Assembly (NCBI RefSeq): GCF_054482525.1
Contig: NZ_CM137006.1
Length of the DNA stretch: 64,000 bases
Reading direction: 5' to 3' (one strand)
In this document: positions 1 to 64,000 of the stretch, piece by piece
Position numbering within the stretch: position 1 is the first letter of the stretch
How the letters are laid out: the number at the start of each line of letters is the position of its first letter
Program-made: the position numbers and the translations under genes
The notes under the pieces: model-generated
What the model was told of the DNA's origin: nothing
The model's database searches: none
What the model saw: only the letters and a program-made list of their open reading frames with translations

Positions 1-522
1 ATCCACGATCCACGTCTCTCCTGGAATACCGTTGATGTGGTGACCGCCGCGGGCGGCACACCGGTGATGTCGAAAACCGGACACGCCTTTATTAAAGAAC
101 GTATGCGCAAGGAAGACGCCATCTACGGTGGCGAAATGAGCGCCCACCACTATTTCCGTGATTTCGCTTACTGCGACAGCGGCATGATCCCGTGGCTGCT
201 GGTCGCCGAACTGGTGTGTCTGAAAGGAAAAACGCTGGGCGAACTGGTGCGCGACCGGATGGCAGCGTTTCCGGCAAGCGGTGAGATCAACAGCAAACTG
301 GCGCAACCCGCTGAGGCGATTAATCGCGTCGAACAGCATTTTAGCCGTGAGGCGCTGGCGGTGGATCGCACCGATGGCATCAGCATGACCTTTGCCGACT
401 GGCGCTTTAACCTGCGCTCCTCCAACACCGAACCGGTGGTGCGCCTGAATGTGGAATCGCGCGGTGATGTGCCGCTGATGGAAGAAAAGACAAAACTTAT
501 CCTTGCGTTATTGAACAAGTAA
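1..522 (+). CDS. manB: Phosphomannomutase, C-terminal part (5' end lies outside the window); last gene of an O-antigen cluster abutting gnd
   Basis: Open frame from position 1 with no stop; translation ends ...[16 protein letters not shown], matching the C-terminus of enterobacterial ManB/CpsG phosphomannomutase; located immediately upstream of gnd. Confidence 0.75.
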
Positions 523-685
523 TTCAGTAATTTCATATAAATAAGTTTTAAAAGACGGAAAAGATGAGATATTCAGTGTGGTATAGCAAAGGTACTGCTA
601 TTCACCATCTCTATGAGTGAGTTAACATCTATACCACATTTAAGCCGCACACTCGGCGGTGAACACCCCCTGACAGGAGTATACA

Positions 686-2092
686 ATGTCAAAGCAACAG
701 ATCGGCGTCGTCGGTATGGCAGTGATGGGGCGCAACCTTGCGCTCAACATCGAAAGCCGTGGTTATACCGTCTCTATTTTCAACCGTTCCCGTGAAAAGA
801 CGGAAGAAGTGATTGCCGAAAATCCAGGCAAGAAACTGGTTCCTTACTATACAGTGAAAGAGTTTGTTGAATCTCTGGAAACGCCTCGTCGCATCCTGTT
901 AATGGTGAAAGCAGGTGCTGGCACGGATGCTGCTATTGATTCCCTCAAACCATACCTCGATAAAGGTGACATCATCATTGATGGTGGTAATACCTTCTTC
1001 CAGGACACCATTCGTCGTAACCGTGAGCTTTCTGCCGAAGGCTTTAACTTCATTGGTACCGGTGTTTCCGGTGGTGAAGAAGGCGCGCTGAAAGGTCCTT
1101 CCATTATGCCTGGTGGGCAGAAAGAAGCCTATGAACTGGTTGCACCGATCCTGACCAAAATCGCCGCAGTGGCTGAAGACGGTGAGCCATGCGTTACCTA
1201 TATCGGTGCCGATGGTGCAGGCCATTATGTGAAGATGGTTCACAACGGTATTGAATACGGCGATATGCAACTGATTGCTGAAGCCTATTCTCTGCTTAAA
1301 GGTGGCCTGAACCTCACCAACGAAGAACTGGCGCAGACCTTTACCGAGTGGAATAACGGTGAACTGAGCAGCTACCTGATCGACATCACCAAAGACATCT
1401 TCACTAAAAAAGATGAAGACGGTAACTACCTGGTTGATGTGATCCTGGATGAAGCGGCTAACAAAGGTACCGGTAAATGGACCAGCCAGAGCGCGCTGGA
1501 TCTCGGAGAACCGCTGTCGCTGATTACCGAGTCTGTGTTTGCACGTTATATCTCTTCTCTGAAAGATCAGCGCGTTGCCGCATCTAAAGTTCTCTCTGGT
1601 CCGCAAGCTCAGTCAGCAGGCGACAAGGCTGAGTTCATCGAAAAAGTTCGCCGTGCGCTGTATCTGGGCAAAATCGTTTCTTACGCTCAGGGCTTCTCTC
1701 AGCTGCGTGCTGCGTCTGAAGAATACAACTGGGATCTGAACTACGGCGAAATCGCGAAGATTTTCCGTGCTGGCTGCATCATCCGTGCGCAGTTCCTGCA
1801 GAAAATCACCGATGCATATGCCGAAAATCCGCAGATCGCTAACCTGCTGCTGGCTCCGTACTTCAAGCAAATTGCCGATGACTACCAGCAGGCGCTGCGT
1901 GATGTCGTTGCTTATGCAGTACAGAACGGTATCCCGGTTCCGACCTTCGCCGCTGCGGTTGCCTATTACGATAGCTACCGTGCCGCTGTTCTGCCTGCGA
2001 ACCTGATCCAGGCACAGCGTGACTATTTCGGTGCACATACTTATAAGCGCATTGATAAAGAAGGTGTGTTCCATACTGAATGGCTGGATTAA
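686..2092 (+). CDS. gnd: 6-phosphogluconate dehydrogenase, decarboxylating
   Basis: 468-aa ORF with N-terminal NADP-binding motif [15 protein letters not shown]; full-length match to E. coli Gnd as I recall it. Confidence 0.97.
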
Positions 2093-2117
2093 TCTGATTT
2101 AACCAACAATAAAATTG

Positions 2118-2150
2118 AGGCCCGGCGTATATTGCACCGGGCTTTTTTTT
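2118..2150 (+). terminator. Rho-independent terminator downstream of gnd
   Basis: GC-rich hairpin (gcccggcg...caccgggc) followed by a T8 run just after the gnd stop. Confidence 0.7.
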
Positions 2151-2331
2151 GCCATTTATCTTATAGACTAAATTTCACTGCTTAATATTAACTTAATAAA
2201 TATCAGCTATTCTTATAAAGAAAATCTGAATTGTTTTTCGTTGCGTTGACCATCTTACAACGTAGCGTTAAAACTTTTAACTCTTATCAGGATGCTAAAA
2301 ACATCATGATTCACAGTTAAGTTAATTCTGA

Positions 2332-3507
<1,176 letters not shown>

Positions 3508-3649
3508 CATCTTGTTATCAGGGCTATTTACGCCCTGATTGTCTTTTGTTACTTCCTCAACAATTCATTATTTTTATCATTTATCCTATAGCATTCACGA
3601 GGATTATCGCTAAACTATGCGGACTTGGAAATTTCCGTCAGTTAGGGTA

Positions 3650-4630
3650 ATGATGAGAGTAGAAAATAATAATGTTTCTGGGCAAAACCATGACCCGGAA
3701 CAGATTGATTTGATTGATTTACTAATGCAGTTGTGGCGTGGCAAGATGACAATCATCATCTCTGTCATTGTTGCTATTGCCCTGGCTATAGGGTATCTGG
3801 CCGTTGCCAAAGAAAAGTGGACTTCCACAGCTATCGTTACTCAACCTGATGTGGGGCAAATCGCTGGCTATAACAATGCCATGAATGTTATCTATGGTCA
3901 GGCTGCACCGAAAGTGTCAGATTTGCAGGAGACGTTGATTGGTCGCTTCAGTTCTGCCTTCTCTGCATTAGCAGAAACGCTGGATAATCAGGAAGAACCA
4001 GAAAAACTTACCATCGAACCTTCTGTTAAGAACCAGCAATTACCATTGACTGTTTCTTATGTTGGGCAAACTGCAGAGGGCGCACAAATGAAGTTGGCCC
4101 AATACATTCAGCAAGTTGACGATAAAGTGAATCAAGAGCTAGAAAAGGATCTCAAAGACAACATTGCTCTGGGACGGAAAAACTTGCAGGACTCTTTAAG
4201 AACCCAGGAAGTGGTTGCGCAGGAGCAGAAAGATCTGCGCATCCGTCAGATTCAGGAAGCGTTGCAGTATGCGAATCAGGCGCAGGTGACAAAACCACAG
4301 GTTCAGCAGACTGAAGATGTGACGCAAGATACGTTGTTCCTTTTGGGGAGCGAAGCGCTGGAGTCGATGATTAAGCATGAGGCGACCCGTCCGTTGGTGT
4401 TCTCACCAAACTACTATCAGACTCGTCAAAACCTGCTGGATATCGAAAACTTAAAGGTTGATGATCTTGATATTCATGCTTACCGCTATGTGATGAAACC
4501 GACGTTACCTATTCGTCGCGATAGCCCGAAAAAGGCAATTACATTGATTCTGGCGGTGCTGCTGGGCGGCATGGTTGGCGCGGGGATTGTGTTGGGGCGT
4601 AACGCTCTGCGTAATTACAACGCGAAGTAA
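3650..4630 (+). CDS. wzzB: O-antigen chain-length determinant (polysaccharide co-polymerase)
   Basis: ORF track 3617..4630; the in-frame start MMRVENNNVSGQNHDPEQIDLIDLL at 3650 gives 326 aa. Has an N-terminal TM segment, a coiled-coil periplasmic region and a C-terminal TM segment with a Gly-rich motif. Start choice is inferred. Confidence 0.88.
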   Translation: MMRVENNNVSGQNHDPEQIDLIDLLMQLWRGKMTIIISVIVAIALAIGYLAVAKEKWTSTAIVTQPDVGQIAGYNNAMNVIYGQAAPKVSDLQETLIGRFSSAFSALAETLDNQEEPEKLTIEPSVKNQQLPLTVSYVGQTAEGAQMKLAQYIQQVDDKVNQELEKDLKDNIALGRKNLQDSLRTQEVVAQEQKDLRIRQIQEALQYANQAQVTKPQVQQTEDVTQDTLFLLGSEALESMIKHEATRPLVFSPNYYQTRQNLLDIENLKVDDLDIHAYRYVMKPTLPIRRDSPKKAITLILAVLLGGMVGAGIVLGRNALRNYNAK

Positions 4631-4650
4631 TCTTTTCGGTTTTAAAGAAA

Positions 4651-4688
4651 ATGGGCAGGGTGGTGACACCTTGCCCGTTTTTTTTTGC
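4651..4688. terminator. Bidirectional Rho-independent terminator between convergent wzzB and hisI
   Basis: Hairpin gggcagggtggtgacaccttgccc followed by T9 on the + strand and a T-rich stretch on the - strand. Confidence 0.7.
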
Positions 4689-4814
4689 CGGCATGCGATG
4701 CTGGCGCATCTTATTCAGCCAAAATGTGCAGAGCGAATAGTAGGCCCGATAAGCTTGCGCATCGGGCAATGGCTCCGGAAGCGACAACAATATCGCATCC
4801 GCTTACCCCGCAAC

Positions 4815-5419
4815 TCACTGATGCCGTTTGCGCAGGTTCTCAATCACCGTCGTTAAATCCAGATCCTGATCCTGCAACAATACCAACAGGTGATACATCA
4901 AATCAGATGCCTCGTTGGTCAGCTCAAAGCGGTCATGTACCGTTGCTGCCAGCGCAGTTTCCACGCCTTCTTCGCCCACTTTCTGCGCAATGCGCTTGGT
5001 GCCGCTGGCATACAGTTTGGCGGTGTAGGAGGTTTCCGGGGCGGCAGATTTACGTTCGGCGAGCAGTTGTTCCAGTTGATAGAGGAACAGCCACTGGTGA
5101 GCGGTGTCACCGAAGCAGCTGCTGGTGCCTTTGTGGCAGGTCGGGCCGATGGGATTAGCCAGCACTAATAACGTGTCGTTGTCGCAGTCCGGGGCAATAC
5201 TCACTACGTTGAGGAAATTGCCCGACGTTTCGCCTTTGGTCCACAGTCGCTGTTTAGTGCGCGAGAAGAAGGTGACTTTGCCGCTTTCGATGGTTTTGTC
5301 TAAGGCTTCCGGGTTCATGTAGCCCAGCATTAACACTTCGCCGGATACCGCGTGTTGCACAATCACCGGCATCAGTCCGTCGGTTTTTTCCCAGTCCAGT
5401 TCGCGACGTTGTTGTTCTG

Positions 5420-5426
<7 letters not shown>
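4815..5426 (-). CDS. hisI: Bifunctional phosphoribosyl-AMP cyclohydrolase / phosphoribosyl-ATP pyrophosphatase
   Basis: 203-aa ORF, last gene of the his operon; matches HisIE. Confidence 0.95.
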
Positions 5427-7504
<2,078 letters not shown>

Positions 7505-7505
<1 letters not shown>

Positions 7506-8571
7506 TACAGCACTCCTTTCGACGAGGGCAGGGTGTCGCCTTCCACGCGGATGGCCTGGCGCAGGGTGCGACCAAAGGCTTTGAACAGGCTCTCTACACG
7601 GTGGTGATCGTTTTTACCTTTGGTTTTCAGGTGTAGCGTCACACCCATGGTGTAAGAGAGCGAACGGAAGAAGTGCTCGATCATTTCAGTGCTGAGATCG
7701 CCCACGCGCTGGTAGGTAAATTCAGCTTTATATTCCAGGTGCGGGCGACCAGAGATATCCAGTGCACAGCGGGCAAGGCATTCGTCCATCGGCAGCACAA
7801 AACCAAAGCGGCAAATACCGCGTTTGTCGCCAAGAGCAATTTTTAATGCTTCGCCCAGCGCCAGGCCGGTATCTTCGACGGTGTGGTGATCGTCGATATA
7901 GAGGTCGCCTTTAACGTTGATTTCCATCCGGAAACCGCCGTGGGTGGCGATCTGATCCAGCATGTGATCAAAGAATCCAACGCCGGTATTAATCTTGCTG
8001 CCACCTTCACGATCCAGCCACACCTGGACGTCAATTTGCGTCTCTTTGGTGTTGCGCACTACATGGGCGTAACGGTCTCGTTTAGTGAGTTGCTCGCCAA
8101 TCATTGGCCAGTTCAGGGTTTCGCGGTCGTAGCGTAAACCATTAATACCCATGTTTTCAGCCAGTTGAATATCGGTCGCGCGATCGCCAATCACATAACT
8201 GTTGGCGCGATCCATCGCTTGCTCAGCGAGATAACGCTCCACCAGTTTTACTTTCGGCTTACGGCAGTCGCACTCATCGGCGGGCAGGTGCGGACAAATC
8301 AGCACTTCATCAAACTGCACGCCTTGTGAGGTGAAGATCTGCATCATCAGGTTGTGCGGGCCATCGAAATCCGCCTGCGGGAAACTTTGTGTTCCCAGAC
8401 CATCCTGATTAGTGATCATCACCAGCTTGTAGCCCGCTTTTTGCAGCTTCAGCAGCTCCGGGATCACGCCAGGTTCAAAGGCGAGTTTGTCAAAACGGTC
8501 CACCTGAAAATCACTCGGCGGTTCGCTGATCAGGGTTCCATCGCGATCGATAAAAAGATACTTCTGACTCA

Positions 8572-8572
<1 letters not shown>
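7505..8572 (-). CDS. hisB: Bifunctional histidinol-phosphatase / imidazoleglycerol-phosphate dehydratase
   Basis: ORF 7505..8575; start [15 protein letters not shown] (HAD phosphatase DxDGT motif) gives 355 aa. Confidence 0.95.
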
Positions 8573-10943
<2,371 letters not shown>

Positions 10944-10948
10944 GGCGA

Positions 10949-11848
10949 TCACTCCATCATCTTCTCAATCGGCAGGACCAGGATTGAACTGGCACCCAGC
11001 GCTTTCAGTTTTTCCATCGTTTCCCAGAACAGGGTTTCGCTACTGACCATGTGCATCGCTACGCGTTGTTGGTCACCCGCCAGCGGCAGAATGGTTGGGC
11101 GTTCGGCACCTGGCAGCAGGGCGATGACTTCATCCAGGCGTTCGGTCGGTGCGTGCATCATGATGTATTTTGATTCGCGCGCCTGGATAACACCCTGAAT
11201 ACGGGTCAGCAGTTTGTCGATCAGTTGCTGTTTGGATACTTCCATTTCGCCATCGCGCTGGATCAGGCAGGCTTTCGAGCGGTAGATAACTTCGACTTCG
11301 CGCAGGCCGTTAGCTTCCAGCGTGGCACCGGTGGAAACCAGATCACAAATCGCATCTGCCAGTCCGGCACGCGGGGCGACTTCGACAGAACCGTTCAGTA
11401 AGCAGGATTTAAAAGAGATGCCTTTCTGGTCGAGATAACGCTTGAGCAGGTGAGGATAAGAGGTGGCGATACGTTTACCGTTTAAGGAGAGTGGGCCATC
11501 CCAGGCTTCATCAACCGGCGTTGCCAGCGAAAGACGGCAACCGCCGAAATCCAGACGACGCAGGGTAAAGTAGCGCGGATCTTCACCCTGGGCGCGGCGG
11601 TTAAGCAGCTCTTCTTCCAGCACGTTTTCGCCGATAATCCCGAGGTCAACCACGCCGTCCATTACCAGACCGGGAATGTCGTCATCACGTACGCGCAGAA
11701 TATCAATCGGCATGTTTTCTGCCATCGCGATCAGGCGCTGGGTGTGAAGATTGATTTTAATGCCACAGCGCGCCAGCAATTCGCGTGAGTCATCACTTAA
11801 ACGGCCTGATTTCTGCATAGCTATGCGTAAACGAGTGTTGTCTGTCAT
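10949..11848 (-). CDS. hisG: ATP phosphoribosyltransferase
   Basis: ORF 10949..11887; start [21 protein letters not shown] gives 299 aa (long-form HisG). Confidence 0.95.
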
Positions 11849-11893
11849 TTTCTTATTCCTCTTTAAACCTGTCTGAACCGTTATCAACCGCGC

Positions 11894-11930
11894 AATAAAA
11901 AAGCCCCCGGAAGATGATCTTCCGGGGGCT
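11894..11930 (-). terminator. his operon attenuator (terminator hairpin between hisL and hisG)
   Basis: On the - strand: agcccccggaagatcatcttccgggggct perfect hairpin followed by a T run, located between hisL stop and hisG start. Confidence 0.85.
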
Positions 11931-11993
11931 TACTCATGCGTTCATGCACCACTGGAAGATCTGAATGTCTTCCAGCACACATCGCCTGAAAGA

Positions 11994-12044
11994 CTAGTCA
12001 GGATGATGGTGATGATGGTGGTGTTTAAATTGAACGCGTGTCAT
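11994..12044 (-). CDS. hisL: his operon leader peptide (MTRVQFKHHHHHHHPD)
   Basis: Reverse complement of 11994..12044 reads atg aca cgc gtt caa ttt aaa cac cac cat cat cac cat cat cct gac tag: 16 codons with seven consecutive His codons. Confidence 0.92.
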   Translation of the reverse strand: MTRVQFKHHHHHHHPD

Positions 12045-12327
12045 AAAAGTCTCTGTGAATGTTTATTCAACTGATGTCTTTTAACCTAAACCACTTTCAC
12101 GTTAGAAAGCAAGGGCTTTTTTATATATTTTATGGCGATGGATTTGTTTAATGAATGAGCGGGGAAAGGAGGGGGCTAAGAGGACTGACCTCTAAGCTGA
12201 CGGCACCAAAAATAGCGAAGCCTGGATTTTTCGACTCACTGACAATATCTTGATCTACAAACTAATTAATAAATAGTTAATTAACGCCCATCATTGTACA
12301 ATGAAATGTACAAAAGAGGAGATTAAC

Positions 12328-12579
12328 ATGCGTACAATTAGCTACAGCGAAGCGCGTCAGAATTTGTCGGCAACAATGATGAAAGCCGTTGATGATCATG
12401 CCCCGATCCTTATTACTCGTCAGAATGGAGAGGCTTGTGTTCTGATGTCACTCGAAGAATACAACTCCCTGGAGGAGACGGCTTATCTACTGCGTTCCCC
12501 CGCTAACGCCCGGAGATTGATGGACTCAATCGATAGCCTGAAATCTGGCAAAGGAACGGAAAAGGACATCATTGAGTGA
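12328..12579 (+). CDS. yefM: Type II antitoxin YefM
   Basis: ORF 12301..12579; start [21 protein letters not shown] gives 83 aa; stop overlaps the GTG start of yoeB (GTGA). Confidence 0.9.
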
Positions 12580-12830
12580 AACTAATCTGGTCTGAGGAAT
12601 CATGGGATGATTATCTGTACTGGCAGGAAACAGATAAGCGAATTGTTAAAAAGATCAATGAACTTATCAAAGATACCCGCAGAACGCCATTTGAAGGTAA
12701 GGGGAAGCCAGAACCCCTGAAACATAATTTGTCAGGTTTCTGGTCCCGACGCATTACAGAGGAGCACCGTCTGGTATACGCGGTTACCGACGATTCACTG
12801 CTCATTGCAGCATGTCGTTATCATTATTGA
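12576..12830 (+). CDS. yoeB: Type II toxin YoeB (ribosome-dependent mRNA interferase)
   Basis: 84-aa [25 protein letters not shown]...; GTG start overlapping the yefM stop. Confidence 0.9.
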
Positions 12831-12912
12831 ACAGATTCATTCATAGAATGAATTGTCAGTTTTGATACGCTAGCGTAGCCTTATAGATCTAAGGTGTATC
12901 AGGAGATAACGG

Positions 12913-13737
12913 ATGAAAAAGGTCGCAATTGTCGGGTTAGGGTGGTTAGGCATGCCGCTGGCGATGTCACTTTCAGCGCGAGGCTGGCAAGTCACCGGGA
13001 GTAAAACCACACAAGATGGTGTCGAAGCGGCCCGAATGAGTGGCATTGATAGCTATCTGCTTCGCATGGAGCCTGAGTTAGTTTGCGATTCTGACGATCT
13101 GGATGCCCTGATGGATGCCGATGCGCTGGTCATTACGCTTCCGGCACGTCGTAGCGGCCCCGGCGATGAGTTCTATTTACAAGCGGTACAAGAGTTAGTG
13201 GATAGCGCGCTGGCCCATCGTATTCCCCGCATTATTTTTACCAGCTCAACATCTGTCTATGGCGACGCGCAAGGCACGGTGAAAGAAACCACCCCGCGTA
13301 ATCCGGTAACCAACAGTGGACGAGTATTAGAAGAACTCGAAGACTGGCTGCACAATTTACCCGGTACTTCGGTCGATATTCTGCGTCTTGCGGGCCTGGT
13401 CGGACCGGGGCGTCATCCCGGACGCTTCTTTGCCGGAAAAACCGCGCCTGATGGTGAACATGGTGTTAATTTAGTCCATTTAGAAGATGTTATTGGCGCT
13501 ATCACCCTGTTGTTACAGGCACCTAAAGGCGGACACATCTATAATATATGTGCGCCAGCTCACCCTGCGCGTAATGTTTTCTATCCGCAGATGGCCCGTT
13601 TACTGGGGCTGGAACCTCCGCAGTTCACAAATAGTCTGGACAGCGGCAAAGGTAAGATTATTGATGGCAGTCGGATTTGTAATGAACTGGGATTTGAATA
13701 CCAGTATCCCGATCCGCTGGTAATGCCGCTGGAGTAA
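12913..13737 (+). CDS. yeeZ: NAD(P)-dependent epimerase/dehydratase family protein
   Basis: 274-aa ORF with N-terminal Rossmann motif VAIVGLGWLG; synteny with yeeY and yoeB. Confidence 0.85.
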   Translation: MKKVAIVGLGWLGMPLAMSLSARGWQVTGSKTTQDGVEAARMSGIDSYLLRMEPELVCDSDDLDALMDADALVITLPARRSGPGDEFYLQAVQELVDSALAHRIPRIIFTSSTSVYGDAQGTVKETTPRNPVTNSGRVLEELEDWLHNLPGTSVDILRLAGLVGPGRHPGRFFAGKTAPDGEHGVNLVHLEDVIGAITLLLQAPKGGHIYNICAPAHPARNVFYPQMARLLGLEPPQFTNSLDSGKGKIIDGSRICNELGFEYQYPDPLVMPLE

Positions 13738-13782
13738 ACGATCACGCCAGCAGGACGCCGCATACACTGCAAGGGGGCGTGT

Positions 13783-14712
13783 ATGAAACCACTGCTGGAT
13801 GTGTTGATGATCCTCGATGCCTTAGAAAAAGAAGGCAGTTTTGCGGCGGCGTCGGCCAAACTCTACAAGACGCCGTCCGCTCTGAGTTACACCGTTCACA
13901 AGCTGGAAAGCGACCTTAATATTCAATTGCTTGATCGTAGCGGACACCGCGCTAAATTCACCCGCACCGGGAAAATGTTATTAGAGAAAGGGCGGGAAGT
14001 TCTGCATACCGTGCGAGAACTGGAAAAGCAGGCGATCAAACTGCATGAAGGCTGGGAAAACGAGCTGGTGATTGGTGTGGACGACACCTTCCCTTTTTCT
14101 CTGCTTGCGCCACTCATTGAAGCTTTTTATCAACATCATAGTGTGACGCGCCTGAAGTTTATCAATGGTGTACTCGGTGGCTCCTGGGATGCCCTGACTC
14201 AGGGGCGAGCGGATATTATTGTTGGCGCGATGCATGAGCCACCATCTTCCAGTGAGTTTGGTTTCTCGCGGTTAGGCGATCTGGAACAAGTCTTTGCGGT
14301 CGCGCCACATCATCCGTTAGCCCTGGAAGAAGAACCGTTAAACCGTCGTATCATTAAACGATATCGGGCGATTGTGGTGGGGGATACTGCGCAGGCAGGC
14401 GCTTCTACGGCCTCACAACTTCTCGACGAACAAGAAGCCATTACCGTTTTCGATTTTAAAACCAAGCTGGAGCTGCAAATTAGCGGCCTTGGCTGCGGCT
14501 ATTTACCCCGTTATCTGGCGCAACGTTTTCTCGATAGTGGCGCGTTAATCGAGAAGAAAGTGGTCGCCCAAACTCTCTTTGAACCCGTCTGGATTGGCTG
14601 GAACGAACAGACCGCAGGGCTTGCCAGCGGCTGGTGGCGTGATGAAATTTTAGCAAATAGTGCGATCGCCGGTGTTTATGCAAAATCTGATGACGGAAAA
14701 TCAGCCATTTAA
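13783..14712 (+). CDS. yeeY: LysR-family transcriptional regulator
   Basis: 309-aa ORF; N-terminal wHTH (SFAAASAKLYKTPSALSYTVHKLE) and LysR substrate-binding domain. Confidence 0.85.
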   Translation: MKPLLDVLMILDALEKEGSFAAASAKLYKTPSALSYTVHKLESDLNIQLLDRSGHRAKFTRTGKMLLEKGREVLHTVRELEKQAIKLHEGWENELVIGVDDTFPFSLLAPLIEAFYQHHSVTRLKFINGVLGGSWDALTQGRADIIVGAMHEPPSSSEFGFSRLGDLEQVFAVAPHHPLALEEEPLNRRIIKRYRAIVVGDTAQAGASTASQLLDEQEAITVFDFKTKLELQISGLGCGYLPRYLAQRFLDSGALIEKKVVAQTLFEPVWIGWNEQTAGLASGWWRDEILANSAIAGVYAKSDDGKSAI

Positions 14713-14978
14713 AGAAAAATTATTATGACAAGCCTCTCATTCTCTTGTCATTTCCCCCCCATTTAGGCACAATGCGCCGCTGTCAAAAAATGACTAAAAA
14801 CCGACGTTTAATTAGCGTCGGTTATTTTTTGCTTCAAACCAATCATTCATACCAAGAGGCCGGGCTTCGTACCGGATAGATATTTACTAAAAATCGACAG
14901 TTGTTGTCGCTGAGGAATCCAAAAAAATGGGGCAATTTTTTGCTTACGCGACGGTTATCACCGTAAAGGAGAATGACC

Positions 14979-16337
14979 ATGTCGCATAACGTTACTCCAA
15001 ACACCTCTCGCGTGGAATTGCGTAAAACGCTTACGTTAGTTCCGGTTGTAATGATGGGTCTTGCCTATATGCAGCCGATGACGCTGTTTGATACATTTGG
15101 TATCGTTTCAGGCCTCACGGATGGTCATGTGCCGACAGCCTATGCGTTCGCATTGATTGCGATCCTGTTTACGGCTCTGAGCTACGGGAAGCTGGTTCGC
15201 CGCTATCCTTCTGCTGGCTCTGCATACACTTACGCCCAGAAATCCATTAGCCCGACTGTCGGCTTTATGGTGGGTTGGTCTTCTCTGCTCGACTATCTGT
15301 TCGCGCCGATGATCAACATTCTACTGGCGAAAATCTATTTTGAAGCTCTGGTGCCTTCCATTCCATCGTGGATGTTTGTGGTGGCGCTGGTGGCCTTTAT
15401 GACCGCCTTTAACCTGCGTAGTCTGAAATCCGTAGCGAACTTCAACACTGTAATCGTCGTGTTGCAGGTAGTGCTGATCGCGGTGATTCTGGGCATGGTT
15501 GTTTATGGCGTATTTGAAGGCGAAGGCGCGGGTACGCTGGCGAGCACTCGTCCGTTCTGGTCTGGCGATGCGCATGTTATCCCGATGATTACCGGGGCGA
15601 CAATCCTGTGCTTCTCCTTTACCGGCTTTGACGGCATCAGCAACCTGTCGGAAGAAACCAAAGATGCAGAGCGCGTGATCCCGCGTGCGATTTTCCTGAC
15701 CGCGCTGATCGGCGGCATGATCTTCATCTTTGCAACTTACTTCCTGCAGCTGTACTTCCCGGATATCTCTCGCTTTAAAGATCCGGATGCGTCACAGCCT
15801 GAAATCATGCTGTATGTTGCGGGTAAAGCGTTCCAGGTTGGCGCGCTGATCTTCTCCACCATTACCGTACTGGCGTCCGGTATGGCGGCGCACGCAGGCG
15901 TAGCGCGTCTGATGTACGTAATGGGTCGTGACGGCGTATTCCCGAAAAGCTTCTTCGGTTATGTACACCCGAAATGGCGTACTCCGGCGATGAACATCAT
16001 CCTGGTTGGCGCGATTGCCTTGCTGGCAATCAACTTCGACCTGGTAATGGCTACGGCGCTGATTAACTTTGGTGCGCTGGTGGCGTTCACCTTTGTTAAC
16101 CTGTCGGTTATCTCGCAGTTCTGGATCCGTGAGAAGCGTAATAAGACGCTGAAAGATCACTTCCAGTATCTGTTCCTGCCGATGTGTGGTGCGCTGACTG
16201 TAGGTGCGCTGTGGGTTAATCTGGAAGAAAGCTCAATGGTTCTGGGTCTGATCTGGGCTGCTATTGGTCTGATTTACCTGGCTTGCGTCACCAAGAGCTT
16301 CCGTAACCCGGTTCCGCAGTACGAAGACGTTGCATAA
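14979..16337 (+). CDS. plaP: Putrescine importer (APC-superfamily amino acid/polyamine permease)
   Basis: ORF 14973..16337; start [16 protein letters not shown] gives 452 aa; 12-TM permease. Confidence 0.87.
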
Positions 16338-16370
16338 TCTTACAAGCCGGATGACATAATCATCCGGTAA

Positions 16371-16408
16371 ATCTCAAAAAGCCGGAGTTTGTCGCTCCGG
16401 TTTTTTTG
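16371..16408. terminator. Bidirectional terminator between convergent plaP and sbcB
   Basis: Hairpin gccggagtttgtcgctccgg followed by T7; a second hairpin ccggatgacataatcatccgg lies at 16346..16366. Only 74 bp separate plaP and sbcB. Confidence 0.7.
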
Positions 16409-16410
16409 TT

Positions 16411-17838
16411 TCAGACGATCTCTTCCGCGTACTGCCAAAGTGCTTTTAACAGCGCCACTTTCTCTTTGTCATCGGCATATTGTTGTGCCAGCATCTGCAA
16501 TTCATCTGCATAGCCCTGCAAAAACTCTGGCGTGAAGACCTGGCGGCGGTGCTCCAGCCAGCGTTGCTGCTCGGCATAATCCAGCGTCCCCGGGAAGTTG
16601 CGCGCCCGATAATTGAACAACAGCTTTTCAATCCGTTTATCAACAAAAGTGATATCCAGTGCCGGTAAATTACGCGGCTCGGTTTCCAGCACAATTTTCA
16701 TTGCTGCACGATCGGCGTCACTGAAAAAGCCATTATAAAGCTGTGCATCCACGTTATCTGAAGGCGTAAACGGTTCGGCTTCCGCGAATATCGCCACCAC
16801 TTTTTCACGCACTTGCGGATTTTCACGCAGAATTTTCAGGTTATCGAGGCAATGCTGACGATTAATTCCCAGTCGGTCGGCATCTTCCGGGCGTAGCGTA
16901 TTCGCCTGGGCCAGCACCGGACATTTATTGATATGCACCAGTTTAACCGGAACGGCGGCGTTATCGCCAAGATCGGCTTTTGCGGTATATAGACGCTCGC
17001 GCAATGTGTCGCTATCCAGTTCCAGTAATGGCGAAATGTCTCCTGCCAAATCCACCATAATTACGGCATTGCGATTTTCAGGATGCCACGCCAGCGGTGC
17101 CACCCAGCTTGTATTGCCGCGCCATGCCCCAAACATTCCGGAAACGTGAACCAGGGGTTTCATCTGCGGAACATCAATCAACGCCATCAGTTTGTGTTTA
17201 TTACGATGGGTAAAGAGATAATCAAACAGGCGTGGCTGACGCGTTTTTACCAGTTTTGCCATCGCAATAGTGGCGTACACATCAGCCATCGCATCGTGGG
17301 CGTTGCTATGTTCAATACCATTCGCTTTGGTTAAATGCTCAAGGCGAAAGCTCGGTAGACCGTCATCATTTTCAGGCCAGTTTATTCCTTCCGGGCGCAG
17401 GGCATAGCAGGCACGCATAACATCCAGTAAATCCCAGCGCGAGTTATCATGCTGCCAGCTCCAGGCGTAAGGATCGTAGAAATTACGATAAAAAACGTTG
17501 CGTGTGACTTCGTCGTCGAAACGCACATTGTTGTAGCCCAGAATACAGGTCTTCGGTACGGTAAAAAGCGAGTGAATACGGGCGGCAAATGCGGCTTCGT
17601 TTTCTCCTTTCGCCCGAGCTTCCTGCGGGGTAATACCGGTAATTAATACTGCTCCAGGCTGGGGTAAATAGTCATCCGCGGGCTTGCAGTAAAAGACTTC
17701 GGGTTCGCCGATGACATTGAATTCGTCATCGGTGCGAATGGCTGCGAACTGTGCAGGGCGATCTAACGCGGGGTGCGTGCCAAAGGTTTCGTAATCGTGA
17801 AACAAAAAGGTAGATTGTTGCTTACCGTCATTCATCAT
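16411..17838 (-). CDS. sbcB: Exodeoxyribonuclease I
   Basis: ORF 16411..17886; start MMNDGKQQSTFLFHDYETFG (DEDDh exonuclease motif) gives 475 aa. Confidence 0.94.
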   Translation of the reverse strand: MMNDGKQQSTFLFHDYETFGTHPALDRPAQFAAIRTDDEFNVIGEPEVFYCKPADDYLPQPGAVLITGITPQEARAKGENEAAFAARIHSLFTVPKTCILGYNNVRFDDEVTRNVFYRNFYDPYAWSWQHDNSRWDLLDVMRACYALRPEGINWPENDDGLPSFRLEHLTKANGIEHSNAHDAMADVYATIAMAKLVKTRQPRLFDYLFTHRNKHKLMALIDVPQMKPLVHVSGMFGAWRGNTSWVAPLAWHPENRNAVIMVDLAGDISPLLELDSDTLRERLYTAKADLGDNAAVPVKLVHINKCPVLAQANTLRPEDADRLGINRQHCLDNLKILRENPQVREKVVAIFAEAEPFTPSDNVDAQLYNGFFSDADRAAMKIVLETEPRNLPALDITFVDKRIEKLLFNYRARNFPGTLDYAEQQRWLEHRRQVFTPEFLQGYADELQMLAQQYADDKEKVALLKALWQYAEEIV

Positions 17839-18040
17839 TAGGTTAAATCCGTTATTTCTGCTATCTGCCAGAGTATCAAATATCACCGTGCTAATCAGCT
17901 TTAGCGCGACAATTTGACAGCGAGTGGCAACAAATCATGTCAGATAAAAATGAGAGGGTAGTCACATTTTCTTGCACTTTATTCCAGCCAGTTCATAAGT
18001 ATTTCCGTAAAAAGAACAGCTATTTGAAACTCCTGAGGGT

Positions 18041-19213
18041 TTGCTGTTGAAACGCCGTCTTATTATTGCTGCTTCTTTGTTCGTTTTTAACTTATCGTCT
18101 GGTTTTGCGGCGGAAAACATTCCTTTTTCACCTCAGCCTCCAGAGATTCATGCCGGGTCCTGGGTATTGATGGATTACACCACCGGACAGATCCTCACCG
18201 CGGGTAATGAGCATCAACAGCGCAATCCCGCCAGCCTGACAAAGCTGATGACGGGCTATGTCGTGGATCGCGCTATCGATAGTCATCGCATTACGCCAGA
18301 CGATATTGTCACCGTGGGGCGCGATGCGTGGGCGAAAGATAATCCAGTGTTTGTCGGTTCTTCACTGATGTTTTTGAAAGAGGGCGATCGCGTATCGGTA
18401 CGTGATTTAAGCCGTGGTTTAATTGTGGATTCCGGAAATGACGCTTGTGTTGCTCTGGCTGACTATATTGCCGGTGGGCAACGGCAGTTTGTTGAAATGA
18501 TGAACAACTATGCCGAGAAGCTGCATCTCAAGGATACGCATTTTGAAACAGTGCATGGTCTGGATGCACCTGGCCAGCATAGCTCGGCTTATGATTTAGC
18601 CGTGCTTTCTCGCGCTATCATCCACGGCGAGCCCGAGTTTTATCATATGTACAGTGAGAAAAGCCTCACCTGGAACGGTATCACCCAGCAAAACCGTAAC
18701 GGGTTATTGTGGGATAAGACCATGAATGTTGACGGCCTGAAAACGGGTCATACTTCTGGTGCCGGGTTTAATCTTATTGCTTCGGCTGTAGACGGGCAGC
18801 GTCGCCTCATTGCAGTGGTAATGGGTGCTGACAGCGCAAAAGGTCGTGAGGAAGAGGCAAGAAAATTACTGCGTTGGGGGCAACAAAACTTTACTACGGT
18901 GCAAATTTTGCACCGTGGGAAAAAGGTCGGAACGGAACGCATCTGGTATGGCGATAAAGAAAATATCGACCTGGGAACGGAACAAGAGTTCTGGATGGTG
19001 CTACCGAAAGCCGAAATTCCACATATCAAAGCCAAATATACCCTTGATGGTAAAGAACTCACCGCGCCAATTAGCGCCCATCAGCGGGTAGGGGAAATTG
19101 AACTTTACGACCGTGATAAACAGGTGGCGCACTGGCCGCTGGTTACCCTGGAATCTGTCGGGGAAGGCAGCATGTTTTCCCGCCTGAGTGATTATTTCCA
19201 CCATAAGGCCTGA
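18041..19213 (+). CDS. dacD: D-alanyl-D-alanine carboxypeptidase (PBP6b)
   Basis: 390-aa ORF with signal peptide, SxxK active site (PASLTKLMT), SGN and KTG motifs. Confidence 0.9.
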   Translation: MLLKRRLIIAASLFVFNLSSGFAAENIPFSPQPPEIHAGSWVLMDYTTGQILTAGNEHQQRNPASLTKLMTGYVVDRAIDSHRITPDDIVTVGRDAWAKDNPVFVGSSLMFLKEGDRVSVRDLSRGLIVDSGNDACVALADYIAGGQRQFVEMMNNYAEKLHLKDTHFETVHGLDAPGQHSSAYDLAVLSRAIIHGEPEFYHMYSEKSLTWNGITQQNRNGLLWDKTMNVDGLKTGHTSGAGFNLIASAVDGQRRLIAVVMGADSAKGREEEARKLLRWGQQNFTTVQILHRGKKVGTERIWYGDKENIDLGTEQEFWMVLPKAEIPHIKAKYTLDGKELTAPISAHQRVGEIELYDRDKQVAHWPLVTLESVGEGSMFSRLSDYFHHKA

Positions 19214-19297
19214 CCTTTCTTTTGCAGCAGACTGGCAGGAGTGCGAGTCTGCTCGCATAATCAACACTCATTCCTTGTGGTTTTAATATTGCAACTA

Positions 19298-19317
19298 TAC
19301 TGTATATAAAAACAGTA
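19298..19317. promoter_or_regulatory. LexA operator (SOS box) upstream of sbmC
   Basis: tactgtatataaaaacagta: CTGT-N8-ACAG palindrome 15 bp upstream of the sbmC start; sbmC is an SOS gene. Confidence 0.85.
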
Positions 19318-19331
19318 TTAATGGAGGCGTC

Positions 19332-19802
19332 ATGAACTACGAGATTAAGCAGGAAGATAAACGTACCGTTGCAGGTTTCCATCTCGTTGGCCCGTGGGAA
19401 CAGACGGTAAAGAAAGGCTTTGAGCAGTTGATGATGTGGGTAGATAGCAAAAATATTGTGCCGAAGGAGTGGGTTGCTGTCTATTACGACAATCCAGATG
19501 AAACACCCGCCGAAAAATTACGCTGCGACACCGTCGTGACGGTACCGAATAACTTTACACTCCCCGAAAGTGAGGGCGTCATTCTGACAGAAATTTCAGG
19601 TGGTCAGTATGCGGTGGCGGTGGCTCGTGTAGTCGGTGATGATTTTGCTAAACCCTGGTATCAGTTCTTTAATAGCCTCTTGCAGGACAGTGCTTATGAA
19701 ATGTTGCCAAAGCCCTGCTTCGAGGTTTACTTGAACAATGGCGCAGAAGAGGGGTACTGGGATATCGAAATGTATGTTGCGGTGCAGCCAAAACATCACT
19801 AA
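19332..19802 (+). CDS. sbmC: DNA gyrase inhibitor
   Basis: [27 protein letters not shown]... (156 residues); GyrI-like fold protein. Confidence 0.9.
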
Positions 19803-20001
19803 TTCATCTCAGGGCGGTGTGTTAACGCGATGACCACTCTTTTTTTTGAAAGCGAAAAGAGTAAGATGCGCCTTTCAATTTTTTCGCTCCTGCCGGGAAA
19901 TTACACTGTTCCCGGTTTGTCCGTCGGATAATTCAGAGGCGCGCCTTCTGGCCGACAGATGTGTTATGAGCGCTTTTAATCTTCATTAACGGAGTTTCTG
20001 C

Positions 20002-21060
20002 GTGCGTGCCGATAAGTCATTAAGCCCGTTTGAAATCCGGGTATACCGCCATTACCGCATTGTGCATGGTACTCGGGTCGCGCTGGCATTCCTGCTCACT
20101 TTTCTCATTATCCGCCTGTTTACTATCCCGGAAAGCACCTGGCCGCTGGTCACCATGGTGGTGATTATGGGGCCAATCTCGTTCTGGGGGAACGTTGTCC
20201 CTCGTGCCTTCGAACGTATTGGCGGTACGGTGTTGGGGTCGATTTTAGGTCTTATCGCTCTGCAACTGGAGTTAATCTCGTTACCGCTGATGTTAGTCTG
20301 GTGCGCGGCGGCCATGTTCCTTTGCGGTTGGCTGGCGCTGGGCAAGAAACCGTATCAAGGTTTATTGATTGGGGTGACGCTGGCAATTGTTGTGGGTTCC
20401 CCGACAGGTGAAATTGATACGGCGTTATGGCGAAGCGGCGATGTGATCCTCGGCTCTTTACTGGCAATGTTGTTTACCGGTATCTGGCCACAACGGGCGT
20501 TCATCCACTGGCGCATTCAACTGGCAAAAAGTCTGACCGAGTATAATCGGGTCTATCAATCTGCATTCTCACCGAACTTGCTCGAACGCCCGCGTCTGGA
20601 AAGCCATCTACAAAAACTCCTGACCGATGCCGTGAAAATGCGTGGGCTGATTGCGCCCGCCAGCAAAGAAACTCGTATTCCAAAATCGATATATGAAGGT
20701 ATCCAGACCATTAACCGCAATCTGGTTTGTATGCTGGAGTTGCAAATCAATGCATACTGGGCCACGCGCCCCAGCCATTTCGTGTTATTGAACGCGCAAA
20801 AACTTCGTGATACCCAGCACATGATGCAGCAAATACTGCTGAGCCTTGTTCATGCGCTGTACGAAGGTAATCCGCAGCCGGTTTTTGCCAATACGGAAAA
20901 ATTGAACGATGCTGTGGAAGAGCTGCGTCAGTTGCTGAATAACCACCATGACCTGAAGGTTGTGGAAACACCAATCTATGGTTATGTGTGGCTGAACATG
21001 GAAACGGCACATCAGCTTGAGTTGCTATCGAGTCTGATTTGCCGGGCCTTGCGCAAATAA
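20002..21060 (+). CDS. yeeA: Inner membrane protein, FUSC-like family
   Basis: 352-aa ORF with several N-terminal TM helices; synteny between sbmC and yeeX. Confidence 0.8.
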   Translation: MRADKSLSPFEIRVYRHYRIVHGTRVALAFLLTFLIIRLFTIPESTWPLVTMVVIMGPISFWGNVVPRAFERIGGTVLGSILGLIALQLELISLPLMLVWCAAAMFLCGWLALGKKPYQGLLIGVTLAIVVGSPTGEIDTALWRSGDVILGSLLAMLFTGIWPQRAFIHWRIQLAKSLTEYNRVYQSAFSPNLLERPRLESHLQKLLTDAVKMRGLIAPASKETRIPKSIYEGIQTINRNLVCMLELQINAYWATRPSHFVLLNAQKLRDTQHMMQQILLSLVHALYEGNPQPVFANTEKLNDAVEELRQLLNNHHDLKVVETPIYGYVWLNMETAHQLELLSSLICRALRK

Positions 21061-21231
21061 TTCCTGAACTTCAGAATCATCTTGCTGCTGCTTCGATTCA
21101 GCAAGGATAAAGGGTATGATAGTGATAAGGGATAAAAGCATTGTCATCTGCGGCAGCTATGAGTAATGTTGGCCCTAACGAATAGCGGTTGCTTAAACGA
21201 ATCCGACTCTCACATTATCAGGGGTATAAAA

Positions 21232-21561
21232 ATGGAAACTACCAAGCCTTCATTCCAGGACGTACTGGAATTTGTTCGTCTGTTCCGTCGTAAGAACAAA
21301 CTGCAACGTGAAATTCAGGACGTTGAGAAAAAGATCCGTGACAACCAGAAGCGCGTCCTGCTGCTGGACAACCTGAGCGATTACATCAAGCCGGGGATGA
21401 GCGTTGAAGCAATCCAGGGCATCATCGCCAGCATGAAAGGTGACTATGAAGATCGTGTTGACGATTACATCATCAAAAATGCCGAGCTCTCCAAAGAACG
21501 CCGCGATATCTCCAAAAAGCTGAAAGCTATGGGCGAAATGAAAAACGGCGAAGCGAAGTAA
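21232..21561 (+). CDS. yeeX: UPF0265/DUF496 family protein
   Basis: ORF 21166..21561; start [30 protein letters not shown] gives 109 aa; terminator hairpin gagggttgcccggcaaccctc follows. Confidence 0.82.
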
Positions 21562-21661
21562 TTCCTGTTTTATTCAATGAGGGTTGCCCGGCAACCCTCA
21601 TTGCTCATTGATTCTTTTCTGTGTATCACCGTCATCATTCCCATCTGATAACCTATTGAAA

Positions 21662-21934
21662 TTAGCGACAGCCTTCTTCTGTATGCAGCAAGGCAAAAAG
21701 TTCTGCAACTCCATTGTTATTAACCGCACTGGTTACTAACACATTGTGCGCTCCAGCTTCCCGTAACCAACTTTTCACCAAAGATATTTGTTCCATGCTG
21801 GCTAAATCTGCTTTGGTGACTACTCCAATAACAGGGCGATTCATTGACGAGGTAAAGCCTGGCGAAAAAGGGGACCACGGTGTGTCCGCATTAAGCACCA
21901 GGGCGATAATGTCTGCTTCGCAGGCGCTGACCAA
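21662..21934 (-). pseudogene. yoeF: Truncated EutP/PduV-family GTPase remnant (yoeF-like); probable relic of a lost pdu operon
   Basis: 90-aa ORF ...[41 protein letters not shown]... corresponds to the C-terminal two thirds of EutP/PduV proteins; the N-terminal P-loop is missing. Confidence 0.55.
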
Positions 21935-22429
21935 CAGAGCACTGTAGAGGCTGCGGTTTTATCTGTGAGGACTGGCAGCAAGATTTCCAGCCTCTTGACG
22001 GTGGGCCTGTGCAATCGTTATCAGATGCGTATAGCGATTATTCAGTGCTGCTATTGATAGCAGCTGAAAGCGAGATATCCGTACCAGAATGGCTCCCTCA
22101 TTCTGAGGGAACGACGGTAATTGTGATTGCAGAACACAATGCCCGTTTGCTGACTGGTCCGGCTGGTGGGGCTGTGGCATTGATCCATTATCTGAATGAA
22201 ATCTGTCATTCCAGAGAAACCGCTGTCAATGACGCATTTTGTCGGACGTTAACACGAGGAAGTCTGGCTATTCCGCAATGCCATCTTCTTTCGTAATGGA
22301 TTGAGAATGCTGGATTTTTAATTATATTACGCGCAGTATTAATCGCGTAAATGTTTTGCGGTCAGCAACGGTGGGGGATCCATTGTTCTGTTCAATGAAT
22401 ACCATCATACAATTGAATCAGGAGTCGGT

Positions 22430-22975
22430 ATGATGATTTTGGTGACGGGGGGCGCACGGAGCGGGAAAAGTCGCCACGCAGAGGCGCTTATTGGGGACTC
22501 TTCACAGGTTCTGTATATCGCCACCTCGCAAATCCTTGATGATGAGATGGCTGCACGGATAGAACATCATCGGCAAGGCCGCCCGGCGCACTGGCGCACG
22601 GTGGAGCGCTGGCAACATCTTGATGAATTAATTCATGCAGACATTAACCCGAATGAGGCTGTGTTGCTGGAATGCGTTACCACAATGGTGACTAATCTGT
22701 TGTTTGATTATGGCGGCGATAAAGACCCTGATGAATGGGATTATCAGGCGATGGAACAGGCGATTAATGCTGAGATTCAGTCGTTGATTGCTGCCTGCCA
22801 ACGTTGCCCCGCAAAGGTTGTATTAGTGACTAACGAAGTGGGAATGGGGATTGTGCCGGAGAGTCGTCTGGCACGACATTTTCGTGATATTGCCGGGCGG
22901 GTAAATCAGCAGTTGGCCGCTGCGGCAAATGAAGTATGGCTGGTGGTTTCGGGTATTGGAGTAAAAATCAAATGA
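22430..22975 (+). CDS. cobU: Adenosylcobinamide kinase / adenosylcobinamide-phosphate guanylyltransferase
   Basis: 181-aa ORF with P-loop GGARSGKS. Confidence 0.94.
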
Positions 22976-23715
22976 GTAAATTATTTTGGGCGATGCTCTC
23001 ATTTATTACGCGTCTGCCTGTACCGCGTCGCTGGTCCCAGGGACTGGATTTCGAGCATTATTCTCGCGGTATTATTACTTTTCCTTTGATTGGATTATTG
23101 CTTGGCGCGATTAGCGGGCTGGTCTTCATGGTGCTGCAGGCATGGTGTGGCGTACCACTGGCGGCACTGTTTAGCGTACTTGTGCTGGCGCTGATGACCG
23201 GGGGATTCCATCTGGACGGCCTCGCTGATACCTGTGATGGCGTATTTTCTGCACGTAGCCGCGATCGCATGTTGGAAATCATGCGTGATAGCCGTTTAGG
23301 CACCCACGGCGGTCTGGCATTGATTTTTGTGGTACTGGCAAAGATTCTGGTGTTAAGCGAGTTGGCTCTGCGTGGCGAACCGATCCTTGCATCGCTGGCG
23401 GCAGCATGTGCGGTCAGCCGCGGGACTGCCGCATTATTGATGTATCGTCATCGTTATGCGCGGGAAGAAGGGCTTGGCAATGTGTTCATTGGCAAAATTG
23501 ATGGGCGACAAACCTGCGTCACACTCGGCTTAGCCGCTATTTTTGCTGCCGTATTATTGCCGGGTATGCATGGTGTGGCTGCTATGGTGGTGACGATGGT
23601 GGTGATTTTCATCCTCGGTCAGCTTCTCAAACGTACGCTGGGCGGGCAAACGGGCGATACGCTGGGTGCAGCCATAGAGCTTGGTGAACTGGTCTTCCTG
23701 CTGGCACTGCTATAA
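22972..23715 (+). CDS. cobS: Adenosylcobinamide-GDP ribazoletransferase (cobalamin synthase)
   Basis: ORF 22936..23715; start [11 protein letters not shown] overlaps the cobU stop (ATGA); 247 aa, polytopic membrane protein. Confidence 0.93.
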
Positions 23716-23726
23716 AGAGACGTGAC

Positions 23727-24806
23727 ATGCAAATACTTGCCGATTTACTGAATACGATCCCAGCCATCGATCCTGCCGCTATGTCGCGTGCACAACGGCA
23801 TATTGACGGGTTACTCAAACCTGTTGGTAGCCTGGGAAAGCTGGAGGCGCTTGCCATACAACTGGCAGGAATGCCGGGGTTGAATGGCATACCGCATGTG
23901 GGCAAAAAAGCGATACTGGTTATGTGTGCCGATCACGGCGTCTGGGAGGAAGGGGTCGCTATTTCTCCAAAAGAAGTGACAGCCATACAGGCTGAAAATA
24001 TGACCCGCGGAACAACCGGCGTGTGTGTGCTGGCAGCACAAGCGGGCGCTAACGTCCACGTAATTGATGTTGGTATTGATACTGCTGAGCCTATCCCCGG
24101 GCTTATCAACATGCGTGTCGCACGAGGTAGCAGCAATATTGCTTCAGCTCCGGCAATGAGTCGCCGTCAGGCTGAAAAGTTGCTTTTGGACGTCATATGT
24201 TATACGCGGGAGCTGGCAAAAAACGGTGTCACGCTGTTTGGTGTAGGTGAACTGGGGATGGCAAACACGACACCGGCAGCGGCAATAGTCAGCACAATCA
24301 CTGGCCGGGATCCTGAAGAAGTGGTTGGGATTGGCGCAAACCTGCCGACAGATAAACTGGCTAATAAAATTGATGTTGTGCGTCGGGCGATTACGTTGAA
24401 TCAACCAAATCCTCGGGATGGTGTTGATGTCCTGGCAAAAGTGGGTGGATTTGATTTGGTCGGAATAGCTGGAGTGATGTTAGGTGCTGCTTCCTGCGGT
24501 TTACCCGTGTTGCTGGATGGATTTCTTTCTTATGCTGCTGCGCTCGCAGCCTGCCAGATGTCTCCTGCAATCAAACCGTATCTCATTCCTTCTCACTTGT
24601 CGGCAGAAAAAGGCGCGCGTATAGCGCTGTCGCATTTGGGGCTGGAGCCTTATCTCAATATGGATATGCGTTTAGGTGAGGGGAGTGGTGCAGCTCTGGC
24701 GATGCCCATCATCGAAGCTGCTTGTGCGATATACAACAATATGGGCGAACTTGCTGCCAGTAATATTGTTCTACCGGGGAATACGACTTCTGATTTGAAC
24801 AGCTAA
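23727..24806 (+). CDS. cobT: Nicotinate-nucleotide--dimethylbenzimidazole phosphoribosyltransferase
   Basis: 359-aa [43 protein letters not shown]... Confidence 0.94.
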
Positions 24807-24870
24807 AAACGAAAAGTCTGATAAAAGCTATACTTATCGGATAGTATTCGCGACTTAGGAAAGGGACATG

Positions 24871-25803
24871 ATGCGTCGTGTAAATATTCTTTGCTCATTT
24901 GCTCTACTTTTTGCCAGCCATAATAGCCTGGCGGTAACTTATCCATTACCTCCAGAGGGTAGCCGTTTAGTGGGACAGTCGCTTACTGTAACTGTTCCTG
25001 ATCACAATACCCAGCCGCTGGAGACTTTTGCCGCACAATACGGGCAAGGGTTAAGTAACATGCTGGAAGCGAATCCGGGCGCTGATGTTTTCTTGCCGAA
25101 GTCAGGCTCGCAACTCACCATTCCGCAGCAACTGATTTTGCCCGCCACTGTTCGTAAAGGGATTGTGGTTAACGTCGCTGAGATGCGTCTTTATTACTAC
25201 CCACCAGACAGTAATACTGTGGAAGTCTTTCCTATTGGTATCGGCCAGGCTGGGCGAGAAACCCCGCGTAACTGGGTGACTACCGTTGAACGTAAACAAG
25301 AAGCACCAACCTGGACGCCAACGCCGAACACCCGGCGCGAATATGAGAAACGAGGGGAGAGTTTGCCCGCATTTGTTCCTGCGGGGCCTGATAATCCCAT
25401 GGGGCTGTATGCGATTTATATTGGCAGGCTATATGCCATCCACGGTACCAATGCCAATTTTGGTATTGGGCTCCGGGTAAGTCAGGGCTGTATTCGTCTG
25501 CGCAATGACGATATCAAATATCTGTTTGATAATGTTCCTGTAGGTACTCGTGTACAAATTATTGATCAGCCAGTGAAATACACAACGGAACCGGATGGAT
25601 CAAAGTGGCTGGAAGTTCATGAGCCGCTGTCGCGCAATCGTGCTGAATATGAGTCTGACCGAAAAGTGCCATTGCCGGTAACCCCATCTTTGCGGGCGTT
25701 TATCAACGGGCAAGAAGTTGATGTGAATCGCGCAAATGCTGCGTTGCAACGTCGATCGGGAATGCCTGTGCAAATTAGTTCTGGTTCAAGACAGATGTTT
25801 TAA
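24871..25803 (+). CDS. ldtA: L,D-transpeptidase (YkuD domain)
   Basis: ORF 24868..25803; signal peptide; catalytic motif HGT...SQGCIRL; 310 aa from [10 protein letters not shown]. Confidence 0.88.
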
Positions 25804-25825
25804 GAGCGTTGGTAATTAGAAAGCA

Positions 25826-25854
25826 AAAAGCCTGCTTGAAAGCAGGCTTTTTTG
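25826..25854. terminator. Bidirectional terminator between ldtA and tRNA-Asn
   Basis: gcctgcttgaaagcaggc hairpin followed by T6 on + and flanked by an A run (T run on -). Confidence 0.75.
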
Positions 25855-25858
25855 AATT

Positions 25859-25934
25859 TGGCTCCTCTGACTGGACTCGAACCAGTGACATACGGATTAA
25901 CAGTCCGCCGTTCTACCGACTGAACTACAGAGGA
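25859..25934 (-). tRNA. asnV: tRNA-Asn (GUU)
   Basis: Reverse complement reads TCCTCTGTAGTTCAGTCGGTAGAACGGCGGACTGTTAATCCGTATGTCACTGGTTCGAGTCCAGTCAGAGGAGCCA (76 nt, anticodon GTT). The asnV name is assigned from synteny next to ldtA/nac. Confidence 0.95.
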
Positions 25935-26260
25935 ATCGTGTGAACGGGGCGCATATTAATGGCAGTGCATGGTGATGTCAAAGGGTGAAATGCATTTTTT
26001 TGTTTGTTTGCTGTCAATTTCAACAAAGTGGTGAGCTTTCAATCTTATTGGGTAATGAACCATCGTGGTGCATACCCTCCTTTTATAGGGCAGGGGAACG
26101 CGACAGCTGATAAAAAGAGCCAATGACGAATCTATCATAATCTCTTATTTGACAGTTGGTTAGCTTGTACATCAACGCCAAAATAAAACTGGCAAGCATC
26201 TTGCAATCTGGTTGTAAGTAATGGCGGCACTTGGGCCGATTCTTATAAACCGGAGGCAAC

Positions 26261-27178
26261 ATGAACTTCAGACGCCTGAAATACTTCGTAAAAATTGTAG
26301 ATATTGGTAGCCTGACCCAGGCTGCTGAAGTATTGCATATCGCACAACCAGCGCTCAGTCAGCAGGTTGCCACACTGGAAGGTGAGTTAAATCAACAACT
26401 TTTGATTCGCACAAAACGGGGCGTTACGCCAACTGACGCCGGAAAAATTCTCTATACCCATGCGCGGGCCATTTTACGTCAGTGTGAGCAGGCCCAACTG
26501 GCGGTGCATAACGTTGGTCAGGCATTATCGGGGCAAGTCTCGATTGGCTTTGCACCAGGAACCGCTGCGTCATCCATCACCATGCCCTTATTACAGGCGG
26601 TTCGCGCTGAATTTCCGGAGGTCGTTATCTATCTTCATGAAAATAGCGGTGCAGTGCTTAACGAAAAACTGATAAATCACCAACTCGATATGGCGGTGAT
26701 TTATGAGCATTCCCCTGTGGCTGGTGTATCCAGTCAGGCTTTACTGAAAGAAGATCTTTTTCTGGTAGGAACTCAAGATTGCCCGGGGCAAAGCGTTGAT
26801 GTTAATGCTATCGCGCAAATGAACCTCTTTCTCCCCAGTGATTACAGTGCTGTTAGACTTCGTGTTGATGAGGCTTTTTCCCTACGGCGACTCACGGCAA
26901 AAGTCATTGGTGAAATTGAGTCTATTGCCACGCTTACCGCAGCGATTGCCAGCGGCATGGGCGTTGCAGTATTACCCGAATCGGCCGCGCGTTCGTTATG
27001 TGGCGCAGTAAACGGATGGATGTCACGCATTACCACACCTTCCATGAGTCTCTCTTTGTCATTAAATTTACCCGCCAGAGCGAACTTATCACCACAGGCG
27101 CAAGCAGTGAAAGAGTTGTTAATGTCAGTGATGAGTTCTCCAGTGATGGAAAAAAGGCAGTGGCAATTGGTGAGCTAA
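26261..27178 (+). CDS. nac: Nitrogen assimilation control protein (LysR family)
   Basis: 305-aa ORF MNFRRLKYFVKIVDIGSLTQAAEVLHIAQPALSQQV... Confidence 0.92.
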   Translation: MNFRRLKYFVKIVDIGSLTQAAEVLHIAQPALSQQVATLEGELNQQLLIRTKRGVTPTDAGKILYTHARAILRQCEQAQLAVHNVGQALSGQVSIGFAPGTAASSITMPLLQAVRAEFPEVVIYLHENSGAVLNEKLINHQLDMAVIYEHSPVAGVSSQALLKEDLFLVGTQDCPGQSVDVNAIAQMNLFLPSDYSAVRLRVDEAFSLRRLTAKVIGEIESIATLTAAIASGMGVAVLPESAARSLCGAVNGWMSRITTPSMSLSLSLNLPARANLSPQAQAVKELLMSVMSSPVMEKRQWQLVS

Positions 27179-27279
27179 GCATTATATCGGGATGGAATAA
27201 GATGCGGGTTTTTATTATTTGTTATGCCGGGCATTAGACTTTAACAATAACGGGAAATCTGAACTGCCCGGAGTTTACC

Positions 27280-28230
27280 GTGAATTTCCAACAACTAAAG
27301 ATAATCCGCGAGGCTGCACGTCAGGATTACAACCTGACAGAGGTTGCGAATATGCTTTTTACCTCACAGTCCGGCGTCAGCCGTCATATTCGGGAACTGG
27401 AGGATGAACTTGGCATCGAAATATTTGTTCGACGAGGTAAGCGACTGCTGGGCATGACTGAACCGGGCAAAGCATTACTGGTCATTGCAGAACGTATTCT
27501 GAATGAAGCCAGTAATGTTCGTCGGCTTGCAGACCTGTTTACCAACGATACGTCTGGCGTTCTCACTATTGCAACGACGCATACTCAGGCACGTTATAGC
27601 TTGCCTGAGGTCATTAAAGCTTTTCGCGAACTTTTCCCGGAGGTTCGGCTGGAGCTAATCCAGGGTACACCACAGGAAATTGCGACGTTGTTGCAAAATG
27701 GCGAAGCTGATATTGGTATCGCCAGCGAGCGTTTAAGTAATGACCCGCAGCTCGTCGCCTTCCCGTGGTTTCGTTGGCACCATAGTTTGCTTGTTCCACT
27801 CGATCATCCCTTGACGCAAATTACACCGTTGACGCTGGAATCAATAGCGAAGTGGCCGTTAATTACTTACCGACAGGGAATTACGGGGCGCTCACGTATT
27901 GATGACGCATTTGTCCGCAAAGGTTTGCTGGCAGATATTGTATTAAGTGCGCAGGATTCTGATGTCATTAAAACCTATGTTGCTCTTGGGCTGGGGATTG
28001 GATTAGTTGCCGAACAATCCAGCGGCGAACAAGAGGAAGAGAATTTAATCCGTCTGGATACGCGGCATCTTTTCGATGCCAATACTGTATGGTTGGGACT
28101 GAAGCGAGGGCAACTTCAACGTAACTATGTCTGGCGCTTTCTGGAACTTTGTAATGCAGGACTGTCAGTTGAGGATATCAAGCGCCAGGTGATGGAGAAC
28201 AGTGAAGAGGAAATTGATTATCAGATATAG
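27280..28230 (+). CDS. cbl: LysR-family regulator of the sulfonate-sulfur utilization regulon
   Basis: 316-aa ORF MNFQQLKIIREAARQDYNLTEVANMLFTSQSGVSRHIRELE... Confidence 0.92.
   Translation: MNFQQLKIIREAARQDYNLTEVANMLFTSQSGVSRHIRELEDELGIEIFVRRGKRLLGMTEPGKALLVIAERILNEASNVRRLADLFTNDTSGVLTIATTHTQARYSLPEVIKAFRELFPEVRLELIQGTPQEIATLLQNGEADIGIASERLSNDPQLVAFPWFRWHHSLLVPLDHPLTQITPLTLESIAKWPLITYRQGITGRSRIDDAFVRKGLLADIVLSAQDSDVIKTYVALGLGIGLVAEQSSGEQEEENLIRLDTRHLFDANTVWLGLKRGQLQRNYVWRFLELCNAGLSVEDIKRQVMENSEEEIDYQI

Positions 28231-64000: not shown

Follow-up and report, generated by a model that had tools for sequence, protein, structure and literature searches.

A cpsG-like manB gene fragment next to gnd at the 3' end of a probable Escherichia coli O11 O-antigen gene cluster

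The stretch of DNA analyzed here, 64,000 nucleotides in length and referred to below as the window, opens inside a gene that reads without a stop codon in frame 1 from position 1 to 519 and ends in a TAA codon at 520 to 522. In a profile search, the 173-amino-acid translation matched the NCBIfam phosphomannomutase CpsG subfamily PRK15414 over positions 284 to 456 of 456 (E = 3e-112), and the same fragment also matched the Pfam domains PGM_PMM_III and PGM_PMM_IV. A match this far above chance identifies positions 1 to 522 as the coding sequence for the last 173 residues of a phosphomannomutase. The gene, manB, is cut at the window edge, with only codons 284 to 456 inside. The full-length ManB of E. 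coli strain PCN033, identical to the fragment over the shared part, scores 1052.7 bits against PRK15414 (cutoff, 801) and has all of domains PGM_PMM I to IV. The window holds domain IV and part of domain III, together with the sugar-binding loop GEMSAH (fragment residue 44) and the phosphate-binding loop SNTEP (fragment residue 141), while domains I and II fall outside it and the catalytic phosphoserine loop SHNP (residue 98 of PCN033 ManB) and the metal-binding loop DGDFDR (residue 245) lie upstream. By profile, domains, and loops, the gene belongs to the ManB/CpsG phosphomannomutases of the alpha-D-phosphohexomutase superfamily, and its product is predicted to convert Man-6-P to Man-1-P.

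The original prediction placed a phosphomannomutase gene directly upstream of gnd, and this is indeed the arrangement: a noncoding spacer of 163 nt (523 to 685) separates the two genes (Table 1). The complete spacer is confined to 434 genomes, and in a more sensitive search the others match from about query position 96 on; the gnd-proximal stretch (~618 to 685) alone is ~80 to 97% conserved upstream of gnd in genomes of other O-types. Since only this gnd-proximal part is kept in other O-types, the spacer can be divided into a manB-linked half and a gnd-linked half. Conservation of the spacer between O-types is lower than that of the manB body. A promoter scan of the spacer returned a single weak consensus match at 660 to 687, below the 2.7 expected by chance from shuffles, and no terminator was found between manB and gnd. 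The RNA fold of positions 500 to 700 was not significant (z = -1.7), and an Rfam search of positions 1 to 685 returned no family. Promoter, terminator, fold, Rfam, and conservation checks thus gave no evidence that the spacer holds any functional element other than the gnd upstream region. Past gnd, the GC-rich hairpin and its run of T residues are likely the intrinsic terminator of that gene, judging from the base sequence. The genes ugd and wzzB follow, and downstream of wzzB lies the his operon on the opposite strand. Positions 11895 to 12830 contain the His operon leader (Rfam, 130 bits) and then a yefM-yoeB toxin-antitoxin pair, which is missing at the same site in the O11 strain 2016C-3878.

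Table 1. Features of the window and their coordinates
Feature	Positions	Strand	Remarks
manB, cpsG-like body	1-484	+	CDS positions 850-1333 of 1371, codons 284-444; part of domain III and most of domain IV
manB-specific AT-rich 3' tail	485-522	+	Last 12 codons and TAA; unrelated to the cpsG tail; common to manB of several O-types
manB-linked half of manB-gnd spacer	523-617	+	Low GC, 31.6%; only in genomes with manB closing the O-antigen cluster
gnd-linked upstream region	618-685	+	AGGAG ribosome-binding site at 675-679; probable gnd promoter-proximal sequence and 5' UTR
gnd (6-phosphogluconate dehydrogenase)	686-2092	+	ATG at 686, 468 aa; E = 4e-232 (NCBIfam gnd equivalog); conserved gene that marks the 3' border of the O-antigen locus
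GC-rich hairpin GCCCGGCG...CACCGGGC, then T8	2120-2150	+	Read from the sequence; a terminator scan lists the same hairpin at 2120-2142 on the - strand
ugd (UDP-glucose 6-dehydrogenase)	2341-3507	+	Profile match, E = 1.6e-268
wzzB, O-antigen chain-length regulator	3653-4630	+	ORF and PGAP annotation of the identical PCN033 sequence
sRNA STnc240	14758-14832		
EFASI RNA	33701-33828	-	Rfam
C4 antisense RNA	35261-35349	-	Rfam
Tyrosine integrase	57269-58294	-	Prophage region
823-aa protein with Rv2179c-like 3'-5' exonuclease domain	58556-61027	-	Prophage region
DicF sRNA	61672-61723	-	Prophage region
HTH and peptidase S24 CI/LexA-like repressor	62875-63522	-	Prophage region

Positions 1 to 2100 of the window are 100% identical in three complete E. 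coli genomes, PCN033, SCU-102, and 19KM1776. PCN033 shows 2 mismatches to positions 1 to 22100 and 99.97% identity to positions 21377 to 57231, past which the window leaves the PCN033 sequence. For positions 44000 to 64000, no record in the genome collection covers the whole stretch. By these comparisons, the source genome is closely related to PCN033 without being PCN033 itself. The point of departure lies just beyond a tRNA-Ser gene (57127 to 57213, + strand), after which PCN033 has zinT and IS1397 and the window has the apparent end of a lambdoid-type prophage (57127 to 64000). Between 25862 and 56135 there are four equal-scoring tRNA matches where PCN033 has four annotated tRNA-Asn genes, and the PCN033 annotation of the same sequence places between them an island with integrases and an RHS core protein. 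Tandem-like internal repeats at 50673 to 52712, with self-matches offset by ~610 bp at 85 to 90% identity, sit within a giant gene for an Ig-like/YeeJ-type inverse-autotransporter adhesin, which measures 8.6 kb in PCN033.

As the window begins inside manB, the gene content upstream was read from genomes with the same sequence. The order in PCN033, SCU-102, 19KM1776, and 2016C-3878, the last being the one member examined of a 98.3% group whose gnd and backbone differ, is galF-wzx (O11 family)-GT2-wzy (O11 family)-GT-galE-GT4-gmd-fcl-gmm-manC-GT2-manB-gnd. Genes for wzx, wzy, and glycosyltransferases are present in all four relatives, where they lie upstream of the stretch represented by the window, and the four share an identical ManB protein (WP_000736848.1). 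The cluster is transcribed toward gnd; the window itself shows where it ends, at manB-gnd, and its galF boundary is known only from the genomes that are identical or nearly so. The 11 other genes of the O11 cluster have a GC content of 26 to 39% and a GC3 of 0.23 to 0.30, which is atypically low in comparison with the chromosome. An O11 wzy of at least 99% identity occurs in 65 of the 5,426 genomes. The E. coli O11 O-antigen cluster was reportedly described by Li and colleagues in 2011 (FEMS Immunol Med Microbiol 61:258). PCN033 agglutinates as O11, and its cluster has been reported to match that of the O11 reference strain G1207, HQ388393 (PMC4578781). A gene for an Und-PP-GlcNAc 4-epimerase (gnu-type) lies between wcaM and galF at positions 5454 to 6449 of the PCN033 record (L001); it is found in O11 strains and is absent from the sampled O6 strains. 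This distribution suggests that the O11 unit may begin with GalNAc instead of GlcNAc.

These relatives bear out the suggestion that the O-antigen cluster is of a mannose- or GDP-sugar-containing type and differs from that of K-12, since they carry an O11-family Wzx/Wzy cluster with gmd-fcl-gmm-manC as well as manB. The O8/O9-type man cluster that had been offered as an option is excluded. Such a mannan cluster has manC-manB with wzm/wzt/wbd between gnd and his; in the window, the interval from gnd to hisIE holds ugd and wzzB and no other gene, and the relatives have wzx and wzy upstream rather than wzm and wzt. The reading that the gene is part of an ABC-transporter mannan cluster of this kind, or is the colanic-acid cpsG itself, has a negligible probability. 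In favor of the cpsG reading are membership in the CpsG subfamily and the PGAP product name CpsG. The true cpsG precedes wcaJ and exists as a gene apart: 22 kb upstream in PCN033 there is an intact colanic-acid operon that includes cpsB-cpsG-wcaJ, and strains 536 and KO11FL likewise have a separate cpsG between cpsB and wcaJ. The presence of this separate cpsG in the wca operon makes the gnd-adjacent gene a second paralog that belongs to the O-antigen cluster by position. The adjacent gnd, the separate cpsG, and an unrelated last 38 nt and downstream flank exclude colanic-acid cpsG, the possibility that the original prediction had named as the one that would overturn it. PGAP applies the label "colanic acid biosynthesis phosphomannomutase CpsG" to the manB of the O-antigen cluster in every genome examined (L001 and L004 to L010). 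The name is given by family, so each genome holds two genes with the same colanic-acid label, and for manB the name is misleading about the operon.

The two paralogs are closely similar in sequence. The O11 manB and the cpsG of PCN033 are both 1371 nt long and are 95.5% identical in nucleotide sequence and 97.4% identical in amino acid sequence. Their similarity begins at the ATG and stops at CDS position 1333 (window position 484); outside these limits, in the last 38 nt and in both flanks, the sequences are unrelated. Over window positions 1 to 484, identity to PCN033 cpsG is 96.9%, with ~15 positions differing. This cpsG-like body, which the original prediction did not foresee, blurs the distinction between manB and cpsG at the level of sequence, by these comparisons, and not at the level of the operon. 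Base composition follows the same division: the body in the window has a GC content of 58.7% and the GC3 of the whole gene (0.64) is close to that of cpsG (0.65), whereas the tail at 485 to 522 has a GC content of 28.9%, in comparison with 55.3% for the cpsG tail. The manB tail is 55% identical to the cpsG tail and 92 to 100% identical to the manB tails of O6, O88, and O62/O68. The gene is thus a mosaic, which fits a published model in which the manB of an O-antigen cluster was overwritten by cpsG through homologous recombination or gene conversion. Judging from composition, replacement would have run from cpsG to manB, as in O157. The manB and cpsG alleles of PCN033, W, and 536 form one pool with 96 to 97.5% identity over CDS positions 61 to 1333, and in none of the three genomes is manB closest to its own cpsG over that interval. 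Because manB is no closer to its own cpsG than to those of other strains, recent conversion within a genome is not supported, and these alleles support an exchange that was old or repeated rather than recent.

The genes manB and cpsG are direct repeats at a distance of 22,129 bp, and the longest stretch over which they are identical measures 132 nt (window positions 312 to 443). They could also have recombined with each other in a way that would change what lies upstream of the window. In that event, everything from wcaJ across the O-antigen cluster (~22 kb) would have been deleted, a 5' cpsG would have been fused to a 3' manB, and the strain would be rough; a crossover 5' of CDS position 850 would fall outside the window. 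Deletions of this kind are known from O14 strains (Jensen and Reeves 2004, cited in PMC7685785) and from 8 of 12 populations of the LTEE (bioRxiv 10.64898/2026.06.14.732165). Such deletions are, however, uncommon among natural isolates, and the full cluster is kept in all three of the genomes that are identical over positions 1 to 2100. The visible 484 nt of the body carry manB-type and not cpsG-type bases throughout, being identical to the O11 manB of PCN033. We therefore consider a deletion chimera to be very improbable.

The region around the end of manB is not peculiar to O11. Window positions 470 to 690, which span the manB tail, the spacer, and the start of gnd, are matched at 92 to 100% identity in 435 of 5,426 genomes, and the sampled genomes with this junction carry O6 (KO11FL/W and 536), O88, O62/O68, and O11 clusters. 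BL21 and other E. coli B strains match it at 92.7%. The O6 manB of E. coli W has ~4 differences from window positions 1 to 484 and ~5 from positions 1 to 685, and its identity to the O11 manB is 99.1% in the body and reaches 100% over CDS positions ~100 to 1100. Because the junction is common to O6, O88, O62/O68, and O11, the manB fragment alone does not type the strain, and O-typing from it was set aside as unreliable. This near-identity of the O6 and O11 genes also makes manB a plausible crossover site, so that a different man-containing O-type, e.g., O6 as in E. coli W, could have been joined to the window by recombination inside the shared manB. The few positions that separate the O11 manB from that of O6 strain W within 1 to 484, along with spacer position 683, are all in the O11 state, and the backbone, which has 2 mismatches to PCN033 in 22 kb, is that of its lineage. 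O11 is also the O-type of the three genomes that match positions 1 to 2100 exactly and of the examined member of the 98.3% group. We find a switch to another O-type very improbable in view of this agreement.

Collectively, our results are best explained if positions 1 to 522 are the 3' end of manB as the last gene of a Wzx/Wzy O-antigen cluster at the galF-gnd locus, and this cluster is almost certainly the O11 cluster already published for E. coli; we put the probability of this reading at about 90%. The assignment to O11 is made because of the match of the whole window to a lineage and not because of the manB fragment, and the O11 genes would accordingly be expected upstream in the window's own genome. 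The earlier statement that the serotype could not be deduced from the fragment is correct in the strict sense, as the junction is shared with O6, O88, and O62/O68, but O11 can be inferred from the stretch as a whole: its remainder has the sequence of the PCN033 lineage, in which each of the three fully matching genomes is O11.

In the pathway that this gene content points to, ManB would, from its family membership, convert mannose-6-phosphate to mannose-1-phosphate. ManC would make GDP-mannose, which Gmd and Fcl would turn into GDP-L-fucose for use by an O-unit fucosyltransferase. A review states that manABC and gmd serve in every GDP-sugar pathway of the E. coli O antigens (PMC7685785). The presence of gmd and fcl points to fucose in the O11 polymer. 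Glycosyltransferases would assemble the O-unit, Wzx would flip it, Wzy would polymerize it, and the WzzB encoded in the window would set the chain length. At the level of the gene itself, the original body of manB would have been replaced by cpsG sequence, leaving low-GC character only in the final 38 nt of the gene and in ~95 nt of the spacer. Every element of this account has already been described, including the O11 cluster, the cpsG-like manB, the manB/cpsG deletions, and gnd as the 3' boundary.

The tail and the manB-linked half of the spacer (485 to 617) may have a broader history. We speculate, at odds somewhat short of even, that this segment is the relic of one ancestral low-GC manB-gnd junction that is now found in unrelated clusters (O6, O11, O62/O68, O88, and E. 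coli B), and that it sets the 3' point at which repeated overwriting of manB by cpsG always stops. Under this proposal, manB and gnd would serve as a shared recombination "handle" through which O antigens are switched, and manB together with cpsG would be a substrate for loss of the cluster.

The finding matters little beyond annotation. The likely serogroup of the source strain is O11, which is common among porcine ExPEC. The automatic label of colanic acid CpsG misleads on operon membership, and manB and the manB-gnd junction, being common across serogroups, are unsuitable for O-typing. The 1.3-kb direct repeat of cpsG and manB, 95.5% identical and 22 kb apart, is documented to mediate spontaneous loss of the O-antigen cluster, in which recombination between the two copies deletes that cluster along with the distal wca genes, and it is also a risk for misassembly and mismapping of reads.

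Several known systems bear comparison with this locus. In the O157 cluster, manB is not the last gene before gnd. The O157 manB has been interpreted as a product of replacement by the colanic-acid gene or of gene conversion from it (Samuel et al. 2004, cited by Iguchi et al. 2011, PMC3158064), and it resembles the O11 manB in being >95% identical to the cpsG of its own strain within an otherwise low-GC cluster. Unlike the O157 gene, the manB in the window adjoins gnd and keeps a 38-nt non-cpsG tail and a spacer that are common to O6, O88, and O62/O68. The same pair of direct repeats flanks the O-antigen cluster and the distal colanic-acid genes in the O14 type strain (Jensen and Reeves 2004) and in the LTEE deletions of E. 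coli B, which measure 23 kb (bioRxiv 10.64898/2026.06.14.732165). The spacing between manB and cpsG is 22.1 kb in PCN033 and 23.3 kb in REL606, and in contrast to the O14 and LTEE cases, no deletion is evident at the locus in the window. Measured against the K-12 cpsG/PRK15414 type, the ManB of PCN033 has all four domains and all four loops and 97.4% amino acid identity to the cpsG product; it differs in its last 12 residues, where the cpsG product ends in EARTRTLLTLLNE, and in its operon, which is that of the O antigen and not of colanic acid. The closest of the known systems is the O11 cluster (G1207, HQ388393), as the manB fragment, the spacer, and gnd are identical to those of the O11 strain PCN033 throughout the visible part.

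Follow-up and report, generated by a model that had tools for sequence, protein, structure and literature searches.

An empty site between plaP and sbcB in Escherichia coli that probably represents an old, inherited allele lacking tsuAB

In the 64,000-nucleotide stretch of DNA analysed here, which we refer to as the window, the genes plaP and sbcB converge on a short spacer, in the place of which the strain K-12 has tsuA and tsuB, also termed yeeE and yeeD. TsuA (YeeE) is a membrane channel for thiosulfate and TsuB (YeeD) its essential TusA-like cytoplasmic partner (PMC11073785; PMC11582611). The locus raises the question of whether both genes were recently deleted in this isolate, whether their absence is an inherited state, and whether the genes were lost from or gained at this position.

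Organization of the plaP-sbcB junction

The spacer encompasses 73 bp (positions 16338-16410, defined by sequence and alignment); in a preliminary description of the window, its length had been given as 74 bp. It is preceded by plaP, located on the plus strand (14979-16337, with the longest open reading frame starting at 14973), which encodes a putrescine:H+ symporter of 452 residues. Its product matches K-12 PlaP with 100% identity over the 452 residues, and the gene is annotated as plaP in RefSeq genomes that are 100% identical. On the opposite side, the minus-strand gene sbcB (16411-17838, with the longest open reading frame extending to 17886) encodes the 475-residue exodeoxyribonuclease I, as assigned by RefSeq annotation and by a match to the NCBIfam model NF008746 (E 4e-245), and its product is 99.2% identical to K-12 SbcB. 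The genes located downstream of sbcB match DacD and SbmC in NCBIfam. The stop codon of plaP (TAA) resides at 16335-16337 and that of sbcB at 16411-16413, where the plus strand reads TCA, equivalent to TGA on the coding strand. Both the position of the stop codons and the identity of the genes confirm that plaP and sbcB are directly convergent, as had been proposed in the preliminary description.

Comparison with K-12

In K-12 MG1655, the order of genes is sbcB (b2011), tsuB/yeeD (b2012), tsuA/yeeE (b2013) and plaP (b2014), and the stop codons of sbcB and plaP are 1520 bp apart. The preliminary description had placed yeeE and yeeD between plaP and sbcB in K-12, which is correct for MG1655, where the two outer genes are not adjacent. 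The absence of yeeD and yeeE that it had deduced for the window is equally evident: the 73-bp spacer does not contain any open reading frame, and tblastn searches with the K-12 proteins retrieved neither a gene for the YeeE/DUF395 membrane protein TsuA of about 352 residues (best E 1.6) nor one for the TusA-like TsuB of about 75 residues (best E 0.37) anywhere in the 64-kb window.

Apart from this difference, the region is organized as in MG1655, with yefM-yoeB, yeeZ, yeeY, yoeI and plaP followed by sbcB, dacD, sbmC and yeeA in the same order and orientation. The similarity extends into the intergenic region, where the first 58 bp past K-12 plaP contain a terminator whose CCGGAG...CTCCGGTTTTTTT core (CTCCGG followed by seven T) is the same, whereas nothing in the window corresponds to the remaining 1462 bp. 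This missing stretch begins just past the T-run of the plaP terminator, ends at the base preceding the sbcB stop codon and contains the AT-rich promoter region of tsuA, tsuA, tsuB and a GC-rich hairpin located between tsuB and the sbcB stop codon. K-12 further differs from the window in the absence of the first of two spacer hairpins described below and in its sbcB stop codon, which is TAA instead of TGA.

The flanks of the window are as distant from K-12 (97.8% and 98.3% identity) as they are from a B2 strain lacking tsuAB (97.6% and 98.3% identity). When counted in segments of 150 bp along plaP and sbcB, mismatches between the window and either of these strains do not show any spike of divergence beside the junction, and a signature of recombination or import at this position was thus rejected. 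The breakpoints are free of IS remnants, target-site duplications and direct repeats, with the spacer containing only the two hairpins. With no such scar, an IS-mediated deletion of tsuAB was dismissed as well; the IS200C of other genomes was inserted secondarily, at a site that had already been empty.

Hairpins and predicted terminator of the spacer

The spacer forms two hairpins, with folding energies of -31.6 kcal/mol on the plus strand (z = -5.7) and -27.0 kcal/mol on the minus strand (z = -4.0) when compared to shuffled controls. Hairpin 1 (16346-16368), defined by folding and by comparison of spacers, has the sequence GCCGGATGA-cataa-TCATCCGGT, is REP-like and is not followed by a T-run. 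It is missing from K-12 and present in E. whittamii, E. albertii and the strain E69. We also noted the similarity of this hairpin (GCCGGATGA...TCATCCGGT) to the ends of REP elements. In C. amalonaticus S646, the corresponding position, located between plaP and the terminator, is taken by a more complete REP-like palindrome (GGCCGGATGACG...CGCCATCCGGC), which has no equivalent in K-12.

Hairpin 2 (16376-16407), with the sequence AAAAAG-CCGGAG-tttgtcg-CTCCGG-TTTTTTT (five A and a G, stem arms of 6 bp enclosing a loop of 7 nucleotides, and seven T), is predicted from its fold and a consensus scan to be a classical bidirectional rho-independent terminator, in which a GC-rich stem-loop is framed by an A-run upstream and a T-run downstream, giving a hairpin followed by a U-tract on either strand, and which would serve plaP on the plus and sbcB on the minus strand. 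The bidirectional terminator that the preliminary description had placed in the spacer matches this prediction. In the consensus scan the element was flagged on the minus strand only, since on the plus strand the A-run and the T-run can pair, thereby lengthening the stem and consuming the T tail that is required by the rule. The CCGGAG/CTCCGG core with its T-run is retained downstream of plaP in Escherichia, Salmonella, Citrobacter, Enterobacter and Trabulsiella; in species containing tsuAB, it likewise precedes tsuA. From its sequence and its conservation across genera, we infer that in the allele lacking tsuAB the terminator of plaP doubles as terminator of sbcB.

Frequency among E. coli genomes

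To what extent the empty site is shared by other strains was determined in 5426 complete E. coli genomes. An 81-bp spacer query, counted if at least 80% of its length was matched at 90-100% identity, identified the empty site in 1214 genomes (22%), and in 782 genomes a 271-bp query covering the junction was matched in one piece. A K-12-like tsuAB segment was found in 4209 genomes. Together, both states account for 5423 of the 5426 genomes, so that essentially no genome with an empty site carries K-12-like tsuAB elsewhere; a relocation of the genes, for which these numbers leave room in a handful of cases at most, was thus rejected. The preliminary description had regarded the absence of yeeD and yeeE as a strain-level difference. 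It is indeed a difference in gene content, but one that is common and distinguishes lineages instead of strains.

The window displays the features that define the tsuAB-null haplotype of Escherichia, namely a spacer of 73-79 bp containing hairpin 1 (CCGGATGA...TCATCCGG) followed by the CCGGAG/CTCCGG terminator, which abuts the sbcB stop codon. Named strains with an empty site include PCN033 and Nissle 1917, ATCC 25922, O25b:H4-ST131, O2:K1:H7 APEC and O2:H6, with the latter five all belonging to phylogroup B2. Named strains with tsuAB include K-12 (phylogroup A), EDL933 (phylogroup E) and SMS-3-5 (phylogroup F). Among these few strains, on which the phylogroup assignments rest, the presence of tsuAB is patchy across phylogroups and does not follow one clean split.

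The 3.1-kb stretch from plaP to sbcB matches E. coli PCN033, SCU-102 and 19KM1776 with 100% identity, and positions 1-57231 of the window are 99.99% identical to PCN033, a porcine ExPEC strain of serotype O11 and phylogroup D (PMC4578781). PCN033 contains the same tsuAB-null spacer with 100% identity and the B2 strains Nissle 1917, ATCC 25922 and ST131 with 97.5% identity. The junction is an ordinary accessory-gene polymorphism, which is already visible in public annotations and identical in the published PCN033 genome. The paper describing this genome mentions neither yeeE nor thiosulfate (PMC4578781), and our literature searches did not return any work pairing yeeE with phylogroup B2.

A separate observation concerns the approximately 430 genomes (1214 minus 782), many of them labelled ST131, that contain the empty-site spacer in an interrupted junction. 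In every sampled case, the interruption was found at the base following the T-run of the terminator. In the one genome inspected, E. coli ESC53083, an IS200C resides exactly after the T-run (6172-6881 of the locus), which corresponds to the position just past 16410 in the window, and this location would fit a targeting of hairpins or terminators by IS200. The junction of the window is devoid of an IS.

Distribution beyond E. coli

We next turn to the relatives of E. coli, for which species representatives of GTDB were scanned using PlaP as anchor and the best 80 loci were annotated by tblastn. Every Escherichia other than E. coli among these 80 loci, which do not include E. fergusonii, E. marmotae and E. 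ruysiae, contains an empty site. Among the loci listed, directly convergent plaP and sbcB are found in E. albertii, E. whittamii, the strain E69 (a divergent 'E. coli' with 92.5% DNA identity to the window), Salmonella enterica subsp. arizonae, many Citrobacter, most Enterobacter, Trabulsiella, Atlantibacter and others. As in the window, tsuAB is absent in E. albertii, E. whittamii, S. arizonae, Citrobacter and Enterobacter with this arrangement, and a CCGGAG...CTCCGG bidirectional terminator is located between the two stop codons. When aligned by eye, the window, E. whittamii, E. albertii and E69 have a spacer of 73-79 bp with both hairpins in common, and the null haplotype is therefore orthologous among them and old. 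Conversely, outside Escherichia the length of the spacer varies between 51 and 134 bp and the sequences surrounding the terminator differ, suggesting that these spacers have independent histories. Hairpin 1 is common to the Escherichia spacers only.

The arrangement containing tsuAB looks to be old as well. Among the loci listed, tsuA-tsuB occupies precisely the same position in Citrobacter amalonaticus, C. sedlakii, C. youngae CCUG 30791, Kluyvera, Pseudocitrobacter, Superficieibacter, Pseudenterobacter, Siccibacter and a Leclercia MAG. These genera have the plaP terminator, motifs in the promoter region (TTAATAAC...TTAGAGAATTTGGTTATTGG...AATAATTT) and a hairpin (CCCTCCGCC...GGCGGAGGG) that separates tsuB from sbcB in common. 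Their nucleotide identity to K-12 ranges from 74 to 80% for tsuA and from 76 to 82% for sbcB, and the correlation between the two (r = 0.83) is as expected for vertical co-inheritance. The GC content of tsuA and tsuB (50.4%) is like that of their flanks, and a foreign composition of the genes was rejected on these grounds.

Besides the distribution of tsuAB, we noticed that the identity of PlaP to the protein of the window is bimodal across the PlaP-matching loci of Enterobacteriaceae. Values of 96-100% are found in E. albertii, Salmonella arizonae, several Citrobacter, Enterobacter cloacae DSM 26481, Kluyvera georgiana, Pluralibacter and Pseudocitrobacter, and values of 87-89% in the congeners E. 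cloacae M-7, K. ascorbata and C. amalonaticus, in which SbcB and YeeY do not show a reduced identity. The same split is manifested in the nucleotide sequences of plaP (about 88% compared to about 82%), suggesting that alleles of this gene may have been exchanged between genera.

Loss or gain of tsuAB

From these comparisons, we consider it very probable that the window carries a tsuAB-null haplotype that is of long standing in Escherichia, inherited as an allele and widespread, and not a new deletion, with a history that most likely involves ancestral tsuAB and repeated loss. We regard the locus as the site of an ancient presence/absence polymorphism, which most likely results from an old loss. 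In the underlying scenario, tsuAB at the plaP-sbcB site would have been ancestral to the group of Escherichia, Citrobacter and Kluyvera and would subsequently have been lost repeatedly, which fits the differing lengths of empty spacers among genera. Within Escherichia, a single loss allele, consisting of hairpin 1 and the terminator, would have persisted beside the allele containing tsuAB. The now patchy occurrence of both alleles among E. coli phylogroups could plausibly have arisen from the high recombination of the adjoining his-gnd-O-antigen region. The gnd/O-antigen region, which is well known as a hot spot of recombination in E. coli, is located at a distance of about 12 kb, and this proximity would explain the observed pattern.

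The direction of change is favoured to be loss but is not proven, and the opposite direction deserves consideration as a possible, though less likely, history. In this case, the empty site would be ancestral for Escherichia or the entire family, tsuAB would have been gained later by the ancestor of most E. coli through homologous recombination with a donor containing the genes, and the window would have lost nothing. Such a gain would account for the directly convergent plaP and sbcB with the same terminator core in the three non-coli Escherichia lineages retrieved, in Salmonella arizonae and in most other genera sampled, and simple parsimony within Escherichia would favour an empty ancestor, as would the empty site of the early-branching phylogroup B2. 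It is harder to reconcile with the finding that at least seven genera have tsuAB in this very position, with conserved spacers and a divergence that tracks sbcB (r = 0.83). The genes also lack a compositional anomaly, the divergence of the K-12 flanks from the window is not raised, and phylogroup F, represented by SMS-3-5, contains tsuAB, so that there is no clean separation into basal and derived groups. Whichever direction applies, the empty state of the window is inherited and does not reflect a new event.

A recent deletion specific to this isolate, which would at first sight be suggested by the mere absence of 1462 bp relative to K-12, is refuted by the population counts, as 1214 complete genomes, which represent at least phylogroups B2 and D, contain the spacer with 95-100% identity, and it is made still more improbable by the occurrence of the same spacer in E. 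whittamii, E. albertii and E69 and by a junction without flanking IS, repeat or scar. Finally, an assembly or collapse artefact, for which nothing but the strong hairpins of the junction would speak, can be practically dismissed in light of the same contiguous junction in 782 independently finished genomes, three of which are 100% identical over 3.1 kb.

Functional implications

In K-12, TsuAB is needed for growth on thiosulfate only if cysPUWA is deleted (PMC11073785; PMC11582611). The preliminary description had proposed a difference in the uptake of sulfur sources, which applies insofar as the tsuAB genes are missing, whereas the effect is probably cryptic given the redundancy with CysPUWA found in K-12 (PMC11073785). 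The strain would thus be devoid of TsuAB as back-up route and rely on CysP/Sbp-CysUWA, with cysPUWA being located outside of the window. Since CysPUWA is the main thiosulfate importer, any phenotype is expected to be weak, and we would not anticipate an overt one or a defect in growth on thiosulfate unless the CysUWA ABC system were impaired.

It is conceivable, but in our view improbable, that tsuAB is a long-lived polymorphism kept in Escherichia by niche-dependent selection, in which case the major B2 ExPEC lineages ST131, ST73 and ST95 and some lineages of phylogroup D would systematically be without a CysPUWA-independent importer of thiosulfate. If such selection were acting, lineages would differ in how they scavenge sulfur in the gut or in the tissues of the host. 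On a practical level, the E. coli core genome does not include TsuAB, the alternative importer studied in K-12, and about 22% of finished genomes lack it. This should be borne in mind when carrying the genetics of sulfur assimilation or metabolic models from K-12 to strains such as Nissle 1917, ATCC 25922 or ST131.

Further features of the window

The identity to PCN033 ends just past a tRNA-Ser next to mtfA, and the remainder of the window (57232-64000) constitutes the end of a lambdoid prophage. This segment contains open reading frames for an integrase (57269-58294) and an exonuclease (58556-61027), both on the minus strand, and regulators of the Cro/CI type, and it is 99.9% identical to prophages of ST131 and other strains. 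The identity to PCN033 up to position 57231 followed by a prophage identifies the source of the DNA as a relative of PCN033 with an extra prophage.

On the other side of the junction, the window, K-12 and the B2 strain all contain the toxin-antitoxin pair yefM-yoeB (12301-12830 in the window), which is flanked by hisL and yeeZ. In SMS-3-5, yefM-yoeB is not annotated and the gap between hisL and yeeZ is only about 430 bp (247-674 of the locus), which constitutes another small presence/absence polymorphism nearby. The region at about 30092-39910 encompasses a tRNA-Asn (30092-30167), a tyrosine integrase (30329-31591), a frameshifted integrase, hypothetical genes and a 4.2-kb gene coding for an Rhs core protein (35729-39910), and is a tRNA-Asn-associated island that is annotated likewise in PCN033. 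Finally, an 8.6-kb gene on the minus strand (47135-55747) encodes a protein with Ig-like domains and contains, around 50673-52712, tandem repeats with a period of 609 bp and about 90% identity.

Follow-up and report, generated by a model that had tools for sequence, protein, structure and literature searches.

A probable deletion scar between tmaR and cobU

In the 64-kb stretch of E. coli DNA analysed here (hereafter the window), the region between tmaR and cobU (21662-22429) is very probably the scar of one 17,254-bp deletion in a pdu+ E. coli ancestor. It holds the 3' end of pduV (pduV') on the minus strand and, on the plus strand, the remainder of a short frame derived from the 5' end of cbiG (cbiG'). 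These two gene ends, together with colinearity with the pdu+ E. coli strain A28, confirm the proposal of the initial annotation that a relic of the pdu/cbi region lies between yeeX and cobU. The canine isolate E. coli strain 1190 shows 100% identity to the window over the 868-bp interval compared, and its annotation matches the window coordinates base for base.

The left flank is an intact tmaR (yeeX; 21232-21561, plus strand; Pfam DUF496, E 2e-45), annotated as tmaR at the same coordinates in strain 1190. Further upstream lies yeeA (20002-21060, plus strand), and a 16-codon ORF between the two (21116-21166, plus strand) occupies the exact position of the K-12 small-protein gene yoeJ and is unannotated in strain 1190. 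Between the convergent tmaR and pduV', a 29-nt hairpin (CAATGAGGGTTGCC…GCAACCCTCATTG, 21575-21603) can be read directly from the sequence and appears as an inverted self-match in blastn; it was not called in a scan for consensus terminators and is likely a bidirectional terminator. The relic pduV' (21662-21958, minus strand) comprises codons 50-147 and the stop of pduV, as identified by PF10662, TIGR02528, and DNA identity to A28. It runs into the deletion junction GTTTT (21956-21960), placed by colinearity with A28, beyond which cbiG' (21961-22296, plus strand) corresponds to codons 34-145 and the stop of a cbiG-derived 145-codon ORF, recognized by A28 identity, NCBIfam NF004463, and tblastn. 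A 133-bp spacer (22297-22429, plus strand), in which a promoter scan placed a candidate promoter, leads to an intact cobU (22430-22975, plus strand; Pfam CobU E 2e-64, and annotation), followed by cobS, cobT, and ldtA; cobUST is intact.

In A28, the order is tmaR, then pduV, pduU, pduT to pduB, and pduA on the minus strand, followed by pduF, pocR, a cobalamin riboswitch, a 145-aa "hypothetical protein", cobU, cobS, and cobT. Window positions 21400-21960 align to 6337-6897 of the A28 locus (L004) at 96.3% identity, which extends through the 3' part of the full-length A28 pduV up to L004 6897, and positions 21956-22600 align to L004 24147-24791 at 97.7% identity, with the cbiG' relic matching from L004 24147 onward. 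From the difference in offset across the junction, the window is the A28 arrangement minus 17,254 bp, a figure reconstructed with A28 as a stand-in for the parent haplotype. GTTTT is found at both parental breakpoints and forms the microhomology at 21956-21960. Immediately to the right, the window reads ATCTGT where A28 has GTTGGT, and three of these six nucleotides match neither parental flank. The join at the microhomology thus comes with a few changes that it does not explain, and its breakpoint is approximate. Strain UTME-3 has the same junction in a haplotype 96.8% identical to the window.

The ancestral arrangement would have been tmaR, pduV-pduU-…-pduA on the minus strand, and pduF-pocR-riboswitch-short ORF-cbiG'-cobU-cobS-cobT, with the cbi genes already reduced before the deletion to the 145-codon ORF from the 5' end of cbiG. 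The deletion would then have run from pduV codon 49/50 to cbiG' codon 32/33, joined at GTTTT. It would have removed pduA-pduU, 49 pduV codons, pduF, pocR, the riboswitch, and 32 codons from the start of the 145-codon ORF, leaving behind the last 98 pduV codons on the minus strand and the last 112 cbiG' codons on the plus strand. The deletion allele is an ordinary E. coli polymorphism, known in kind and already annotated by PGAP, which lists pduV' as a pseudogene with a "missing N-terminus". The E. coli chromosome is well known to vary at this site, and for the window itself the deletion scar matters little.

Other features were noted elsewhere in the window. The gene plaP (14979-16337) is directly followed by sbcB (16411-17838), and tsuA/tsuB (yeeE/yeeD), located between these genes in K-12 and strain A28, are absent from the window. 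Three tRNA-Asn genes lie within 25859-30166, the last of which (30091-30166) adjoins an island (30091-40514) containing a tyrosine integrase (30328-31590), phage-integrase and HTH fragments, an RHS core protein (35728-39909), and a TPR protein.

The pduV relic

The minus-strand ORF (21662-21934, with an open frame extending to 21958) had been described as a truncated EutP/PduV-like, yoeF-like ORF, and this description holds. Pfam PF10662 (PduV-EutP) matches the frame with an E-value of 2.2e-24 and 86 bits (cutoff 21), though only from model position 59 to 142 of 143, and TIGR02528 matches with an E-value of 1.9e-27 and 96 bits, which is under its full-length cutoff of 138 bits. In a translation alignment, the frame corresponds to residues 50-147 of the 147-aa PduV of A28. 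Residues 1-49 are missing, including the start codon and the P-loop (GPSQCGKT, residues 8-15 of the full-length A28 PduV), and an in-frame stop precedes the frame. Thus, pduV' matches the EutP/PduV family HMM but is a gene fragment and not a member protein.

PduU and PduV had both been proposed as queries for this interval; similarity was found for the 3' part of pduV, whereas no pduU remnant is present, because the deletion endpoint falls within pduV. No other pdu genes occur in 21662-22430, and pduV' lies outside any pdu or eut operon, while A28, E. albertii, E. marmotae, and Escherichia sp. E4736 have the pdu operon at the orthologous site.

Function of the relics and transcription of cobUST

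Both relics are probably non-functional in the window, judging by their missing parts and by further decay in other strains. It is quite improbable that 21961-22296 is still expressed as a functional small protein in window-type strains, even though the frame is open and called by PGAP, its full-length parent has a dN/dS of 0.27-0.43 and is open across Escherichia species, and a GGTGGG directly precedes the GTG at 22009. The frame has lost its ATG and 32 codons, together with the upstream ORF coupled to it, the leader with the riboswitch, and the promoter region on the pocR side. In K-12 the same relic has shrunk to ~48 codons and carries an internal stop, and in strain Z0117EC0040 it is down to ~18 codons, with no sign of consequence. 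In addition, window-type haplotypes differ from each other by seven nonsynonymous vs. three synonymous codons, small counts that fit relaxed constraint.

A search with Rfam RF00174 at E ≤ 1 yielded no match in window positions 21100-22600, whereas the aptamer scores 107.8 bits in A28 and 105-113 bits across A28, E. albertii, E. marmotae, Escherichia sp. E4736, and a more distant lineage (GCA_023277125.1, L011). Since the leader is lost, transcription of cobUST must start in or near 22297-22429, and the operon would now be transcribed from one or more promoters in or near this 133-bp spacer, without control by the B12 riboswitch. The spacer is conserved among Escherichia (p = 0.09-0.13), and the promoter scan identified a sigma-70-like TTGAGA-16-TATATT at 22301-22328, a weak prediction with one site found vs. 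1.5 expected, which makes it a candidate cobUST promoter. Lawrence and Roth (1995, J Bacteriol) reportedly described several promoters for K-12 cobUST. Riboswitch control of the cobinamide salvage genes would thus have been lost in window-type as well as K-12-type strains.

Origin of the frame upstream of cobU

The plus-strand frame 22009-22296 reported by the initial annotation is present; it begins there at the first GTG and is open from 21961. In strain 1190, PGAP lists 21961-22296 as a protein-coding "hypothetical protein" (WP_032159232.1) with an ATC start and 111 codons. The initial annotation considered the frame a possible decayed 3' end of cbiP, left next to cobU after the loss of the cbi operon. 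Our comparisons do not bear this out and instead make the frame the 3' part of the cbiG-derived 145-codon ORF.

Several searches point to CbiG. The intact 145-aa A28 ortholog matches model positions 1-125 of 351 of NCBIfam NF004463 (CbiG) with an E-value of 1.6e-19 and 70 bits, and the 95 aa of the window frame give an E-value of 0.021 and 14 bits. The ORF, which has 145 aa in pdu+ strains but 111 in the window, stays below the curated cutoff of this model (546 bits), which applies to a full CbiG of ~350 aa with middle and C-terminal domains. Fourteen Cbi proteins (CbiD to CbiP) from a metagenomic operon were used as tblastn queries against the window, A28, and L011. CbiG alone gave significant matches (residues 1-119 vs. 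A28, E 2e-17; residues 34-119 vs. the window, E 3e-4), and CbiP and the other 12 gave chance matches only. A profile built from 13 Escherichia versions of cbiG' and searched against 1.84 billion representative proteins retrieved 35 matches in total, consisting of fragments and genuine full-length CbiG, among them a 358-aa CbiG (P0054; E 6e-15) with CbiG_N, mid, and C domains, encoded in a cbiD…cbiP operon. The relationship is exposed only by NCBIfam and the custom profile, not by Pfam, where neither the 95-aa frame nor the intact 145-aa ortholog matched any family, CbiG_N included, even at an E-value of 5. A PDB sequence search with the ORF profile returned only chance matches to gp41 (E > 0.1).

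In the intact Escherichia ORF, the first 14 residues are near-identical to those of real CbiG N-termini (MNTVKPESIALFCL vs. MKTIKPESIALFCL). In contrast, motifs conserved in six genuine CbiG N-termini (GATG..VR..AP, DPAVVVIDE, and SLLSGHxGGAN), whose conservation suggests functional importance, are lost in the Escherichia ORFs, which have AAESEISV…PE, TTVILI, and RLLTGPAGGAV at these positions and a deletion of 7-8 residues. Comparing the A28 riboswitch-to-cobU region with a complete operon (GCA_014763265.1, L016) by blastn and tblastx gave three anchors only: the leader, the start of cbiG (from ~27 nt upstream of the gene), and the last ~40 nt before cobU, starting 28-43 nt before cobU. The latter, which is the sole part of the spacer to align, corresponds to the cbiP-cobU junction region of L016. 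For the ~190 nt in between (roughly 22213-22390), sensitive blastn and tblastx searches found no match to this operon; the tail of the cbiG' ORF may be further diverged cbiG.

Although cbiP lies immediately upstream of cobU in complete operons such as L016, and the ~190 nt without a match could hide an unrecognizable fragment of cbiP or another cbi gene, it is highly improbable that the frame is the decayed 3' end of cbiP. With the complete 518-aa CbiP as the tblastn query, the best E-values against the window, A28, and L011 were 1.9-3.0, and none of these matches was in the right frame or position beside cobU. The frame has no Pfam GATase_3 or CbiA domain, it is colinear with CbiG residues 34-119 or beyond, and the blastn and tblastx comparison with L016 places it at the start of cbiG, with no match to cbiP. 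The assignment to cbiP is thereby largely refuted for 21961-22212. By sequence comparison, the frame descends from the 5' end of cbiG and not from cbiP, which corrects the proposed origin of the DNA upstream of cobU.

A possible translated leader in pdu+ Escherichia

Outside the window, the parental form of this region has a feature of its own. The cbiG' ORF (L004 24050-24487, with orthologs in the Escherichia loci L006, L008, and L009) is open and 144-145 codons long in all 12 full-length Escherichia cluster representatives; a 13th row of the alignment, 143 aa long, is incomplete at the N-terminus and diverges at the C-terminus. Its pairwise dN/dS is 0.27-0.43, vs. 0.02-0.14 for pocR, pduF, cobS, and cobU, and its rate of change (p 0.15-0.21) exceeds that of the non-coding spacer leading to cobU (0.09-0.13). 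In a neutral simulation at a distance of 0.4, an ORF of this kind stayed free of stop codons in 1.4% of the runs.

Directly upstream, and downstream of the riboswitch, a second ORF of 44 codons is found (23919-24053 in A28 (L004); 5870-6004 in L006, L008, and L009). By alignment, it starts at the inferred cbiA start (AAAGGA-N7-ATGGCGGCA), and it ends in an ATGA that overlaps the cbiG' ATG. This ORF is open in four Escherichia species, with equal length and no indels. In L011 (7871-8020), the upstream ORF has 49 codons and overlaps cbiG' by 20 nt, the same overlap as between cbiF and cbiG in a real operon. The upstream ORF therefore looks like an in-frame cbiA'-'cbiF fusion that may have been retained for translational coupling.

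In E. coli, E. albertii, E. marmotae, and Escherichia sp. E4736, both frames remain open at constant length and spacing, an arrangement also found in a second genus-level lineage. Their amino acids meanwhile evolve fast, which would fit selection for continued translation. We thus tentatively suggest, as one possibility that is less probable than its alternatives taken together, that the cbi operon of pdu+ Escherichia was trimmed to a translated leader in which the B12 riboswitch still controls the original cbiA start. Continued translation would fit a role in riboswitch-gated coupling or in shielding cobUST from Rho polarity; alternatively, the fragment of the CbiG N-domain could have taken on a new role. 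The window holds only the decapitated remainder of this arrangement: the start codon of cbiG' is gone, and with it the upstream ORF, the riboswitch, and the promoter region on the pocR side.

Distribution and age of the pdu+ arrangement

Among 5,426 complete E. coli genomes, about 645 have the pdu+ arrangement with riboswitch and ORF and 201 the contiguous window-type form, and most of the remaining genomes keep only the equivalent of 22125-22429, beside an island. E. albertii, E. marmotae, and Escherichia sp. E4736 share the synteny of pdu with pduF-pocR-riboswitch-cbiG'-cobUST-ldtA, and the pdu+ arrangement without cbi genes is therefore older than E. coli. By this synteny, the Escherichia ancestor already lacked the cbi genes and possessed pdu, and the window is a later derivative. 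In the more distant lineage L011, whose pocR and pduF are only 75%-80% identical, pocR and the riboswitch are likewise accompanied by a cbiG' of 156 aa, at an unchanged spacing of 218 nt.

Variants of the downstream genes were also observed. The L011 region 8471-16471 has no cobUST, with ldtA directly following cbiG' and then a glycyl-radical (cutC/cutD-like) microcompartment cluster. In the E. albertii contig of GCA_024394735.1 (L006 6435-7877), cbiG' and cobS have no called cobU between them, and there is no cobT ahead of ldtA, which suggests decay of the cobinamide salvage operon in this lineage.

Previous work described the site as conserved, occupied by pdu in some strains (27 of 327) and by variable alternative gene sets in others, with a poor fit of pdu presence to the E. 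coli tree (retention index 0.26; PMC7577506). In canine ST372, gain and loss of pdu was reported and the pattern was read as multiple acquisitions (PMC9997745). Although the low retention index and the ST372 study could be taken to favour a contiguous tmaR-cobU as the original E. coli state, into which pdu or CP4-44 was later inserted by horizontal transfer, this is almost certainly wrong: two genes that are whole in pdu+ strains are present in the window as truncated halves, which an insertion cannot create, three other Escherichia species have the pdu+ arrangement in synteny, and repeated independent losses at different breakpoints explain the patchiness. Under the deletion origin, the patchy occurrence of pdu in Crohn's-associated and canine E. 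coli would largely be explained by repeated independent deletions or replacements with different breakpoints, and most pdu-negative alleles therefore need no separate acquisition. Re-import of pdu by homologous recombination through the conserved flanks is possible in individual lineages and does not conflict with a deletion origin.

Comparison with K-12 and the Salmonella-type operon

Different losses at this site are seen in other strains. In strain WB61, pduV extends 55 nt past the window junction before it meets a CP4-44-like island, and Z0117EC0040 lacks the equivalent of 21839-22242, so that its cbiG' relic is almost wholly deleted. K-12 and most E. coli would represent a different derived state, with a CP4-44-type island replacing 21845-22124. 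Alignment with K-12, the comparison proposed at the outset, shows the expected pattern of shared flanks (21000-21844 and 22125-23000) with the island between them in place of 21845-22124. The order from cobU to tmaR in K-12 is IS5H, yoeG/H, yoeA (interrupted by IS2F), yeeP, isrC, flu, yeeRST, cbeA/cbtA, yeeW, yoeD, and yoeF, with IS5H and CP4-44 forming a block of 12.7 kb (2066020-2078748). The statement that K-12 has an IS element and the CP4-44 prophage between cobU and yoeF, two genes that are contiguous here, was thus correct, with cobU ~470 bp past pduV' in the window. The absence of CP4-44 from the window was confirmed as well, as the K-12 block (2066061-2078748) gave no megablast match to any part of the 64 kb.

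The K-12 gene yoeF (b4538), which adjoins tmaR/yeeX and of which we found no mention in the literature searched, has the same locus and gene of origin as pduV': K-12 is 97.6% identical over window positions 21000-21844, and the C-terminal sequence of PduV is the same at the end of YoeF. However, in yoeF the last ~58-61 PduV codons are fused to the end of CP4-44, resulting in a chimeric 118-aa ORF, whereas the window retains 98 PduV codons whose partner is cbiG' and not a prophage. On the other side of the island, the N-terminally incomplete "cobalamin biosynthesis protein" pseudogene that PGAP annotates beside IS5 upstream of cobU in K-12-type strains is the same cbiG' relic. Its identity to window positions 22125-22429 is ~92%, lower than in the flanking cobU. 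The K-12 copy (L005 3766-4075) has ~48 codons, is interrupted by an internal stop, and lacks 9 nt relative to the window, in keeping with decay that followed truncation, while the window copy is open over 112 codons. Derivation of the window form from the K-12 form was considered and rejected, as the window retains more of both relics than K-12.

The description of the interval as remnants of a Salmonella-like pdu/cbi region stands as far as the relic is concerned, but the Escherichia pdu operon ends at pduV, and no pduW or pduX of the Salmonella type precedes tmaR. In the Salmonella-type supra-operon of L016, a divergent pdu operon is followed by pduF and pocR, the B12 riboswitch leader, the cbi genes, and cobU. 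Escherichia has the same order and orientation, and its leader, cbiG start, and cobU start align to those of L016. It differs from this type in lacking cbiA-cbiP, of which the first few codons of cbiA, a few 3' codons of cbiF, and about 120-145 codons of cbiG survive, and the window has lost everything but two gene ends.
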